Assembly (NCBI GenBank): GCA_050014015.1
Contig: JBEKEC010000046.1
Location: 2,405-66,404, forward strand
DNA length: 64,000 nucleotides
Reading direction: 5' to 3'
Source: Tepidisphaeraceae bacterium
GTDB taxonomy: Bacteria > Planctomycetota > Phycisphaerae > Tepidisphaerales > Tepidisphaeraceae
Shown: positions 1-64,000 of the stretch, one piece after another
Position numbering within the stretch: the first letter of the stretch is position 1
Layout: each line of letters starts with the position of its first letter
Program-made: the position numbers and the translations under genes
Notes under the pieces: generated by a model
Seen by the model: the letters and a program-made list of their open reading frames with translations, nothing else
Told to the model about the DNA's origin: nothing
The model's database searches: none

Positions 1-2
1 GA

Positions 3-428
3 TTGACCAAACGATTTGGCGAATGGCCGCTGGCGATCGTCGGACCGGTTTTTGTCGGGCTGGGCATGCTGATGCTGGCGGTGGTTGGGTTCAAGCCGAT
101 GCTGGTGATTCTTTTGGTGGGCGGGGCGATCAACGCCGTCGGCCGAAGCCTGCAAACGCCGACGCTTTATGCGTTGATATCGCAAACCAGCGATCCATCG
201 GAGCAGGGTTTGGTATTCGGGCTGAACCAGGGTCTGGGGAGCATCGCGCGGGTGATCGGCCCGGTGATCGCGGCGGCGGCGTTTCACGTGCACATTTCCG
301 GGCCGTTCGTCGTGGGGGGAATCATCATCTTCCTGGCGGCCTTGTGGACGGGGGGGTTGAGAGCGACAAGCAAGGACACGTCGCCATTCCCGCTGCCGGC
401 CGACGCATCGGCGGCGGAATCGGTATGA
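3..428 (+). CDS. MFS-type transporter, C-terminal part (the gene runs off the 5' window edge)
   Basis: The ORF is open to the window edge. It has four hydrophobic helices and a LNQGLGSIARVIGP-type motif typical of the last MFS helices. Confidence 0.55.
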   Translation: MTKRFGEWPLAIVGPVFVGLGMLMLAVVGFKPMLVILLVGGAINAVGRSLQTPTLYALISQTSDPSEQGLVFGLNQGLGSIARVIGPVIAAAAFHVHISGPFVVGGIIIFLAALWTGGLRATSKDTSPFPLPADASAAESV

Positions 429-503
429 CGTGCTTCGCCCCATGAGCCTGCCGGTTTAATCCAATCCACCCGTGGAGATTCCCCTATGGCAGCGGCGGTT
501 GAT

Positions 504-2183
504 CTACGGGCCTGCGGAAACGGCACCGGCGGATTCCACGGCGTCGCGGGAATAAATGAATATCGTGTGCCCCACGACGGCGAGCGGCATCTTGGTTTGC
601 AGGGCTTTGCCGTAGCGCAGGCCGATCCAGGTGCGCTCATTCCGATTTGTGGCGGGATCCCAACCCGTGACGATGCGGGCCTTCAAGCCGTCGAGAAAAT
701 AGCTGCTCACGGCGACATAGTCGGCGTCGCTGCTCTGGATAACCGGAGTGTAATGAATGCCATAAACGGCGGGATCGACGAAGCCGAAGTAGGCCAGCGT
801 GATGCCGGAGACGCGGTGGTCTTGCATCCAATGGCGCAAGTCGAAGAGGCCCTGGCCCCAGTCGAAGTCGGAATTGGTGAGCAGCCTCCAGCCGTTGGAC
901 GGCCCCCCCACCGCGAAATTGACGAAGGTGAGGAACCGGGGACAAACCCAGAGGGTTTCGACCGCCAACAGGGCCAGCAGGGCATCGCGGAGATACGGAA
1001 AAAACGATCGCGTTTTCCCGGCGGTTCGGCGATCGACGGACCAAATGCGCGAAATGAGGATGAATGCCAGGGGAAACGCCGGCAGCAGATAGCGCGTGCC
1101 GATATTCAGGTCTCCCACGCCGATCACGCCCAGGAGAAAAAGGGCGATGGCGAAGAAGATGCTCCATTCACCGGCGCGTCTGGCGGGCGGGGCCCGGCCG
1201 CGCGAGCCGAGCTTTGACGCCACGGCGGCGGCAAGCAGCAGGAGCATGGCGATCGGCAGCTTGCACAGCAGCGCCGCGGGAAAATAGTACCAGCGGGATC
1301 CCTGATAAACTTCGCCGAAAAGGAACGCCTCGTAACCGGGTTGGGAATCGCGTTTCTGGGCGTCGATGCCGAGCAGGAGCGAGCGCGGGAGCGGCGAGGG
1401 GAAGGTTGCCGGCAGATCCCGCTGGAGGCGTTGCATGAAATCCGAGTCGAAGGCGAAGGAGCGGAGGGGGCGCCCGGTGCCGCGGAAACCGTAGATGGCG
1501 TTGAGCAGGAGGAGCGTGGTCATTCCGAGGGCAACCCAGGCGGCGGGCAGCATCCAGCGTTGCCAGCGATGCCGCCAGGATACGAAGGGAAGCGCCATCG
1601 CCAGCATGATGGGCCAGAGCAGGACGGCGGTGAACTTGCAGAGATGCGCCGCCAGCAATGCGGCGCAGACGAGCATCCACCGGCGGGCGGAGGGCGAGCG
1701 GCAGAACCTCCACCAGAGCCAGCAGGAGGCAAGCATCGCCGCGGCCGTGCCCAGGTCCGTCGTGACCAGCGCCCCGTGCGCCAGGATAGTGGGATTGAGG
1801 CAATACATGGCGCAGGCGGCCATGGCGCTGCGCCAGCCGTAGAGCCGGTTCGTCCAGCGGTAGGTGATCCAGCCGGCAAAACAGGAGATGGGGATCATCC
1901 CCAGGCGCGACAGGAGCAATAGAAACGGGAAGCGGGAGAAATTGGCGGCGACGAAGGCATCGGCGTAAAGCCAATGCCGCTCGACGATGGGCCGCTGGTC
2001 CACCTGATCGGTCGGGGGCGCATGGGCGCCGGCGAGAACGGCGGGAATGCCCGCCCAAAGCCGCAGCAGCGGCGGGCTGAGGCTGTAGATCGAGAGATCG
2101 TGACGGTTCCAGTACTCAACACCGGCGGCAAGATGGGCCGGCTCATCGAACGTCGCCGAATTGCCCGCCGCCGAATAAGCCAA
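504..2183 (-). CDS. GT-C fold glycosyltransferase, family 39 / ArnT-PMT-like membrane protein
   Basis: 559-aa polytopic membrane ORF with an N-terminal '..NSATFDEPAHLAAG..LSPPLLR' motif. The first canonical start is TTG at 2183. An in-frame upstream helix (RRLSTLACAALLAAHALLL) has no ATG/GTG/TTG, so the N-terminus is unresolved. Confidence 0.6.
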   Translation of the reverse strand: MAYSAAGNSATFDEPAHLAAGVEYWNRHDLSIYSLSPPLLRLWAGIPAVLAGAHAPPTDQVDQRPIVERHWLYADAFVAANFSRFPFLLLLSRLGMIPISCFAGWITYRWTNRLYGWRSAMAACAMYCLNPTILAHGALVTTDLGTAAAMLASCWLWWRFCRSPSARRWMLVCAALLAAHLCKFTAVLLWPIMLAMALPFVSWRHRWQRWMLPAAWVALGMTTLLLLNAIYGFRGTGRPLRSFAFDSDFMQRLQRDLPATFPSPLPRSLLLGIDAQKRDSQPGYEAFLFGEVYQGSRWYYFPAALLCKLPIAMLLLLAAAVASKLGSRGRAPPARRAGEWSIFFAIALFLLGVIGVGDLNIGTRYLLPAFPLAFILISRIWSVDRRTAGKTRSFFPYLRDALLALLAVETLWVCPRFLTFVNFAVGGPSNGWRLLTNSDFDWGQGLFDLRHWMQDHRVSGITLAYFGFVDPAVYGIHYTPVIQSSDADYVAVSSYFLDGLKARIVTGWDPATNRNERTWIGLRYGKALQTKMPLAVVGHTIFIYSRDAVESAGAVSAGP

Positions 2184-2253
2184 GAGCAGCGCGTGCGCCG
2201 CCAGAAGCGCTGCACAGGCGAGCGTCGACAGCCGTCTTCTATCTATCCGAACC

Positions 2254-5200
2254 TCACTTGCTGGTGCTGCTGGTCAGGAGCGGGAAGTTCTTGGCTTCGA
2301 TCTCCTTGTTGATGAGAATCGTCGGCTTGAGCAGGATGAGCAGGACCTGTTCATCGTTGGCCTCGGAGGAATTGGTGGTGAGGCGCTTGAGGAACGGAAT
2401 CTTGGACAGTCCCGGGACTCCGGCCTCGAGATTGATCTCGCCGGCGATCGTGACGCCGCCCAGCATGAGCGTTCCGCCGTCGGGAACGGTCACGCGCGTT
2501 CGGACCTCGGTCCTCTGCTCGGTCGCCTCCTGTACGCTCAGTGTGCCGGCGGAGGATACAAAGCCGGTGGTGACGACTGTGGTGGAGCCCGCCGTGGTGG
2601 GGGCGACCCCCGCTTGTTCGTACGTGAAGGTGGAGAAGCCGAGGAACGAGTCGAGTTCGGGATCGACGTCAAGGGTGACGTACTTGCGATCCGCGCTGAC
2701 CAGAGCGCGTTCGACGACCAACCGCACGCCGTCCGTCGCGTTTGCGATCACCGGCGCCGCAATGGACGCCCCGGTTGCCACGGAGACGTTCAGACTTGCC
2801 ACGTAAGGAATGGACGTCAACTGGTAAATCGTGGCGCCTTGGCCATTCTGAAGCGTCACGCGTGGTTCGTGAACGACGCTGAGCCGTTGGGACTCCTCCA
2901 CCGCGTTGATAATCAGGCCGACCGCGAAGTCGTCAAGATAGCTTCCGGAGATGCTCAAACCGCTAGCGCCTACAATGGTGCCCGGCAGGCCGGTGGAGGG
3001 ACTGGCTGTAAAGGCGGAAGTCCCATTGCTGATCGTGATCGGAGTGAAATGGTTGGGAGGAAACACGCCGTTGCTCTGGTGGTTAATCGTCATGGACAGA
3101 TCCACGCCAACGCTTTCCATAAAGTGCCGGGAAACCGTCAGGAACCGGGTCTCGATGGAAACCTGTACAGCCTGGGCTTCGCGAAGCTGGGTCAGGAGAT
3201 TTTGAATTTTGTCGTGAACTTCAGAGGTCTGGGTAATGATGAGTTGATTGTTGAAGTCGTCGATCTGGCCGTAGCCGTTGGGATCGTTGTCCTTCCAGGA
3301 ACTGAACTCCACGGTGTTCTCGATCTTCTTCTTGATGTCCAGCAGTTGCTGCTGACGGGTCGACGTGCTGTTCTGTGAGTTGTTGGTGTTCTGCCCAATG
3401 GTGGTTGTGCCGCTGCCGCCGCCGCTGCTACCGCCAACCTGCGAGCTGCCGCTGCCGATGCTCTGGATCGTGGGGTCGAAATTTGGATTGATCAACAGAT
3501 CGGTGATGTCGTAAACGCGCGTGACGACGACCTTGTTCAGCTCGTCCGCGGTGGAGATCGTGATCACGCCTCCGTCGATGGTGTAAGCCAGCTTCCCGGC
3601 GCCGGCCTCCTGAAGAATGATGTCGAGCACCTTGGAGAACTTGACGTCGTGCAGCATGACGGAAACCTGGGTCGACTGCTTGTCGATGCCGGCGGCCTCG
3701 AGCGCTTTCCAGTTCACCAGGATGTTGGCGCCGGTGATGTCGCGCAGGAAATCCATCGCGTCGCTGAGCGCCACCTGCGGGAGCTGCACGCTAGGCAGCC
3801 GCTTATCCAGCAGCGCTTGCACCGCCTGGTCTTCCTTGCTGACGTTGCTGTTTTTCGCCTCGGCGTCGCGCAGGGTGGAAATATCCGGCCAGTTCTCCGG
3901 GAAGCGGAAAATATCCGAGTAAGGGATCTGGGCTTCATCCGCCTGATTCAGCGACCGCTCCAGGTTGTAATCGAACTCTTCGCGATAATGCCTCTGTTCC
4001 TGGATAACGGCCTTGTCCTCGACGAATTGCCGAATGCCAAGGGCATAGTCATTTTGCGGATCGATGGTGAGGATTTGGTCGAGGACGCCGAGGGCGGCGG
4101 CGTAATTCTGCTGCTCGATCTGGGCGCGCGAGAGCTTGATGTAAGCCGCGACCGCCGATTCCCGGCGATGCCGGTCCTGTTCCTCGGTGAGTTCTTGTTG
4201 CCGGGCCGCACTGACCGCCCGCTCCGACGCCGCGCGACGCTCATAGGCTGTCCTGGCCTGTTGCAGATCGAGAGTCGCCCGTTGGATCGCCGCGTCTTTT
4301 TGGCGCAGATCGTCGGCATTGAATATGGTCGGGTCTTCATCCCGAGCCGCCTGGGCGGTGGCGATGTCGTTTTCCGCCTGCGCGAACTGATTGGCCGCCG
4401 TGTCGGCACGAGCTTGATCGATGGCGGTGCTGAACTTGTAATTGATGGCCTCGATGGCCACCCTGATCTGCTGCTCGGTGCGCGTGAGGGTCACGCCGCC
4501 TTGGTTGGGAGCTCGGCCCGTTTTCGCCAGCAGCCGGTCGCGGCCCTGGACGGCCTGGGCATTGGTCGGGTCGAGGTCCACCGCCTGGGTGTAATGGCTC
4601 AGCGCTTCCTGATCGTTGCCCGCCGCCTCCGCCTTCTTTCCAAGGTCGACCAGACCCTGGGCCTTGTAAACGCGCTGTTGCTCGGCCAGGCGATCGACCT
4701 CCGCCTGATGTGCAAGCTGTGACTGGTCAGACCCGCCCGTGGTGCTTTGCGTGGAGACGGTATCGCTCGCCAGAGCGACTGTCTGGACCGGCGGCGCATC
4801 GGGGATTCCGGCCTGCTTATCGGATGCATCGGCATCGTCCATCCGCTTGAGGTATTCCGACGGGGAAAGGCCCTCAAGATAACTCGGCTGGAATCCAAGA
4901 TCACGCGCCTTGGTGAAATCCGCGTGGGCGCTGAGCATGTCGCCGTCACGATATTCCTGGCGGGCGCGAACGTACGCGTCGCGGCCGTCGGTATTGGCCC
5001 TGGTCATGTACTTCCGCTCGCCCGCATCCAACTTCCCGAGATACTCCGCGGGGCTGGCTTCGAGGAACCCTCCGGTGAAGCCCAACTGCTGGGCCTTGAG
5101 GAAATCCGCCCGCGCCTGCTGCCAAAGTCCCTTGCGATATTCGTCCACGGCCTGCCGGTAAGCGGCCTTGCCGTCCGGGGATACATTCGCCTGCGACGCC

Positions 5201-5652
5201 GCTAGATTCGCCAATTCCTGTTGGGCGGCTTGGCGAGTGCCCGCATCGGCGCGGGGATTGCTCAACACCGCGTTGTAATGCCCTTGGGCATCAGGAATCT
5301 GATTGGCCTTGCGCGCCTCATCTCCGCGCGCCAGTTCCGCCCGGGCGTCGCGCCGCTGCGTCGCCGCCTCGTTGGCCTTGGACAAAATGCTGACCCATGT
5401 CTGGCGGTCCTGGTCGCTGAGCGATTTAACGCTCACTTCCTGGAGAGTCGCGACAGATTCTTCGTACTGACCCCGGTTGTATTGGTCGATTCCGAGCTTT
5501 AATAGATCCACGTTGGACGGATTCGCCTGCGAACCCGATCCGCCGGTCGATGGGTCAGCGTACAGCCGGCTGAAATTTGAAAGCCCCGTGGGCAGCGCCA
5601 TGGATGCCGCTGCGGCCAAACCAAAACACGCCAGTTTCTTGCGTCGATTCAT
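2254..5652 (-). CDS. Secretin (GspD/PilQ family) with a long TPR-like N-terminal region
   Basis: C-terminal secretin hallmarks are present (VQVSIETRFLTVSRHFMESVGVDL ... GVPGLSKIPFLKRLT ... LLILLKPTILI). I moved the start to ATG 5652, which gives a MNRRKKLACFGLAAAASMALP signal peptide. An internal G/S/T/N/Q low-complexity linker is present. Confidence 0.85.
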   Translation of the reverse strand: MNRRKKLACFGLAAAASMALPTGLSNFSRLYADPSTGGSGSQANPSNVDLLKLGIDQYNRGQYEESVATLQEVSVKSLSDQDRQTWVSILSKANEAATQRRDARAELARGDEARKANQIPDAQGHYNAVLSNPRADAGTRQAAQQELANLAASQANVSPDGKAAYRQAVDEYRKGLWQQARADFLKAQQLGFTGGFLEASPAEYLGKLDAGERKYMTRANTDGRDAYVRARQEYRDGDMLSAHADFTKARDLGFQPSYLEGLSPSEYLKRMDDADASDKQAGIPDAPPVQTVALASDTVSTQSTTGGSDQSQLAHQAEVDRLAEQQRVYKAQGLVDLGKKAEAAGNDQEALSHYTQAVDLDPTNAQAVQGRDRLLAKTGRAPNQGGVTLTRTEQQIRVAIEAINYKFSTAIDQARADTAANQFAQAENDIATAQAARDEDPTIFNADDLRQKDAAIQRATLDLQQARTAYERRAASERAVSAARQQELTEEQDRHRRESAVAAYIKLSRAQIEQQNYAAALGVLDQILTIDPQNDYALGIRQFVEDKAVIQEQRHYREEFDYNLERSLNQADEAQIPYSDIFRFPENWPDISTLRDAEAKNSNVSKEDQAVQALLDKRLPSVQLPQVALSDAMDFLRDITGANILVNWKALEAAGIDKQSTQVSVMLHDVKFSKVLDIILQEAGAGKLAYTIDGGVITISTADELNKVVVTRVYDITDLLINPNFDPTIQSIGSGSSQVGGSSGGGSGTTTIGQNTNNSQNSTSTRQQQLLDIKKKIENTVEFSSWKDNDPNGYGQIDDFNNQLIITQTSEVHDKIQNLLTQLREAQAVQVSIETRFLTVSRHFMESVGVDLSMTINHQSNGVFPPNHFTPITISNGTSAFTASPSTGLPGTIVGASGLSISGSYLDDFAVGLIINAVEESQRLSVVHEPRVTLQNGQGATIYQLTSIPYVASLNVSVATGASIAAPVIANATDGVRLVVERALVSADRKYVTLDVDPELDSFLGFSTFTYEQAGVAPTTAGSTTVVTTGFVSSAGTLSVQEATEQRTEVRTRVTVPDGGTLMLGGVTIAGEINLEAGVPGLSKIPFLKRLTTNSSEANDEQVLLILLKPTILINKEIEAKNFPLLTSSTSK

Positions 5653-6096
5653 GACAGTAGACCTGCTTTCGCGACGGACAAAATCTTTAGCGGATTGATC
5701 GGTCAAAACGCTCGGCTGAGCCGTGGGATCGAACAACACGTGATCCTCCTCAATTGATGATACCTTGCGACTCGTTGGTTGGATGCGTAAGGCATGCAAA
5801 GGTAAGACGTTCGGTGAATGACGCCTGTGCCTGACAACCCTCTATACGGCCCTCCATTTTGGTCTGGACGCAGGCACTGACTTTAGCGCCAAGACCAAGC
5901 AAGATGAGTCTAAGCAAAGACTAGCAGCGATGCAAATAAAATTGAGCCTCTCAACGTCAGCCTCGCCGCCAACCAGACGTTGAGGCGCATATTCTCGTAA
6001 AGGCGCATATTCTGCGCCATTTTCAGCCCGCACCGGGCGGGTTCTTTAGAATCGTCTTATCAGCCGGGGATTCAGCAGTTTTCTCGGGCACGACCG

Positions 6097-7641
6097 TTAT
6101 TCCCATTCAATGGTCGCCGGGGGCTTGGAACTGATGTCGTAAACGACCCGGTTCACGCCACGCACCTCATTGATTATCCGATTGCTCATCTGAGCCAGAA
6201 CGTCAAACGGAATCCTCGCCCAATCGGCGGTCATGAAATCCTGGCTCTCGACGGCACGAATCGCGATCACCCCGTCATAGCTGCGAGCATCGCCCATCAC
6301 CCCCACCGTGCCGATGGGGAGGTAAACGGCAAACACCTGCGCGGTCTTGCGGTAAAGATTGGCGGCGATCAGCTCCTCTAGGACGATCTCATCGGCATCG
6401 CGGAGGATTCGCAAGGTCTCGGCGGTGATCTTACCAATCGTCCGCACCGCCAGCCCCGGACCCGGAAACGGATGCCGCCAGACGATTGACTCCGGCAACC
6501 CCAGGACCTCCCCCACTTGCCGAACCTCATCCTTGAACAAATCCCTCAGCGGCTCGACCAACTCGAAGCCCAGTTCCTCCGGCAACCCGCCGACGTTGTG
6601 ATGCAGCTTGATGTTGGCGGCGGTGCCGGCATATCCGTGGCCGCTCTCAATGACGTCCGGATAAAGCGTCCCCTGAGCCAGGAAATGCGCGCCTTGGATC
6701 GATTGCGCCCCGCGCTTGAATGCTTCGATAAACTCCCGGCCAATGATCTTGCGCTTCTGCTGCGGATCGGTCACGCCATCCAAAGCCGATAGAAATTGCC
6801 CGGAGGCGTCGAGCGTTTTCAGATTGATTTTGAAGTGATCGCCGAACGTGGCTTCGACCAGTTGCCGTTCGTTCTTCCGCAGTAATCCGTTGTCGACGAA
6901 GATGCAGGTGAGTTGATCGCCGATGGCCTTGTGCAACAGGGCGGCGACGACCGAGCTGTCCACGCCGCCGGACAAGCCGCAGATCACCTTGCCGTCTCCA
7001 ACTTGCCGGCGAATCCGGGCGATCGCCTGCTCGACGAAGTTGCCCATCGTCCAGGTGCCGGAACATTTGCAGATTTCGTAAAGGAAGTTCTGGAATATTT
7101 GCTCGCCGCGCGGGGTATGCGTCACTTCCGGGTGAAACTGCACGCCGTAGAACGGCCTGGTGACGTGGCGGGCGGCGGCGAAGGAACAGGTCGGCGTCGC
7201 CGCCAGGGCGACGAAATCCGCGGTCAATTCGTTCACCTGATCGCCATGGCTCATCCAAACGGTGGTGTCTTGGGGCAACCCGCGCAGGAGCGGATCGTCG
7301 GCCACGATGTGCAGCCGGACCCGGCCAAACTCCCGCGCCTTGGCGGGCTTCACCTGCCCGCCGAGGACCTGGCAACCCAACTGCATTCCATAACAAATCC
7401 CCAGGATCGGCACGCCAAGATCGAAAATCTTCGGATCGCACCGTGGAGCGTTCGGCTCATACACGCTGCTCGGCCCGCCGGAGAGAATGATGCCCTTGGG
7501 CTCGAGTTTTTTAAGCTGCTCAGCCGGGATGTCCGGCCGGACCAATTCGCTGTAAACACCCTTTTCGCGCACCCGCCGGGCGATGAGCTGGGCGTACTGC
7601 GCTCCGAAATCCAGAATGGGAATGACTTCGTCGTGAGGCAT
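6097..7641 (-). CDS. guaA: GMP synthase (glutamine-hydrolysing)
   Basis: Full-length match to the GuaA pattern: [26 protein letters not shown].., a GATase Cys box ILGICYGMQ, the ATP-PPase box [10 protein letters not shown], and a C-terminal ..[10 protein letters not shown] moved the start to ATG 7641; the upstream ORF extension is repeat-encoded. Confidence 0.95.
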
Positions 7642-7684
7642 TTGTAGGTAATAACTGGGGACGGGGAAAGTGGCAAGGGGAGGG

Positions 7685-7770
7685 AGATTGGGGAGATTGC
7701 CGATTGCCAATTGCCGATTGGGGGAGGGAGTGGGGCCGATTGCTGATTGCCGAATGCCGAATGCCGAATG
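7685..7770. repeat. GATTGCC / GAATGCC heptamer simple repeats in the guaA leader
   Basis: The sequence shows gagattggggagattgccgattgccaattgccgattg ... ccgattgctgattgccgaatgccgaatgccgaatg. All units are in one orientation. Confidence 0.6.
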
Positions 7771-8029
7771 AGGGAGGCGAGGGCATTTGACACATTTGGC
7801 GCTTTTCACATTTTGCTTTGTGATTGATGGCTTATCTTCGTGGCGTAAATTGTTTGCCGGAATGGGGTTGCGATATCGGCGGTGCGAGGATGGGATTTGG
7901 CGCGGGGGAAAGCGCCAAATTTGGCGGAATGTTGCTGAAACATTTGGGGCCTTACCGTTTCGTGGAAAAACGGATCGGCGGATGCTGGTGGCATTTGAGT
8001 TGAAGTAGAATAGACTGGGAGAAACCCCT

Positions 8030-8278
8030 ATGGACGAAGCGACGATTCGACTGCGCGTGGAGCCGCTGGAGGAAGGCGGGTTCGTGGCAACAAGCCCGGA
8101 CGTTCCCGGCTAGGTTGCCGAAGGGCGCACCATCACCGAAGCAACGGAGATCGCCCAGGGGCTTGCCCGCAAGATTGCCGAGTCCTGCCTGGAGCATGGC
8201 GATCCGGTTCCGCCGGCGCTAGCGCCGATCGCGACCAAAGGATCAATCGACCTGCTCGTTCCCGTCGGCGTGCGATGA
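8030..8278 (+). pseudogene. hicB: HicB-family antitoxin with an in-frame TAG
   Basis: Translation is [61 protein letters not shown].. The amber codon at 8111-8113 interrupts the conserved 'PDxPGxxxxGxTxEEA' core. Confidence 0.6.
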
Positions 8279-8279
8279 C

Positions 8280-8400
8280 ATGGGACGCCTCTCTGGATTC
8301 AAATACCGCGACGTGGCGTAAAAGCTCGGGGCATTGAAAGCGATATACACATCTATTTCCGGATTAACAGCATAAGGCGATGAAGCTGGTCTTCGGGAAA
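8280..8400 (+). pseudogene. hicA: Decayed HicA-like toxin remnant
   Basis: The ATG lies 1 nt after the hicB stop. The reading MGRLSGFKYRDVA*KLG.. is followed by frame-shifted 'SGH*KRYTHLFPD' (a GSH-box remnant). There are several stops and frameshifts. Confidence 0.4.
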
Positions 8401-8495
8401 TAGACGGACGGTCAGCGTGCAACGCGGCAATCCGTGTTGCTTTTGTTTCGCTTTTTTGCAACGCTGGGATTTGATGTTAAGGGAGGTTCCTATTT

Positions 8496-9461
8496 ATGGC
8501 AGATGCAATAGCGCACATGGGAAGGGCATATTTGGGAGTTGGGTTGGCGGTGGTCTTCATACTCCACTCGATTTCGTTGGCGGACGACGCCACAACCAAT
8601 CCGGCCGCAAATACCGCTTCGGGCCTCGCGTTCACTCCCGGTCCCGAAATAACTCTGAACCCTGGCGAACACGTTCCACTGATTGTTTTCGATTCCGACC
8701 ACAAGCCCGTTCAAGTCTCGAAAATCTCCTGGACGATTGATGGCCAATCCATCGACCAGGCCGATGCTGCTGCCGGGTCATTCGATGTTCCCGACGACAA
8801 TCCCTTCGCCACCAGCACCATCTACAAGGCGCCCGCGCGGGTTCCAGCCAAATCCACAATGGAAATCAAAGCCAGCGTCGCCACGTCCGATCCGCCGGTA
8901 ACGCTCACCACCAAAATTACCATCATCAAAGACGCCAACTGGTTTACCGTCGATGGCGATACCGGTTTCGGGAGCAAATCGGTGGCCGTCCAACTGAACA
9001 ACCAATTGCCTTGCGGCGGTGGGGTTTACGGCGGCCCCATCAAACTGCTCGCAAACCGATACCTCATCCGCTTCTACGGCAGCGATAAGCTGGATTCAAG
9101 TTCTCAAGTGATCGCCCTATTCGACTTTGGCAATGACACGAACAATCAACCGGGTACTTATGTCTGGCAGGCCGGCAAAAACGTCCGAGAAGTCCGAATC
9201 GCCTATGGTGAAAAGTGCTTTCAGTCGCTCCGCATTGATAATGGCGGAAATGAGACGTCGCTGGATGGCTCCTCCACGCTTCTTGAGCCGGATCCCGCGG
9301 ACAAGTCGGGGCTGATCAAAGGATTCTTCTCCGGCAATATGTTCTGGGGCGAAATGGAAAAGCCAAAGCTGATCCACGGACGCCATGTTTTCGATATCAA
9401 GATGCATTATGTGACGATGCATGGCCACTTCGCGGTTCCCAAGGCCACCGAGTGGATCTAG
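8496..9461 (+). CDS. Hypothetical secreted protein
   Basis: 321-aa ORF with an N-terminal hydrophobic signal (LGVGLAVVFILHSISLADD). I recognise no family. It sits in an accessory islet between guaA and rne. Confidence 0.5.
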   Translation: MADAIAHMGRAYLGVGLAVVFILHSISLADDATTNPAANTASGLAFTPGPEITLNPGEHVPLIVFDSDHKPVQVSKISWTIDGQSIDQADAAAGSFDVPDDNPFATSTIYKAPARVPAKSTMEIKASVATSDPPVTLTTKITIIKDANWFTVDGDTGFGSKSVAVQLNNQLPCGGGVYGGPIKLLANRYLIRFYGSDKLDSSSQVIALFDFGNDTNNQPGTYVWQAGKNVREVRIAYGEKCFQSLRIDNGGNETSLDGSSTLLEPDPADKSGLIKGFFSGNMFWGEMEKPKLIHGRHVFDIKMHYVTMHGHFAVPKATEWI

Positions 9462-9468
9462 AGCATTC

Positions 9469-9615
9469 TCAGTTCATTTGTAGCGTGTATCCGCAATGTC
9501 GGAAGCAGTTGGCGGCATCGGAGGCGGTGATTTGATCCAGCACTGCTTGCATCGTCTGCCGTAATGCTTCGCGGGTCCGGCAGGCCAATGATCGCAGCAG
9601 TTGTTTGAGCGCGAA
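9469..9615 (-). pseudogene. IS630/Tc1-family transposase C-terminal remnant
   Basis: A 48-codon frame reads FALKQLLRSLACRTREALRQTMQAVLDQITASDAANCFRHCGYTLQMN*. This matches the conserved IS630 C-terminal tail (..KxxLRxxxARTxEAL...I...LxxITxxDxxxxFxHCGY). It is preceded by a stop and no DDE core remains. Confidence 0.5.
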
Positions 9616-9748
9616 TCAGAAAACCGGGGCAGGTCCGATTAGGAGACGGTGCCCGATATTGGATTTGTCCCGATTTTCCTGTTCGTATCACTTGCGGGTC
9701 AGCCAATTCCATAGCCAGAAGAGCGCGGTCAATAGCGGGGAGGGGACG

Positions 9749-9990
9749 AAGGTTCAAGGGTTCAAGGGTTTAAGGGTTCAAGGGTTTAAGGGTTCAAGGG
9801 TTTAAGGGTTCAAGGGTTTAAGGGTTCAAGGGTTTAAGGGTTCAAGGGTTTAAGGGTTCAAGGGTTCAAGGGTTCGAGGGTTCAAGGGTTTAAGGGGTCA
9901 AGGGGTCAAGGGGTCAAGGGTTTAAGGGTTTAAGGGGGTGAGGGTTCAAAGGTTTAAGGGTTCAAAGGGTTGAGGGGTTAGGGGTTCGAG
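9749..9990. repeat. Tandem array of about 27 units of a 9-bp repeat (GGGTTCAAG / GGGTTTAAG). It is the long arm of the inverted repeat around the four-helix-bundle gene.
   Basis: Direct reading shows a strict 9-bp period that degenerates toward 9990. The last units encode the C-terminal tail (..PKSPNSPESSNP) of the adjacent gene. Confidence 0.9.
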
Positions 9991-10454
9991 GATTCGGGGC
10001 TGTTCGGGGACTTGGGAAGGTATTTGTTGAGCATGGCTTGGAATTCCTTGGATACGCCTGGAGGGGAGTATTTGGGGCCGCGCATGGGGGAGCGGCGAAG
10101 GTAGGCGATCAAATTGCTGAGCATGGCGCTGATGCGGCGACAGTCGGCGTGAAGACGGGCGGCAGATTGAGGATCGATGTATTTCTGGTCGGCGGCGATC
10201 ATCAATTGGGCGCGAATCTCGCCGCAGGAGCCCTTGGCGATGTAGAGGAACTGGATGAGTTCGACGTTGCCGCCGCGTTCGAAACCCTCGGCGACGTTGG
10301 AGAGGATGGAGACGGCGGCGCGGCGAACCTGATCGACCAATCCGCGATCGCGGCGGAACTCCGGCTGCCGAGTAAGTTGGTAAACCTCGTTGACCAGTTC
10401 GCGCGATCGCTTAAAAACGGCCAGTTCCTCAAATGTCTTGGCCGCCTCGCCCAT
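9978..10454 (-). CDS. Four-helix-bundle protein (23S rRNA intervening-sequence protein family)
   Basis: The sequence FEELAVFKRSRELVNEVYQLT..LVDQVRRAAVSILSNVAEGFERGGNVELIQFLYIAKGSCGEIRAQL fits the PF05635/TIGR02436-type pattern. Confidence 0.85.
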   Translation of the reverse strand: MGEAAKTFEELAVFKRSRELVNEVYQLTRQPEFRRDRGLVDQVRRAAVSILSNVAEGFERGGNVELIQFLYIAKGSCGEIRAQLMIAADQKYIDPQSAARLHADCRRISAMLSNLIAYLRRSPMRGPKYSPPGVSKEFQAMLNKYLPKSPNSPESSNP

Positions 10455-10467
10455 ACATAATCCTCAT

Positions 10468-10497
10468 CCTTTGAACCTTTGAACTCTTGAACCTTGA
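10468..10497. repeat. Short inverted arm (CCTTTGAACCTTTGAACTCTTGAACCTTGA), the reverse complement of the GGTTCAAGG units
   Basis: It lies between the rne stop (10506) and the four-helix-bundle start (10454). It is complementary to the 9749-9990 array. Confidence 0.7.
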
Positions 10498-10505
10498 CGG
10501 CCGAA

Positions 10506-12932
10506 TCAATCGTAATCGTCGGGGATGGAATCGAGATCGCGATGGCTGCGTGGGCGGATCACGGGCTGCGGGGCGACGGGTTCGTCCTGGACGAGATGAC
10601 GGTCGGCGGAGCCGGTTCGAGTGAGGGTGGGCTCCTCGCGAGCGCGGGGTTCATCCTGGCGCGGAGTCCGAACGGGCGGGGCGGCGGGTGCGGGCAACGG
10701 GGGAGCCGCTGTGGATTGCTCGGAGTCGAGGCGGCGGCCGCGACGGCGCCGGCCGCCACGACGGCGGCGACGGCGAGGCGCCCCATCGGCTGCGGGGGGG
10801 AAGTTTTCAGCGGGGAATTTCTCGTTGCCGGGTTCGGGCGCAATTTCATCCTGGGGCAAATCGGGGGCGTATTCGATTTCGCCTTGGGCGTGGATGGCGG
10901 GTTGGCCGGGAGGAACTGGGGGGAGGGGCGGTTGGTTTTGGAAGTCGGGTCGGCCTCTTCCGCGACCCCGGCCGCGGCGGCCGCGGCGGCGGCGACGGCC
11001 GGCGGGTTTCTCGTCTTCAAATTCGCCGGGGCGGTCGGAGAATTCTGAATGCTCGACGGGTTGGCCGACGGGAACTTCGCCGGTCACGGGGCTTTCGGGG
11101 ACGATTTCATCGGGGACAGAATCGGGGGGGGCGATGGTGTGGTCGGCTTCCGGCGGGAGGCCGGCATCGGAATCGTCCATGGCCTGATCGCGGCGATCGA
11201 GTTCCTCCTCGACGTTCTCGATGTCGAATTTGTCTTCCTCGGATTCCTGTGGGAGAGGCTCGGGAGGCCGGCGATAGGGGCGGAGATCTGGGCCTCGTGA
11301 TTGTCGTTGATCGCGTCGCGGTGGAGGCTGGCGGAAGCGTGCGTCACCGCCGCGGCCCGGCCGCGGAGCGGGATGCGACAGCGCCGGCGGAGCCATTCCC
11401 AGTTCTTGCAGATAAACGTGGGAGTTGTGGGCATCGAAAAGCTCGAAGCGCGCCTCGTCGAGTGCGACGGCGATATCGGAGCGGATGACGACTTTTTTAT
11501 TGAACTGCTCTTCGAGCTTGACGATCTGCGCCCGCTTGCGGTTTTGGAGGTAGAAGGCGACGTCGGGGCAGACTGTCATTTCCACCTGGGCGACCTTGAG
11601 ATCGTTCATGGAAATGGCGAGCCGGCGCATGACGTCGAGGCTCATGCTTTCGGGGGTCTTGACGAGTCCGGCTCCGCGGCAATGGGGGCAGTCGAAATAG
11701 ATGGAGCGTTTGAGGCTGGGGCGCATGCGCTGGCGGGTGATCTCGATGATGCCGAACTGGCTCATGCGCAGGACCTTGGTCTTGGCGCGGTCTTTGGAGA
11801 AATTGACGTGGAGGCGGTTTTCGAGTTCTCGGCGATGTCGTTCGAAGCGGAGGTCGATGAAATCGCAGATGATGACGCCGCCGAGATCGCGGAGGCGAAG
11901 CTGGCGGGGGATTTCATCGGCGGCCTCCATGTCGGTCTTGAAGGCGGTGGTTTCGGCGTCGGCGTGTTCGCGGAACTTGCCGCTGTTGACGTCGATGGCG
12001 ACGACGGCCTCGGTGCTGTCGATGACCAGCGACCCGCCGGAGGGAAGCGGGACGTGGCGGCTGTACATCAGCTCGATTTCGCGTTCGATGCCGTATTTGT
12101 GAAACAGGGGCACGGGGCCTTCGTACAGTTCGACCTTGTTTTTCGTGCGTGGATTGGCGAGCTTGATGACGTCTTTGACTTGCTTGGCGACGTCCTTGTC
12201 GTCGACGACGATGGAGTCGATGTCGCTGGTGAAGACGTCGCGGACGCTGCGGGTAACGAGGTCGCCCTCGGCGTAGAGTTCCATCGGACCCGGTCCGCTG
12301 TCGCGTTTCTTGACGAAAATGGTCCAGAGGCGCGTGAGATAAGTGAGGTCGCGCTGGATTTCGGTTTTGCTTTTGCCGACGCCGGCGGTGCGGATGATGA
12401 ACCCGACGTCCTTGGGTGGCTTGAGGGAATCGAGGATCTGGCGGAGTCGGCGGCGTTCTTCGTCGTCCTCGATTTTGCGGGAGACGCCCATCTTGGCCAT
12501 GCCGGGCATCATCACCAGGATTCGTCCGGGGATGGAGAGATAGGTGGTGAGGGTGGGTCCCTTGGTGCCGATGCCTTCCTTGATGATCTGGACGATGATT
12601 TCATCGCCGCGGCGAAGGCAGCGTTGGATGGGAGGTCGGTCGCGGCGGGAGATTTTTCGGCCGACGCTTTCCTGCACGTCGGAGCCGGCGCGGCCGAAGT
12701 AGCTGGGCATCAGGTCGGAGATATGGAGGAAGCCGTTTCGGCCGAGGCCGAAGTCGATGAACGCGGCCTGTATGGAAGGTTCGACGTTGGAGACGCGGCC
12801 CTTGTAGATATTTCCGACATGACTGGTGGCGCTGGCGCGCTCCACGTAAAGCTCTTCGAGCCTCTTGTCTTCGACCAGTGCGATTCGGCATTCCTCGCCC
12901 TGGGAGACGTTGATCAACATTTCTTTTGCCAC
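10506..12932 (-). CDS. rne: Ribonuclease E/G family endoribonuclease with an Arg/Pro-rich C-terminal tail
   Basis: The N-terminal S1 and catalytic region is present (MLINVSQGEECRIALVEDKRLEELYVERA...GNIYKGRVSNVEPSIQAAFIDFG; ..CPHCRGAGLVKTPES Zn-link). The last ~290 aa are low complexity (RRRRRGRRGRGRGRGR, PPLPPVPP). Confidence 0.9.
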   Translation of the reverse strand: MAKEMLINVSQGEECRIALVEDKRLEELYVERASATSHVGNIYKGRVSNVEPSIQAAFIDFGLGRNGFLHISDLMPSYFGRAGSDVQESVGRKISRRDRPPIQRCLRRGDEIIVQIIKEGIGTKGPTLTTYLSIPGRILVMMPGMAKMGVSRKIEDDEERRRLRQILDSLKPPKDVGFIIRTAGVGKSKTEIQRDLTYLTRLWTIFVKKRDSGPGPMELYAEGDLVTRSVRDVFTSDIDSIVVDDKDVAKQVKDVIKLANPRTKNKVELYEGPVPLFHKYGIEREIELMYSRHVPLPSGGSLVIDSTEAVVAIDVNSGKFREHADAETTAFKTDMEAADEIPRQLRLRDLGGVIICDFIDLRFERHRRELENRLHVNFSKDRAKTKVLRMSQFGIIEITRQRMRPSLKRSIYFDCPHCRGAGLVKTPESMSLDVMRRLAISMNDLKVAQVEMTVCPDVAFYLQNRKRAQIVKLEEQFNKKVVIRSDIAVALDEARFELFDAHNSHVYLQELGMAPPALSHPAPRPGRGGDARFRQPPPRRDQRQSRGPDLRPYRRPPEPLPQESEEDKFDIENVEEELDRRDQAMDDSDAGLPPEADHTIAPPDSVPDEIVPESPVTGEVPVGQPVEHSEFSDRPGEFEDEKPAGRRRRRGRRGRGRGRGRPDFQNQPPLPPVPPGQPAIHAQGEIEYAPDLPQDEIAPEPGNEKFPAENFPPAADGAPRRRRRRGGRRRRGRRLDSEQSTAAPPLPAPAAPPVRTPRQDEPRAREEPTLTRTGSADRHLVQDEPVAPQPVIRPRSHRDLDSIPDDYD

Positions 12933-12933
12933 G

Positions 12934-14670
12934 CTAGAGGGCCTCCGGATCGATTTTCTGTGTTTCGTCGCGCAGGTAGTGCATGACCTGCCGTTCGCTG
13001 TCGAAGCTCATGACCCTTCGAGCCACCTGCCTGGCATGCTCCATGGTGGTGGATCGGATGAGTTTTTTGACTTCCGGGATGTCGGGCGAGTTCATGCTGA
13101 ACGTCGTCAGACCGAGTCCCAGGAGAAGCAGAGTGTACAGGGGTTCGCCGGCCATTTCACCACACATGCTCACACCGATGCTGCGGGAGCCTTTGCGGAT
13201 GACGTCGCGGACGAGTCCGAGGACGGCGGGATGGCCGGGACAGAAGAGCCCTGCGACCTTCTCGTTGGTGCGGTCGACCGCCAGGGTGTATTGGATAAGG
13301 TCGTTGGTTCCGATGGAGAAGAAATTGACTTCCTTGGCGAATTTTTCCGCCATGAGAGCGGCGGAGGGGACTTCGATCATCATTCCGATGGGGATATCGC
13401 GATTATAGGAGACGCCTTCGTCCTCAAGCTCTTCCATGACGTCGTTGAGGAGCATTTTGGCCTGTCGGAGTTCCATGAGGGTGGTGATCATGGGGAACAT
13501 GACGCGGACGTCGCCGAGAACGCTGGAGCGCATGATGGCGCGGAGTTGGCGCTTGAACATGGGGATGTCGTGCAGGCACATGCGGATGGAGCGGTCGCCG
13601 AGAAACGGATTGCGTTCGGGATTGTGGAACTTGGCCTGGGTGTATTTGTCGGCGCCCAAATCAAGGGTTCGGATGACGAGGGGGCGATTTTTGAGGCGTA
13701 GCAAGGCATCGGCGTAAGCGCCGTAGTGTTCCTCCTCGCTGGGTTCGTGATCGCTGGCGAGATAGAGGAACTCGGTGCGGTAAAGTCCGACGCCCTCGGC
13801 GCCGCGGCGGAGGGCATCGTCCACCTCGTTGGGGAATTCGATGTTGGCCATGAGGCTGATGAGGTGTCCGTCGAGGGTTTGAGCGGGCAATTCCTGGAGG
13901 GTGGCGCGTTCGCTTTCGACCTTGAGACGGTGAATCTCTGCGCCGCGGTTTTCCTCGAGGATCTGGGGGTCGGGGTTGATGATGACGATGCCGTGATTGC
14001 CGTCGATGATGACCAGATCGCCGGCGGAGACATCGGAGGTGATGTCGGTCAGACCGACGACGGCGGGAATTCCCATGGAGCGGGCGACGATGGCGGTGTG
14101 GCTGGTGCGGCCGCCGGCGTCGGTGGCGAATCCCTTGACGTGGCGTCGGTCGAGGGAGGCGGCCTGGCTGGGCAGGAGATCGTGGGCGATGATGACGACG
14201 TCGCTGGTCAGATGGGATAGATCGAGGCGGTGCTGGCCCAGGAGCCGCTGAAGCAGTTGGCGTTCGATGTCGTGAATGTCCTTGACCCGCTCGGCGAGAT
14301 AGCGGTCGCTCATGGTGGAGAAGACGGCGGCGTATTTTTTCATGACGACGCCGACGGCATACTCGGCGGTGCTGAGGTGCGATCGAATCTCCTCGCCGAT
14401 CTGGTCGATCAGGGACTTGTCCTGTAGCACGCCGATGTGGAAATCGAGGATGGCGGCGATTTCCTTGCGTTGATGGGCGAGCAGTTCATCGCGTTGGCGG
14501 GAGAGGTCCTGAATGGAATCGTTCAGCGCGTGATGGAAGCGTTCGATCTCGGGGTTGACGTTGGCGGCGGGGATTTGGCGGTGGGGAATGACGAGATTCT
14601 CGGCATCCAGCACGATGGCGGTGCTGATGGCCAGTCCCGGTGAAACACCTGTGCCTTTCTTTATGTCCAT
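12934..14670 (-). CDS. ptsI: Phosphoenolpyruvate-protein phosphotransferase (PTS enzyme I)
   Basis: 578 aa with ..TDAGGRTSHTAIVARSMGIPAVVG (active-site His box) and ..FFSIGTNDLIQYTLAVDR. There is no N-terminal GAF domain. Confidence 0.9.
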   Translation of the reverse strand: MDIKKGTGVSPGLAISTAIVLDAENLVIPHRQIPAANVNPEIERFHHALNDSIQDLSRQRDELLAHQRKEIAAILDFHIGVLQDKSLIDQIGEEIRSHLSTAEYAVGVVMKKYAAVFSTMSDRYLAERVKDIHDIERQLLQRLLGQHRLDLSHLTSDVVIIAHDLLPSQAASLDRRHVKGFATDAGGRTSHTAIVARSMGIPAVVGLTDITSDVSAGDLVIIDGNHGIVIINPDPQILEENRGAEIHRLKVESERATLQELPAQTLDGHLISLMANIEFPNEVDDALRRGAEGVGLYRTEFLYLASDHEPSEEEHYGAYADALLRLKNRPLVIRTLDLGADKYTQAKFHNPERNPFLGDRSIRMCLHDIPMFKRQLRAIMRSSVLGDVRVMFPMITTLMELRQAKMLLNDVMEELEDEGVSYNRDIPIGMMIEVPSAALMAEKFAKEVNFFSIGTNDLIQYTLAVDRTNEKVAGLFCPGHPAVLGLVRDVIRKGSRSIGVSMCGEMAGEPLYTLLLLGLGLTTFSMNSPDIPEVKKLIRSTTMEHARQVARRVMSFDSERQVMHYLRDETQKIDPEAL

Positions 14671-14674
14671 CGCG

Positions 14675-14956
14675 TCATTCTTCCCCGAATTTATCCTGGA
14701 AAAGACGGGCCAGTTTTTCGACGGCGGCGTCGGCGTCGTCGCCCTCGGCGAGAATGCGAAGGGGCGTTCCCTGTGTGGCGGCGAGGATGATCATCTGCAT
14801 GACGCTCTTTCCATCGGCGTCGTAAGGTTCGCCGCCGGCCTTGGAGACGGTGACCTTGGAGCGGAACTGGTTCGCCAGGTCGACGAACTGCATTGCCGGC
14901 CGGGCGTGCAGCCCCAGAGAATTGCTCACGATGATGTCGCGAGAGGCGGTAGACAT
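14675..14956 (-). CDS. ptsH: HPr family phosphocarrier protein
   Basis: 93 aa with ..SNSLGLHARPA (His15 box) and GKSVMQM (Ser46 box). Confidence 0.85.
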   Translation of the reverse strand: MSTASRDIIVSNSLGLHARPAMQFVDLANQFRSKVTVSKAGGEPYDADGKSVMQMIILAATQGTPLRILAEGDDADAAVEKLARLFQDKFGEE

Positions 14957-14985
14957 GCTGGTAGAGAATCCTTTGTCGTTCCAGC

Positions 14986-15453
14986 TCAGGGGCGCTGGTC
15001 GGCCTCATCCAGCAGGTCAACGATCGCCTCTCGCGTGGGGCTTTGCCGCAGGAACCTCCGGAACATGTCCTTTTGCAGATTGCTGAAGACGATGTTCATG
15101 GCCTGGAGGTGTTGCTGGGGCTGGTTTTCCGGAGACAAAAGCAAGAAGACAATGAATACGGGCTGATGATCGAGCGAGGCAAAGTCGATGCCGGCAACGC
15201 TTCGACCAATGGTCCCAGCCATGCGTTTGACGCTGGGGTGCTTGACGTGTGGGACGGCGACGCCCTTGCCGAATCCGGTGGAGCCGTTCTGCTCGCGTTT
15301 GACGAGTGCGGCGACGACGGCGTCAACGGCGGAGGCGGGCAGGGCGTCGGTCCGCACCAGAGCGTTGGCCAGTTCGCGCAGGGCGCCGTCGCGGTCGCTG
15401 GCCGCGAGTTGGGGAATAATTGCGTCAGTCACGATGAAATCCTTCAACTTCAT
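14986..15453 (-). CDS. ptsN: PTS EIIA (fructose/nitrogen type, PtsN-like)
   Basis: I moved the start to ATG 15453 (MKLKDFIVTDAIIPQL..). The motif ..GFGKGVAVPHVKH provides the phospho-His box. Confidence 0.8.
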   Translation of the reverse strand: MKLKDFIVTDAIIPQLAASDRDGALRELANALVRTDALPASAVDAVVAALVKREQNGSTGFGKGVAVPHVKHPSVKRMAGTIGRSVAGIDFASLDHQPVFIVFLLLSPENQPQQHLQAMNIVFSNLQKDMFRRFLRQSPTREAIVDLLDEADQRP

Positions 15454-15469
15454 TGGAATTACAGCCCTT

Positions 15470-15844
15470 TCATTTGCGTTGATTCCTGGGGATGGATCGC
15501 CGTGGCGGCGCCGCGGCGCCGCGCATTTCGTGTTTGTCCTCGCCGGCGGAATGTTTGCGATTTCGGAATTTCTTCTTGTGGTCCGACAACTGCCGTTCGA
15601 GCTTGTCGATGCAGGTGTCGATGCAGGCGTACGCATCGGCGTTGGAGTCGTGAGCGATGAACCGGTTGCGGCGCTCGGCGACGACGATGATCTCCACGCG
15701 CATGGCATCGCGCGCACTATCGAATACGACTTCGATATCCTGAATGCGATCGTAGTAACGGGTCAACTTCGAGGCTTTCTGATCGGCATAGGCCTTCAGA
15801 GGAGCGCTAACGTCCATGTGGCGAGAAGAAATAGTGACCAGCAA
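15470..15844 (-). CDS. hpf: Ribosome hibernation promoting factor (HPF/RaiA family)
   Basis: Sequence is LVTISSRHMDVSAPLKAYADQKASKLTRYYDRIQDIEVVF... I propose a TTG start at 15844, 5 nt after AAGGAGG. The longer ORF upstream is not supported. Confidence 0.85.
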   Translation of the reverse strand: MLVTISSRHMDVSAPLKAYADQKASKLTRYYDRIQDIEVVFDSARDAMRVEIIVVAERRNRFIAHDSNADAYACIDTCIDKLERQLSDHKKKFRNRKHSAGEDKHEMRGAAAPPRRSIPRNQRK

Positions 15845-15869
15845 ACGAACCTCCTTAAACCCTGGGGCG

Positions 15870-16712
15870 TCATTGTACAACAAACGGGGCCGAAGGAGGC
15901 ATCTGGCCCTCGGCAGCAACCTGACGGGCGGCGGTCTTGTCCTGTTCCGGCATGATAAGGCCACCGGTGACCAACAGCCGCATGGCTTCTTCCACGGTCA
16001 TGGGTAACTCGACGATCCTGCTACGCGGCACGACCAGCACGTAACCGCTGAAAGAAGTGGGAGTCGAGGGAACAAAGACGGTGACCATTTCTTCCGGGCC
16101 GTTCTGGCCAAGGGTCCAACGGCGGGTGCTGGTGACGAGTCCGATGGACCAGATATTGTGCTCGTGGGGCTGAACGGCGACGACGCGGCTGGCCTGGAAC
16201 TGATGAGTCCGGTCGGCCAGGACAAAATCCGTCACCTGTTTGACGGCGGGATAAATCGCCCGGACGAGGGGTATCCGCAACAGGGCCCGCTCGGCGACGC
16301 GCCAAAAGGCCCGGCCGATGAGATTGCCTACGAACACCCCGATGACATAGACCAGCACGATGGACAACCCAACGCCCAGAAGGCGCGTGGAGAATTTGGA
16401 TTGATCCAAGGCCCAGGAATAGATGTAGTGCGGCGATTGGGGCTGAACTCCGAGCCAGCCGCTGTCGCCGGCCTCGTACCAGAGGAATGAAATCAGATTG
16501 ATGACGTACTGTCCGATGTTCTCCCAAAGGAAATTCCAGGCCCAGATGAGGAGCCAGAGGGTAATGAGAGTGGGCAGGAGGGTTGCGAGTCCGCGGATGA
16601 AAAAGCGTTTGAAATCGTCGGCGAAGCCGACCCTTTTGCGGGGTTGGAACGCGGGAGGCGAGTTTTCTGTCGGCGGCAACAAAGGATGATTCTCGGGGAC
16701 GGTCACGGCCAT
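15870..16712 (-). CDS. DUF502 family membrane protein
   Basis: The sequence ..FFIRGLATLLPTLITLWLLIWAWNFL.. and the C-terminal ..PSTPTSFSGYVLVVPRSRIVELPMTVEEAMRLLVTGG match the DUF502 pattern. Confidence 0.7.
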   Translation of the reverse strand: MAVTVPENHPLLPPTENSPPAFQPRKRVGFADDFKRFFIRGLATLLPTLITLWLLIWAWNFLWENIGQYVINLISFLWYEAGDSGWLGVQPQSPHYIYSWALDQSKFSTRLLGVGLSIVLVYVIGVFVGNLIGRAFWRVAERALLRIPLVRAIYPAVKQVTDFVLADRTHQFQASRVVAVQPHEHNIWSIGLVTSTRRWTLGQNGPEEMVTVFVPSTPTSFSGYVLVVPRSRIVELPMTVEEAMRLLVTGGLIMPEQDKTAARQVAAEGQMPPSAPFVVQ

Positions 16713-16727
16713 TTCCTTGCCAATGCG

Positions 16728-19334
16728 CTACGGAGTGTCGGGCGTCGGGTTCGTTAGAGGAGCGGGCTCCGTCGCGGGGGCGCTCGGCAGTTCGGGGGCG
16801 CCGGGTTGCTCGGGGGCGCTGGGCTGCTCGGGGGCGCTGGGCTGCGTCGCAGCCGCCCGGAGCGATTGGGAAAGCGATTCGGCGTAGGACTTGACGATCG
16901 GATCCTTGTCTGCCGAGAGCTGATCGGCCACGGCGATTCCCTTGCTGCCCATGTCGCCGGCGAAAATCAGAGCCAACAGGCGCGTTTGCCAATGCTCGTC
17001 GGTCACCATCGAGGCCAGGGAATTGGCTTGATCGTCTCCTTCCGCCAGGGCGGTGAGGAGGTATTTCTGATAGGCCTGAACCGATGCATTGGCGCCGACG
17101 TCCACCAGGTGAATCTTGGCGATGAATTCATCCCGGACCGGCTTGGATCGGGGGTCTTTGAGGTCGGTGAGGAGTCCGATATAGGAGGCAATGGCATCCA
17201 ACGCCCGTATTTTTTCGCCGCCGTCATCCAAGTCCAATCGCTGGTAAAACACAGCGCGTTGTTCGGGGGTTCCGATCGGAATCGACTCGCGGGCGATGGT
17301 CTGAGAAGTCTGAGTGTAACCGCCGATCCCCGGCTGCGCCTGGGGAGATAGAAACCGAGCGGCTTGTTTGACTTGGGTGGGATTCAAGACCAGGGACAGG
17401 TTCACCATCAGGTCGAACTGGGGTCTGGAACCGAAAACGGCGTGAAGAGCGTCCTGGTCGATGCGAAGAACGGTGCTGACGGAATCGCCGGGCCCCAGGA
17501 CCAGCCGCTGATCCAGCCGGCCGATGGCCGCCCCGTAAATCCCTTGATTGAGCATTCCGATCAATCGGGCGTCGAACCAGAGTTCGGGATGAATCGCGCA
17601 GTCGTCGCCGATGGCCAAATCCACGCCGCTGTTGTTCTGCAAGGTGACGCGCACAAGGACGGGTTCTCCAAACTCATAAGTGGCCTTGAGCGGAGCAACC
17701 TGAACGTCGTAAAAGGTCTTGGGCGCGCGGAGCAATTCCAGAAAGGACTGGGGAACGGCACTGACCATGGTGGCGACGGTTCCGGAGGCTGGGGATGGAT
17801 CGATCTTGACGTGAAGCCTGTTGAATTCGGCCCAAAGCACCGCTCCGATCACCCCCGAGGGATGTTCATCAATCAGATTCTGGGCCTGGAGGATCGCCTG
17901 GCCCTTGGTGAGAGGATCGTCCAGTTCGATGAGGATGACGCCGAGCTGCGCCACCGGGTCGAGTTTGCCCAGGGTCTTCAGCTTCGGAAGGGCGCCCTTG
18001 GCGTCACCGCCGACGTATTGCTGCCAGGCGCGCAATCGCTGGAGCGTGACATCTTTGTCGGGCACGAGGCGGGCCAGTGCGTCGATGAGTGGGGCGGCGG
18101 GCTCGGCGGCGTGGCGGTAATACAAATCCAGCCAGGCCAGCGACGCCAACGACGCTTCGTAGGGAGCGATGAGTTGGCGATCCCGGACGGTTTTTAGACG
18201 GATGGGATCGCCGGAAAGATCGGGCAGAGCGGTATCATCGGGCGAATCGATGGGCCGGGTCGTTGCGGTTAAATCACCGGCCAAATTCCGGACGGTTTGC
18301 AGGCGATTGGAAATGGCATTGAAAGCTTTGCGGATCGTGGCAGTGTTTTCGGCCTGCATGTCCTGATTGCCGGGAAAAATGGCGAGTTGGAATTTCAGCA
18401 CCGAAAGGGAGATGAACCAGCCATCGGCGTCATCGGGCAGAGCGTTGTTGTACCTGCCGGCCAGGATCTTGGCCTCGTCGGCGTGTTTGCCGATAAGCAA
18501 TTGCGAACTGGCGCCGAGCACGAACGCCGGGTCGGCGCGCACGTTGGTCGCGGAATAGATTTCATTGGCCAGTGCGTACCAGGTGATGGCGGGGTCGACC
18601 AACCCCAACTGCGCCAGTTGTTCGGCGAGCCGGGATGCCACGACCGGATCGGCGGGGTTGGCCTGCAAGATTCCCAGAAGCTGCTGGATGCGATCAACGG
18701 GCAGCGCGGTGTCCTGAGTCAGAATATAGCGAATTCGCAGGGCTTGCAGGTTCACCGGGTTGAGGACCCGCGCTGAATCGAGGAGTTGCATGGCCTGGTC
18801 GTTCTGACCCCTGTCCATCAGCAATTGGGCGGCGCGCACGGCAATTTCGCTCTTGACCGGACCGGAGATGGACTGTTTCTTGAGAAGGAAGCGGAGGTAA
18901 TTCAGCCGCTGATCGACCGATTCCATCGCGTCGGAGGAGAGGTAAAGGTCGATGAGCTGAACCTGGGCGGTTTGATCTTCCCTGGCGTCGTTCCGATCAA
19001 GCTTGAGATAATCCGTCAGGGCCTGGATTGCGCCGGGGCCATCGTTCACCTGCAAAAGAACGTCCGCCAGCGACCGTACAAACCGCGGCTCGGCGGGATC
19101 GAGCTTCATGGCGGCGCGATAGAGGTCGGCGCTCAATTGCAGCGCGTTTGCGGGGATCTGCTTCTGGCGGAAAACCTGGTGGGCGGCGGTTGCGAATCGT
19201 TCGGCCAATGCGATGGAACCATCGGGGTCTTGCGGGGTTTGGTCGATGTCGTCCGCCGGCGCGCGACCCAGGGCGGCGGCAAAAACCGTAATGAAAACTG
19301 CCAGCACGAATCGGTGCTTCATTTCGTTCCTCAT
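16728..19334 (-). CDS. Large secreted repeat (TPR/HEAT-like) protein of unknown function
   Basis: I moved the start to ATG 19334 (MRNEMKHRFVLAVFITVFAAALGRAPA signal). The body is helical-repeat-like and the C-terminal tail has APEQPS repeats. Confidence 0.6.
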   Translation of the reverse strand: MRNEMKHRFVLAVFITVFAAALGRAPADDIDQTPQDPDGSIALAERFATAAHQVFRQKQIPANALQLSADLYRAAMKLDPAEPRFVRSLADVLLQVNDGPGAIQALTDYLKLDRNDAREDQTAQVQLIDLYLSSDAMESVDQRLNYLRFLLKKQSISGPVKSEIAVRAAQLLMDRGQNDQAMQLLDSARVLNPVNLQALRIRYILTQDTALPVDRIQQLLGILQANPADPVVASRLAEQLAQLGLVDPAITWYALANEIYSATNVRADPAFVLGASSQLLIGKHADEAKILAGRYNNALPDDADGWFISLSVLKFQLAIFPGNQDMQAENTATIRKAFNAISNRLQTVRNLAGDLTATTRPIDSPDDTALPDLSGDPIRLKTVRDRQLIAPYEASLASLAWLDLYYRHAAEPAAPLIDALARLVPDKDVTLQRLRAWQQYVGGDAKGALPKLKTLGKLDPVAQLGVILIELDDPLTKGQAILQAQNLIDEHPSGVIGAVLWAEFNRLHVKIDPSPASGTVATMVSAVPQSFLELLRAPKTFYDVQVAPLKATYEFGEPVLVRVTLQNNSGVDLAIGDDCAIHPELWFDARLIGMLNQGIYGAAIGRLDQRLVLGPGDSVSTVLRIDQDALHAVFGSRPQFDLMVNLSLVLNPTQVKQAARFLSPQAQPGIGGYTQTSQTIARESIPIGTPEQRAVFYQRLDLDDGGEKIRALDAIASYIGLLTDLKDPRSKPVRDEFIAKIHLVDVGANASVQAYQKYLLTALAEGDDQANSLASMVTDEHWQTRLLALIFAGDMGSKGIAVADQLSADKDPIVKSYAESLSQSLRAAATQPSAPEQPSAPEQPGAPELPSAPATEPAPLTNPTPDTP

Positions 19335-19390
19335 GCAAAATCCAAAGCGTCGGGAATCTTCGGGAAGAGAGCGGAGCGTCTCCCCCGGAA

Positions 19391-20200
19391 TCAGCCCGGC
19401 AGCCGAAATATCTCCTCCAGACTGGGCTGGCCGGGAGCGATCTCCTGGGGTTCGGCCAGGAGTTGGGCGCGGCGGCGAAGCCATTGGGCCAGTTCGATCC
19501 GGTTGGTCTTGAATGCCGCGGCCGCCAACAAGGCCTGCGATCTGGCCGCATTGAGCCGGGGCATCAACTCGCACATCTGCACTTTGCCGCCGACGGCTTG
19601 CAGCATGGACTCCCATGCGCCAATGCGCCAACCGTAGTCAAGTTGCAATAATTGCAAGACCAGGGCCTCGCCAAGGCTGAGGCGATAACGATATAAACGG
19701 GTCATGGCGCCGAAAGCGCCGCGCAGATCGCCGAGGCGGAGCATGGAATCGGCCAGGAGCAACAGGGAATTCCGCGCCAGACCCTGCATGTTGCCCAGCT
19801 TCTGTGACAACACGGCCTGTGAAAGCAGGGCCGATTCCCGCCACCGCTGCTGGGCGTGCCGGAGGACGGCCAGATGATGGAGGCTGAGGATCTTGGCGTT
19901 GCGGAAAAGGGAAAAGGAGCGTAGGGAGGCGTCGATGTGGCTTTCGGCGCGATCGAATTCGCCGGCGGCGATCAGGGAGGGGGAATCGGCGGCGAGGCGG
20001 GTTCCCTGCATGGAGCGGTAGCTGAGCAGGACCCAAATTCCGCCGACCACCAGCAGAATAAACATCCAGCTCTGATGCGATCCAAACAGAGGCGCGGCAA
20101 AAACACAGACCATGGCGGCAACCAGGAGGGCGAAGCGGACAAGCGCGGCGATGGTGAGATCGCGTCGGAATCGGGTGATGGCCACGTCAACGGGAAGCAT
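19391..20200 (-). CDS. Hypothetical 2-TM plus TPR-like protein
   Basis: 269 aa with two N-terminal TM helices followed by a helical repeat region. It is tightly packed with its neighbours. Confidence 0.5.
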   Translation of the reverse strand: MLPVDVAITRFRRDLTIAALVRFALLVAAMVCVFAAPLFGSHQSWMFILLVVGGIWVLLSYRSMQGTRLAADSPSLIAAGEFDRAESHIDASLRSFSLFRNAKILSLHHLAVLRHAQQRWRESALLSQAVLSQKLGNMQGLARNSLLLLADSMLRLGDLRGAFGAMTRLYRYRLSLGEALVLQLLQLDYGWRIGAWESMLQAVGGKVQMCELMPRLNAARSQALLAAAAFKTNRIELAQWLRRRAQLLAEPQEIAPGQPSLEEIFRLPG

Positions 20201-20203
20201 TGT

Positions 20204-21100
20204 TCACGCCACCTCCGCCGGCGCGGGCGCGGGCTTGTATTTCGACGTCAGGGGCGTGATTTCGGGATACCGGCGGATCAATTCGGGCAAGGGCATCAGC
20301 ACGGTGGCGTTTTCGTAGGCGGCCTGTGCGTCGCGCGGGCGATCGAGCAGGTCGTACGCCCGCGCCGCCAGCGCCCATCCATCGGCGACGCGATGGCCGA
20401 GTTGCCGGCGCAGCACGTCGCGGCGTTTTTCGAACATTTCGATGGCCTCGGCGGGATGGCCGGTCTTCACGTCGCGATAGATTTCCACGAGCGCCAGGCC
20501 GGCGGATTCGACGCCGCGGCTGGAGCGGCGCAGCTCGGAAATGGCGCGGTCGGCATCGAGAAGATTGTCCTCGCGGAGCATGGCCATGGCCCGGCCAAGC
20601 CGCACGACGTGATCGGTCGCATCATCCAGGGGTATCTCGCCGAGGATGAAGTCGTGAACGGAGACGGAATCTTCGAAGCGGTGATACCGAGCCAGGACCA
20701 TGGCCAAAAAGAGCAGGGCCTGCGCCCGCGCCAGGGGCGAACGTGCGGGGCGAGACAGGAGCGATTGCAACAGCAAACCCGCCTCGGGCCAGCGGCGAAG
20801 CTGGATCAATTCGTCAACCGCGCCGACGGCGGCCTGCTCGGCGCGGGCCCGGCGAACGCTGACAAATCCGCTCAGGGTGATGCTGGCTACGAAACCCATG
20901 AGTCCGAAGGCGATCACCGATTCGAGCAGGTCTTGCGTTTGCGCGGATTGCGACGAGTGACCGACAAGCCAGGATAGAACGATGGTCAGCACGAATCCCC
21001 CGATGAGGAAATGCAGCCAGGGCGTCCTGGGCCGGGGCTCGCTGGCTTGGAGCAGGGTCGGAACGTCGAGAAATGGGGGCGAGCATTCCATAGCTTCCAT
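20204..21100 (-). CDS. Hypothetical 2-TM plus TPR-like protein (same architecture as 19391..20200)
   Basis: 298 aa with two TM helices followed by a TPR-like region. Its stop lies 3 nt from the downstream start. Confidence 0.5.
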   Translation of the reverse strand: MEAMECSPPFLDVPTLLQASEPRPRTPWLHFLIGGFVLTIVLSWLVGHSSQSAQTQDLLESVIAFGLMGFVASITLSGFVSVRRARAEQAAVGAVDELIQLRRWPEAGLLLQSLLSRPARSPLARAQALLFLAMVLARYHRFEDSVSVHDFILGEIPLDDATDHVVRLGRAMAMLREDNLLDADRAISELRRSSRGVESAGLALVEIYRDVKTGHPAEAIEMFEKRRDVLRRQLGHRVADGWALAARAYDLLDRPRDAQAAYENATVLMPLPELIRRYPEITPLTSKYKPAPAPAEVA

Positions 21101-21105
21101 GGATT

Positions 21106-21921
21106 CTAGGCGAAGTGGCGGAGATTGGAAGCGGGCAAAAGGGTCGAGGCGATCGGCCGCGAAGGGTCCCTGCCAAATTCAGCGGCGGTTTGGGCGATGT
21201 CTTTCTGAATCTGGAGCTTCAGCGGCTCGATGCCGCCGTAGGCTCGCTGAGGGCGAATCCAGTCGACAATTTCGACGCTGAGCGTGGCGCCGTAGAGGTC
21301 GCCGTGGAATCCAACCAGATGGGCTTCGATTTGCCGGACGTTGTCGCCGAAAGTCGGCATCGTGCCGATGCTGACCGCCGCGGGATAATTTTTGCCGGCG
21401 ACGGTACACCGGCCGACGTAAACGCCGTCGGCGGGGATGAGTTGGTCGTCGCATTTGAGATTGGCGGTCGGCACGCCCAGCGATTTGCCGCGGGCAAAAC
21501 CCTTCTGCACGGTGCCGCTGAGAGCGTGGGGCCGGCCCAGGCAAATCGCGGCATCGCGAACGCGCCCGAAGGCGAGAAGAAAGCGGATGACGGAACTGCT
21601 GACGGTGGCGATCTGCAAATCCAAGAGGGATACCTGAACCGATTCGGCCACGTGCAGTTTCACGTTGGAGGAGGCCGACCATTGTCCGAGCATGGGGACC
21701 GTACCCAGCGCTCCGCGTCCGAACCGGAAGGAAGCGCCTTCGACGAGATCGGAAACGGCGATTCGATCTTTAAGAATGTTCCAGAAATCCTCGGCGGTCA
21801 GATCGAGCACGGATTTTTCGGGAGGCAGAACGACCAGGTAATCCGCCCCCTCGGCCTGTAGCAAAGCCTGCTTGACGTCGGGCGGCGTGAGCCGCGGCGG
21901 CACGGACTGCGGCCGAAGCAC
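21106..21921 (-). CDS. ribF: Riboflavin kinase / FMN adenylyltransferase (RibF), N-terminally truncated as readable
   Basis: The riboflavin kinase domain is present (GKSLGVPTANL..GVYVGR..SIGTMPTFG..IEAHLVGFHGDLYGATLSVEIVDWIRPQRAY). The first canonical start is GTG 21921, inside the duplicated segment. The upstream frame stays open but has no ATG/GTG/TTG. Confidence 0.75.
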   Translation of the reverse strand: MLRPQSVPPRLTPPDVKQALLQAEGADYLVVLPPEKSVLDLTAEDFWNILKDRIAVSDLVEGASFRFGRGALGTVPMLGQWSASSNVKLHVAESVQVSLLDLQIATVSSSVIRFLLAFGRVRDAAICLGRPHALSGTVQKGFARGKSLGVPTANLKCDDQLIPADGVYVGRCTVAGKNYPAAVSIGTMPTFGDNVRQIEAHLVGFHGDLYGATLSVEIVDWIRPQRAYGGIEPLKLQIQKDIAQTAAEFGRDPSRPIASTLLPASNLRHFA

Positions 21922-22019
21922 GGTCAGGGGATGCGGCTCGAAGGTGACGAAGACCAGTTCGGCCTTTCGCTGTGCGGCAACGTCTCGCGCGGTTTTGAAA
22001 ATCCGCTGATGGCCGAGAG
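21897..22019. repeat. 123-bp direct repeat, copy A (ribF 5' coding segment)
   Basis: Identical base for base to 23595..23717 on direct comparison. It encodes ..LGHQRIFKTARDVAAQRKAELVFVTFEPHPLTVLRPQSVP on the minus strand. Confidence 0.9.
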
Positions 22020-22369
22020 AATCTGCATCGTGCAGGGAGTATATCGGATGGAGGCTGGCGGGGAACGGGAAGGAAAGAGTACGTGTTATTCTTGGACGAA
22101 GCCCCCGAAGGGCTGCTGGATGATTTTGGGGGGAACCTCAATGCCAGCGCGGCGATGGCGGTGACGAAGCAATTTTGGAACCGGAATCACAAGGAAGAAC
22201 CCGACGGCGGCGCCGTGGGCGTTTTTCGAGGGTTACGACGTGCAGAGACAAGGGCATTTACCGCCTGGACCGCCCTACCGCCTGGCGGATCTTCCTCGAT
22301 GAACGAGATCCACCGCTTTCTTTGTCTCATCTGGCAAGTGCGCCGGAGGGTTGGCGCGCGCTAATCCAG

Positions 22370-23533
22370 TCATGGCACCGTCGCTGGCGCATATTGCAAC
22401 TGATCTTCCTGGCTGAACACCGCATAGATAACAACTGTCGGAGGAGACGTTGACGCGACGAGCGTCTTGAGGTCATTGACATCCTTGCGTGTCGGCACGA
22501 ATCCGCTGATGCGGAGACTTCCGCCGGAAGCGGTAAAATCGGTGAACGAAAGATTGGCAAAGCGAGCATCGTTCGCAAGAGCGCGCCGGACCACCGGAAT
22601 GTGCGCCCGCGCCTTGTCCATATTGCGCGATTGCAAGTTGGCGGGGCTGAACGGGTAGTAGATGATCGTGGCAACCACGAGCAGACCAACTGTGACGAGA
22701 AACGTCTTACGCCGTTGGAAAAATCCCGCCTGCACAGGTGTTGTGCTAACCTGCACGGGTGTTGCGCTAAAGCGATTACGGATTCGTTGAAGCAAAAAGA
22801 GGTAAATCAGGGCGCAGAAGAACGAGGCGAATCCCGCCCAGCCTGCATAGGCATCGTAGCTGGCAAAGGCACTTAGGAAGTAACCCAGCCTCCCCTGGTT
22901 TGCCCGATTCAGAGCGTCACACTCCACCGCATTAACCAAGACCACCGTGACAAAAGCCGTGTAGCAAAGCGAGAAGACGATCTTCATTATCGCCGCGATG
23001 ACGGTCAGATTCGGGCCTCCGGCAATCTCGTACAGCGTGGGCACGTCTGGGCGATCATGCGCGATATTGCTGAGATTCGGAATCCGCACAAGCTGGCCCA
23101 AGTGTGAAAACTGCGCGACGGCTCCCGTTACAACACCAGCCGCTGTGATGCCGATCAGCCATTCCCCCCACCGCGCCATCGGCCCGGGAAGGATGAGGAA
23201 GAAAATGATCGCATCAAGATTGACGATCCCTATCGGCATCGTAAGTCGGACAATTCGCCGAGCCAGCGATTGCGCACCCCCGCCCGGTTGGACAGCGGTA
23301 ATTAACCAAGTACCTTGGAAGACAAGAACATCCCCACCCAGCATCAATACAAGCGTGACTACAAGACCTACCGGGCCAACATTCCAGAAGATCAAATCCC
23401 CGGCGACGAGCGAAAGGATGAAGAGCCCAGATCCGAGAATGCTCAACGACGCCCCAGTCGCCAGATTTTGCGCCCATCGATTGAGGCTGCGCGGCGTTTC
23501 GTATTCAAGCACGTTTTCCGATGAACCCGCCAT
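22370..23533 (-). CDS. Hypothetical polytopic membrane protein carried on the insert between the ribF repeats
   Basis: 387-aa ORF with about 8 hydrophobic helices and a ~90-aa soluble C-terminal domain. I recognise no family. Confidence 0.6.
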   Translation of the reverse strand: MAGSSENVLEYETPRSLNRWAQNLATGASLSILGSGLFILSLVAGDLIFWNVGPVGLVVTLVLMLGGDVLVFQGTWLITAVQPGGGAQSLARRIVRLTMPIGIVNLDAIIFFLILPGPMARWGEWLIGITAAGVVTGAVAQFSHLGQLVRIPNLSNIAHDRPDVPTLYEIAGGPNLTVIAAIMKIVFSLCYTAFVTVVLVNAVECDALNRANQGRLGYFLSAFASYDAYAGWAGFASFFCALIYLFLLQRIRNRFSATPVQVSTTPVQAGFFQRRKTFLVTVGLLVVATIIYYPFSPANLQSRNMDKARAHIPVVRRALANDARFANLSFTDFTASGGSLRISGFVPTRKDVNDLKTLVASTSPPTVVIYAVFSQEDQLQYAPATVP

Positions 23534-23580
23534 GCGCGTATTCTAATCTTGATCGTACCCACGGCAAAAATCAGGGCCGT

Positions 23581-23777
23581 TCAGGGGCGGGCAAGCGGCA
23601 CGGACTGCGGCCGAAGCACGGTCAGGGGATGCGGCTCGAAGGTGACGAAGACCAGTTCGGCCTTTCGCTGTGCGGCAACGTCTCGCGCGGTTTTGAAAAT
23701 CCGCTGATGGCCGAGAGGAACGTTCTCGGACGAAACCCTCGGATGGCCATCGAGGGCTTGGGGATTGCGTTCGCGGC
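23581..23777 (-). pseudogene. ribF: ribF 5' fragment (upstream copy), ending just after the repeat
   Basis: It reads ..ENVPLGHQRIFKTARDVAAQRKAELVFVTFEPHPLTVLRPQSVPLARP*. It diverges from the downstream copy exactly at the repeat edge and hits TGA at 23581. Confidence 0.55.
23595..23717. repeat. 123-bp direct repeat, copy B
   Basis: Identical to 21897..22019. The plus-strand ORFs 21931..22164 and 23521..23781 share the peptide MRLEGDEDQFGLSLCGNVSRGFENPLMAER. Confidence 0.9.
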
Positions 23778-25379
23778 CTAGTTCGGCTTGCTGGGGGCGG
23801 GAGTCAGTTTCCAGGTGGTGAACGCGCGCTTTTCTTGTTTGAAGGTCAGACCAGTCTGTTTCGTGATGTTGTCGAGGATTTGCTGGCGGCGGGCGAGTTC
23901 GGTGTCGGCGTGAACGATCGAGTGGGAGAGGGCCCAAGCGATTTTCTTCGGCTCATGATTGGCTTCGTCAACGATGGGGATGCCGAGCATTCCGCCGAGC
24001 ATGCTCCAAAGATCGGCGGGACTTGTGGTGCCGCCGCCCTCAACCGAATCGCCGGGTTTGGGGTGGTCGAGAACGTCGGCGAAGATTTGCAGATCGCCGA
24101 TTGTGGCGTCGGGAATTCGCCGCAAATGGTATCTGCCGGTGGCGATCATGGCGTCTTTGATGACTTCGATCCTTTCGTATCGCACGTCGATTTTGAATTG
24201 CTGGAGGAGGATGGTGTGGAGGTCGGCGAGAATGGCCTCCGTGGTGGCGCCGTCGCGGACGATCCAGTCGCCGTTGGCGTTGATGTCGGGGATGCCCACG
24301 ATGGAGATGTGGTGTCCGTCGAGATTGGCACAAGCCATAAGGACTGAGGGAAGATCGACGCCCGGGGGTCCATGGGCCATCATCCACTCCCGCTTGAGCG
24401 TGCCGTTGATCCAGCGCCATTGGATGAATGGCATGGGTGTGTCAATGTTCTCGACTTCGTGCAAGTATCGTTGGCGCTCCGGAAGCGGGGGCGGAGGAAT
24501 GAATTTGAGGTTTTGGTCGGGCGCAAGTGCGTAGGCGTTGTAGAAGGCGGTGCGCCAGTCGGCGGGATTCGTGGCGGGAGCGGCGGGTTGCGAGGTCGGC
24601 ACCGCACTGGCCGGCTGCGTTGCGGACGTTGGTGAAATCAATTCGATCGCGCCCGCGATCAGTGCTGTCAGGGTAATGGCGGCAAAGGCGATCTTGATCC
24701 AGAGTGGAGCGTTGAAAAGAGAGGAAGCCATGGCCGTGCCGGCGGAGGCGCCGGATAGGCCGATCTTGGCCAGTTCGGTGGTGAGCGTCGCGGGGATAAA
24801 TGGTTGGGGGATTTTCCCAAGTGTGAACGCAAGCAAGGGCGCCGGGGCGACGTACCCGCGATTGGCCAGACGCCGGCGCAGTTCGTCGACGGCGGCATTG
24901 ATTCGGCGAAGGACGGTGGGCTGGGAAACGTCAAGCTGTTCGGCCAGATCGCGCTGACTGCGGCCATGAAGAAAACGTTCGACGATCAGCGTTTGCTGAG
25001 ACTTCGGCAATTCCAGAATCACTTCATCGATGAGGAGGCTGAGTTTGTGCCAATCTTCACGCTCGGCGTCGTGGATAAAGGATTCGGCCGGAGCGGCCAA
25101 GGCTTCGTGGCGACGGCGGGTTTGGTCGCGGCGGATGAGGTCGTTGGCGGTGTTGACGGTGGTGGTATAGAGCCAGGCGGCCAAGTCGCGGCGAATGGCC
25201 CCGGCGGCTTTGGCGAGCTTGAGAAAGGTGAGTTGGACGACATCTTCAATGTCTTCGGCGTGGGCAAGCCGGCGGGCGGCCGCGGAGTAAATCATACGCT
25301 GATAATGTTCGACCAGGACACGAAAAGCTTCGGCATCCCGGTTGGAGGCATATTCGCGGAGGGCTTGCTGGTCGGTCAT
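23778..25379 (-). CDS. ECF-type sigma-70 family sigma factor fused to a TM helix and a ~270-aa C-terminal extracytoplasmic domain
   Basis: The N-terminal sigma2/sigma4 regions are present (..FRVLVEHYQRMIYSAAARRL..; ..LPKSQQTLIVERFLHGRSQRDLAEQLDVSQPTVLRRINAAVDELRRRL). They are followed by the hydrophobic helix LWIKIAFAAITLTALIAGAIELI and a long C-terminal domain. Confidence 0.85.
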   Translation of the reverse strand: MTDQQALREYASNRDAEAFRVLVEHYQRMIYSAAARRLAHAEDIEDVVQLTFLKLAKAAGAIRRDLAAWLYTTTVNTANDLIRRDQTRRRHEALAAPAESFIHDAEREDWHKLSLLIDEVILELPKSQQTLIVERFLHGRSQRDLAEQLDVSQPTVLRRINAAVDELRRRLANRGYVAPAPLLAFTLGKIPQPFIPATLTTELAKIGLSGASAGTAMASSLFNAPLWIKIAFAAITLTALIAGAIELISPTSATQPASAVPTSQPAAPATNPADWRTAFYNAYALAPDQNLKFIPPPPLPERQRYLHEVENIDTPMPFIQWRWINGTLKREWMMAHGPPGVDLPSVLMACANLDGHHISIVGIPDINANGDWIVRDGATTEAILADLHTILLQQFKIDVRYERIEVIKDAMIATGRYHLRRIPDATIGDLQIFADVLDHPKPGDSVEGGGTTSPADLWSMLGGMLGIPIVDEANHEPKKIAWALSHSIVHADTELARRQQILDNITKQTGLTFKQEKRAFTTWKLTPAPSKPN

Positions 25380-25431
25380 GGTGCATCCTTACTCATTACG
25401 GTCCACCATAACAGACGCACGGGAATGGGAA

Positions 25432-26655
25432 ATGATACGGTCATTGACAGGGTTTGGCATCGTCATAGAGTTGAATCCAGGACACTTCTTTACCATGTGC
25501 ACTTTCAGCGGAGGTGCGGCGAAGGTGAGTGGCGAGCGTTCATCTCGGTTGGCGAAGCGCGTCGTATCATTGGCATGGTCCGTGGGGGTGGTGTTGCTAA
25601 TGCTGGCCACGCCCGCCGGGGCAAAACAGTTCTTCGACCATGCGGAGAGCCTGGTTGCGTCCACGAATAGTACGGAAAAATACCCGATCTCGGTTGATCG
25701 GCCGGGAATGGAATTTGAGGTGCGGGGCAGCATCAAGTTGAGCAGCGGCTTGATCTATGTGCGTGTGCTGGACGCGGCCGGGGCCGTCAAGACCTCATTC
25801 TCGGCTCAGGTGTTTGAGGGAAGGGGAACGGCGGTGAAGCTCGACCCTGGGAACTATACGGTGGAAATACGGGCCGAGAATGCGGTAGGCAACTGGCATC
25901 TGGAAGGTGATGAGACGTCCATTGAATTTAGCGCGGCTCAAATAGCGGGCGGCTTGCTCATGGTGTGCGTCGGACTGGTCGCGGCGGCAATGGCGAAATG
26001 GGTGTGGCGGATCCAGTGGCGGTGGCTGTGGTGCGGCGCGCTGTTGTGGGCCATTGCGGTGGCGGTGAAATTCCTGATCGCGATCCCGCTAAATGGGCCA
26101 TTGCTGGGGGCCTTGCAGAAGCATCTGCCGAAGCCCTTGTATCTGACTCTGGGTTCGAGCTACATCGGACTGCTCACCGGAGTAACCGAGGTGGCGATCA
26201 CGCTGGCGGCCGGTATGGTTTGGCGACGATTGGCCTCCGATGCCCGGCGCGCGATCGGGATCGGATTGGGGGCGGGAGCAATTGAGGCGGTATTGCTTGG
26301 ACTGTCGGTGATTGCCGGAAACGTGGCGATGGCCGCCCAAGGGATGAGCCTTCCGGCGGTTACGGCCACCACGATCCTGGCTCCGACATTGGAGCGGATT
26401 ATGGTGATTCCCTGTCATGCGGTAGTCCGGGCCATGGCTCTATTCACGGTTGCAACGGGGCGCTGGTCGTGGTTCTGGGGCGGCTTCGTCTTTTTCAGCG
26501 TGATTGACGGACTGGCCGGGTTTTACTACCTGATGAATTGGCCCAACACGGTCAATCCGTGGTTGCTGGAACTGCCGTTAATCGTGTTTCCGGTCATATC
26601 GATCCCGCTTCTGCGATATCTCTGGCGGCAATGGGCGACGGCCGCGACGGATTGA
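25432..26655 (+). CDS. Membrane protein with an N-terminal secreted domain and a YhfC-like (putative intramembrane protease family) helical core. The family call is tentative.
   Basis: The start choice (ATG 25432) is uncertain. The core strings GLLTGVTEVAITLAAG...IGIGLGAGAIEAVLLGLS...LERIMVIPCHAVV...FFSVIDG resemble what I recall of the YhfC/PF10086 pattern. Confidence 0.4.
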   Translation: MIRSLTGFGIVIELNPGHFFTMCTFSGGAAKVSGERSSRLAKRVVSLAWSVGVVLLMLATPAGAKQFFDHAESLVASTNSTEKYPISVDRPGMEFEVRGSIKLSSGLIYVRVLDAAGAVKTSFSAQVFEGRGTAVKLDPGNYTVEIRAENAVGNWHLEGDETSIEFSAAQIAGGLLMVCVGLVAAAMAKWVWRIQWRWLWCGALLWAIAVAVKFLIAIPLNGPLLGALQKHLPKPLYLTLGSSYIGLLTGVTEVAITLAAGMVWRRLASDARRAIGIGLGAGAIEAVLLGLSVIAGNVAMAAQGMSLPAVTATTILAPTLERIMVIPCHAVVRAMALFTVATGRWSWFWGGFVFFSVIDGLAGFYYLMNWPNTVNPWLLELPLIVFPVISIPLLRYLWRQWATAATD

Positions 26656-26715
26656 ATGTCGAAGAGCTTGGGGATTCCCAGGGAGTAAACTCCCTGGGCT
26701 TTGGAGGCAGATCGG

Positions 26716-27852
26716 TTACTGCGCGGCGCCGGACAGGGGCTCGGGGCCGAAGATCGCGGGCAAAGCGGGGACGTGAGAGGGATGCCTGGATTTGGGGGCG
26801 CTGGTCACGTCCAGAATCAGGGCGAATAGCCAGAGGATGAGAATCGAGAAAAAGGCCATGGAGATTTGCCAGGCGCCCATCGCCGGATAAGCCGCTGCCA
26901 GGGCGCCCATGGCTTCGACAACCCACAGGTGCAGGGCATAGACGGGCAGGCTCTTGCGGCCGAGGGTTTGAACGAACGCGGCGGCGGAGGTTTCAGCAAT
27001 GTACGGCCAGAGAACGTCGGTCGTGGTGATGATGGCGAAGATGATGCTCAGATAACGCAAGGCTTCGGGGGTTGAAAGGGGAACCTTGACGAAGGCGATG
27101 CCGAAACTCAATTGCGGCATGCCCCACAGATAGCTGTATTCCATGACAAAGAGACAAGCGGCGACGAGCCAGGAACCGGCGGCCAGGAGGGATTTGGCCC
27201 GGTTGGTCAGAGCGTTATAGCGTGGCCAGGCAAAGCCGACGAGCAGGCCGAGGACGAAGACGGCTTGCCAGAGGATCGGGGGAAAGTTCTCGTGTTGGGC
27301 GAGGGCGAGGAACCATGGATGCCACAGCCCCCAGGTGAAAACGGAGACACTGGAGAGGAGGATGGCGATCCAGCCCCATTTTCTGCGAAGGGCATGCATG
27401 AGGAACGGGGAGAGGGCGATCATGATGACGTAAAACGGCAGGAGATCGCCGCCCTCTCTGAGCAATAGGATGTCACGCAGAAGGGGCAGGGGCTGGACGA
27501 AATTTCCGCGCGGTCCCCAGCCCCAGATGATCTCCATAATGATGAGGCCCATGGCGCAGAGATAATTGACGCCGAGGACGAAGGCGGATCGTCGCCAGAG
27601 GGCTTTGTAGGTGGAATTGCGGCGATGGGGGTCGGCGGCTCGGGGCAGGAAGATGACGCCGATGCTGAGTCCGGAGATGAAGATAAACCCCCCCGCCGCA
27701 AAGCGGGTGTAACTGCCCAGCAGATTTCCCAGGAAGTTGCCGAACTGGACGTTCTTGTAGACCAAGTGAACGAGAAGCATGTCGACGAGGCATAGCCCTC
27801 GCCAGAAGTCGAGGCGTTGATCGCGAGACAGGGATTGGCGAGAAGCGGGCAT
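26716..27852 (-). CDS. OpgC/acyltransferase-3-like membrane protein
   Basis: The sequence ..QRLDFWRGLCLVDMLLVHLVY.. is followed by about 10 TM helices. Confidence 0.6.
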   Translation of the reverse strand: MPASRQSLSRDQRLDFWRGLCLVDMLLVHLVYKNVQFGNFLGNLLGSYTRFAAGGFIFISGLSIGVIFLPRAADPHRRNSTYKALWRRSAFVLGVNYLCAMGLIIMEIIWGWGPRGNFVQPLPLLRDILLLREGGDLLPFYVIMIALSPFLMHALRRKWGWIAILLSSVSVFTWGLWHPWFLALAQHENFPPILWQAVFVLGLLVGFAWPRYNALTNRAKSLLAAGSWLVAACLFVMEYSYLWGMPQLSFGIAFVKVPLSTPEALRYLSIIFAIITTTDVLWPYIAETSAAAFVQTLGRKSLPVYALHLWVVEAMGALAAAYPAMGAWQISMAFFSILILWLFALILDVTSAPKSRHPSHVPALPAIFGPEPLSGAAQ

Positions 27853-27957
27853 GGATGCAATAATAATAGGCCGTTAGGCTACGATGCCCCTGGAGCGTTG
27901 GTTACAGTATGGTACTTCACCGAACTGAGCATATCAAGTCCATACGACGGAGAAACG

Positions 27958-28734
27958 ATGCAGAACTGCGTAAAATTACTTTTTTTAATTCTGGTTCCCA
28001 CGTTCGCATACGGTGAGATCGTGAAAACTACAGTTCATTATCGTCAAGGGGACACGGATCTTGAGGGAATTTTGGTCTACGACAACAGCGTTCAGACCCC
28101 CCGGCCTGGGGTGCTGGTTTTTCCGGAGTGGTGGGGCTTGAACGATTATCCCCAACACCGGGCGGAACAGCTTGCCCAGCTTGGCTACGTTGCCTTCGCG
28201 GCGGACATGTACGGCAACGACCAGGTGACCGACGCGCCCGACGTGGCCGCCAAATGGATGGGCGGCGTCAAAGGCGATCTGGATCTGATGCGAGCCCGCG
28301 CCAAGGCGGCGTTGGACGTGCTGGCCAAGGATCCGCACGTGGATCCCAGCCGGATCGCGGCGATCGGATATTGCTTCGGCGGCACGGTGGCGCTGGAACT
28401 GGCCCGCAGCGGGGCGCCGATTGTGGGTGTCGTGTCGTTCCACGGCGGGCTGGATACGACCCGGCCGGAGGATGCCGGGAATATCAAGGGAAAGATACTG
28501 GTTTGCACGGGTGGGGATGACGCGTTCGTACCGGCGGCCCAGGTGGAGGCTTTCGAGGATGAGATGCGGCAGGCAAAGGCGAATTGGCAGGTGATCGTGT
28601 ATGGGGGGGCGCATCATGCGTTTACCAATCCCCAGGCGGATTCGCATCACATCCCCAACATTGCCTATAACGCGGATGCGGACCGGCGGTCCTGGGCGGC
28701 GATGCGGGGGTTTTTTGAGGAGATTTTTCATTGA
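27958..28734 (+). CDS. Dienelactone hydrolase family protein (secreted)
   Basis: I moved the start to ATG 27958 (signal MQNCVKLLFLILVPTFAYG). It has ..PGVLVFPEWWGLNDY.., the GYCFGG nucleophile elbow, and ..YGGAHHAF. Confidence 0.85.
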   Translation: MQNCVKLLFLILVPTFAYGEIVKTTVHYRQGDTDLEGILVYDNSVQTPRPGVLVFPEWWGLNDYPQHRAEQLAQLGYVAFAADMYGNDQVTDAPDVAAKWMGGVKGDLDLMRARAKAALDVLAKDPHVDPSRIAAIGYCFGGTVALELARSGAPIVGVVSFHGGLDTTRPEDAGNIKGKILVCTGGDDAFVPAAQVEAFEDEMRQAKANWQVIVYGGAHHAFTNPQADSHHIPNIAYNADADRRSWAAMRGFFEEIFH

Positions 28735-28827
28735 TTGAGGTGGAAAACGGGGGTCGGAGGGGGGATTTGGGGCATGAAATGCGGTGGACAACGTCTATAA
28801 TTCGAAGAGTTCAAAGTGGAGACTCCC

Positions 28828-30102
28828 ATGGGCGTTTTTGCGTATGAGGCGATGAATTCGTCCGGACAGGAAGTGAAGGACGAAATCGAAGCGGGATCGA
28901 CCGAAGAGGCGATTGCCAAGATTCGCGGCAAGGGATTTTTTCCCACCAAAGTCCGCGAGAAGGCGCAAAAGAAATCGCAGAAGAAGAAATCCGCCGCCGG
29001 CGACACGGCGCCGTTGCAGAAGAAGCGGAAGATGCCGATCTCCATCGGCGGCGTGCCGCGAAAGCAACTGGTCATGTTCACCCGGCAGCTTTCGACGCTT
29101 CAGGACGCCGGCCTGCCGATTCTGCGGAGCCTGCAGATTCTGGAGTCGCAGCAGAAGCCGGGGCTTCTCAAGGCGGTCATCGGCGGCGTCGCCGACGAGG
29201 TCGAAGGCGGAGGCTCTCTGTCCGACGCGATGGCGAAATTTCCCAAGGCGTTCGACAAGTTGTACGTGAACATGATCAACGCCGGGGAGGCCGGCGGCGT
29301 GCTGGACCTGATTCTGGCGCGTCTGGCGGAATTCATGGAGAAGGCCGCCAAGCTGAAGAAAAAAGTCATCGGCGCGATGATTTATCCGTGCGTGGTGATC
29401 AGCATCGCGGTGGGCGTGGTGTCGCTGATCATGATCGTCGTGATCCCGAAGTTCAAGACCATTTTCGCCGATTTCAAGACGGAATTGCCGCCGGTCACCA
29501 AGGTTCTTTTGGCCATCAGCAATTGGTTTGCCACGCAATATGGCTGGGCCTACGTGCTGGTATCCCCGCTGCTGCTGGTGGGTCTGCTCAAGCTGATCCA
29601 GCTCAGCGAAGGGGGAAAATACTTTGTGGATGCGGTGAAGCTGAAGATTCCGGTTCTGGGCGGGATCGTGGGCAAATCGGCGATCGCCCGCTTCACGCGC
29701 ACGCTGGGAACGCTGATCAGCGCCGGCGTGCCAATCCTGGACGCGATCAACATCACGAAGGAAACCTGCGGCAATGAGGTTTACACGCGCGCCCTGGGCA
29801 AGGTTCACGATGCGATCCGGGAAGGCGAATCCATGGCCGACCCGCTCCGCGCCACCAAGGTGTGCGACGCCATCGTGGTCAACATGATCGACGTCGGCGA
29901 AGAGACGGGCGACCTGGACAAGATGCTCATCAAGGTCGCCGACAACTACGACAGCGACGTGGACGTGCTGGTCGGCTCGCTGATCAGCATTCTGGAGCCG
30001 ATCATGGTTGTGGTCTTGGGCCTGATCGTGGGATTCATTGTCGTCGCGCTTTTCATGCCGATGGTTGCCCTGATCGAGACGATTTCTGCGCCGAAACATT
30101 GA
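28828..30102 (+). CDS. Type II secretion / type IV pilus platform protein (GspF/PilC family)
   Basis: Sequence is MGVFAYEAMNSSGQEVKDEIEAGSTEEAIAKIRGKGFFP.. with two GspF repeats (..FTRQLSTLQDAGLPILRSL..; ..FTRTLGTLISAGVPILDAI..). The ATG at 28828 follows a GGAG. Confidence 0.9.
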   Translation: MGVFAYEAMNSSGQEVKDEIEAGSTEEAIAKIRGKGFFPTKVREKAQKKSQKKKSAAGDTAPLQKKRKMPISIGGVPRKQLVMFTRQLSTLQDAGLPILRSLQILESQQKPGLLKAVIGGVADEVEGGGSLSDAMAKFPKAFDKLYVNMINAGEAGGVLDLILARLAEFMEKAAKLKKKVIGAMIYPCVVISIAVGVVSLIMIVVIPKFKTIFADFKTELPPVTKVLLAISNWFATQYGWAYVLVSPLLLVGLLKLIQLSEGGKYFVDAVKLKIPVLGGIVGKSAIARFTRTLGTLISAGVPILDAINITKETCGNEVYTRALGKVHDAIREGESMADPLRATKVCDAIVVNMIDVGEETGDLDKMLIKVADNYDSDVDVLVGSLISILEPIMVVVLGLIVGFIVVALFMPMVALIETISAPKH

Positions 30103-30128
30103 ACTCCGGACCCGTTTTTCGATCTTCC

Positions 30129-30674
30129 GTGGCAGGCGCCGCACGTACGTGCGGGGCTACGGCAAGGGGCGCGTTCACCTTGATTGAAGCCCTCACGGCC
30201 GTCGCGATTCTGGTGATCGTGGTGGGGCTGATGGTGAGTCTATCGCGTCACCTTCGATTGGCGTCGACGGTGGATTTGACCAAGGACATCCTCCACCGGC
30301 TGGACGCGGCGATGGCGGCGTACGTCCGCCAGAACGGCACGATCCCGGTCGTCCCGGAACTCATCAGCGATCAACAGGTCCCGCCGGAGATTCAGTTGCG
30401 CCGCCCGGCGGAGCGAAACGACGAGGCGTTCATCCGCGCCCTGAAATCGGCGGGGCTTCTCACCGGGCAATTCGACGATCTTTCGATCGCGTATTATGAC
30501 GAGGCGCGTGTCCGCGATGCCTGGGGGAGTCCAATCGTTTTCATGTCGCACATGCACCCGGCGATCGGGATGAACCCCAAGGGCTGGTTTTTCTTCAGCG
30601 CCGGGCCCGACCGGCAATATCTCACCCGTGACGACAATCTTTACAGCTACGATCAGCCGGCGGTGAAGCCGTGA
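30129..30674 (+). CDS. Prepilin-type N-terminal cleavage/methylation domain protein (pseudopilin-like)
   Basis: The motif ..ARG/AFTLIEALTAVAILVIVVGL is the class III signal peptide. I propose a GTG start at 30129, just after the pilC-like stop. Confidence 0.7.
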   Translation: MAGAARTCGATARGAFTLIEALTAVAILVIVVGLMVSLSRHLRLASTVDLTKDILHRLDAAMAAYVRQNGTIPVVPELISDQQVPPEIQLRRPAERNDEAFIRALKSAGLLTGQFDDLSIAYYDEARVRDAWGSPIVFMSHMHPAIGMNPKGWFFFSAGPDRQYLTRDDNLYSYDQPAVKP

Positions 30675-31006
30675 CATTGCCCAATGCTCACCTCGCCGTC
30701 GTCGAACAGCGGGAAATTACAGAATATCTCCTGAACCCAGCGCATCCGCAGAACGGCGGCAAGGCCCGCTTTTTCGCCTCAATGGGACTTACCGACAAGC
30801 GATGGCAGTTAATGGTCACCGGGTTGAGCGAACTGGCGAAGAATGGGCAAGTGGTCCAAAGCTCGCAAACGGCACATGGTCGAAAATTCATCGTTGATGG
30901 CGATATTGACGCGCCATCGGGCAACAAGGTTCGTGTGCGTTCCGTCTGGATTGTCGATCAAGGAAAGGATAATCCGCGGTTGGTAACGGCGTATCCACAA
31001 GGCTAG
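30671..31006 (+). CDS. DUF6883 domain protein (putative toxin-like partner of DUF4926)
   Basis: Sequence is LPNAHLAVVEQREITEYLLNPAHPQNGGKARFFASMGL...VRSVWIVDQGKDNPRLVTAYP. The GTG start overlaps the pseudopilin stop (GTGA). Confidence 0.7.
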   Translation: MTLPNAHLAVVEQREITEYLLNPAHPQNGGKARFFASMGLTDKRWQLMVTGLSELAKNGQVVQSSQTAHGRKFIVDGDIDAPSGNKVRVRSVWIVDQGKDNPRLVTAYPQG

Positions 31007-31018
31007 AATGAGGTTGTC

Positions 31019-31246
31019 ATGATTCAGGAACATGAACGCGCGGTTTTGAACGTGGACGTGCCCGGCGAGGGTCTGAAAGCCGGCGACGTGGGGACGGTCG
31101 TGCACGTTTACGGTGACGGGAAGGCGTACGAGGTGGAATTCGTCACGCTTGAAGGCCGGACGGTGGCTGTTGTCACGCTGGAGGCGGCTCAAATCAGGCC
31201 GGTGAAGCCGCGAGAGATTCCGCATGCTCGGGAACTCGCCGCGTGA
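31019..31246 (+). CDS. DUF4926 domain protein
   Basis: The sequence ..VLNVDVPGEGLKAGDVGTVVHVYGDGKAYEVEFVTLEGRTVAVVTLEAAQIRP fits the DUF4926 pattern. Confidence 0.7.
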   Translation: MIQEHERAVLNVDVPGEGLKAGDVGTVVHVYGDGKAYEVEFVTLEGRTVAVVTLEAAQIRPVKPREIPHARELAA

Positions 31247-31271
31247 GGGGTTGCATGCCGACGTTGGTAAA

Positions 31272-31502
31272 ATGATGCGTGATTATCACATCAACATTTT
31301 TTATAGCGACGAGGACGAAGGGTATATCGCCGATATCCCCGATCTGGAAGCGTGCTCGGCATTCGGGAAGACCCCGGATGCGGCGTTGGCAGAGTTGCAG
31401 GTTGCGCGAGGTGCATGGATAAGGGCGGCCAAGGCGACGGGAAAGCGCGTTCCCCCTCCGCGGTATCGCCCCGCAATCTATCAATTGCCGGTAGCTGGCT
31501 AG
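31272..31502 (+). CDS. HicB-like antitoxin family protein (no hicA partner seen)
   Basis: Sequence is MMRDYHINIFYSDEDEGYIADIPDLEACSAFGKTPDAALAELQVARGAWIRAAKATGKRVPPP. Confidence 0.65.
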   Translation: MMRDYHINIFYSDEDEGYIADIPDLEACSAFGKTPDAALAELQVARGAWIRAAKATGKRVPPPRYRPAIYQLPVAG

Positions 31503-31614
31503 TATTCCGTCAGCTCGGTCCGAGAGACGATTGTCAGGACCGCATGTTTCCCAATGGCGAATTGGGAAGGCGCCGCCCTATCATCCAATGGTCCTTTCGG
31601 GAGAATCCGACGAA

Positions 31615-33051
31615 ATGAGTCATCCTCGCGCCGCGACGGTCGGGCAATTGAAAGAGTCGGGATATAAGCCGTGCTCGGTGAAGGACGAGCTGCGGAGGAA
31701 CGTTATCCGCAAACTGAAGGCGGGTGAGGAGCTTTTTCCGGGGCTGGTGGGATATCGGGATTCGGTGATTCCGCAGATCGTCAACGGGATCCTTTCCAAA
31801 CACGATCTGCTGTTTCTGGGGCTGCGCGGGCAGGCGAAGACGCGGATTCTGCGGATGTTGCCGATGCTGCTGGATGAGTGGATTCCGGTGCTGGGGGGCA
31901 CGGAGATCAACGACGATCCGCTGGAGCCTGGGACGAAGACGGGCCGGCGGATCGTGGCGGAGCAGGGCGACGACGCGGCGGTCGAATGGGTGCATCGGGA
32001 CGACCGGTATCACGAGAAGCTGGCGACGCCGGACGTCACGATCGCGGATTTGATCGGGGAGATCGATTTGGTGAAGCATGCGGAGGGGAGATATCTGTCG
32101 GATGAATCGACGATGCACTATGGGCTGATTCCGAGGAGCAACCGGGGGATTTTCGCGATCAACGAGTTGCCGGATTTGGCCCCGCGGATTCAGGTGGGAT
32201 TGTTCAACGTGCTGGAGGAGCGGGACGTGCAGATTCGGGGGTATCCGATCCGGCTGGAGTTGGACGTGTGCCTGGTGTTCAGCGCCAATCCGGAGGATTA
32301 CACGAATCGGGGCCGGATCGTGACGCCGCTGAAGGACCGGATCGGATCGGTGATCCGGACGCATTATCCGGAGACGATCGCGGAGGGAATCCAGATCGCG
32401 CAGGAGAACGCGTGGCTGGATCGCAAGGGAAAATCCGAAAGCGACAGCGACGTTCGGGTGGAGGTGCCGGCGTTCATGAACGAGATCGTGGAAGAGGTGG
32501 TTCGGCTGGCGCGGAGCAGCCCGCACGTTTCGCAGGCGTCGGGAGTGTCGGTGCGGACGAGCATCGCGAACCTGGAAACGGTGGTGAGCAACGCGGAGCG
32601 GAGGGGACTGGCGACGGGGGAGAAGCGCGTGGTGCCGCGGGTGTGCGACCTGAATTATCTGGTCGCCAGTTGCCGCGGGAAGATCGAGATGACCCTGGCG
32701 GAAGAGGAAGGCGCGGAGGACAAGCTGATCCGGGCGTTGGTGGGCGAAGCCGTGAAGGCGGTGTTCGGGAAATATGGCGACGCCGAGGGGCATGATTCGA
32801 TCACGGAACAGTTCAAGGGGAATTTGACGTTTCCGGCGGGGGACGATCTGTCGGCGGAGGAATTCGTGGCGAACATGAAGGCGATCAAGGGCCTGCCGCA
32901 GGCGACGGCGCAGTTGGCCAAGGAGATGGAATTGGACTGCGGCGACCCGGCCATGCTGGCAAGCGTGGGAGAGTTTTTGCTGGAAGGTTTATACGTGAAC
33001 AATCGGCTGAGCAAGTACAGTTCGAGGGGGAAGACGTTTTTCAAGAGGTGA
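31615..33051 (+). CDS. ChlI/BchI-like AAA+ ATPase (Mg-chelatase-related, often annotated as a sigma-54 interaction domain protein)
   Basis: I moved the start to ATG 31615. It has ..LLFLGLRGQAKTRILRML.. (P-loop-like), ..GIFAINELPDLAPRIQVGLFNVLEERDVQIRGYPI.. (Walker B/sensor) and ..CLVFSANPEDY. Confidence 0.65.
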   Translation: MSHPRAATVGQLKESGYKPCSVKDELRRNVIRKLKAGEELFPGLVGYRDSVIPQIVNGILSKHDLLFLGLRGQAKTRILRMLPMLLDEWIPVLGGTEINDDPLEPGTKTGRRIVAEQGDDAAVEWVHRDDRYHEKLATPDVTIADLIGEIDLVKHAEGRYLSDESTMHYGLIPRSNRGIFAINELPDLAPRIQVGLFNVLEERDVQIRGYPIRLELDVCLVFSANPEDYTNRGRIVTPLKDRIGSVIRTHYPETIAEGIQIAQENAWLDRKGKSESDSDVRVEVPAFMNEIVEEVVRLARSSPHVSQASGVSVRTSIANLETVVSNAERRGLATGEKRVVPRVCDLNYLVASCRGKIEMTLAEEEGAEDKLIRALVGEAVKAVFGKYGDAEGHDSITEQFKGNLTFPAGDDLSAEEFVANMKAIKGLPQATAQLAKEMELDCGDPAMLASVGEFLLEGLYVNNRLSKYSSRGKTFFKR

Positions 33052-33137
33052 GGGGGTGTCAACCAGAACTTTTGAAGACGAGGTTGCTTGCGTCCGATAG
33101 GGGATGTATAATTCTGTATAACTGAAGGAAATTCGAC

Positions 33138-33374
33138 ATGGCAACCCTCGTGAAGGTGCGTAAATGGGGCAACAGCTTGGGACTTCGGATTCCCAAGACG
33201 TTCGCCACTGAGCGGGCGATAGTCGACGGAGCCACGCTGGAGATCGACCATCTCAAAATCGCCGACACCCCAGGGCGTCGGCGCAGCCGTTACAAGCTCA
33301 AGGACATTTTGAAGAACTATGCCAGGCCACCAACGGAATTGGATTTTCCACGGGCGGGCAGGGAGAGCGCGTGA
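33138..33374 (+). CDS. mazE: AbrB/MazE/SpoVT-family antitoxin
   Basis: Sequence is MATLVKVRKWGNSLGLRIPKTFA... Its stop overlaps the downstream start (GTGA). Confidence 0.8.
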   Translation: MATLVKVRKWGNSLGLRIPKTFATERAIVDGATLEIDHLKIADTPGRRRSRYKLKDILKNYARPPTELDFPRAGRESA

Positions 33375-33766
33375 GCCATCGCACGTATTTCCCAAAGCGC
33401 GGCGATTTCATCCACTTTAACGCATCCCCATCGGCCGGCCAGGAAACTGCCGGGCCGCACTTTGCCCTGGTCATGAGCCCCGTGAGTTACAGCCGGAAAA
33501 CCGGCATGGCCATCGTATTGATCGGCACGAGCAAATTTAAGCACCAATCGCATCCGCGGTACGGGAACGTCAAGTACATACCGACCGGCATGATTGAACC
33601 AACGCGGGACAACCCTGTGGGGGAAGGCGTGCTGTTTTGCGATGCCGTCCGTCAGATTGACTGGCGGGAGCGTTCCGCCTCGTATGCGGGACATGCTCCG
33701 AGGGATTTTGTCGAAGATGCGCTGGACCGACTATTATCAGCCATGGAAGAGGATGTGGGCGAGTAG
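33371..33766 (+). CDS. mazF: MazF/PemK-family toxin
   Basis: The sequence ..YFPKRGDFIHFNASPSAGQETAGPHFALVMSP..GMAIVLIGTS.. fits the PemK fold pattern. It is paired with MazE. Confidence 0.7.
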   Translation: MSHRTYFPKRGDFIHFNASPSAGQETAGPHFALVMSPVSYSRKTGMAIVLIGTSKFKHQSHPRYGNVKYIPTGMIEPTRDNPVGEGVLFCDAVRQIDWRERSASYAGHAPRDFVEDALDRLLSAMEEDVGE

Positions 33767-33789
33767 CTGCCGGTTAGGCATCGCCGGAA

Positions 33790-33908
33790 GGGCCATCGCA
33801 TTGGGCGATGGCGTTCAAGGGTTCAAGGGTTGAAGGGTTCAAGGCAAGGGGAACGTATTTCCCTTGAACCTTTTAACCCTTGAACCCCGTCGCCAAATGC
33901 GATGGCCC
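33790..33908. repeat. Gene-less long hairpin built from GGGTTCAAG units plus outer unique arms
   Basis: The sequence gggccatcgcattgggcgatggcgttcaagggttcaagggttgaagggttcaagg ... ccttgaaccttttaacccttgaaccccgtcgccaaatgcgatggccc has arms that are near-perfect reverse complements around a tiny loop. Confidence 0.85.
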
Positions 33909-34023
33909 TGCATCGCCGGGTGGCGTTTTGTCCGACCCGTTGACCCCCCGGTGATGTGTGGTATTCTTTGATCAGTTCATGGATGAACGCCCTTTGGTTG
34001 TATTGGACATGGAGGTCCGGGCT

Positions 34024-34230
34024 ATGCATTTCTTTTCATTTGATCGCGGGATTATTGTTGCGCTTTGTTTTGTGCTTTGGATCGCGGCGGCCGGCCTGAT
34101 TTGCTGGGCTTTGGTGCCGAGGCAATTGCCGGATGATTCGGCGCCGCTCGCCAGCCCGGCGGCGGTGGTCCATGCGCAGGCGGCCGGCGCGGCTACGCCA
34201 CGGGGGCAGGTGTCGCTGGCGCAGCGGTAG
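34024..34230 (+). CDS. Possible small membrane protein
   Basis: 68-aa ORF (MHFFSFDRGIIVALCFVLWIAAAGLICWALV..) upstream of psd. The only support is one TM helix. Confidence 0.25.
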   Translation: MHFFSFDRGIIVALCFVLWIAAAGLICWALVPRQLPDDSAPLASPAAVVHAQAAGAATPRGQVSLAQR

Positions 34231-34296
34231 AAAGAGGGGGCGGAGGCGGTGGGTGGATTCGTTGACATCGCGGGGGGTGGGGTCTAGCTTGAAGTG

Positions 34297-35025
34297 ATGG
34301 TTCCGCTGACGCGACATGGGTGGCGGGAAATGCTGATCGGGTCGCTGGTGCTGGCGATCACGGCATGGGGGTTGAGGCTCGTTTTCTGGCCGCTGGCGCT
34401 GATTTGTGTCCCGGTGCTGATTTGGCTGTTCGCGTTTTTCAGGGACCCGGAGCGGAAAATTCCCGCCGAGCAGCGTGCGGTGGTGTCGCCGGCCGATGGG
34501 AAGGTCTCGGACGTCACCGAGGTCGAGCATGATGAGCTGATCGGCGGCCCGGCGGTGCGGGTGGGGATATTTCTGTCGGTGTTCAACGTACACGTCAATC
34601 GATCTCCCTGCGATGGGAAGGTGGTCTCCGTCTCCTACAAGAAGGGGAAGTTCATCAATGCGATGAATCACGGGGGCGCGTCGGAGCAGAACGAATCGAA
34701 CACCATCGTGCTGGCCGAGCCGAGGGGCGGGAGAAACATCGTGGTAATCAAGCAGATCGTGGGGATGATCGCGCGGCGGATCGTGTGCACGGTCGCCAAG
34801 GACGAATTTGTGGAGCGCGGGGCGAGGATCGGGATGATCAAGTTTGGGAGCCGGACGGAATTGACGATCGCCAAGTGGCTTGAGCCGAAGATTGAGGTGG
34901 AGGTGGGTCAGAACGTGCGAGGAGCGGCGGACGTGATCGCGACGTTGGGCAACCCGATCCACACGGAGGAGGCGGCGGCGGGCGAGGAGTTGGAGCCGCT
35001 GGTGCCGCGGGAGACGCCGGCATGA
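34297..35025 (+). CDS. psd: Phosphatidylserine decarboxylase (short, archaetidyl-type proenzyme)
   Basis: It has ..VVSPADGKVSDV.., ..FLSVFNVHVNRSPCDGKV.. and the ..IKFGSRTEL self-cleavage GS motif. Confidence 0.85.
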   Translation: MVPLTRHGWREMLIGSLVLAITAWGLRLVFWPLALICVPVLIWLFAFFRDPERKIPAEQRAVVSPADGKVSDVTEVEHDELIGGPAVRVGIFLSVFNVHVNRSPCDGKVVSVSYKKGKFINAMNHGGASEQNESNTIVLAEPRGGRNIVVIKQIVGMIARRIVCTVAKDEFVERGARIGMIKFGSRTELTIAKWLEPKIEVEVGQNVRGAADVIATLGNPIHTEEAAAGEELEPLVPRETPA

Positions 35026-35975
35026 CCCGAATCGGCAAAAGGTTCTCCGAGGAGACGCTAGGGGAGAGTGCCGTGAAACGGCGTCGGCCGCGGCGTTCGC
35101 GGGAGCAGAGACGGCTGCGGCTGCGGCGGCACGGGCGGCGGGCGTACATCCGGTCAGTCTATTTCCTGCCGAGTCTGGCAACGTTGGGAAACGCCGTCTC
35201 CGGGTTCGGGGCGATTTACGTCGCCGCCATGGTGGCGCATGGCGGAGAGTTGCCGAAAGATCCGTGGGGAACCTTCTTCGTGAATCGGGGTTTCGCGGCG
35301 GCGGCGTATCTGATCTTTCTGGCCATGGCGTTCGATGCGCTGGACGGCCGGCTGGCGCGGTTCGCGCGGCATACCACGGATTTCGGCGGACAGCTCGACA
35401 GCCTGGCGGATGTCGTCAGCTTTGGACTGGCGCCGGCGTTCGTGGCGCTGCGGATGTTTCACCTGGATGGGCCGACCTGGGATTTGCCGCTCATGCGATT
35501 GGTGTGGGCGGTGGCGGCGCTGTACATGTGCTGCGCGGCGATCCGGCTGGCGAGATTCAACGTCAGCAACGAGCACGGTGAACAACATCATTTCAGCTTT
35601 CTCGGGCTGCCGTCGCCCGGAGCGGCGGGCGCGGTGGCGGGGCTGATCCTGATGGAGCAGGATTTGGCGCGGCAATCGCTGGCGTTTTTATCGCACGCAT
35701 GTTTGGCCCTGTTGCCGTGCGTGGTCCTGGCCAGCGCATTGCTGATGGTCAGCCATCTGCGCTATCCGCATCTGGTGAATCGGTATCTGCGGGGCCGGCG
35801 GTCGATCGGCCGGCTGATCACCATGGTGGGGATTACGCTGCTGATGGTGATAGCGCATCAATACGTGGTGGGGATTGGGATGCTGGCGTACGCGGCGTGG
35901 GGGCCGGGGGCGTGGATGACCGTGAGGATTCGGCGGTGGATGAGGCCGCGTCCCGGCGCGCCGGGACGCGGCTAA
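35022..35975 (+). CDS. pssA: CDP-diacylglycerol--serine O-phosphatidyltransferase
   Basis: The CDP-alcohol phosphatidyltransferase motif DALDGRLAR...GGQLDSLADVVSFGLAP is present. The ATG overlaps the psd stop (ATGA). Confidence 0.85.
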   Translation: MTRIGKRFSEETLGESAVKRRRPRRSREQRRLRLRRHGRRAYIRSVYFLPSLATLGNAVSGFGAIYVAAMVAHGGELPKDPWGTFFVNRGFAAAAYLIFLAMAFDALDGRLARFARHTTDFGGQLDSLADVVSFGLAPAFVALRMFHLDGPTWDLPLMRLVWAVAALYMCCAAIRLARFNVSNEHGEQHHFSFLGLPSPGAAGAVAGLILMEQDLARQSLAFLSHACLALLPCVVLASALLMVSHLRYPHLVNRYLRGRRSIGRLITMVGITLLMVIAHQYVVGIGMLAYAAWGPGAWMTVRIRRWMRPRPGAPGRG

Positions 35976-35990
35976 ACACGAGGGAATTGC

Positions 35991-37613
35991 ATGAGTTCAA
36001 AAGTCGTTACGCGATTTGCGCCGTCGCCGACGGGGTATCTCCACGTTGGCGGGGCGAGAACGGCGCTGTTTAGCTGGCTATTGGCACGGCATGCGGGTGG
36101 GGAATTTTTGCTTCGCATTGAAGATACGGATTTGGCGCGCAGCACGGAGGAATCGGTCAAAAGCGTGCTCGAGGATTTGAGTTGGCTTGGGCTGAATTGG
36201 GATAACGGCGAACTGATGTATCAGTCGAGGCGGGTGGGGATTTATAACCGGCTGATCGAGGATTTGATTTCGCGCGGGCTGGCGTACAAGGCATACGAGA
36301 CTCCGGAGGAATTGGACGGCCAGCGCAAGATCGCCGAGCGGGCCAAGCGGGCGTATATCTACAAGCGGCCGAATCTTTCCGAGGATCAGATTCGGAAATT
36401 CGAATCCGAGGGCCGGACGTCGGTGGTGCGGTTTGCGATGCCGGTGAAGGAATATCGGTTTGACGACGTGGTATTGGGGAAGGAGATCGTGCTGGCGGCG
36501 AGCCAGGTGCAGGATTTCGTGATCCGCAAGACGGATGGGATGCCGACGTATCATTTCGCGGTGGTGGTGGACGATGCGGAGATGGGGATCACGCACGTTC
36601 TGCGGGGACAGGAACATCTGCTCAATACGGTAAACCATATCGCGCTTCAGGTAGCGCTGGGATATCCGCGGCCAGTTTATGGGCATTTGCCGGTGATCCT
36701 GAACACCGACGGCAGCAAGATGGGCAAGCGGGACCGGGACAAGAAAATTCGGCATCAGGCGAATCTGTGGCTGAGGAATAGAAGCGGCGAATCGGTCGGC
36801 ATACCGGCCGAGCGGGCCGCGTGGTGGCTCGCGGATGATGGGCGTCAGTTGGAGTTGGAAGAGCAGGCGAAAGTCATGCGGGCCATCGGATTGAGCGAGC
36901 GCGATTTGCCGGAGGTGCTGGTTCACGATTTCCGGGCCAACGGGTATTTGCCGGAAGTGATGCTGAATTTTCTGGCGCTGTTGGGGTGGAGTCCCGGCGG
37001 GGACAAGGAGCGGATGAGCGTCAAGGAGATGGTGGAATTGTTCTCGCTGGATGGGATCGGGAAAGCGAACGCCAAGTTCAACCGTGAGAAATTGCTGGCG
37101 TTCAACACGGAGGCGTGCGCGGGGGCGTCGGAGGCGCGGTTGCTCGCGGCGATGCGGGATTTTCTGAGCGTCAACCCGCATTCGCCGATGAATCGGGCGA
37201 CGGATGAGGAATTGAATCGCGTGCTGAAAATGAACGCGGGAATGAGGATTCTGCGCGACGTGGAGGAGAAGAGCAGGTTTTTGTTCGAGGCGGATGAGGA
37301 AATCGAATACCAGAAGGAAGCGGTGGAGAAGGTGTTGCGGAAGAACGATTGGGAAGGCTTTAAGCCTCTGCGTGACATTCGTGAGAAATTACCGTCGCTT
37401 CCCGAATGGACTTCGCAAAAGCTGGAAGAACTGGTCAAGTCCTATAGCGTTATGACGGCGATGCCCTTGGGCAAGGTGGCGCAGCCGATTCGCGTGGCGG
37501 TGAGCGGGACAATGGTGAGTCCGCCGATTTTTGAGACGCTGGTGTTTTTGGGAAAGGAGAAAGCTCTGCGGCGGATTGACAGGTGCTTGGAAATGGAAGG
37601 ACCCGCCGACTGA
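35991..37613 (+). CDS. gltX: Glutamate--tRNA ligase
   Basis: Sequence is ..VVTRFAPSPTGYLHVGGARTALFSWL.. (HIGH) with ..DGSKMGKRD (KMSKS-like). Confidence 0.95.
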   Translation: MSSKVVTRFAPSPTGYLHVGGARTALFSWLLARHAGGEFLLRIEDTDLARSTEESVKSVLEDLSWLGLNWDNGELMYQSRRVGIYNRLIEDLISRGLAYKAYETPEELDGQRKIAERAKRAYIYKRPNLSEDQIRKFESEGRTSVVRFAMPVKEYRFDDVVLGKEIVLAASQVQDFVIRKTDGMPTYHFAVVVDDAEMGITHVLRGQEHLLNTVNHIALQVALGYPRPVYGHLPVILNTDGSKMGKRDRDKKIRHQANLWLRNRSGESVGIPAERAAWWLADDGRQLELEEQAKVMRAIGLSERDLPEVLVHDFRANGYLPEVMLNFLALLGWSPGGDKERMSVKEMVELFSLDGIGKANAKFNREKLLAFNTEACAGASEARLLAAMRDFLSVNPHSPMNRATDEELNRVLKMNAGMRILRDVEEKSRFLFEADEEIEYQKEAVEKVLRKNDWEGFKPLRDIREKLPSLPEWTSQKLEELVKSYSVMTAMPLGKVAQPIRVAVSGTMVSPPIFETLVFLGKEKALRRIDRCLEMEGPAD

Positions 37614-37637
37614 AGTCGGCTGGCCGCGTGGGGCGCG

Positions 37638-38105
37638 TCATTGGCGGCGGGTCATGGCGCGGCGGAGCTCGCGAGCCTGTTCCTTTTCGCGGATGGCGGC
37701 GCGTTTGTCGTGGCGTTGTTTGCCGCGGGCGACGCCGAGTTCGAGCTTGGCGCGGCCGTCCTTGAAATAGATGGCCAGGGGAATCAGCGTGGCGCCGCTT
37801 TGTTCGCTCTCGGCTTCGAGGCGGCGGAGTTCGCGTTTGTGGACGAGGAGCTTTCGCTCGCGGAGCGGGTCGTGGGCGATGGCGGCTTTTTCGTAGGGGT
37901 CGATGTGGCAGCCGTGGAGGATCAGTTCGCCGCGTTCGATGCGGGCGAAGGATTCGGCGAGTTGGCAGCGTCCCAGGCGGAGGGATTTGACCTCGCTGCC
38001 GAGCAGGGCCAGGCCGCATTCGATCTTGGCGGTGATGAAATAATTGTGCAGGGCGCGGCGGTTGGCGATGCGCGGGGAGAAGTTCTGCGGGGCGTGGTCT
38101 TTCAT
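37638..38105 (-). CDS. smpB: SsrA-binding protein
   Basis: The sequence ..IANRRALHNYFI..LLGSEVKSLR.. and ..LLVHKRELRRL..GATLIPLAIYFKDGRAKLELGVARGKQRHDKR match SmpB. Confidence 0.95.
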   Translation of the reverse strand: MKDHAPQNFSPRIANRRALHNYFITAKIECGLALLGSEVKSLRLGRCQLAESFARIERGELILHGCHIDPYEKAAIAHDPLRERKLLVHKRELRRLEAESEQSGATLIPLAIYFKDGRAKLELGVARGKQRHDKRAAIREKEQARELRRAMTRRQ

Positions 38106-38175
38106 CGGATGGCCATTGTACTGCGCATTTCCTTGACGGGAGCGTGCGGGGATTTAAGATTCGTGGGCTACGCCT

Positions 38176-38257
38176 GCGGCTGTGGCGAAATTGGCAGACG
38201 CGCAAGATTCAGGTTCTTGTGGGGCAACCCGTGCTGGTTCAACTCCAGTCAGCCGCA
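38176..38257 (+). tRNA. tRNA-Leu (anticodon CAG), class II with a long variable arm
   Basis: Hand-folded. The acceptor is GCGGCTG/CAGCCGC plus A. The anticodon stem is CAAGA/TCTTG with loop TTCAGGT. The variable arm is GGGGCAACCC and the T-loop is TTCAACT. No CCA is encoded. Confidence 0.85.
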
Positions 38258-38279
38258 TTGATTTGCAGGGCGCGGCCGT

Positions 38280-38368
38280 ATTTTGTGGCACGACGGAAGA
38301 ACCCCCACCCCAGCCCTCCCCCTGAGTACATGGGGAGGGGAAAGAGTGGGAGCAGCTTGCCACAAAAT
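38280..38368. repeat. REP-like palindromic element (core CCCTCCCCCTGAGTACATGGGGAGGG), copy 1
   Basis: An inner hairpin ccctcccc/ggggaggg sits inside an outer inverted pair attttgtggca / tgccacaaaat. The core recurs at 47514..47562. Confidence 0.7.
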
Positions 38369-38432
38369 GTGGGCACGCCCGATTTGCCTTCCGCATTGCT
38401 TCTGAGGGGCGATCGCTTACCATCCAAATCCC

Positions 38433-40085
38433 ATGAGTGAACAGAGCGGCACGGCGCAAATGGACTCGACGGAAGATCCCGCCCAGGCGGAAGACAAGAC
38501 CAACGTCAAGGAAACCATTGAATCGATCCTGGTGGCGTTCATCCTGGCGTTCATCTTCAGGGCGTTCGTGGTGGAAGCGTTCGTGATTCCGACGGGATCG
38601 ATGGCGCCGACGCTGCTGGGGGCGCACCTGCGGTATCAATGTCCGGATTGCGGATGGACGTTCACGGTGAATTATTCGGCGAGGAGCCAATCGGAGGACG
38701 AGGAGATGCGGACGCCGCCGGATGCGTTTCCGGCCACGGACATCTATTGCCCGAACTGCGGCCGTTTCATCGCCCCGACGGCTCGGTTGGGGCCGAAAGG
38801 GGAGTTGCTAAACCCGCAGGACGAAACGCCGGTGAATTACGGGGATCGGATCCTGGTGCTGAAATACATTTACCTGCTGCATCCTCCGCGGCGATGGGAC
38901 GTGGTGGTGTTCAAAAGTCCGGACGATCCGAAGACGACGCACTATCAGCAGAATTTCATCAAGCGGCTGGTGGGCTTGCCGGGGGAGGAGCTGATGGTGC
39001 TGGATGGGGACATTTACAAATGGAACGCATCGGCAGGCAAATGGGAGGTCCTAAAGAAGTCCAGGGAAGCGCAGGAGGCGTTGTGGCGGCTGGTATATGA
39101 CAACGATTTTCATCCGCACGCGGTTCAGCGCGACGTCCAGCCGCAATGGGTGCAGCCCTGGAAGCCGGACGGCGCCGGATGGGACGTATCCAAGGGCCGG
39201 CAGTTTGAATTCGACAATGCCGATGGAAATGGAACGCTGCGTTTCGACCCCAACGCCAACAGCACGACGCAGACACTGACGGATTACCTTGTTTACGACA
39301 CCGGCGCGCCCGGCATGATTCGCCGGCCGGGGGCGATCGGATCGCCCGACGATGAAAACGCCAATCCGGTCTCCGATTTGAAGCTGACGGCGTATTACAG
39401 CCGGATCAGCGGAAACGGGGCGCTTCGGATGACGCTGTCGCGGTTTGAGGACGTGGATCACACGTTTACCGCGGAGTTCACGCCCGATACGGTGCGGCTG
39501 ATTCATCGAAGCGGTTGGGGGGAAATCACGACCTGGCAAAAGCCGCTTTCGGAACTGGGAATCCGGGGTGATCGGCCGATCAACGTCGAATTCGCGAACG
39601 TGGATTACCGGGTCACGTTGCGGTTAAACGGGCGGGAGGCTTTCGATCCGATGGATTATGAGCCGAACGTTCGCTGGCTCATCGATCAATACAACAATCG
39701 GGCTCACGTGCGCGGCAAACCGGGTGCGGCGCAGATTGAGGCCCAGAGCCAGAAATGCACGCTGGATCACGTGGCGTTGTGGCGGGACGTCTATTACACC
39801 AACCGAAGCAGTGGGATTCGCACCGCAACGCCGGATAATCCGGTACACCTGGGCAAGGGCGAGTATTTTGTGATGGGAGACAACTCGGCAATAAGCAAGG
39901 ATGCGCGATATTGGGATGCTCCGATCAATTTACCGAACGAGGGGCTGGACAACATGGCGGAGGGCCGGGTTCCGGAACAGTTTTTGCTGGGGAAAGCGGT
40001 GTTTGTGTATTGGCCGGCGGGGTTCAGGATATACGGCCACATGGGGATCATTCCGGATTTTGGGGACATGCGTTGGATTCATTGA
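38433..40085 (+). CDS. lepB: Signal peptidase I (unusually long, with a CxxC...CxxC insert)
   Basis: The motifs ..IPTGSMAPTLLG (Ser box), ..GDRILVLKY.., ..FIKRLVGLPGE.. (Lys box) and ..GEYFVMGDNSAISKDARYW are present. The insert is YQCPDCGWTF...YCPNCGRF. Confidence 0.85.
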   Translation: MSEQSGTAQMDSTEDPAQAEDKTNVKETIESILVAFILAFIFRAFVVEAFVIPTGSMAPTLLGAHLRYQCPDCGWTFTVNYSARSQSEDEEMRTPPDAFPATDIYCPNCGRFIAPTARLGPKGELLNPQDETPVNYGDRILVLKYIYLLHPPRRWDVVVFKSPDDPKTTHYQQNFIKRLVGLPGEELMVLDGDIYKWNASAGKWEVLKKSREAQEALWRLVYDNDFHPHAVQRDVQPQWVQPWKPDGAGWDVSKGRQFEFDNADGNGTLRFDPNANSTTQTLTDYLVYDTGAPGMIRRPGAIGSPDDENANPVSDLKLTAYYSRISGNGALRMTLSRFEDVDHTFTAEFTPDTVRLIHRSGWGEITTWQKPLSELGIRGDRPINVEFANVDYRVTLRLNGREAFDPMDYEPNVRWLIDQYNNRAHVRGKPGAAQIEAQSQKCTLDHVALWRDVYYTNRSSGIRTATPDNPVHLGKGEYFVMGDNSAISKDARYWDAPINLPNEGLDNMAEGRVPEQFLLGKAVFVYWPAGFRIYGHMGIIPDFGDMRWIH

Positions 40086-40174
40086 GCCGATGAAAAAGGG
40101 TGTTTCGGCGTGACGGCGCGGGTAGAATGCTTTAGCGAACCCGCGGTGTTGCGCACCGCCGCTGAAGGCTGAAT

Positions 40175-41224
40175 ATGGATTACCGCCCCACCATAGGAAT
40201 CACGATGGGCGAGCCTGCCGGCATCGGGCCGGAGGTGATCGTCAAGGCGTTGTCCGATCCCGTCTTGCGGCATAAGGCGCATTTCATCATTTACGGGATG
40301 AACGAGTTGCTGCACTACGCGGCGGACATCGCCGAGTTTGACGTGTTCTGGTGGCGCGACCAGTACAACGGCGGCCGGCTGCGGAACTACCCGCACGACG
40401 TGGTGGTGGTGGATTACGATCAATATTCAATGCTGGGGACGGCCATCCGGGCGCCGAGCAAAATGGGTGGCGAGGCGTCGATGCGGTTTTGCCTGGACGC
40501 CATCGACGCGGCCAACCGCAAACTCATCGACGGGATCGTGACGGCCCCGATCGCCAAGCAGAGTTGGAAGCTGGCGGGGTATCATTTTCCAGGGCATACG
40601 GAATTGTTCGCCCAACGGACCGGCTCGCGGCGGTTTGCGATGATGTTCACGGGGGGGCCGCTGAAGGTGGTGCTGGCGACGGTACACATTCCGCTGATGG
40701 GATTGTGGGGCAAGCTGAACATCGGGGCGGTTTTCCAGCCGATCGAATTGGTGCACCAAGCCCTGGTGGAATGGTTCGACATTCCAAAACCGCGCATCGC
40801 GGTGTGCGGGCTGAACCCCCATGCGAGCGAAAACGGACAGTTCGGCGATGAGGAAGAGCGGATCATCGAGCCGGCAATCCTGATGGCCAAGGACCAGGGA
40901 GTGGACGTGAGCGGGCCGTATCCGCCGGATACGATTTTTATGCGGGCCCGCGACGGATATTTCGACGCGGTGGTGGCGATGTATCACGATCAGGGCCTGA
41001 TTCCGGTGAAGCTGCTGGCGTTCGATCAGGCGGTGAACGTGACTTTGGGATTGCCAATCATCCGCACCAGCCCGGATCACGGGACGGCGTTCGACATCGT
41101 GGGACGGAACCGGGCGAATCCGGGAAGCATGCGCGCGGCGATCGAATTGGCGATCGATCTGGCGGTGAAAAAGCATCAGCGGTCGCTGAATCCTGGGCTT
41201 GTGCGGAGTCAGGGGAAGAGGTGA
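40175..41224 (+). CDS. pdxA: 4-hydroxythreonine-4-phosphate dehydrogenase
   Basis: The motifs ..IGITMGEPAGIGPEVI.., ..FPGHTELFA.., ..GLNPHASENG.. and ..MYHDQGLIPVK..IIRTSPDHGTAFDI are present. Confidence 0.9.
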   Translation: MDYRPTIGITMGEPAGIGPEVIVKALSDPVLRHKAHFIIYGMNELLHYAADIAEFDVFWWRDQYNGGRLRNYPHDVVVVDYDQYSMLGTAIRAPSKMGGEASMRFCLDAIDAANRKLIDGIVTAPIAKQSWKLAGYHFPGHTELFAQRTGSRRFAMMFTGGPLKVVLATVHIPLMGLWGKLNIGAVFQPIELVHQALVEWFDIPKPRIAVCGLNPHASENGQFGDEEERIIEPAILMAKDQGVDVSGPYPPDTIFMRARDGYFDAVVAMYHDQGLIPVKLLAFDQAVNVTLGLPIIRTSPDHGTAFDIVGRNRANPGSMRAAIELAIDLAVKKHQRSLNPGLVRSQGKR

Positions 41225-41255
41225 GGGTCTGCCAATTCTCCCGGGAGCAAAGACG

Positions 41256-41344
41256 ATTGAACCGCCATGACGCCAAGACGCCAAGGTAAAATCATGTCAA
41301 GGCGCAATTCCTACCTTGGCGTCTTGGCGTCATGGCGGTTCAAT
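41256..41344. repeat. Perfect 33-bp-stem hairpin built from GACGCCAAG units
   Basis: The arm attgaaccgccatgacgccaagacgccaaggta, a 23-nt loop, and taccttggcgtcttggcgtcatggcggttcaat are exact reverse complements. Partial complementarity extends outward to about 41237-41360. Confidence 0.9.
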
Positions 41345-41467
41345 TTCTGCTCTCCCGGAAATTTTGGCACACCCAGAGGTGAAGACGGGGAGGGGGTCCG
41401 TTGACAAGGCGGGCGGGTGTCCAGTACCGTTCCGCACGGCCATGCGCCCAAGACGGATGGCCGCCCG

Positions 41468-42598
41468 ATGACCAACGTCGCAAGCAAACCCAAGGCTTAC
41501 CTCAAAGTCCGGCAAAAAACCGTCCGCGCGGCCATGAACAAGCTGAACCTGGACGGTTTACTGCTGACGTTATCGGCTGATCTGGCGTATCTTACGAATT
41601 TCACGGGGGAGGATTCGATCGGTCTGGTCACGGCCGACGACATCCGGCTGGTGACGGACTTTCGGTACAAGGAACAGGCGGAGATTGAAGCGGGCTGGCT
41701 GAGGGTCGTTCTCCGCGAAGGGAAGATGGACACGGCATTGGCCCAGACGATTCTGGGCGCGAAAGTGAAACGGGTGGGTTTCGAGGCCAATCGAGCCACG
41801 TTCGGGCAGATTCACGCGTTGGACGCGGAGATCAAGAAGAAGGCGGGCAAGGAAGCGGTAGAGCTGGTGCCGCTGGAGGACGTGCTGGTCAATATCCGGA
41901 AGGTAAAGGACGATCAGGAGATCGGGCTGATCCGCAAGTCGGCGGCGATCGCGGAAGAGGCGTTCACCGCGGTGCGCGAGGCGATCGAGGTTGGACAGTC
42001 GGAGAATTACCTGGCGGGGCTGCTGGTGCTTGAGCTTCGCAGCCGGGGGGCGAGCGATGCGAGCTTTCCGGTGATCGTGGGGGCGGGCGCGAACAGCAGT
42101 TTGCCGCATTACCGGCCGGGGGATGCGCTGGTTCACAACGACCAGCCATTGCTTTTCGACTGGGGCGCGCTTTATGAGGGGTATTGCAGCGACATCACGC
42201 GGACGCTGATGTTGGGTCGGGTGGATGCGAAGATCAAACAGATTTACAAGATCGTGCTGGAGGCGCAGCAGGCGGCGATCGCGTTCCTGCGGCCGGGGGT
42301 TACGACGCAACAAACAGACCGTGTGGCACGGGACTTGATTGACAAGGCTGGATATAAAGCTCAATTTGGCCATGGGTTAGGGCACGGGATCGGACGGGAG
42401 ATTCACGAATTACCGACGATGCGGCGAATCGGCGGGGACGAAGAGCTTCAGCCGGGTATGATCGTTACGGTTGAACCGGGCATTTATCTGCCCGGCGAAG
42501 GGGGCGTGCGAATTGAGGATGACGTGCTGATCACCCACAGTGGATGCGAAGTGTTGACGACGCTGGACAAGACTTTTGAGGGCTGCCACATTGAGTGA
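41468..42598 (+). CDS. pepP: Xaa-Pro aminopeptidase (M24 family)
   Basis: It has an N-terminal creatinase-like domain and an M24 core (..[16 protein letters not shown].., ..[13 protein letters not shown].., ..[15 protein letters not shown]). I prefer the ATG at 41468 to the GTG at 41417. Confidence 0.85.
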
Positions 42599-42653
42599 AA
42601 AGAGCCAATCGAAGAAGAAGGCCACGGCGCCCGCGCTGAAGACGACGGGGCCG

Positions 42654-43094
42654 ATGGACGTTGCGCTGCTGGAGCGGATCGTGAAGCTGATGGAGGCCAA
42701 CGATCTGAACATGATTGAGCTTCGAGACGGGGATCGGCGCGTGCTGATGAGGCGTGGACCGGCGGCGCCGGTGGCGATGCCGATACAGATCGCGGCGCCG
42801 GTTGGAGGCGCTGCCCCCCTGCCGCAATCGGCGGGGAACGGCGTCGTGGAGGAGAAGCTTCACGAAATCAAGAGCCCGATGGTTGGGACGTTCTATTCGG
42901 CGCCGAGTCCGGATGCCAAGCCGTTCGTGACGGTCGGGTCGGCCGTGTCGGAAGAGACCGACGTGTGCGTGATCGAGGCGATGAAGGTATTCAACAACGT
43001 CAAGGCGGAGTGCAAGGGGACGATCGCCAGGATTCTGGTGAACAACGGCCAGGCGGTGGAGTTCAATCAGGTCCTTTTTCTTGTAAGGCCGTGA
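42654..43094 (+). CDS. accB: Acetyl-CoA carboxylase biotin carboxyl carrier protein
   Basis: Sequence is [23 protein letters not shown]... with ..SPMVGTFY.. and ..[10 protein letters not shown] (biotinyl-Lys). The ORF could start earlier, at TTG 42576 or 42591. Confidence 0.9.
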
Positions 43095-43104
43095 GGCGGG
43101 GCGG

Positions 43105-43175
43105 AAGTGCAAGTTGGGAGTGCAAGTGCAAGTTGGAAGTACAAGTGCAAGTTGGTAGTGCAAGTTGGAAGAAGG
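43105..43175. repeat. Left inverted arm of CAAGTGCAAGTTGG-type units
   Basis: The sequence gaagtgcaagttgggagtgcaagtgcaagttggaagtacaagtgcaagttggtagtgcaagttggaag lies directly after the accB stop. Confidence 0.8.
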
Positions 43176-43183
43176 GAGAGGTT

Positions 43184-43555
43184 GTGGCAAATAGCTACCG
43201 TGAACTGATTGTCTGGCAAAAGGGCATGGACCTCGTGGTGGAAGTTTATCGGATTACACAAAGGTTCCCCGCTTGCGAGCAGTTTGGGCTGGTCAATCAG
43301 TTACGGCGCTCGGCGGTGTCGGTACCGTCCAATTTCGCCGAAGGCCAGGGACGACGACAAAGAAAACAATTTGCGCAATATTTGCGAATATCGCGAGGAT
43401 CGCTTCAGGAAATGGAAACCCAATTGCAGATTGCCGGAAGGTTGGGCTACCTCGATACAGGAGCAATGGGCAGAGCATCGCTCTTGTACGAAGAAATCGG
43501 GCGTCTCCTGGCAGGACTGTTGCGTTCAGTAGAAAAAGGCCCGATCAACAACTAA
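43184..43555 (+). CDS. Four-helix-bundle protein (23S rRNA intervening-sequence protein family)
   Basis: GTG 43184 follows GGGAGAG. The sequence SYRELIVWQKGMDLVVEVYRITQRFPACEQFGLVNQLRRSAVSVPSNFAEGQGRRQRKQFAQYLRISRGSLQEMETQL is a strong PF05635/TIGR02436-type pattern. Confidence 0.85.
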   Translation: MANSYRELIVWQKGMDLVVEVYRITQRFPACEQFGLVNQLRRSAVSVPSNFAEGQGRRQRKQFAQYLRISRGSLQEMETQLQIAGRLGYLDTGAMGRASLLYEEIGRLLAGLLRSVEKGPINN

Positions 43556-43600
43556 CTTGCACTTGTAACTTGTACTTGCACTTGCAACTTCTACTTCTCC
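43555..43600. repeat. Right inverted arm (AACTTGCACTTG-type units)
   Basis: The sequence aacttgcacttgtaacttgtacttgcacttgcaacttctacttctcc is the reverse complement of the left-arm unit type. It ends 2 nt before the accC ATG. Confidence 0.8.
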
Positions 43601-43601
43601 A

Positions 43602-44948
43602 ATGTTTTCCAAGATTCTGATAGCCAATCGCGGGGAGATCGCCTTGCGGATCATCCGCGCCTGCCGGGAAATGGGAGTGCAGACGGCGGTGGTCTATTCG
43701 ACGGCGGACAAGGAGGCGGCGTATCTGAAGCTGGCGGACCAGGCGATCTGCATCGGCGACGCCCCGCCGGCGGAAAGCTATCTCAATATCCCGCGAATCA
43801 TCTCGGCGGCGGAAATCGCGGACGTGCAGGCGATCCATCCCGGTTACGGGTTCCTGGCGGAGAACGACCACTTCGCGGAGATTTGCCGAAGCTGCAAGAT
43901 CGAATTCATCGGCCCGCCGGTGTCGGCGATGGCGGCGGTGGGCGACAAGGTCGCGTGCAAGAAGCTGGCCCGCAAGGCCAAGGTGCCGACCGTGCCGGGG
44001 AGCGACGGGGCCGTTGACGACGAGAAATCGGCGTTGAAGGTGGCGGGGCAGATCGGGTATCCGATCATCATCAAGGCAGCGGCGGGCGGAGGCGGACGGG
44101 GAATGCGCGTGGCGCATAACGACGTCTCCCTCCGCGGCGGGCTTAAACAGGCGCAGGCCGAGGCCGAAAACGCATTCAAGGATTCCACGGTTTACATCGA
44201 GAAATACGTGGAATTCGGCCGGCACGTCGAGGTGCAAATCCTCGCCGACCATCACGGCAATACCCTGCATCTGTGGGAGCGCGATTGCTCGATGCAACGG
44301 CGGCATCAGAAGCTGCTGGAAGAATCGCCCAGCCCGACGATCAAGGAGGACGTTCGGGAAAAGCTGTGCGAGTCGGCCGTGCGATTGATGAAAGCCGCGG
44401 GATACGTCAACGCGGGAACGGTGGAATTCCTGGTCGATGAAGAGCAGCATTTTTATCTGCTGGAGGTGAATGCCCGAATCCAGGTGGAACATCCGGTGAC
44501 GGAACAGATCACCGGGATCGATCTGATCAAGGAGCAGATTCGCATCGCCGCGGGGTTGCCGGTGAGCGTGAAACAGAAAGACGTCCAGCGGATGGGCCAT
44601 GCCATCGAGTGCCGGATCAACGCCGAGGACCCGCAGCGGAATTTCGCGCCGTCGCCGGGAGTGATCGAAGAGCTGCGTGTTCCCGGCGGCCCGGGCGTGC
44701 GGATCGACAGCCACGTCTATGCCGGCTACCGCATCCCGCCGAATTACGACAGCATGATCGGCAAACTGATCGTGCACCGCCCCACCCGTGCGCAGGCCAT
44801 CGCCACCATGAGGCGGGCGCTGGGCGAATTTCACGTTTCGCCGGTGAAGACGACGATCCCGCTGCTGTTGCAGATCATGCACAACCAGAATTTCGCCCGC
44901 GGGGAAGTGGATACGGGGTTCGTGGAGCGGGAACTGCTGGGAAGATGA
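43602..44948 (+). CDS. accC: Acetyl-CoA carboxylase biotin carboxylase subunit
   Basis: Sequence is [25 protein letters not shown].. with ..[15 protein letters not shown].. and ..[14 protein letters not shown]. Confidence 0.95.
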
Positions 44949-44966
44949 AAGCAATTGAGAATGGAT

Positions 44967-44998
44967 AGTGGATAATTGACAATTATCAATTATCCACT
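44967..44998 (+). terminator. AT-rich perfect hairpin after accC (possible terminator, no clear U-tract)
   Basis: The arms agtggataattga and tcaattatccact flank the loop caatta, 19 nt after the accC stop. Confidence 0.4.
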
Positions 44999-45165
44999 GT
45001 CAATTATGCATGATCCGTGTCCATCGGTCTTCATCTGACTTCGGCGAGCTCAGTCGAGCCGTGGCAATCACGCATATCTCCGCCTCATTCGCGGCGAGTC
45101 CGCATTTTTTCGCCCGAATGGACATCGCAAAACTACGATTGCAGAATTGACCCGGTTCGGCATTG

Positions 45166-45249
45166 ACAAAACCCCCGTTTTCGACAGCGCCGCGGGGGGT
45201 TTCGTCTACGTCTACGGGGGGACCCACTTGAAAAAGCGGCGGTCGGCCA
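45166..45249. repeat. 84-bp repeat module, copy 1 (contains a terminator-like hairpin readable on the minus strand)
   Basis: The sequence acaaaacccccgttttcgacagcgccgcggggggtttcgtctacgtctacggggggacccacttgaaaaagcggcggtcggcca differs at 2 positions from 45718..45801. Confidence 0.85.
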
Positions 45250-45519
45250 TTTTGTCGCCGATTGAAGAGGAATTGAAACCACGGATTTCACGGATACCGC
45301 GGATGAGAAAATGGGATGAGCTTTTTCCGTCCGTGCTGCAATCCATCAAAATCTTCGCGCGCTGCGCAAATTTGCGGCTCGGATGATTCACCGCGAAGTG
45401 CGCCAAGAGCGCGAAGAATCAATGCGGAGAAGAAGTTATGCCCAAGTGGGTTCAACTGACTTTCCTTCTTCCTTCGCAATGCTAACCATCAGGATTTGCG
45501 CGATTCGCAAAGAATTTGT

Positions 45520-45591
45520 GAACCACGGATTACACGGATTGCACGGATAATTTCTTCTCCCATCCGTGCCTATCAGTGTAATCCGTGGTTC
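45520..45591. repeat. Closed hairpin of CACGGAT-type units
   Basis: The outer arms gaaccacggattacac and gtgtaatccgtggttc are perfect 16-bp complements. The inner pair is gcacggat/atccgtgc. Confidence 0.85.
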
Positions 45592-45717
45592 AATCGGTTT
45601 TTTGGGTTGTGGCTATGCCGCGCTGGGCCATCCGCGTAATCCGTGGCAAGTCCGAATTTATCGGGCGAATGGCCATCCTAAGGCTACGGTTGAACATTGC
45701 CTGTTGGGACGGTGGTT

Positions 45718-45801
45718 ACAAAACCCCCGTTTTCGACAGCGCCGCGGGGGGTTTTGTCTACGTCTACGGGGGGACCCACTTGAATAAGCGGCGGTCGGCC
45801 A
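45718..45801. repeat. 84-bp repeat module, copy 2
   Basis: 82/84 identical to copy 1 by direct comparison. Weaker similarity extends ~55 bp to the left of both copies. Confidence 0.85.
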
Positions 45802-46614
45802 CGCTGCGCGAGAAAATTGAACAGTACATAGTGGAAAGTAGAGCGGACAAAGTGGACTCCTCTATATTCTTAGCCGGAAGGTGAAGGTTTTGGACGTGTT
45901 TTTGTTTCGCCGCGGGGAAAAAATAAAAAAACTGAAGGCACACGACGCTTCGTGCTGTAGGGCGTGGCCCGTTCATTCGTTCCAGAGTTATCACAATATT
46001 TTTGTTGACGACCGCCGAACCGGAAAAAGCCGGTTTCCAGCGAACTGAGGCATCCGCGCGTCCAGCGGTGTAGGCTGAATAGCCGACAAACGAATACCTA
46101 ACGGCCAAATAATCGAGTTGTGACGACCCCCTCTGCGTGCTATAAGACTACATTAGACGTTTTTGGGTTGCCTCATGTCGTATTTGGCGAGTCATCCGGG
46201 AAAGGAGTGGAGTTGCTCGGCAGAGGGAAGTTCAGGCTGCGGGCGGTGACGGGAAGCGACGGCTGGAGGCAAACGTCCTGATCAATTCGTTTCGGATCAA
46301 GAGGCGCGTTCGCGCCGATTGAGGTTCTCTGCCAAGCGGAGGCAGAGGAGGGTCCCCATCACGTTGATGGGCAGACGGTGTGTTGGGGACACACGGCGAA
46401 GGAGGAGAATCATGCAAGCAGTCAAGCAGTAAAGGCTCGCAGTTCCCTTCGTCAGTTTTAGTTCTTTTTAATTGCGAAAGAAGCGGCGCGCAGACGGTCT
46501 AAGTGTATCTGCCGCCGGAGATAGTCATGTTTTATCTACGAACTGGTGTGCGACGTGGATGGGACGCGCCATTCGGTTCAATTCACACTTTCCCATTCCA
46601 AAGGAGATGTAGTC

Positions 46615-47424
46615 ATGCTGAGTAAACGATTTTCTATTGCGTTCGTGGGTGTTGCGGCGGCACTCTCTGGGTTGGCGGAAAGGGGCTTTCCGACCAGGAA
46701 ATTACGCGCCCGGCAGGATGAGCCCGAGCAAAGGAGTTCTAGCACGGTAAAATTCTTGGCGATATCCTCCTTCTGGTCTTGTGTGGTGGTTCTCCTTTCG
46801 TTCGCCGGTGCCTCGGGGGCACCGCTTATTTCCAATGGAGATTTTGAATCGCCTTCTATTGGGGGAGGATCGGTTGCCGGGGTCTCCCCAACATCCTGGT
46901 CCTGCACACTTAACAATTACAATGCCGGCGGGGCTTTCCTTGTGAATGCGTCTGGCGGAGCATTTTGGGGCGTAACTGGGGGCGGAGCCGATTATTTTCC
47001 GGCAGCAGTGGAAGGGCAGCAATATCTCGCTATCGGAAATCATGCGGCTTCCGTTGTTTCACAGAGCTTCATTATCTCTGAACCAGCAATGTATGTGTTG
47101 TCTTGGTATGACAGCAGCTATTATTCAGGTGGCGTGGCATGTGCGCCCTACGAGGTAGCGATTACCGATTCATCTTCGACGACCATCGGATCTGTCTCTC
47201 TTGCGCCCAGCCAGACGGATGTTTGGGAACCTGAGACCATGACAGTCAATCTTACCGAGGGGACCTACACACTTGACTTCACCCCGACAGGTTACTCTTC
47301 CCAAACCTGTCCTCTCATCGACTCCGTTTCTCTGGAGGCAGTACCCGAGCCGGCGACGTCGGGGCTGCTGACGGCGGGCGCCGCAGGATTCCTCATGCGC
47401 CGCTCCCGCCGGAGAGCGGCATAA
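46615..47424 (+). CDS. PEP-CTERM sorting-domain protein with a DUF642-like N-terminal domain
   Basis: ATG 46615 follows AAGGAG. It has ..LISNGDFESPSIGGG.. and the C-terminal VPEPATSGLLTAGAAGFLMRRSRRRAA (PEP-CTERM motif, TM helix and basic tail). Confidence 0.75.
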   Translation: MLSKRFSIAFVGVAAALSGLAERGFPTRKLRARQDEPEQRSSSTVKFLAISSFWSCVVVLLSFAGASGAPLISNGDFESPSIGGGSVAGVSPTSWSCTLNNYNAGGAFLVNASGGAFWGVTGGGADYFPAAVEGQQYLAIGNHAASVVSQSFIISEPAMYVLSWYDSSYYSGGVACAPYEVAITDSSSTTIGSVSLAPSQTDVWEPETMTVNLTEGTYTLDFTPTGYSSQTCPLIDSVSLEAVPEPATSGLLTAGAAGFLMRRSRRRAA

Positions 47425-47513
47425 GGCTTAGGCAGCGGTAGCGCGAAGCTCCGTTGCCGGCCGACGGGCCGCAGGCAAGGCAAGGAGCCGTGCAAGAACA
47501 ATTTCGCAGAATA

Positions 47514-47562
47514 ACCCCCACCCTTGCCCTCCCCCTGAGTACATGGGGGGGGGAAAATGCGG
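47514..47562. repeat. REP-like element core, copy 2
   Basis: The sequence acccccacccttgccctccccctgagtacatggggggggggaaaatgcgg is in the same orientation as the copy at 38301..38350. Confidence 0.7.
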
Positions 47563-47905
47563 AGTTGTGGTTGCACAGCTTGTAAGGATATCCGCTCGGC
47601 GAAGGGATGCGGTGGCGGAGATTTGGCTAGCGTCACCGCGAGGACCGAGGGGAAAAATTTCTCGCGTCAGAGTTCGCGCGTGGGTGGCCGGCACTTCTCT
47701 TTTCCCGCCGAGCAAGCTCGGCGGGCTTTGGAAAAAACGGCGTCCCTCCTTGTTTGAGGCGAAAAGATGAACGGAAGACACAAACCAAGAAGGGACACCT
47801 GACACTTATAGAGTAGAAGTCTCCGCATGGGAGTTGCCGGGGAAAGGCGAAAGACGACAATTGGCGGTGTGGGGGTTTTTGGCAACATTTGGATGGAGGC
47901 GAACG

Positions 47906-48274
47906 ATGTTCAGGAATTACTTGCGGACGGCTGTGGCGGTGGCCGGATTGAGCGTGGGATTGGCGGCGACGCCGGGATGCCTGGTCACGGGTCATTCGGA
48001 TACCACGTACACGGGAACCAATGTGTCGCAGAGCACGTTCGCGCAAATCAAGCCGGGCAGCACAACGATCGGCTGGGTGCATGCCACGCTCGGCGAGCCG
48101 AATAACAAGACCAAGGACGGCGACGACGAGGTGTGGAAATACGTGTATACGGAACACACCGACTCGAGCGGCGCGGTATTCCTGATCTTCGGCGGGTCCA
48201 GTTCCAGCGAGAAGACCAACACCGTGTTCATCGAATTCAAGGATGGGGTCGTCATCAATAAATGGCGGGGATGA
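47906..48274 (+). CDS. Small lipoprotein (SmpA/OmlA/BamE-like fold suspected)
   Basis: MFRNYLRTAVAVAGLSVGLAATPGC is a lipobox. It also has ..FAQIKPGSTTIGWVHATLGEPN. Confidence 0.55.
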   Translation: MFRNYLRTAVAVAGLSVGLAATPGCLVTGHSDTTYTGTNVSQSTFAQIKPGSTTIGWVHATLGEPNNKTKDGDDEVWKYVYTEHTDSSGAVFLIFGGSSSSEKTNTVFIEFKDGVVINKWRG

Positions 48275-48426
48275 GATTAAGCAGACTGCGGTCGCTTTGA
48301 ATCCCGTTGTTGAATGCGATTATCATTTTTGTCAGAAGCCTGCACTTCCGGTAGAAACGAAGTACGAGCCTGTCTTCTTTTGGGCGCGTCGGCCACCTTA
48401 ACACGTTTTTCTCGGAGGAATTCATC

Positions 48427-49119
48427 ATGCGTCGACATATGGGTCTTTTCCTATCGCTGCCCATACTGATTCTTCCGATTTTAGTTGGCTGTACCTCTAC
48501 CAAAGACATGGCGTTGAACCCTGATATAAAGTCGCTCGATACTCAGAAGAAGTCCATCGCGATTTTCACCCTGACCGTAAGGAACGATTTCAAACCCGAC
48601 TACGGGTTGGCACCGTGCAATATCTTGGTGAAGCCGAGCGCGGGCAGTGGTACATGGTTTACGCTAGCAGGCGACTGGCAAGGAAATGGCGCTCATCCGG
48701 GTTGGTACAACTGGAAGGGTACGATTGACTTCCCAGTAAGCCTCGGATTGGACCCGGGTAAGTATGTGATTAGCAATGTTGTGGCAGGTGGCAGCGCTGT
48801 GATACTTAACTGGCACTCTAGTTTCCCACTCAACGCGGAATTTGATCTACCGCCCAGATCGGTCGTCTATCTTGGGCACATGGTCATGGCCAATCGCGAA
48901 CGCAAAGACGACGAGCCGCGATCAGGCCCCGTAATTGGACCAGATTTGGTTCTGGGATTAATTCCGGCATTCGTTGAACAAGGCGTGTCGGGCATGTCCG
49001 GAGGTACGATGGACATTTCCATTACCGATCAAAGCAGCGAAGATATACCGAAGTTCCTGGCGAAATGCCCGTGTCTGCAGGCCATGGCGATCAAAACGGC
49101 GATCGCGACGAAGCAGTGA
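48427..49119 (+). CDS. Hypothetical lipoprotein
   Basis: MRRHMGLFLSLPILILPILVGC is a lipobox. I recognise no family. The gene is AT-richer than the core genes. Confidence 0.55.
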   Translation: MRRHMGLFLSLPILILPILVGCTSTKDMALNPDIKSLDTQKKSIAIFTLTVRNDFKPDYGLAPCNILVKPSAGSGTWFTLAGDWQGNGAHPGWYNWKGTIDFPVSLGLDPGKYVISNVVAGGSAVILNWHSSFPLNAEFDLPPRSVVYLGHMVMANRERKDDEPRSGPVIGPDLVLGLIPAFVEQGVSGMSGGTMDISITDQSSEDIPKFLAKCPCLQAMAIKTAIATKQ

Positions 49120-49452
49120 CGTCGGAAGGGTCCGGGAGGACAGAAGTGGTCTGCTCACGTTGGCGATGGCCTTCCGCGATGAAGGGAAAGAGGATTCGCC
49201 GCGAGCTTGAAACCCCGGCCCACTGTGACCGCCGGAACGTGAGGTTGCCGCGGCAATTGTGCAAGCGATGCGGCGACATTCTGCCGCAAACTGGAGGGTT
49301 CTGTCCGCTGTCGCTATTCCAACTGAGTTACTTCGCTCCTGGAAATTCGCCTAGTGGCCCGTGACAATTGAAATACGGTTTCTGATCGGTTGAGATAGAC
49401 GGTGTTGCGGCGATGGATCGCCGCCATGTGGGCGTTACACGGGAGGCAAGTC

Positions 49453-49893
49453 ATGGATGACCTATCGCGGTTTTGTTGCCAAAACCCGCATTGTGCCGAC
49501 TTCGGCAAGCGCGGGGCGAAGAATCTGACGGTCTGTGGACGCTTCGGCAAACATGAGACGTTTCGGTTGTTGTACTGCCGGAGGTGTCGAGCACGATTCA
49601 GTGAACGGAAGGGGACGCCGCTGTTCAACAGCCGGTTGCCGGAGCAAAAGAGCCTGTCGGTGCTGGAACACATCGCCGAAGGGTGCGGCGTGCGGAAGAC
49701 GGCCCGGCTGCTGAGGTTGAGCCGTGGAACGGTGGGCCGGCTCTCGAAACTGGCGGGAGACCAGGCGCATGCGTTGCACGATGAGTTGGTCGCTTTTTCC
49801 CCCGCGGACACGCGAGGCGCAGATGGACGAAAAGTGGGCGTTCGTCGCAAAAAAGCAGGCGAATTGCGACGAGGCAGACGTAGAGCGCGGTGA
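49453..49893 (+). CDS. IS1-like transposase N-terminal frame (Zn finger plus HTH)
   Basis: Sequence is MDDLSRFCCQNPHCADFGKRGAKNLTVCGRFGKHETFRLLYCRRCRARF.. with ..VRKTARLLRLSRGTV. The ATG follows GGGAGG. Confidence 0.7.
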   Translation: MDDLSRFCCQNPHCADFGKRGAKNLTVCGRFGKHETFRLLYCRRCRARFSERKGTPLFNSRLPEQKSLSVLEHIAEGCGVRKTARLLRLSRGTVGRLSKLAGDQAHALHDELVAFSPADTRGADGRKVGVRRKKAGELRRGRRRAR

Positions 49894-50548
49894 CTGTTGG
49901 GATCACGTGGCCTTGGACCCGGAGCATCGGCTGGTGCTGAGCGTGGTACCGGGCAAACGATCGGTGGCGAACCTGCGGAAGCTGCTGGCGGATCTCACGC
50001 GACGGACCGGCGGACGAATCATGAAGCTGATCACCACCGATGATTATCCGGCCTACGAGGGCACGATCCTGGAAGCTTACGGTCACCGCGTGGTGCCCTT
50101 GCCGCAGATTAAGCCGGGACGGCGAGCGTTGCCTTATCGAGTGCCGCCGAGGGAGTTGACCTACGCGACGGTGCATAAGACCCGCAAGAACGGGCGGGTG
50201 GTGAAGGTCCAGCCGAAGTTGGTGTTCGGAACCCCAGCGGCTTTGGCCGCGGCGCTGAAGCAATCCCGATGCAGTCGTCAGGTGAACACCTCGTTCATCG
50301 AACGGCAAAATGGGACCGACCGGAACCGCAACGCCCGTAAGGTGCGGCAAACGTATTGCTTTTCCAAGGATTGGCAGATGCACGAAGCGGTGACGTACTT
50401 CACGATGTACAGTTATAATTTCTGCTGGCCGGTCCGGACGCTACGACGCGCTGGCCAACAACGCACGCCCGCCATGTCGGCGGGCCTGGCCGGCCACGTG
50501 TGGCCTTTACAAGAATGGATCACATTACCGGCCGTTCAATCGGGATAG
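49724..50548 (+). CDS. IS1-like transposase catalytic frame (DDE), +1 relative to the N-terminal frame
   Basis: It has ..EAQMDEKWAFVAKKQ.., ..LITTDDYPAYEG.. and ..NTSFIERQNGTDRNRNARKVRQTYCFSKDW. It has no start of its own near the junction. Confidence 0.7.
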   Translation: MERWAGSRNWRETRRMRCTMSWSLFPPRTREAQMDEKWAFVAKKQANCDEADVERGDCWDHVALDPEHRLVLSVVPGKRSVANLRKLLADLTRRTGGRIMKLITTDDYPAYEGTILEAYGHRVVPLPQIKPGRRALPYRVPPRELTYATVHKTRKNGRVVKVQPKLVFGTPAALAAALKQSRCSRQVNTSFIERQNGTDRNRNARKVRQTYCFSKDWQMHEAVTYFTMYSYNFCWPVRTLRRAGQQRTPAMSAGLAGHVWPLQEWITLPAVQSG

Positions 50549-50573
50549 GCCACTAGGGAAATTCGGGGCGCGG

Positions 50574-51053
50574 CTATTTCACATTCGGACAAAGCGTCAG
50601 AAGGGCAGACACGACTCGGTCTGAATCTTCTCGCTTGTTTGGTAGGTTGAAACAGATCGGAGGATTATAAACGCCTGGGATGTACTTAAGCTCAATCCAT
50701 TTGGTGGAACCACTTGAAGTCGTAACCCCGCTCAAGTGCAATCCCACAACGTCCTTAAATTGGATCCGATAGGGCTTGTAGCGATTTGTAGGTTCGTGAC
50801 TAGAGTCTTCAATACACTCTTCGGCAGCGATACCGTACTCATCGAGATTTTGAGTCAAGTCAAAGTCTGCCTCGGTACAAGAGTAATTCGTTGAATTCAA
50901 AATCTGCACCGCTTCCGGTATGCCCAACGTAGGCAAGGTGTTAGACGCGCGCGTAATTTCTGAGTCACTTATGCTAACGCACCCGCTGCTCAATGTCACG
51001 AGGTACATGGTCAAACAGATGGCCACCGAGAGCCTAGCAATCCGGAATGCCAT
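50574..51053 (-). CDS. Hypothetical lipoprotein
   Basis: MAFRIARLSVAICLTMYLVTLSSGC is a lipobox. The gene is AT-rich. Confidence 0.5.
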   Translation of the reverse strand: MAFRIARLSVAICLTMYLVTLSSGCVSISDSEITRASNTLPTLGIPEAVQILNSTNYSCTEADFDLTQNLDEYGIAAEECIEDSSHEPTNRYKPYRIQFKDVVGLHLSGVTTSSGSTKWIELKYIPGVYNPPICFNLPNKREDSDRVVSALLTLCPNVK

Positions 51054-51384
51054 GGTTTGTTCATTCTACCGGCGCAAGGTAACGGTAGCAAGGATGGGCA
51101 GCCGTCGCTCCGGCCACTTCGTAGGGTTGTACGCTCCCCGCGCGATTTCGGTACAACTTTCGGCAGTCGAAACCCTCCAATTCATTCAAGGGGCGAAAGC
51201 CACGTGAATCCACGCGAAGTTGGATCGCGGACTCAGGACAATGACGAGCTTGACAATAACCGGCCATGCGATAGCATTTTTTGTGCCATGAAGGGGCGAA
51301 AGAAGAAGGAACGGGATGCTCGTGCGGCCGCTTCAGAACCCAGCAAGAAGGTCAACACAATTGTGCCTTGAATATTCGCACGCC

Positions 51385-51909
51385 TTGAGTCTGCGATTTG
51401 CAACCTTGATGTTTCTCTGTTCCATTTCAGGATGTACATCTTATCCGTTATATACGACAGTCCGCGACAATCTTCCCGCAATCGCCCCGGGCCAATCGAG
51501 GATTTGGTTTTTTACGCACGATTCGCTTTCCGATGGCAGCTTCTCGATCCAGGTAAACTTGGACCGCCAAAAGGTCTCACCGGACGGTTTTGGCGCGTCT
51601 GGATGGGATCCTCAAGAAACGTGCTTCTTCGTCGACCATCCACCAGTCGAATGCACGGTGTCTATAATTCCGTGCGGAGCGACCGATCCCGATGCCGAAC
51701 TTCATATCCACTTGGTCGCGGGAGAGACGCGGTATATCGAGATATATGCTTTACATGCTGGCACCCTTGGCGCGAAATTAGCAGCCAATATGCCTGAACC
51801 AGAAATAGGCCGTCAAATGTTGGAAGACCCCGACCCGTCGCCGTTCGGAGGCGCCGACCCGCACCGCGTAAAAGACCTCTACGTTGGTGCATATGCTCAG
51901 AAGCCATAA
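51385..51909 (+). CDS. DUF2846-like lipoprotein (paralog of the next gene)
   Basis: I propose a TTG start at 51385, giving MSLRFATLMFLCSISGC (lipobox). An alternative ATG is at 51409. It also has ..SRIWFF..VNLDRQKV..LVAGETRYIEIY. Confidence 0.5.
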   Translation: MSLRFATLMFLCSISGCTSYPLYTTVRDNLPAIAPGQSRIWFFTHDSLSDGSFSIQVNLDRQKVSPDGFGASGWDPQETCFFVDHPPVECTVSIIPCGATDPDAELHIHLVAGETRYIEIYALHAGTLGAKLAANMPEPEIGRQMLEDPDPSPFGGADPHRVKDLYVGAYAQKP

Positions 51910-51918
51910 GGTAGTAGT

Positions 51919-52314
51919 ATGATTCGCCTCCACATTACGATGATATTATCGCTCTTTCTGCTGTGGGGCTGTGCTTCGGGCCCAACTCTTGCGGAGAGCG
52001 AATCTGGGATTCCGTCGCTCGCACCATCCAATGGGCGAGTTTTCATTTACTCCGTTGATAGCGATGAGGCGTGGCGGACAGACATATTGGTGGATGGGCA
52101 GAATGTTGGCGTGTTAGTAGCAGGCGGGGTATTTTTTAAAGATTTGCCCGCAGGAGCACATGGAATTGATTCCGGCTTGGGGCAGCATTTGGAATTTCAG
52201 CTATTCGCCGGAGAAACTCGTTACGTGAAATGGGTTAGCGGGACCTCGTTGTTGTTGATTCATCCGGACCAAGGTAGTCAAGAAATTCGAAGTTTGGTGT
52301 ATCTTGGCCGATAG
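51919..52314 (+). CDS. DUF2846 domain lipoprotein
   Basis: MIRLHITMILSLFLLWGC is a lipobox. It also has ..GRVFIYS..ILVDGQNVGVLVAGGVFFKDLPAGAHGI..LFAGETRYVKW. Confidence 0.6.
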   Translation: MIRLHITMILSLFLLWGCASGPTLAESESGIPSLAPSNGRVFIYSVDSDEAWRTDILVDGQNVGVLVAGGVFFKDLPAGAHGIDSGLGQHLEFQLFAGETRYVKWVSGTSLLLIHPDQGSQEIRSLVYLGR

Positions 52315-52559
52315 GCCCGGAAAAATTGGGATTAGATGAAGACCGAGAGAAAGCTGACGCGATCTTGACCATGGCTTTTATGGGCACGAGCATCGGCGCA
52401 GCCGAAATCAGCAAGAGCGAATTCGGCCGGTGTACCGGCCGACATCCCGGAATACCGGCACTCCACTGGCAAGATGCCAGTGCCACAATGGCTTGATCGG
52501 GGGCCGCATTCCAATATCATCGCTTCGGATAGCAATTCTAAATTTTTTACGGAGACTTT

Positions 52560-53777
52560 ATGAGCAGCCAACTAAAAGGCAATGCGGTGGTCGGACAATC
52601 CGGGGGTCCGACGGCGGTGATTAACCAATCCCTCGTCGGCGTCATTCAGGGCGTCAAGGAATGCGGGCATATCGAACAGCTCCTGGGGGCCAGGCACGGT
52701 GTGCGGGGGATCGTCGATGAGAAATTCATCGACCTGAAGAAGGCCAGCGGGGAATTGCTGGAACGGGTGGCGCAGACGCCGGCGGCGGCGCTGGGATCGA
52801 CACGCGATAAACCCGATGCGGCTTATTGCGAGAAAATCTTCAAATCATTTTCCAAAAATAACGTTCGCTATTTCTTCTACATCGGCGGGAACGATTCGGC
52901 GGATACGGCGCGGATCGTTTCGGAACTGGCCAGGAAGGAGAAATACGAGTTGCGGGTGTTTCACGTTCCCAAGACGATTGATAACGATCTGCGGGTTCAC
53001 GATCACACGCCGGGGTATGGGTCGGCGGCGAAGTTCGTTGCGGCGGCGATGATCGGGGACAATTTCGACAACAAATCGTTGCCGGGGATCAAGGTGGACG
53101 TGGTGATGGGCAGGAACGCGGGATTTTTGACGGCGGCGTCGGTTCTGGCGCGGCATCAGCCGGATGACGGCCCGCATTTGATTTACGTTCCGGAATCGCC
53201 GCTGAGCGAGGCGAAATTCATTTCGGACGTGGAGCGGGTGTATTCGAAGCTGGGCCGATGCCTGATCGCGGTGAGCGAAGGGATTTCGCGGCCGGAGGGC
53301 ATGACGTGGACGGAGGCGATGGCGGAAAACCTCGAACGGGACGGGCATGGGAACGTTCAGCTTTCGGGATCGGGGGCGCTGGGGGATTTGCTGGCGGATT
53401 TGATCAAGCGAAGGTTGGGATCGAGCGGCGGGAAGAAGCTGCGGGTGAGGGCGGATACGTTTGGATATTTGCAGCGAAGTTTTCCGGGATTCGTCAGTAC
53501 GGTGGATGCGACGGAGGCGCGGCGGGTTGGGCGGATGGCGGTGAAATACAGCTCGCAAGGCGAATTGGAAGGAAGCGTGGCGATGAAGCGATTGCCGGGC
53601 CATTCGTACAGCGTGGACACGTTTCTCACGCCGCTGGCATCCGTGGCGAAGGAAACCAAGCATCTCGATGCGGCGTTCCTGTCGGAGGGGAATAACGTGA
53701 CGGAGGCGTTCGTGCAGTACGTGAAGCCTCTGGTGGGCGAGTTGCCGAAGGTGGGGTCGCTGGATGAGATCAAATGA
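52560..53777 (+). CDS. 6-phosphofructokinase family enzyme (ATP versus PPi dependence not resolved)
   Basis: It has ..AVVGQSGGPTAVINQSL.., ..FFYIGGNDSADTA.., ..HVPKTIDNDL.. and ..VMGRNAGFL. Confidence 0.8.
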   Translation: MSSQLKGNAVVGQSGGPTAVINQSLVGVIQGVKECGHIEQLLGARHGVRGIVDEKFIDLKKASGELLERVAQTPAAALGSTRDKPDAAYCEKIFKSFSKNNVRYFFYIGGNDSADTARIVSELARKEKYELRVFHVPKTIDNDLRVHDHTPGYGSAAKFVAAAMIGDNFDNKSLPGIKVDVVMGRNAGFLTAASVLARHQPDDGPHLIYVPESPLSEAKFISDVERVYSKLGRCLIAVSEGISRPEGMTWTEAMAENLERDGHGNVQLSGSGALGDLLADLIKRRLGSSGGKKLRVRADTFGYLQRSFPGFVSTVDATEARRVGRMAVKYSSQGELEGSVAMKRLPGHSYSVDTFLTPLASVAKETKHLDAAFLSEGNNVTEAFVQYVKPLVGELPKVGSLDEIK

Positions 53778-53789
53778 AAGGCTCAGCCC

Positions 53790-54482
53790 ATGCCGGCTGG
53801 TGGGATATGCCCGCAATGTCGCCAGAACGTATCGCCAATGGCGAGGTTTTGCGCGCAGTGCGGGTTGGAGTTAGTGGCCGGGGAAGTGCGGGCGGCTTGG
53901 AACTTCACGAAATGGCTGGCGGTCTTCGTCGGAATCGTGTTGCTGCTCTCGATGACCGCCGGCGCAATCCTTTTCGTGTTCGGGGCCGTACATACTTCAG
54001 TGGGAATATCGCAGACGGCTGAGCAGGCCGGTCAGGCCGCGGCGAACACCGAGGCCCAGCGCCAGGCGTTGCTTCATGCGCATGATCCGTGGTGGGATGC
54101 GGCGCAGCCGGACGGGATGAAGCCGTTTTTTTTCGGTAAAGAGTATCTGGTTGGGCCGGGCGAGTGGACTTCGATCGACGTGAGCCCACCGGCATCGTCG
54201 GGGCGATATAGGTATTTGGTTGAATTCGAGGGAATCAACCGGTTCCGAGCGCGACCGAACGGTTATGCAGAACGGGAATTTGTGTTTCCGAACCGGGATA
54301 ATTTGCAGCCCTATCAAATGAGCGGATGGTGCCAGACCCTTCTGGTGCAATCCTTGGACGGGGCGGTTCATCGGGTGAGAGTCAAATACGTCCGGGTGCC
54401 GGCAAATCAGGCCCCGCCGGGCTATTGGCGGCCTACAAATTATTCAAACCAGCGCTTTAGTTTCAGGAAATGTTTTTCGTAA
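53790..54482 (+). CDS. Zinc-ribbon plus single-TM protein of unknown function
   Basis: MPAGGICPQCRQNVSPMARFCAQCGLEL is followed by the TM helix WLAVFVGIVLLLSMTAGAILFVF. The 3' end overlaps the convergent gene by 43 nt. Confidence 0.5.
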   Translation: MPAGGICPQCRQNVSPMARFCAQCGLELVAGEVRAAWNFTKWLAVFVGIVLLLSMTAGAILFVFGAVHTSVGISQTAEQAGQAAANTEAQRQALLHAHDPWWDAAQPDGMKPFFFGKEYLVGPGEWTSIDVSPPASSGRYRYLVEFEGINRFRARPNGYAEREFVFPNRDNLQPYQMSGWCQTLLVQSLDGAVHRVRVKYVRVPANQAPPGYWRPTNYSNQRFSFRKCFS

Positions 54483-55672
54483 AGGTGATAGCTGGCCAGG
54501 GCGATCAGGGCGGTGGCGGCGAAGCAGAGGACGTAGTGTGGGATGACGGCCGTCCAGATGTGGCCGTGATAGGAAAGGCGGCGCATGGAGAACCAGGTGG
54601 TGAGGGTGTTGAGGATGAGGCGGTGGTAGATGTACATGCCGTAGCTGTAGACGCCGAAGAAGCGGAGCCAGCGCTGGGACATGAGACGGTTGAGGCGCCG
54701 GCCGGCGCTGAGGGCCAGGAGCAGGAACGCGGCCCAGGCGAAGGCGACGAATGAATAACTGACGACGGCGATGGGTTTGCCGAGATGGAAGGAGCCGATG
54801 GCGCGGCCTTCGAGGGCGAAACATGCGATGGAGGCGGCGGCACAGGCCAGGCCGACCCATTTGAATCGGGCGAAGAGTTGGGCGGGGGTCGAGTGTTGGA
54901 TGACGACGGCCAGGAGCGCGCCCAAGGCGAGACAATCCATGCGGCATTGGGTCGCGACGTAAGGGACGAGGGGGTTTTGGCCGGAAATCACGGCGTAGGC
55001 GCGGCAGATGGGGGCTATCACGATCAGGGCGATGCACAATCGAAACAGGGCGCGGTCGGAGAAGAGCCAGACCATCAGGGGCCAGAAAAGATAAAAATGT
55101 TCCTCGACGGCCAGGGACCAGAAATGGCCGAGGGAAACCTGGGCATGATCGAGGAAAGTGAAGCCGGATCGGCAGACGAGATAGTTGGTGCCGTAGAACC
55201 AATACCAGGGCCAGGCATCGCGGAGGGTGGTGAGATTTCGCCAGGAGGGGATGACGGCCAGCCCGATGGCCAGGAGAATGAGGACGAAATAGTAGAGCGG
55301 GAAAATTCGCAGGGCGCGGCGGGTATAGAAATTCCGGAAATATTTTTTGGAGGAACGGGACCGCAGGAGGATGCCGGTGATGAGGAACCCGGAAAGGACG
55401 AAGAAGAGATCGACGCCGATGGTCATGTTTTTGGTGATCGGCTGGAAGATTTTGGCCAGGACGTTGTCGTAAGCCCCTTCGGGCGAGAAATGGTTGAAGA
55501 GGACGAGGATGATGGCGACGCCGCGGACGCCGTCGAGGGCGGGGATGTGCCCGAGGCGGGAGCGGTTGACCTCATCGCCTTCAGCGGAGAGCGGTCCGTG
55601 GGCGTGGGCTGGGATTGGGGCCTGGATGGCGGTCATGGGTTGGATTCCAACCGAGGGGTGGGGGATTTGCAA
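54440..55672 (-). CDS. Acyltransferase family 3 membrane protein
   Basis: The sequence ..HIPALDGVRGVAIILVLFNHF.. is followed by about 10 TM helices. An alternative start is ATG 55636. Confidence 0.8.
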   Translation of the reverse strand: MQIPHPSVGIQPMTAIQAPIPAHAHGPLSAEGDEVNRSRLGHIPALDGVRGVAIILVLFNHFSPEGAYDNVLAKIFQPITKNMTIGVDLFFVLSGFLITGILLRSRSSKKYFRNFYTRRALRIFPLYYFVLILLAIGLAVIPSWRNLTTLRDAWPWYWFYGTNYLVCRSGFTFLDHAQVSLGHFWSLAVEEHFYLFWPLMVWLFSDRALFRLCIALIVIAPICRAYAVISGQNPLVPYVATQCRMDCLALGALLAVVIQHSTPAQLFARFKWVGLACAAASIACFALEGRAIGSFHLGKPIAVVSYSFVAFAWAAFLLLALSAGRRLNRLMSQRWLRFFGVYSYGMYIYHRLILNTLTTWFSMRRLSYHGHIWTAVIPHYVLCFAATALIALASYHLYEKHFLKLKRWFE

Positions 55673-55740
55673 TGCGCCATGTCTGAATGCGCTTGGTACT
55701 TGACTGGCTGTAACGCTCGTTTGTGGCGGACAAGGCTGGT

Positions 55741-55768
55741 GATTGCCGATTGCCTATTGCCAATTGGA
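55741..55768. repeat. GATTGCC-type heptamer repeats, second locus
   Basis: The sequence gattgccgattgcctattgccaattgg lies in the divergent promoter region between 55672 and 55827. Confidence 0.5.
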
Positions 55769-55826
55769 ACAGGAGAATCGGGAACCGGAAAGAAGTTTAC
55801 CTTGACTAGCGAAACGAGGAAGTGAC

Positions 55827-56168
55827 ATGAGCGCCGTTCAAACGCTTGATATCCGGGGCAGGAAATTCGTCCTGATTCCAGAATCCGAATACCGCCGGCT
55901 AACAAGACGCCCGGTGGCGGCGATTCCTCGAATGCCGGCGATGTCGCCCGACGGCACTTATCCGGCCGCCGAAGCCATGCGGGCAATGATGGCCCGGAAG
56001 ATTATCGCCGCCCGAAAGTCTGTCGGGCTCTCGCAGGCTGCACTTGCACGAAATGCGGGCATCCGCGTCGAAACGCTGAACCGTTTGGAAAGGGGAAAAC
56101 ACACGCCCGACTTGGCGACGATGGCCAGGATGAACAAGGCGCTGGATGAAGCGGGCGCCCCGCAATAA
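55827..56168 (+). CDS. XRE-family helix-turn-helix protein (antitoxin-like)
   Basis: It has ..IIAARKSVGLSQAALARNAGIRVETLNRLERGKHTPDLATMARM.. Confidence 0.7.
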   Translation: MSAVQTLDIRGRKFVLIPESEYRRLTRRPVAAIPRMPAMSPDGTYPAAEAMRAMMARKIIAARKSVGLSQAALARNAGIRVETLNRLERGKHTPDLATMARMNKALDEAGAPQ

Positions 56169-56239
56169 TCATCGCGCGCCCCATCTTGGCAATTTCCACT
56201 TACCGCCGCTCCCCCACCCCATTGCGGCAAAGCCGCAAT

Positions 56240-56313
56240 AGGCCGAGGTCGGATTCGAACCGACGAATAACGGATTTGCAATCCGTCCCCTTAGTCCGCT
56301 TGGGTACTCGGCC
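56240..56313 (-). tRNA. tRNA-Cys (anticodon GCA)
   Basis: Hand-folded from the reverse complement GGCCGAGTACCCAAGCGGACTAAGGGGACGGATTGCAAATCCGTTATTCGTCGGTTCGAATCCGACCTCGGCCT. The acceptor is GGCCGAG/CTCGGCC, the anticodon loop is TTGCAAA and the T-loop is TTCGAAT. Confidence 0.85.
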
Positions 56314-56670
56314 GCGTTTGAAGAAGAATATCGGCATTCGCCCCGCTCATCAACTGCGGCGGTGCGGCGGCGTGCATGGGAATGAAATCGCCCCGTTTTC
56401 CGCCGGGATGATCCGCTGTTTTCGATGCCTGCACCACCGTTTCGCGACGCGCATCGCCGTGCATCGGATTGCACTAAAACGCACTATTTCCGTGCTACCG
56501 GCGCACCCCGATTCGGCCGGCACCCGGCCGCAAGCCTGGGCCGGCCGTCTCCCGGAGTGACTGTGTTAGGGGCAATACAGTTGCGGGCGTTCATTTTTGT
56601 CGGATTAGGGGTTTTCCCCTATGGATTGCGGCGGGGAAAACGCCGACGTGAGCGATTTGCGAGGTGCAAG

Positions 56671-57087
56671 TTGAATAGCTATCAAGGTCCGATAAGAGCG
56701 CTGGTCGCCGACGATGACCCGGCCAGCCTTTTGATTCTGGAATCGCTGGCGAATTCGCTTGGGCTGGAAACGGTCGTGGCGACAAATGTCGCCAGCGCGA
56801 GGGGATTGCTGAGCCAGGTCGTTCCGCACATCGCGATTCTGGACGTCATGTTTCCAGACGGGGACGGCGTTGACGTTCTCCTTGACATCCGCAGGGCTCA
56901 AATGCCGACGGCCGTCGCACTTATTTCGGCGAACCTGGCGGAATTCCCTTTCCATAAGTGTGGAGAGAACAAGCCAGACATCATTTTCAACAAGCCGCTC
57001 GATAGTGATGCGGTCCGTGCATGGCTCGTCAAGCAGATCGCGAGTCTCGACGGGTGTACTGATCCGTCGGAAAGACTCCACATTTGA
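56671..57087 (+). CDS. Stand-alone response regulator receiver domain protein
   Basis: It has ..IRALVADDDPASLLILESL.., ..HIAILDVMFPDGDGVDVL.. (phospho-Asp) and ..ALISAN..FNKPLD. I propose a TTG start at 56671 after GAGG; the longer ORF from 56425 is not convincing. Confidence 0.65.
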   Translation: MNSYQGPIRALVADDDPASLLILESLANSLGLETVVATNVASARGLLSQVVPHIAILDVMFPDGDGVDVLLDIRRAQMPTAVALISANLAEFPFHKCGENKPDIIFNKPLDSDAVRAWLVKQIASLDGCTDPSERLHI

Positions 57088-57134
57088 TGGCGATCTTCCA
57101 AAGATCGGCAAGACGTCACCGGCCCCGGAGTCAA

Positions 57135-57848
57135 TTACGTCCCGCGGGTCCGGGAAATTTCCACCAATAGCTTAAACAGCGCCAAATGCTCCGGCTCGTC
57201 GATGAGGCGTTCGGGATGCCATTGGACGGCGGCGAAGAAGGGAAAGGTGGGGTCCTCGAAACCTTCGATGACGCCGTCGGGGGCGGTGGCGACGACGCGC
57301 AGGCCGCGGCCGAGGCGGTCGGCGGCTTGCTTGTGATAACTGTTGACGGAAATCTGGGGTTTGCCTATGGCCTGGCCGAGGTGCGAGGCAAGATCGACGG
57401 AGACGTTATGGCGGGGAAGTTCGTCGCCGATCTTGCGGTGTTCCAGGGGATTGGAGCGGACGAAATCGGGGAGGAATTGGTGCATGCTTCCGCCACGGTG
57501 GACGTTCATCAACTGTGAGCCGAGGCAGACGCCCAGAGCGGGAAGGCGGCGGCGTTCGACTTCGGCAAGGAGTGCCAACTCGAATTTCTGGCGGGCGGGG
57601 TCAACGCGAACCGCCTTGGGATGCCAGGATTGGCCGTAGAGGGCGGGGTCGAGATCGTTTCCGCCGGTGAAGAGGAAGCCGGCGCAGGCATCGACGAATT
57701 GGCCGATGAGGGCGAGATCGGATTGATAGGGAAGCAGCAGCGGCAGGCCGCCGGCGCGTTCGACGGACTTGGCGTAGGCGTAGGGCGATTCGTATTTGTC
57801 GCCGTCGTCGTGGGAGTCGAGGGTGATGCCGATGAGGGGTCGGGTCAT
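57135..57848 (-). CDS. Gamma-glutamyl-GABA hydrolase-like class I glutamine amidotransferase (peptidase C26)
   Basis: It has ..PLIGITLD.., ..LPALGVCLGSQLMN.. (nucleophile Cys) and ..FFAAVQWHPE. Confidence 0.85.
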   Translation of the reverse strand: MTRPLIGITLDSHDDGDKYESPYAYAKSVERAGGLPLLLPYQSDLALIGQFVDACAGFLFTGGNDLDPALYGQSWHPKAVRVDPARQKFELALLAEVERRRLPALGVCLGSQLMNVHRGGSMHQFLPDFVRSNPLEHRKIGDELPRHNVSVDLASHLGQAIGKPQISVNSYHKQAADRLGRGLRVVATAPDGVIEGFEDPTFPFFAAVQWHPERLIDEPEHLALFKLLVEISRTRGT

Positions 57849-57886
57849 GGAATTGAAGAATATGCTATAATGAAGGCGAGGCCAAT

Positions 57887-58588
57887 ATGGCGCAATTGCA
57901 GACGAGTCGAGCGGTCCGGGGAGAGGTGGATGAGTTGCGCTCCGGAGACCGGATGACGCGAGAAGAATTTCATCGCATTTACGAGCGAATGCCGGAGGAT
58001 TTCAAGGCGGAGCTCGTCGGAGGGATTGTTTACGTGGCTTCACCACTGAGAGTTGGGCATGGAACCGCCCATTCGGTTCTCAACGCGGCTTTGGCCATGT
58101 ACATGTCCGCAACCCCAGGGGTGGAAGCAGGGGACAACGTTACGGTGCTTCTTAGCGACGATTCCGAGCCGCAACCCGATTTGTTCCTGAGAATTCTGCC
58201 GAAATACGGGGGCCAATCGAAAACCACGAAGGGGGATTACCTCCAGGGACCGCCAGAACTATTGGCGGAGATTGCGTACAGTTCGCGAGCGATCGATCTT
58301 CACGCCAAGCGAGACATTTATGCGCGCTATGGCGTTTTGGAGTATCTGGTTCTATCGCTGAAAGAACGGGAGCTGAAATGGTTCGATTTACGGGCGAACA
58401 AGGAACTAGCCGCTGATAGCGACGGGGTATGCCGGGTTCACGCCTTTCCCGGGCTTTGGATTCACGTTGAAGCGATCCTGCAACGCAATTATCAGCAGTT
58501 GATGGCAATGCTGAAGCAGGGACTGGAATCGCCGGAGCACGCGGATTTTGTGGCGAAGCTGGCGTCGGCACATAAGCCGCGAGGTTAA
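57887..58588 (+). CDS. Uma2 family (DUF820) restriction-endonuclease-fold protein
   Basis: It has ..AELVGGIVYVASP.., ..SEPQPDLFLRI.., ..PELLAEIAYSS.. and ..KRDIYARYGVLEYLV. Confidence 0.8.
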   Translation: MAQLQTSRAVRGEVDELRSGDRMTREEFHRIYERMPEDFKAELVGGIVYVASPLRVGHGTAHSVLNAALAMYMSATPGVEAGDNVTVLLSDDSEPQPDLFLRILPKYGGQSKTTKGDYLQGPPELLAEIAYSSRAIDLHAKRDIYARYGVLEYLVLSLKERELKWFDLRANKELAADSDGVCRVHAFPGLWIHVEAILQRNYQQLMAMLKQGLESPEHADFVAKLASAHKPRG

Positions 58589-58621
58589 CCCACGGATGGC
58601 CATCCGTGGGCTTTGGTTGGG

Positions 58622-60475
58622 TCACGCTTCCACCGTGGTAGCCTGCTTGCGGTTGGCGCGTTTGCGGGCGTTTTCGTCGAGCAAATCCTTTCGCAGACGA
58701 ATGCTGCCGGGGGTGACTTCCACCAGTTCGTCCTCCTCGATGTATTCCAGGGCTTGTTCGAGGGTCATTTTGCGCGCGGGCTTGAGGATGATGTTTTCGT
58801 CGCTGCTGGTGGTGCGCATGTTGGAAAGCTTCTTGGCCTTGGTGGGGTTGACGACGATGTCGTCTTCGCGGCAATGCTCGCCGACGACCTGTCCTTCGTA
58901 AACGGGTTCGCCGGGTTCGACGAACATGACGCCGCGGTCCTGGAGGGTGTTCAGGGCGTAAGCGTTGACGTTGGCGGCGACGTTGGAAATCATGACGCCG
59001 TTGGCGCGCACGGGGACATCGCCGCGGAGCGGGGCATATTCGTGGAAATTGTGGTGCATGATGGCCTGGCCCTGGGTGGCGTTGAGCATGCGGGTGCGGA
59101 GGCCGATCAGGCCGCGGGCGGGAATGGTGAATTCCAGGTGGACTTGGCCGGCGCGGTTGTCCATGCGGACGAGTTCACCGCGGCGATTTCCGACCAATTC
59201 CATCGCCCCGCCGAGGTTTTTCTCGGGAACGTCGATGACGAGATATTCGATAGGCTCCAGGGTATTGCCCTCGTCGTCTTTTTTGAGGATGACGTGGGGC
59301 TTGCTGATGGATAGCTCATAGCCCTCGCGGCGCATGTTTTCGATGAGGATGCCGAGATGGAGCAGGCCGCGGCCGGAGACTTTGAAGGCGTCCTTGACGG
59401 CGGTTTCCTCGAGCTTGAGGGCGACGTTGCTTTCCAGTTCCTTGAACAGGCGTTCGCGGAGGTTTCGGCTGGTGACGTACTTGCCCTCTTTGCCGACGAA
59501 GGGGGAATCGTTGACGCTGAACATCATGGTAAGCGTTGGCGGCTCGATTTCGGTGGCGACCAGCGGCTGGGGGTCGATCGGATCGCAGATGGAATCAGCG
59601 ATGTCGACGGTTTCCAGGCCGACCAGGGCGACGATGTCGCCGGCCTCGGCTTCCTCGACGTCCTTTCGACCGAGGCCGTCGAAGACCTGGACCTGCTGAA
59701 CTTTGGTTTTGATGCGTGCGCCGTCGCGTCGGACGACCGTGATCTGTTGTCCGCTGCGGATTCGGCCGTTGAAAATCCGGCCGACGCCGATGCGCCCGAC
59801 GTAGTCGTTGTAGAGAATGCTGCTGATCTGGATCTGGAGGGATTTGTCCGGATCGCCATGGGGAGCGGGGATGTGCTTGAGGAGTGCTTCGAAGACGGGA
59901 ATGATATCGGTGCCCTTCTGCTCCAGATGCCAGGAGGCGGTGCCGGCGCGGCCGCTGGCGTAGAGGACGGGGAAATCGAGGGTTTCATCGTCGGCGCCGA
60001 GCTCGACAAACAGGTCGAAGACCTCGTCGAGAACCTGGTGGGCGCGGGCGTCCTGGCGGTCAATCTTATTGATGACGACGATGGGGCGCAGCTCGTGCTG
60101 GAAGGCCTTTTTGAGAACGAAGCGGGTCTGGGGCATGGGTCCCTCGGCGGCATCGACCAGGAGGAAGACGCCGTCGGCCATGCCGAGGACGCGCTCGACC
60201 TCGCCGCCGAAATCGGCGTGGCCGGGGGTGTCGATCAGGTTGATCTTGGTGGTTATGCCGTCGGGGCTGGTGTAGTTGATGGCGACGTTCTTGGCCAGGA
60301 TGGTGATCCCCCGCTCGCGCTCCAGGGGATTGGAATCGAGCAGGGTGTCCTGCTGGACCTGGCTGTCGCGGAAATTACCGCTTTGGCGAAGCAGCGCATC
60401 CACGAGCGTGGTCTTGCCATGATCGACGTGGGCGATGATGGCGACGTTGCGGATACTGTTACGCACCTGATTCAT
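58622..60475 (-). CDS. typA: Translational GTPase TypA/BipA
   Basis: I moved the start to ATG 60475 ([29 protein letters not shown]..). It has ..[14 protein letters not shown].. and ..VINKIDR. Confidence 0.95.
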
Positions 60476-60669
60476 TCTATGACTTTCGTTGCAAAATTGT
60501 TGTACCTGAGCATCCAACGCCGTCAAAAACCGCGTTTCCCAGCGGCTAAAAAGGGATTCGACAATCGGCGATTTCCCAATTAGAACGTCATTTAGAACGT
60601 CGTTGCGGGATGGATAGGATACTGTCGCGGTTATAAGTACACAATCTCTTTACCCTTTGGGAGGCATTT

Positions 60670-61059
60670 ATGAGGAAGCTGACGGCGATACTAGCGCCCA
60701 TCGCATTGGCGGCGGGCATTTGCGGCATGTTGAAGGCGGACGACTCGGCCCCGCCACCGGCCCCGTCGCAAACGACGGATAGCTGGCAAGTCAAGGATGA
60801 GTACGTCTGGTGGGTCGAGCACCAGTCGGCGATCGCCAACGACGCCGGGATGAGCGGAGTGCAAGCGGTGATCGAGGCCAAGAATCTGCTTGGGGCGAAG
60901 GGGCAGCCGGCGATCGATTTCTTCACCAAGGCGTTGTACGACTCGAAGAACCGGACGGTTCAGCGGCAGATTCGCCTGACGCTGTTCGATCTGTACAAGG
61001 AACAGGGGCAGACCGACAAGGCGCTGGATCAGTTGCAGCAGTTGATGATGGATCAGTGA
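60670..61059 (+). CDS. Hypothetical small secreted protein
   Basis: The signal peptide is MRKLTAILAPIALAAGICGMLKA. I recognise no family. Confidence 0.5.
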   Translation: MRKLTAILAPIALAAGICGMLKADDSAPPPAPSQTTDSWQVKDEYVWWVEHQSAIANDAGMSGVQAVIEAKNLLGAKGQPAIDFFTKALYDSKNRTVQRQIRLTLFDLYKEQGQTDKALDQLQQLMMDQ

Positions 61060-61294
61060 AGGCGGAGTTGCTCGTATCCCGCGTGCGCAATCATCCGGCC
61101 GATTTTTCGGGTGGGAATGACGGGCGATTTGAGTCCAAATCTCGTCATCCCGACTTTGTTGCAGCACGGTTGCCCGTACCGGTCCAGAGATTACAGTCGT
61201 TCCCCTTATCCTAAGCGGGAAATCGTGGCGGAACTACGATCAAAGGCCCCCGACCCATTCACGCCCCCTTTGAATTTCGCGCGTGCAGCGATAG

Positions 61295-62263
61295 TCATGC
61301 GACAATCTTGCAGTTCGGAAGGGCTTTCCGGAGTTGCTCAACGGTTGCAGATGACACGCTGCAACCTTTCACGTTGAGCATTTTTAGCGAGGTCATTCGC
61401 CGTAGCGACTCAAGTACCTTGTCAGTCGTATTGGTATCCGCCAAGTCGAGCACTTTCAGATGTCGGAACGCCAGTAACGAGCACAGAGCGGACTCGGCGA
61501 TATGCTTGCATTTGTACAGGACCAGGGAATGAAACTGTGGTTGGGTAGCCAATTCCATTAGAGTTCCAAGATCGGCGTCCTGCAGTCCAAAATCGGCCCG
61601 AAATCGGTATACTTCTCCCGGCTTGAGTTTGACAGTGTCCGGGGTCAGTTGTCCCTCCCGTTGGCTTCCGAACTTTTCGCCAGGCAGGTCCTTAATCGAT
61701 TGCCATCTCCCGGAGGCGGCAATCTGGACCACCTTCAGTTCTGGTTCGGGTTGCCTCAGAGGCGCAAGCAGTATGTCTCGAAGACAGTACTCCAGCGCCC
61801 CCTGTAGCTTCTTTCGTTCAGAGGCACGTTCGGATTCCGCAGGCGGCGCGTTATATGTAAGTACTCGCTTCAGCCGAAGGTCAAACGGAAGTTGCTCAAC
61901 CGTCCCAAAGGCCGTGTTCATTACCATGATGATTCGATGCTGTCCGAGAGCCTTGAGTGCATAGCCAAGTTCAATCAGGACATTTGGGTTCGGCGTAAAC
62001 CGGGTCTCTTCATTGGCCCCTTTGTTGATGACAGAAACATCGCAGACAAAGATCAGAGATTCGTCGATCTTCCCGAGGATTGTGGAGAAAATATCAGGGC
62101 TACCGGGAACTCCCGCTGTGTCGCGATCGACCACCGGCTCAACTTGGACACTTCCGTTTTCACGCAATGTCTTGGTTGCCGCTTCGAGGGCCGTGTGAAT
62201 AAAACCCCTATTGGTTGAGTTGGGTAGGTCCGACTGCCAGGAGTAAAAAACGGTGTCTGCCAT
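61295..62263 (-). CDS. TIR-like / nucleoside 2-deoxyribosyltransferase-like N-terminal domain fused to C-terminal leucine-rich repeats
   Basis: I moved the start to ATG 62263. The N-terminal MADTVFYSWQSDLPNSTNRGFIHTALEAA..GSPDIFSTILGKIDESLIFVCDVSVIN..PNPNVLIELGYAL..RIIMVMNT..LPFD resembles TIR-like stand-alone effector domains. The C-terminus is ..LKVLDLADTNTTDKVLESLRRMTSLKMLNVKGCSVSSATVEQLRKALPNCKIVA (LRR). Confidence 0.55.
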   Translation of the reverse strand: MADTVFYSWQSDLPNSTNRGFIHTALEAATKTLRENGSVQVEPVVDRDTAGVPGSPDIFSTILGKIDESLIFVCDVSVINKGANEETRFTPNPNVLIELGYALKALGQHRIIMVMNTAFGTVEQLPFDLRLKRVLTYNAPPAESERASERKKLQGALEYCLRDILLAPLRQPEPELKVVQIAASGRWQSIKDLPGEKFGSQREGQLTPDTVKLKPGEVYRFRADFGLQDADLGTLMELATQPQFHSLVLYKCKHIAESALCSLLAFRHLKVLDLADTNTTDKVLESLRRMTSLKMLNVKGCSVSSATVEQLRKALPNCKIVA

Positions 62264-62637
62264 CGCGTGTCCTGCCACAAGGATATGAAGACCGCGCATC
62301 ACGTCAATTCAGGAATGCTTTTTGCCGATGAAATGAAGCCATCCGTGCCCGCTCCATCGGCCACCCCTACGGCGATCCTGCCAAGATGTTCAAGATCATG
62401 ATCGACGGCCTCGACCAGAATCCGGCACCGGGGTAACTAAAGGGTCCGCGACCTATGTATGTGATATCCATCCGAAATAGTTGATCTTGACGCATAAAAC
62501 GCAGAAAAAGTTCGACTGGTGTCCCATCATTCCGATTTGATGAGACGGAAAGCCCTTTGGCGAAACATCTAATGGAGGCGTGAAATGTTCGCCCCGCGCT
62601 CTATCGGGCTGGATGAAGATTGCGGTATGATATCCTC

Positions 62638-62898
62638 ATGGTTGCCGCTGTCCGCCAACTTGTGAAGGTTCAATCCAACGGTCGCATTGAGATAATTGCG
62701 CCGGAGCTTCGTGCCGGAACCGTTACGGAGGTAATCGTCTTGCTTCCGCATGAATCGACGGTGGCAACGCCCGCCGAGCGGGTCGCCGCATTGGCGCGGC
62801 TGAGGGATAACATCGGATTGACTGCCGAAGCTGCCGATCGCTGGGCGGGAGAAGTCCGTGCCGAGCGTGATGCCTGGAACCCACCAGTTGAGCCATGA
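62638..62898 (+). CDS. vapB: VapB-type antitoxin (fold not resolved)
   Basis: This small ORF's stop overlaps the vapC ATG (ATGA). It begins MVAAVRQLVKVQSNGRIEI.. Confidence 0.55.
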   Translation: MVAAVRQLVKVQSNGRIEIIAPELRAGTVTEVIVLLPHESTVATPAERVAALARLRDNIGLTAEAADRWAGEVRAERDAWNPPVEP

Positions 62899-63269
62899 TT
62901 CACCTGGACACGAATTATCTGATTCGCTCCCTCGTACCTAAGACCCAGCAAGCCGCACAGCTTGATTCGTGGATTTTGGCGGGTGAGACAATCAGCACCA
63001 GCGCGATGGCGTGGAGCGAGTTCCTTTGCGGGCCATTGTCGCCAACGCATACCTCCGCAGCGCTGGCAATACTGGCTGCGGTCGAATCTGTCACAACCAC
63101 CGACGCCGCATTGGCCGCCGATCTTTTCAACAAATCCGGTCGCCGCCGCGGAAGTCTGGCCGACTGCATCATCGCCGCCGTCGCTCTGCGATTGGGAGCA
63201 TCACTGGCAACTGAAAATCGGGCTGATTTCAGTCCACTGGCAAATCTCGGCCTAACCCTTATTCCATAG
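62895..63269 (+). CDS. vapC: PIN-domain VapC-family toxin
   Basis: It has MIHLDTNYLI.. (first acidic residue), ..MAWSEFLCG.., ..SLADCIIAAVAL.. and ..LATENRADF. Confidence 0.85.
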   Translation: MIHLDTNYLIRSLVPKTQQAAQLDSWILAGETISTSAMAWSEFLCGPLSPTHTSAALAILAAVESVTTTDAALAADLFNKSGRRRGSLADCIIAAVALRLGASLATENRADFSPLANLGLTLIP

Positions 63270-63311
63270 CGACCGGCAACGATCCCGTCTAAACGGGTTG
63301 TGAAATCGCTT

Positions 63312-64000
63312 CTAAATTGGCTGGCGGGTGATTCGGGAAAGTCCGCGGAGGGAGGCTTCGGGTTCGGATTTGAAGCGCCAGCGGCCGGGCCAGTCGCGAT
63401 AGAGAACTTGGCGTAGGGCGCCGGCGGCGCCGCCGCTTACGAAAACCGTGGGCCGGATTCTTACGCCGCGGGATTTCAAGAGCGCCAGGCGGGCGCTGCT
63501 GGCTTTGGCTAGGGCGTCGATGATCGACATCAGCATGTCCTGGCGGGTCGTGGCGAGCGTGAGGTTGGAGAAGGAGGCTTGCTTCTGCTCGATGCTGGTG
63601 CGCTCGCCGGCTAGGTAGGGTTGGAAAATAACCGTGGGATCTGCCTGGTGCTTTGATTTTCGGGCGAGATTTGCCAGGAGGCGGTAATAGTCCTCGGTGG
63701 AAAGGTCACGGAAGAACTGGTCGAGGGCCCAGGTGATGGCGGAGCCGGCGGCGGCAAGGGTGCCGACGGACAGCCAGAGCCGGCCGATGCCCAGGGCGCG
63801 GGTGAGAAGATTTTCGTGCGGGCGCGGGTGGCGGGTGCAGAGGCATAAAACGTCGGTGGAGCCGCTGACGTTGAGGAGTTGTCCGGGGCGAGGACCGAAG
63901 AGCATGAACGCGGCGCCGGTGTCGATCATGCCGGTCATAACCGGCGTGCCTTCGGTGAGACCGAAGCGGTGGGCGGCCGGGCGCGTGATGGAGCCGGGGA
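63312..64000 (-). CDS. FGGY-family carbohydrate kinase, C-terminal part (the N-terminus lies beyond the 3' window edge)
   Basis: It has ..MTGMIDTGAAFMLFG.., ..NVSGSTDVL.. and ..VFVSGGAAGALRQVL. The ORF is open to the window end. Confidence 0.7.
   Translation of the reverse strand, partial: PGSITRPAAHRFGLTEGTPVMTGMIDTGAAFMLFGPRPGQLLNVSGSTDVLCLCTRHPRPHENLLTRALGIGRLWLSVGTLAAAGSAITWALDQFFRDLSTEDYYRLLANLARKSKHQADPTVIFQPYLAGERTSIEQKQASFSNLTLATTRQDMLMSIIDALAKASSARLALLKSRGVRIRPTVFVSGGAAGALRQVLYRDWPGRWRFKSEPEASLRGLSRITRQPI

Follow-up and report, generated by a model that had tools for sequence, protein, structure and literature searches.

An apparently truncated ribF in a Tepidisphaeraceae genome is probably an intact gene with a non-disruptive insertion-duplication at its 5' end

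The ribF gene of a Tepidisphaeraceae bacterium seems to be inactivated in a reference MAG, a 64-kb stretch of which was analysed here (the window), but it is intact in every independent assembly of the same population. Our explanation, which we consider highly probable as a whole, is that an insertion-duplication is really present at the ribF 5' end but does not disrupt the gene, and that the truncation seen in the window is an error of assembly or consensus. The apparent loss of the gene can thus be set aside as a false alarm, and since ribF is intact in the independent assemblies, a metabolic reconstruction should not count FAD synthesis as missing from this organism. The case also illustrates that one representative MAG can depart from its population at repeats.

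As written, the window carries a perfect 123-nt direct repeat, 21897-22019 being identical to 23595-23717; on the minus strand, each of the two reads ..LGHQRIFKTARDVAAQRKAELVFVTFEPHPLTVLRPQSVP. The upstream copy (copy A, 23595..23717, minus strand) is the remnant of a ribF 5' stub, and its frame terminates as LARP* at 23581. The downstream copy (copy B, 21897..22019, minus strand) is part of functional ribF; in the window, the earliest canonical start of its RibF frame is GTG 21921. These features had been described in a first-pass annotation of the window, and they are all literally there. Downstream of this start lies the body of RibF (21106..21921, minus strand; Pfam Flavokinase and FAD_syn), which consists of the rest of the FMN adenylyltransferase domain and the C-terminal riboflavin kinase domain (PF01687; Flavokinase E = 2.5e-38, profile positions 1-122 of 124). 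ribF is the first gene of a long co-directional array (gene order as in L029).

What the window does not encode is a RibF N-terminus. The 271-aa ORF from GTG 21921 matches Pfam FAD_syn only from profile position 53, and among the window ORFs as a group this profile is matched only from position 53 or 20. Nowhere in the 64 kb is the GNFDGVH portion of the HxGH motif encoded, and no second FAD_syn N-terminus is found there. Consequently, the window version does not show the (G)xFDGxHxGH nucleotidyltransferase motif by which RibF is recognised in TIGR00083. The 5' part of copy B is nevertheless retained at 22017..22069 (minus strand), where a TATACT element (22043-22038) precedes ATG CAG ATT CTC (22028-22017), the true ribF start; CCGATATACTC and the ribF ATG are invariant in the alignment with relatives L013 and L011. 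It had been suggested that a non-canonical start might allow a full-length RibF to be made from the window sequence. This can be ruled out, because the coding sequence for residues 5-28 is absent.

The missing sequence can be located by comparison with JGI, ENA, and Logan assemblies that were made independently from the same peat population of Tepidisphaeraceae. Gaps aside, the window is 100.000% identical to these assemblies over 23,466 nt, with 0 mismatches over 18,085 + 3,681 + 1,700 nt when aligned with JGI Ga0427945_000555 and other JGI, ENA, and Logan contigs. The sole differences are two pieces absent from the window, one of 136 nt at 23717|23716 and the other of 71 nt at about 22016-22019. 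At the first of these (junction A, 23716..23717, minus strand), positions 3682-3817 of the long-form locus L001 have no window counterpart; the 136 nt contain the TATACT element of ribF copy A together with its ATG and codons 1-28, as well as 12 unique nt. At the second (junction B, 22016..22019, minus strand, its placement ambiguous within TCTC), L001 5518-5588 is absent from the window. This 71-nt piece represents ribF codons 5-28, including GNFDGVH, and its loss shifts the frame. Both gaps end at the same position of the repeat, and the pattern looks systematic.

In all of the other assemblies, the repeat is 246 nt long and its last 166 nt are perfect. It covers the conserved TATACT element, which is presumed to be the -10 element of the ribF promoter, the ATG, and codons 1-69 with GNFDGVHLGHQ. 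The repeat's upstream copy forms a 72-aa stub ORF, MQILHGLDGLLKAPKQSVMSVGNFDGVHLGHQ...PQSVPLARP*, which matches FAD_syn profile positions 4-59. The downstream copy begins a complete 331-aa RibF with an ATG start (L001 5506-6498), whose motif region reads ..MSVGNFDGVHLGHQ.. and which matches FAD_syn positions 5-149 as well as Flavokinase. This protein scores 194.4 bits against TIGR00083, above the curated cutoff of 184.35. Thus, the insertion leaves ribF undisrupted because the downstream long-form copy is a complete gene, and the earlier claim that ribF is truncated is contradicted by all of the other assemblies. The long-form gene is in fact an ordinary RibF in its motif, length, and score, whereas the window version, frameshifted and without codons 5-28, is not a full member of the family. 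Even where the assembly is correct, gene callers do not find the true ribF start and predict 271 aa instead of 331.

Read depth supports the duplication. The Logan contigs of 12 DNA runs include a 166-nt unitig that consists of the repeat and a further 44 nt encoding ..MSVGNFDGVH; its depth is roughly double that of the flanking sequence (24 versus 8.5-11.6, 29 versus 16-18, 34 versus 16-19, and 22 versus 7-10), and the depth of the insert equals that of the flanks. The first-pass annotation had allowed that the duplication might prove to be an assembly artefact or a minor-variant chimera. Such a description appears to fit the 123-bp truncated form, but not the duplication itself.

Given these findings, the short form in the window most likely reflects not biology but an error introduced locally when the window's own sequence was assembled or its consensus called. 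The 123-bp repeat with its headless ribF is present in the window and reproduced in no other assembly. Window-type junctions occur in 0 of 25 fetched loci from at least 15 samples, every contig that reaches the site having the long form, and all four of the long contigs with the 387-aa gene of the insert also hold an ORF that requires the 71 nt. Neither junction is present in the Logan contigs of the 12 DNA runs or in those of one RNA run (a metatranscriptome), in which a contig carries the long copy A; a Logan contig in set X6 spans the copy B site with the 71 nt in place. Furthermore, the junction-A word is present in no run of the run index, and neither junction was found in JGI metagenome contigs, from which a positive control was recovered. 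These searches would let a minority genotype escape, since Logan contigs omit rare variants, many runs are unindexed, and the scanned JGI collection is incomplete. Likewise, the two ORFs spanning the window junctions gave no look-up match, although gene callers might not call such ORFs.

An alternative is that the window form is a genuine rare genotype, in which two recent microhomology-mediated deletions, of 71 and 136 nt, occurred in one clone. This would fit the position of the 71-nt gap between 4-nt direct repeats (TCTC), as in slippage deletions. In addition, no assembler-scale overlap accounts for either junction, and contig-level data can miss minor variants. However, this reading requires DNA with 0 SNPs over 23.4 kb to have undergone two independent deletions that share a 3' end point, and their junctions are seen in none of the contigs and runs just described. 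ribF is normally essential, and with no second FAD_syn N-terminus in the window, such a clone would have to survive by means of another FAD synthetase or by scavenging, or else the lineage would be doomed. Taken together, these points make a genuine genotype unlikely. That a clone of this otherwise SNP-free population should have lost the promoter-proximal stretch of each ribF copy, by deletions ending at the same position, and should now live without a canonical FMN adenylyltransferase domain is quite improbable. If that were true, FAD would come from another enzyme or from neighbours, and the common end point could be a sign of recurrent, site-directed deletion at the duplicated start.

As to how an error of assembly or consensus could have produced the two gaps, k-mer overlap was considered and discarded: there are only 0-4 nt (TCTC) in common between the joined ends, too few for a k-mer assembler. 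Natural strain divergence as a cause of the gaps was likewise judged unlikely, given the lack of SNPs. The SPRUCE MAG paper describes the use of idba_ud (maxk 120) and metaSPAdes on raw and normalised reads (PMC12296737), although its set may not include the window's MAG, and these tools need not be the source of the gaps.

The relatives of this organism reveal the site before insertion. L011-L015 and L017 each have a single full-length ribF without stub or insert, and the contig of L016 begins inside ribF; neither the 387-aa gene nor the sigma factor gene that adjoins ribF in the window is found near ribF in the L011-L017 set. The closest relative, L013, has a RibF that is 90% identical and lacks the duplication, the 387-aa gene, and the sigma gene. 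It is collinear with the upstream flank of copy A and with the downstream part of copy B. Within the population itself, no insert-free allele was seen. Examination of the sigma-ribF junction in relatives, which the first-pass annotation had recommended, thus yields an uninterrupted site in L013. The sigma gene encodes a 533-aa ECF-type factor with a long C-terminal extension (23778..25379, minus strand; Pfam Sigma70_r2 and r4, TIGR02937) and lies directly upstream of the duplicated ribF start. Relative to L013, in which it is absent from this place, it forms a clean 1.68-kb insertion between ..CTGTCAAT and AAGCCCTCG...

These comparisons bear on the origin first proposed for the arrangement, namely that a circular molecule with a 123-bp internal ribF fragment integrated, splitting ribF so that a truncated RibF is made. 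Such a reading takes the window sequence at face value. However, the event would leave the promoter, the ATG, and codons 1-28 upstream of copy A, and the window has none of these, nor the 12 unique nt. Furthermore, comparison with the outgroup L013 shows that the ancestral, collinear arrangement is the one with the long copy A, and the HxGH motif is missing from both of the window's repeat copies. Consequently, integration through a 123-bp fragment is very improbable. The broader observation, that a foreign segment of about 1.5 kb with the 387-aa gene lies inside the 5' end of ribF, between direct repeats of ribF's own sequence, holds. Whichever form is taken, the flanking repeats derive from a single unbroken part of the target gene, which is 123 nt long in the window and 246 nt in the other assemblies.

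The identity between the two long copies is not evenly distributed. Copies A and B agree at 166/166 nt, and the 80 nt before these contain 6 mismatches (P about 2e-6 under a uniform rate), and L013 differs at 10/166 positions of the perfect part. A single homology-driven event is the most likely origin of the arrangement, and later gene conversion would have kept the last 166 nt of both copies identical. The event itself may have been the entry of a circular DNA with a ribF 5' fragment by single crossover, or a homology-anchored illegitimate insertion. In the resulting structure, about 1.5 kb of foreign DNA with one orphan membrane-protein gene is set between two 246-nt ribF copies. Copy A, in its ancestral context, has become a dead 72-aa stub, perhaps lending its promoter to the newcomer gene. 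Copy B with the remainder of ribF gives the complete 331-aa RibF, presumably from its own promoter; expression of ribF and of the downstream array would be kept because this copy carries that promoter and joins the rest of the gene. If so, this is a natural example of an orphan gene set harmlessly into the 5' end of an essential gene, where one copy of the duplicated promoter and first codons serves ribF and the other may serve the newcomer.

A Campbell-like insertion-duplication, as the first-pass annotation had proposed in general terms, is a reasonable model. As in a Campbell-type single crossover, direct repeats flank the insert, the upstream copy is 3'-truncated, and the downstream copy is complete, remains functional, and has its own promoter; such an event requires no recombinase gene. 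The differences are that this would be a natural event in an uncultured planctomycete, with no vector, donor, or circular form seen, and that the repeats are perfect for 166 nt, then 7.5% divergent, and then decay, a profile that needs gene conversion or a diverged donor. A Campbell-like origin is only a model, as neither a circular intermediate nor a donor genome or recombinase came to light. Homology-facilitated illegitimate recombination is known from natural transformation of Acinetobacter and Streptococcus pneumoniae. There, too, a one-sided homologous anchor of a few hundred bp installs foreign DNA in the absence of mobile-element genes, but its usual outcome is the replacement of recipient DNA, with no duplication of the anchor.

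Site-specific elements offer another comparison. Some mobile elements insert at the 5' end of a gene, which then receives a new 5' end from the element; SXT/R391, for example, enters the 5' end of prfC by means of a tyrosine integrase acting at a short core site and provides a diverged 5' end. The ribF arrangement resembles this in that the insert lies in the 5' end of an essential gene, whose function is kept by promoter and N-terminal codons downstream. It could accordingly be supposed that the duplication is the scar of an integrase-driven element that supplied promoter and N-terminus and later lost all but one cargo gene, a supposition that the atypical GC3 of the cargo and the adjoining sigma gene, also an insertion relative to L013, would favour. 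However, in agreement with the first-pass annotation, which had noted no integrase, Pfam and NCBIfam searches of the insert and its neighbours detect no tyrosine or serine recombinase, transposase, or other mobile-element gene. The insert ends lack inverted repeats, and the repeat is a 246-nt native copy with graded identity (97.6% to the native sequence) rather than a short att core with a diverged replacement. An integrase scar is therefore improbable. An IS element or transposon was also rejected, there being no transposase and no inverted repeats and the duplication being far too long.

The inserted DNA, about 1.5 kb between the two direct repeat copies, is compositionally foreign and contains a single ORF, with the sigma factor gene and ribF as its neighbours. 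It begins (23534..23594, minus strand) with the LARP* tail of the stub, followed by a promoter-like TTGCCG-16-TAGAAT, a single match that ends 6 nt before the ATG of the 387-aa gene and is at chance level. The gene itself (22370..23533, minus strand) has a GC3 of 0.64, compared with 0.73-0.79 in neighbouring genes. Its reading frame is confirmed as that of a 387-aa polytopic membrane protein, with 6-7 TM segments judged from its hydrophobic stretches. Between it and copy B is a spacer (22070..22369, minus strand) without a counterpart in the relatives. The 'VLFLDEAPEGLLDD' ORF on the plus strand of this spacer has no family match, and neither does a JGI-called 168-aa antisense ORF, which partly overlaps the ribF start on the opposite strand; both were treated as spurious.

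The profile searches that had been advised for the 387-aa protein found no Pfam or NCBIfam match. Only one full-length homologue (P0002, 35% identical) exists among 5.8 billion proteins. Next to it on its 2-kb contig, which runs out 43 nt beyond P0002, is an SDR gene, and this context gives no clue to the donor of the cargo. Pfam BON is reached only below cutoff, and in just two relatives. The best Foldseek matches of the cargo are YscD, EscJ, OsmY, and DolP, which are weak (E = 0.02-0.3, TM 0.35-0.45); the AF2 model has a pLDDT of 94. The C-terminal module is predicted to consist of a TM helix and an alpha-beta-beta-alpha-beta fold that may resemble a BON or ring-building domain, and about 320 small proteins match the C-terminal 110 aa.

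As written in the window, positions 21897-22019 and 23595-23717 are identical 123-nt segments, 1698 nt apart, with identity ending at both edges. On the minus strand, the gene for a 533-aa ECF-type sigma factor (23778-25379) comes first, followed by the upstream repeat copy (copy A, 23595-23717), a short tail encoding LARP with a stop at 23581, an ORF for a 387-aa membrane protein (22370-23533), a spacer of 350 nt, the downstream repeat copy (copy B, 21897-22019), and the body of ribF, an ORF running from a GTG at 21921 to 21106 whose product matches Flavokinase and, from profile position 53, FAD_syn. The first-pass annotation described the repeats, the LARP stop, the 387-aa ORF, and the GTG accurately. 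Both copies start exactly at ..LGHQ, and the residues ahead of it are ENVP and DADS, rather than the GNFDGVH that is the norm for RibF; consequently, neither copy encodes the HxGH motif, and no piece coding for GNFDGVH is present anywhere in the 64-kb window.

The window sequence is present in many metagenome runs from peat and wetland, but this short form of the ribF start is not reproduced in the other data compared. In Logan contigs from four runs, neither high-coordinate repeat junction of the window is supported. Instead, the repeat lies in a unitig of 166 nt, whose depth is about double that of its flanks and whose 44 extra nt encode ..MSVGNFDGVH immediately ahead of LGHQ, and the contigs of the insert and of the sigma gene each continue into sequence missing from the window. 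Searching for exact matches to the 387-aa protein led to 16 contigs (JGI, ENA, and Logan), which when aligned to the window are identical to it apart from two pieces that it lacks: 136 nt between 23717 and 23716 (3682-3817 of L001, a long-form contig from the same population) and 71 nt at 22016-22019 (L001 5518-5588). Junction probes match 25 loci, which comprise contigs of JGI, ENA, and Logan origin from no fewer than 15 samples and the closest relative, L013; window-type junctions were found in none of these, and long-form junctions were seen wherever the contig extends to the site. Eight more DNA runs also gave no support to the window junctions, and one contig from them crosses copy B with the 71 nt; the long copy A is present in a metatranscriptome contig. 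Junction-A words occur in zero runs of the run index, and both window junctions are absent from JGI metagenome contigs, in which the long-form control pattern was found. In addition, all four long contigs with the 387-aa gene have an ORF that requires the 71 nt to be present.

Both missing pieces stop at the same repeat position. Given that the ends joined in the window share just TCTC at copy B and 0-1 nt at copy A, a k-mer overlap cannot explain the gaps. Against the JGI contig Ga0427945_000555, the window aligns with neither mismatch nor gap over 18,085, 3,681, and 1,700 nt, difficult tandem-repeat cassettes included, and contigs of other samples match equally well. The gene ribF is normally essential. 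A real minority genotype, which would account for the short form as it stands, would thus need two independent natural deletions with zero SNPs elsewhere and inactivation of such a gene, and is considered improbable. The short form is most likely an error in the window's own assembly or consensus. A SPRUCE MAG study, which may not include this MAG, assembled both raw and normalised reads with idba_ud and metaSPAdes (PMC12296737).

The long form has a gapless direct repeat of 246 nt, with the last 166 nt perfect, six mismatches in the 80 nt before those, and decayed similarity for about 45 nt further upstream. The repeat spans a TATACT element, the ATG, and codons 1-69 of ribF. The TATACT (window 22038-22043) sits 9 nt upstream of the ATG (22026-22028) and is invariant in four Tepidisphaeraceae sequences (alignment A1), which suggests that the ribF mRNA may be leaderless or nearly so. 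Copy A encodes a 72-aa stub, MQILHGLDGLLKAPKQSVMSVGNFDGVHLGHQ...PQSVPLARP and a stop, while copy B begins a complete 331-aa RibF, which scores 194.4 bits against TIGR00083 (cutoff 184.35) and matches FAD_syn positions 5-149 and Flavokinase. Therefore, ribF is not disrupted: the insertion with flanking repeats proposed earlier holds, but the truncation of ribF does not. The insert contig has the depth of its flanks and the 166-nt unitig about double; each genome thus has two copies of the repeat, and the insertion has reached fixation in the population. JGI calls in long-form assemblies give a RibF of 271 aa from a GTG (L001 5686-6501) and a 168-aa opposite-strand ORF overlapping the true ribF start (L001 5170-5676, minus strand), as they do in L026-L030 and L036; thus, the 331-aa protein is mis-annotated in these contigs. 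In the ENA contig L002, it is called correctly. In a metatranscriptome run, X25, contigs of low depth extend from the 3' end of the sigma gene into copy A and also cover the 387-aa gene, the spacer, and ribF (window 20300-24600), which fits transcription across the whole region; DNA carry-over may contribute.

The organism is a member of the Tepidisphaeraceae (Phycisphaerae) from peat. Among its relatives, ribF is single and uninterrupted in L013 (RibF 90% identical) and in five others (51-78%), and no stub, 387-aa homologue, or sigma gene lies near ribF in any of the six. In L013, only 369 nt separate a divergent yhfC-like gene from ribF. The upstream flank of copy A is collinear with this spacer and that of copy B has diverged; copy A is thus the ancestral start, and the insertion runs from the LARP tail to the 5' part of copy B. 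Relative to L013, the sigma gene too is an insertion, clean and 1.68 kb long, within the yhfC-ribF spacer (L001 1956-3638 versus L013 5788-5790), where it is flanked by ..CTGTCAAT and AAGCCCTCG...; ahead of ribF, two genes have thus been gained separately and adjoin. The L013 spacer has two copies of a motif of about 25 nt (GCCATCCGAGGGTTTCGTCC...), spaced by about 100 nt (5799-5824, 5925-5950); this genome has one (L001 3648-3673; window about 23725-23750), plus a diverged copy upstream of copy B. The motif appears to be either a small intergenic repeat or a regulatory site. Runs X7, X8, X9, and X12 contain related-species contigs, some L013-like, in which the ribF upstream region is uninterrupted and lacks the sigma gene (compared with window 22017-22052 and 23719-23759); insert-free relatives thus share peat samples with the insert-bearing population.

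The insert has neither a recombinase or transposase gene nor terminal inverted repeats, in agreement with the earlier report of no integrase. A circular DNA carrying a promoter-proximal ribF fragment would, by a single crossover, produce an upstream copy that is cut short and a downstream copy that is whole, and the locus has this same anatomy. The Campbell-type integration proposed at first therefore fits in a non-disruptive form, but not as a split of ribF. Identity between the copies is uneven: 166/166 nt agree, but the 80 nt before them have six mismatches (with a single rate, P would be about 2e-6), and L013 differs from the repeat at 10/166 positions. This pattern suggests that gene conversion later acted between the copies, or that the donor had diverged and mismatches were then corrected. 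What is real at this locus is a natural insertion-duplication, neat but of an ordinary kind, that carries an orphan membrane gene.

The 387-aa protein contains 6-7 hydrophobic stretches, and its gene has a GC3 of 0.64 (neighbours, 0.73-0.79). Among 5.8 billion proteins, the only full-length homologue is 35% identical and lies beside an SDR gene, on a contig that is short. For the last 110 residues, there are about 320 matches, small proteins of 100-150 aa that belong to no Pfam family. This C-terminal module, a TM helix plus a domain of about 80 aa (YYPFSP..IQSRNMAKA..HIPV..DPRF..; window 22373-22741), is modelled by AF2 with a pLDDT of 94 as an alpha-beta-beta-alpha-beta fold, and its nearest solved structures, all with weak scores, are the T3SS ring-building proteins YscD and EscJ and the BON proteins OsmY and DolP. 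The predicted domain is BON-like or ring-building-like, and together with the TM helix it would define a family comprising these roughly 320 small proteins, which are membrane-anchored. We read the 387-aa protein as a polytopic envelope protein whose BON-like domain is probably extracytoplasmic.

Follow-up and report, generated by a model that had tools for sequence, protein, structure and literature searches.

Can one short bacterial gene, with no partner beside it, encode both the sensor and the effector of a conflict system? The question is raised by an open reading frame (ORF) in the window, by which we mean the whole 64,000-nucleotide stretch of Tepidisphaeraceae bacterium DNA that was analysed. 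The original prediction described this ORF as a compact fusion of a TIR-like domain with leucine-rich repeats (LRRs), lying in an AT-richer islet next to vapBC. It begins with an ATG at 62263 and ends with a stop codon at 61295–61297 on the minus strand. A longer, GTG-started form (62302) was considered and rejected; the extension is unconserved in the orthologs, and the ATG at 62263 is therefore taken as the start. The orthologs share 70–80% identity with the encoded protein and align over its entire length. Their dN/dS ratios are approximately 0.09–0.13 for the whole gene, 0.04–0.08 for the N-domain, and 0.13–0.18 for the C-terminal half, so that purifying selection acts on each half, with a rate of evolution approximately 2–4 times higher in the C-terminal half than in the N-domain; dN/dS among the orthologs gives no sign of diversifying selection in the LRR. 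The ORF is thus a real, intact gene under purifying selection. Identical 151-nt fragments of it occur at low depth in a wetland metatranscriptome. The hosts of the TIR-like-LRR proteins are free-living peat and wetland bacteria. The features of the locus are listed in Table 1.

Table 1. Features of the TIR-like-LRR gene and its surroundings, in window coordinates
Feature	Position	Strand	Basis
TIR-like-LRR coding sequence, complete, 322 codons plus stop	61295..62263	-	ORF list and translation
Predicted TIR-like domain of Cap12/PycTIR type, residues 1-168, betaA-alphaA ... betaE-alphaE	61760..62263	-	HMM and fold search
Glu98 codon (GAA), candidate catalytic glutamate, motif NPNVLIELGYA, helix alphaC	61970..61972	-	Read from sequence
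Linker and conserved beta-rich segment, four short strands, residues 169-227	61583..61759	-	Ortholog conservation and model
Predicted 3-4 cysteine-containing (FBXL/RNase-inhibitor-type) LRRs, residues 228-322, C-terminal end ...LRKALPNCKIVA	61298..61582	-	Model and Foldseek
Atypical-composition islet: TIR-like-LRR gene, two intergenic stretches, vapBC	61060..63269		GC profile, GC3; core genes on both sides
VapB-like antitoxin gene, 92 aa	62620..62898	+	Overlaps vapC by 4 nt; GC3 0.59
VapC PIN-domain toxin gene, 124 aa	62895..63269	+	PF01850 PIN, E 8e-11; GC3 0.60

Domain architecture of the TIR-like-LRR protein

Profile and fold searches predict that residues 1–168 form a TIR-like domain of the Cap12/PycTIR type. 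The Pfam model PF10137, of the STIR clan, matches the protein with an E value of 1.2e-4 and 22.5 bits, against a curated (gathering) cut-off of 24.7 bits, and the PADLOC model for CBASS TIR effectors matches it at E 2e-4. The same signal is found across 61 diverse relatives, 38 of which match PF10137 at E<=1e-3 (best 9e-6) and 41 the CBASS TIR effector model PDLC00731 (best 4e-8); for some relatives a precomputed PF10137 match is present. The ThsB_TIR Pfam model does not match the protein. An AF2 model of the N-domain (pLDDT 86.4, pTM 0.84) is flavodoxin-like, with strands at residues 3–8, 39–43, 71–75, 111–116, and 134–137 and helices in between. When this model was compared with the PDB by Foldseek, the top match was TIR-STING (SfSTING TIR, 7un8; E 6e-7, TM 0.56–0.60), followed by SPARTA TIR-APAZ and then by nucleoside 2-deoxyribosyltransferases (NDT) and MilB, and the best viral structure match was a Cap12/PycTIR protein (E 2e-12, TM 0.68, 31% identity). 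When the PDB was searched by sequence with the protein and the family profile, no TIR or NDT structure was matched, and designed helical bundles were hit through the helical tails of other family members. The TIR-like or NDT-like character originally suggested for the N-terminal part is borne out by the fold search and agrees with the sub-threshold PF10137 match and the PADLOC effector model, none of which assigns the domain to an unrelated fold. The glutamate of the ELGYA motif, put forward as a candidate catalytic residue, lies inside the modelled helix 93–106 and is invariant in all 117 aligned relatives and in 61 of 61 diverse representatives; approximately 30 further residues are invariant in the family alignments. 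The domain is probably NAD-cleaving.

The C-terminal half comprises two parts. The beta-rich segment has strands at residues 179–182, 186–189, 210–213, and 219–224 in a low-confidence part of the model (pLDDT 50–80) and could cap the LRRs or belong to the sensor. The residues that follow it, 228–322, are modelled as leucine-rich repeats of the cysteine-containing class, with a strand/helix alternation at pLDDT 87–95; Foldseek matches this region to FBXL2 (6o60) at E 3e-6 and also to RNase inhibitor, the NLRP1 LRR, and Skp2. Repeat units can be seen by eye (HSLVLYKCKHIAESAL..., LKVLDLADTNTTDKVL..., and LKMLNVKGCSVSSATV...) in a tandem pattern of 24–26 residues, LxxLxLxxC/NxxI/L. By sequence comparison, phmmer against the PDB gives a weak match to the KDM2A LRR (E 1.3e-4), individual Pfam LRR models stay below threshold (E 0.002–0.2), and a search with residues 176–322 alone recovers the protein's own clade, two weak LRR proteins, and nothing more. 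The predicted repeats thus hold as a fold, but they extend over approximately 95 residues rather than approximately 130. A second LRR gene of the '...LPNC..' kind was not found in the 64-kb window. Homology of residues 190–233 to the repeats of a 2,393-aa protein (18 matches), which is a DUF7507/DUF11 Ig-like repeat protein, was ruled out because weak hits to a short strand motif, 'TPxxVxLxPGE', add up to the score.

Family relatives and genomic setting

The TIR-like-LRR gene represents an uncommon form within a very large family, whose members have a constant front half and a swapped back half. The N-domain family comprises 1,048 clusters at 50% identity (E<=1e-30), and the N-domain retains 60–80% identity across phyla. 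Among 239 relatives, the C-terminal modules fall into at least 61 unrelated clusters, which include pentapeptide repeats, WD40, and DUF7910, and the junction of the swap is at approximately residue 170, just after helix alphaE. The LRR version is confined to a single small clade in the Gemmataceae, with 11 proteins; its sister is a pentapeptide-repeat protein, and the N-domains of the two are 79% identical. The description of the gene as an unusual one-gene TIR and LRR fusion is right in that no partner gene accompanies it, but the fusion is not an isolated oddity, given the number of modules in the family. Relatives are carried by 68 plasmids, 56 of them conjugative. One relative lies within a type I R-M/GmrSD/Wadjet island, one comes after AbiEii within an AbiE operon, and another adjoins Tn7-like transposition genes; PIN or DUF433 toxin-antitoxin genes adjoin family genes at four loci, that of the window included. 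No phage-encoded homologs of the family were present in 50,697 phage records.

The composition of the TIR-like-LRR gene is foreign-looking, in agreement with the AT-richer islet that had been noted from spot counts. Its G+C content is 52.8% as compared with 59.3% for the window, which places it in the 4th percentile of 969-bp windows, and its GC3 is 0.58 as compared with 0.78–0.84 for typA, the 129-aa gene, the GATase gene, and the FGGY gene. Its neighbors are typA, a 129-aa TPR-like gene, vapBC, and an FGGY kinase gene. The identification of vapBC was also correct: VapC has a PIN domain, and the VapB-like protein, which has no Pfam match, is encoded by a gene that overlaps vapC and is covered by a 502-nt metatranscriptome contig. 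The gene remnant proposed for the other flank was not recovered, since the short frames in 61060–61294 and 62303–62619 have no family match and no repeat elsewhere in the window. The edges of the islet have no notable flanking direct or inverted repeats, no integrase, and no tRNA, and promoter and terminator scans at the locus gave results at chance level. One ortholog adjoins an integrase gene, and a 3' remnant of a gene of this type persists in another Gemmataceae genome.

As originally claimed, the gene stands alone. The protein contains no NTPase domain, the four orthologous loci have no neighbor in common, and when the neighbors of two orthologs were used as tblastn queries, no counterpart was detected in the window or at other planctomycete loci. 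Neither a CD-NTase nor a pyrimidine cyclase is present beside the gene or at the orthologous loci, and a ThsA-type partner (SIR2/SLOG or Macro/TM) is absent within 5 kb both in the window and at the orthologous loci. The gene lies outside any recognizable defence island, and vapBC is its sole conflict-type neighbor.

A different setting is seen in the largest subfamily (approximately 480 aa, cyanobacteria), in which phosphoketolase and DUF2079 genes are neighbors in nine of 12 loci and few defence genes are near. The gene is co-directional with the phosphoketolase gene xfp in Nostocaceae, with gaps of 69–83 nt, and the synteny, comprising xfp, DUF2079, and P450 genes, spans Nostocaceae and Microcoleaceae. 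This subfamily looks vertically inherited and housekeeping in its setting; if it is metabolic, a TIR-like enzyme would have been recruited outside immunity. Its conserved synteny would fit a family that is non-immune as a whole, acting for example in NAD+- or nucleotide-linked regulation or signalling, with C-terminal modules that tether the enzyme to cellular partners and an LRR version that is a lineage-specific regulator, and the very strong conservation of the N-domain across phyla and the purifying selection throughout would fit it as well. We regard this explanation as unlikely. The window's gene and its orthologs are without conserved neighbors and have a foreign composition, other relatives are plasmid-borne, adjoin Tn7-like genes, or belong to an AbiE operon or a defence island, and C-terminal swapping on so rampant a scale is characteristic of conflict proteins. 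Across the family, homologs are not consistently found in housekeeping contexts without a conserved acidic residue.

Proposed mechanism and its alternatives

Most likely, the TIR-like-LRR protein acts by itself as a suicide or defence switch. In its full form, to which we give an even chance, the proposal is that it is a cytoplasmic single-polypeptide conflict protein, most likely acting in anti-phage defence or abortive infection, which couples a TIR-like effector to an LRR sensor and is encoded by a mobile single gene. Fusions of a TIR effector and a sensor in a single polypeptide are an established theme in bacterial immunity (TIR-STING, TIR-SAVED, PycTIR, and recently DUF4062). The effector would be the N-terminal Cap12/PycTIR-type domain, a putative glycosidase that uses Glu98 on alphaC and most likely cleaves NAD+; we infer this NADase chemistry, as well as the defence role, from the features described above. 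The beta-rich segment and the 3–4 LRRs would constitute the sensor or regulatory module and may bind a protein ligand, e.g. a multimeric phage component. Ligand binding, or release of autoinhibition, would cause the TIR domains to assemble, and in this form they would deplete NAD+, an activation driven by oligomerization. With regard to its origin, the same N-domain appears to have been joined by recombination, shortly behind helix alphaE, to a large number of unrelated C-terminal modules, and the host genome would have acquired the TIR-like-LRR gene as a mobile single gene.

The chemistry of the effector could differ within the same architecture. As an NDT/MilB-like N-glycosidase of nucleotides or nucleosides, the N-domain would deplete or modify the (deoxy)nucleotide pool and not NAD+, and the protein would keep its role as a conflict effector. 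Foldseek also matches the N-domain to nucleoside 2-deoxyribosyltransferases and to the CMP hydrolase MilB at E values of approximately 1e-4, viral NDT or CMP-hydrolase proteins are among the structure matches, and a motif of the ELGYA type is compatible with NDT or MilB-type N-glycosidases too. In addition, the set of residues that is invariant in the 117-sequence alignment (Tyr7, Asp75, Asn92/Asn94, Glu98, and Asn116) appears to resemble the Tyr/Asp/Asp/Glu/Asn set in the active site of the Lactobacillus NDT. The profiles and the fold rankings argue against this chemistry, and we consider it decidedly improbable: matches are obtained with PF10137 and the CBASS TIR models but with no NDT-family Pfam model, even with the threshold relaxed to E<=1, and the NDTs trail TIR-STING and the viral Cap12/PycTIR protein by 2 to 7 orders of magnitude in score.

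It is very improbable that the TIR-like domain lacks catalytic activity and serves as an adaptor or scaffold, in the manner of TLR signalling in animals, or that the protein is a secreted TIR/LRR effector against a eukaryotic host, since, although bacterial effectors include both TIR and LRR domains and there is weak NCBIfam similarity to the LRRs of XopAC and XopL (E 0.015–0.04), those scores are far under their cut-offs, the invariant glutamate in the putative catalytic position and the other invariant residues favor an enzyme over an adaptor, the N terminus starts directly with strand betaA and therefore has no signal peptide or secretion signal, and the hosts are free-living.

For the reading of the protein as a self-contained NAD+-depleting switch, a wider and more tentative extension is that the N-domain with its swappable modules represents a widespread class of bacterial pattern-recognition receptors, unnamed and consisting of one protein each, in which LRR, WD40, or pentapeptide modules might recognize invader proteins and switch on a TIR-like NADase without a STAND NTPase or a second messenger. 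If that were so, the pairing would work as a self-contained immune unit in the Gemmataceae TIR-LRR clade, a minimal LRR-to-TIR receptor of prokaryotes, and, if the C-terminal modules are sensors, the family would offer a naturally occurring collection of modules for recognizing triggers, all on one NADase chassis. Members are found on Escherichia coli (WP_050511319.1) and Providencia plasmids, and the family is therefore experimentally accessible.

Comparison with known systems

The closest likeness is to Cap12 of CBASS, which includes TIR-STING (e.g. SfSTING, PDB 7UN8/9LMQ/9LMR) and TIR-SAVED, and to PycTIR of Pycsar; the TIR subtype appears to be the same by HMM and fold, with a PF10137 score slightly below the gathering cut-off, and these proteins also have an N-terminal TIR effector and a C-terminal sensor in one polypeptide and a conserved glutamate on alphaC. 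The sensors of the CBASS and Pycsar TIR effectors bind a cyclic nucleotide from a partner cyclase. In the protein described here, in contrast, the C-terminal module is an LRR and not a SAVED, STING, or cNMP-binding domain, and the gene has neither a cyclase nor a conserved partner. The TIR of SPARTA TIR-APAZ is structurally similar, but the TIR-like-LRR gene has no Argonaute partner. The PADLOC candidate PDC-S35, a single-gene TIR-like system, gives weak HMM matches around the Glu motif (E 0.01–0.05) and matches three of 61 relatives at E<1e-3; its scores are too weak for membership. A fusion of an LRR directly to a Cap12-type TIR without an NTPase or signalling partner was not found in the literature searched.

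A further parallel is Swarozyc/DUF4062, a different TIR-like family, for which a preprint describes a TIR-like NADase that is encoded by one gene, carries auxiliary domains of variable kind, and is reportedly activated via direct assembly with a phage protein (bioRxiv 10.64898/2026.05.01.722283). It resembles the present family in having one gene, a TIR-like domain, and variable attached domains, and its mode of activation is our working model here. Membership in DUF4062 (Swarozyc/Evangelion) was considered and rejected; the TIR-like-LRR protein has no Pfam match to it at E<=1, and DUF4062 is absent among the families listed for the 61 relatives.

The original prediction invoked the logic of animal TLRs and plant TNLs. 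The architectural likeness stands, in that LRR recognition and TIR output domains are paired, but the resemblance does not extend further. The order is reversed (TIR, beta-rich segment, LRR), there is neither a hydrophobic or transmembrane segment nor an NB-ARC/STAND NTPase, the LRRs number just 3–4 and are of the cysteine-containing FBXL type, and the predicted TIR is of the Cap12/PycTIR clade rather than of PF01582. The resemblance to TLRs and TNLs is almost certainly the result of convergent domain shuffling.

The TIR-LRR gene and its predicted protein

An alternative GTG start 39 nt upstream of the ATG would add 13 residues to the TIR-LRR protein. Because this extension is not conserved and every full-length ortholog shares the N terminus M-A/P-x-T/N-V-F-Y-S-W-Q, the ATG is taken as the start, and the coordinates originally predicted for the gene are exact. 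Seven full-length orthologs, 70–80% identical, were found in metagenomes and one Gemmataceae MAG. Comparison of the gene with two orthologs (Nei-Gojobori) gave dN/dS ratios of 0.04–0.08 for residues 1–170 and 0.13–0.18 for the remaining residues, the C-terminal half evolving ∼2–4-fold faster than the N-terminal half; judged from these ratios, selection thus preserves the N-terminal and C-terminal halves alike. Many metagenomes from peat and wetland contain near-identical DNA. In one wetland metatranscriptome, three identical 151-nt fragments lie within the gene at low depth, and one identical 502-nt contig corresponds to vapBC (window 62628–63129) at ∼3 times the depth of these fragments; because DNA carry-over is possible in a metatranscriptome, this is weak evidence for transcription.

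Coordinates of the TIR-LRR gene, its parts, and related loci
Feature	Location	Strand	Description
TIR-LRR gene	window 61295–62263	minus	322 codons; ATG 62263, stop 61295–61297
Glu98 codon	window 61970–61972	minus	direct sequence reading; in model helix 93–106
β-rich segment	residues 169–227		four short strands; low-to-moderate model confidence
LRR domain	residues 228–322		strand-helix solenoid, three to four repeats; pLDDT 87–95
Uma2-family (DUF820) gene	window 57887–58588	plus	putative restriction-endonuclease-like; PF05685, E 6e-24
Ortholog	L001		starts 12 nt after cytidine-deaminase-domain gene
Deaminase-domain gene	L001 7129–7989		286 aa; cytidine/deoxycytidylate deaminase domain PF00383, E 1e-14; ends 12 nt before TIR-LRR gene
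Ortholog	another locus		after tyrosine integrase gene
Ortholog	L007		after NucS-C nuclease-domain gene
Ortholog fragment	L022 8016–8126		uncultured Gemmataceae MAG contig
AbiEii-overlapping family member	L005 4090–6266		Ruegeria plasmid NZ_CP065363.1
Member beside Tn7-like genes	L029 103–6659		Rhizorhabdus plasmid NZ_CP023451.1
WP_050511319.1	L004 5656–6483		E. coli IncF plasmids NZ_CP122728.1, NC_009787.1
Cyanobacterial subfamily	L002, L012, L013, L014, L016, L017, L026		next to xfp
Cyanobacterial subfamily	L008, L015		within 5–7 kb of xfp

The sole Pfam match in the first half of the protein is PF10137 (CAP12/Pycsar effector TIR; E 1.2e-4, 22.5 bits, cut-off 24.7), which spans the NPNVLIELGYA region that is also matched by PADLOC CBASS "Effector TIR" models (E 2e-4). 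Among 61 representatives of the wider family, in which this N-domain is joined to differing C termini, PF10137 matches 38 (best E 9e-6) and PDLC00731 matches 41 (best E 4e-8). An AlphaFold2 model of residues 1–172, for which 117 homologs were the input, is of high confidence (pLDDT 86.4, pTM 0.84) and has a five-stranded β-α fold with a long βC-αC loop. Foldseek comparison with the PDB ranked TIR-STING first (7un8, E 6e-7; 9lmq/9lmr) and SPARTA TIR-APAZ second. The best match among predicted viral structures (E 2e-12, TM 0.68, 31% identity) is BFVD A0A3G4ZNQ9 of Terrestrivirus sp., from a giant-virus metagenome, which is named a Cap12/PycTIR TIR protein. Glu98 is invariant in 117/117 aligned sequences and in all 61 diverse representatives; ∼30 further N-domain positions are invariant, including Tyr7, Asp12, Arg47, Asp75, Asn92-Pro93-Asn94, Asn116, and Pro126-Phe127-Asp128. 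The profile matches, the fold matches, and the invariance of Glu98 support the original prediction of a TIR-like domain with a candidate catalytic glutamate in its ELGYA motif.

In the full-length model (pLDDT 77.5), the C-terminal half comprises two parts. The first, the β-rich segment, is well conserved among orthologs despite being weakly modeled (GRWQ..KD.PGEKFG...GQ.TP..VKLK.GEVY.F.AD.GL). The second consists of LRR units with a cysteine-containing LxxLxLxxCxxI pattern, and its structural matches are FBXL2 (E 3e-6), RNase inhibitor, Skp2, and the LRRs of NLRP1 and NLRX1; phmmer matched the KDM2A LRR at E 1.3e-4. The predicted LRRs are thus borne out in identity but not in extent, since they occupy ∼95 residues rather than ∼130.

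Genomic islet and ortholog loci

To one side of the TIR-LRR gene are typA and a gene encoding an exported TPR-like protein of 129 aa; to the opposite side is an FGGY kinase gene, and the vapBC pair shares this location between core genes. The G+C content of the TIR-LRR gene is 52.8% as compared with 59.3% for the window (4th percentile), and GC3 is 0.58 for the TIR-LRR gene, 0.59 for vapB, and 0.60 for vapC as compared with 0.78–0.84 for the core neighbors, in agreement with the AT-richer islet first proposed. No integrase, tRNA, or flanking repeats were found at the islet borders in the window. The Uma2 gene of the window also has a GC3 (0.62) that is low relative to its own core neighbors, and four Uma2 genes lie near cyanobacterial members of the wider family.

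The orthologs occupy wholly different genomic settings, and tblastn identified no neighbor common to their loci, which accords with the expected lack of partner genes. The deaminase-domain protein of L001 also has weak AID/APOBEC-like and MafB19-like matches; its pairing with the TIR-LRR gene was not seen at the remaining loci. In L022, a 38-codon fragment (…LRQMTSLKMLNVKGCRVSRTAVNRFRDDLLNCKVVG*) located directly after an ArfB-like gene matches the last LRR and the C terminus only, with 62% identity, and seems to be what survives, at the 3' end, of a TIR-LRR copy that was otherwise lost. The foreign composition, the differing ortholog sites, the lack of a common neighbor, and this remnant suggest a single gene that is mobile, sufficient by itself, and subject to gain and loss, consistent with horizontal acquisition.

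The wider N-domain family

When 1.84 billion cluster representatives were searched exhaustively with HMMER (E ≤ 1e-30), 1,048 proteins were recovered, nearly all of which match residues 1–165 alone, and a word-indexed search added thousands more. N-domain identity is 60–80% across Planctomycetota, Cyanobacteria, Chloroflexota, and an "Armatimonadetes" MAG, and the proteins are unrelated to each other past residue 170. The 239 tails with a length of 60 aa or more fell into 61 clusters by all-against-all BLAST; the modules include pentapeptide repeats, WD40 propellers, and DUF7910, one cluster matches the PADLOC candidate PDC-S65, and another matches a HEAT-ARM model. Most clusters have no Pfam family. 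The LRR version is a rarity, with 11 sequences, all apparently from Gemmataceae, and the eight included in the N-domain tree form a single clade (support 92) that is sister to a pentapeptide-repeat protein, P0012. The N-domain of P0012 is 79% identical, as near as some LRR orthologs, and by this measure the C-terminal exchange is therefore recent relative to N-domain divergence.

Members are carried by 68 plasmids, most of which (56) are conjugative, in Providencia, Proteus, Rhizobium, sphingomonads, and E. coli; no homologs were found among 50,697 phage genome records. In Ruegeria, a 421-aa member annotated as "nucleotide-binding protein" overlaps the end of the AbiEii gene by 4 nt in an apparent abiEi-abiEii-TIR-like operon, an arrangement repeated in Phaeobacter CP104102.1. 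In Rhizorhabdus, a 552-aa member is the first gene adjoining a Tn7-like set, tnsA/B/C/tniQ (also given as tnsA/tnsB/tniB/tniQ), and is possibly transposon cargo. One member is placed between type I R-M/GmrSD genes and Wadjet genes, and PIN or DUF433 modules adjoin members at three loci besides the window. WP_050511319.1, a 275-aa "hypothetical protein," is plasmid-borne in just 5 of the 5,426 complete genomes of E. coli and, in the single plasmid inspected, has copies of IS91 on one side and repA on the other.

Proposed mechanism and comparison with known systems

The model with the best support, to which we give about even odds, is a one-protein sensor-effector in which a Glu98-dependent TIR-like glycosidase is controlled by the variable C-terminal module. 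The Cap12-type domain would most likely be an NADase by analogy with TIR-STING, TIR-SAVED, and PycTIR, which are NADases, and the C-terminal module would govern its assembly. The trigger would probably be a macromolecule sensed directly by this module, because repeat modules (LRR, WD40, pentapeptide) have proteins rather than nucleotides as ligands and no signal-producing partner is present.

A non-immune role of the wider family, which we consider unlikely, draws on the synteny of the dominant cyanobacterial subfamily (∼480 aa; Nostocaceae, Okeania, Trichodesmium, and Microcoleaceae), which is found beside phosphoketolase (xfp) at 9/12 loci, with few PADLOC matches. In Nostocaceae the two genes are co-directional with gaps of 69–83 nt, and DUF2079 (six loci) and P450 genes recur near this subfamily. 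The linkage may reflect a functional connection or an old insertion hotspot, and contexts across the wider family are mixed, being conflict-related or mobile in some members and phosphoketolase-linked in others. Less probable still is nucleoside 2-deoxyribosyltransferase-like chemistry on the same sensor-effector architecture: such enzymes and MilB, together with generic flavodoxin-like reductases, were Foldseek matches of the N-domain at ∼1e-4, but these were clearly weaker than, and all ranked behind, the TIR matches.

For the direct activation proposed in the sensor-effector reading, a recent precedent is DUF4062/Swarozyc, a TIR-like family distinct from that of the N-domain and reported to be activated by a phage portal (bioRxiv 10.64898/2026.05.01.722283). 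Searches of open-access text uncovered no account of TIR-LRR fusions in bacteria, nor of the N-domain family. The main added value of the finding is the large modular family behind the gene and the plasmid homologs open to experiment, of which WP_050511319.1 is a handy laboratory candidate. Architecturally, the protein is a homolog of neither TLRs nor TNLs. Lacking a cyclase, ThsA, and a nucleotide-binding sensor, the locus falls outside the system-level definitions of CBASS, Pycsar, and Thoeris; the Cap12/PycTIR effectors appear closest to the protein, both in predicted structure and in proposed working.
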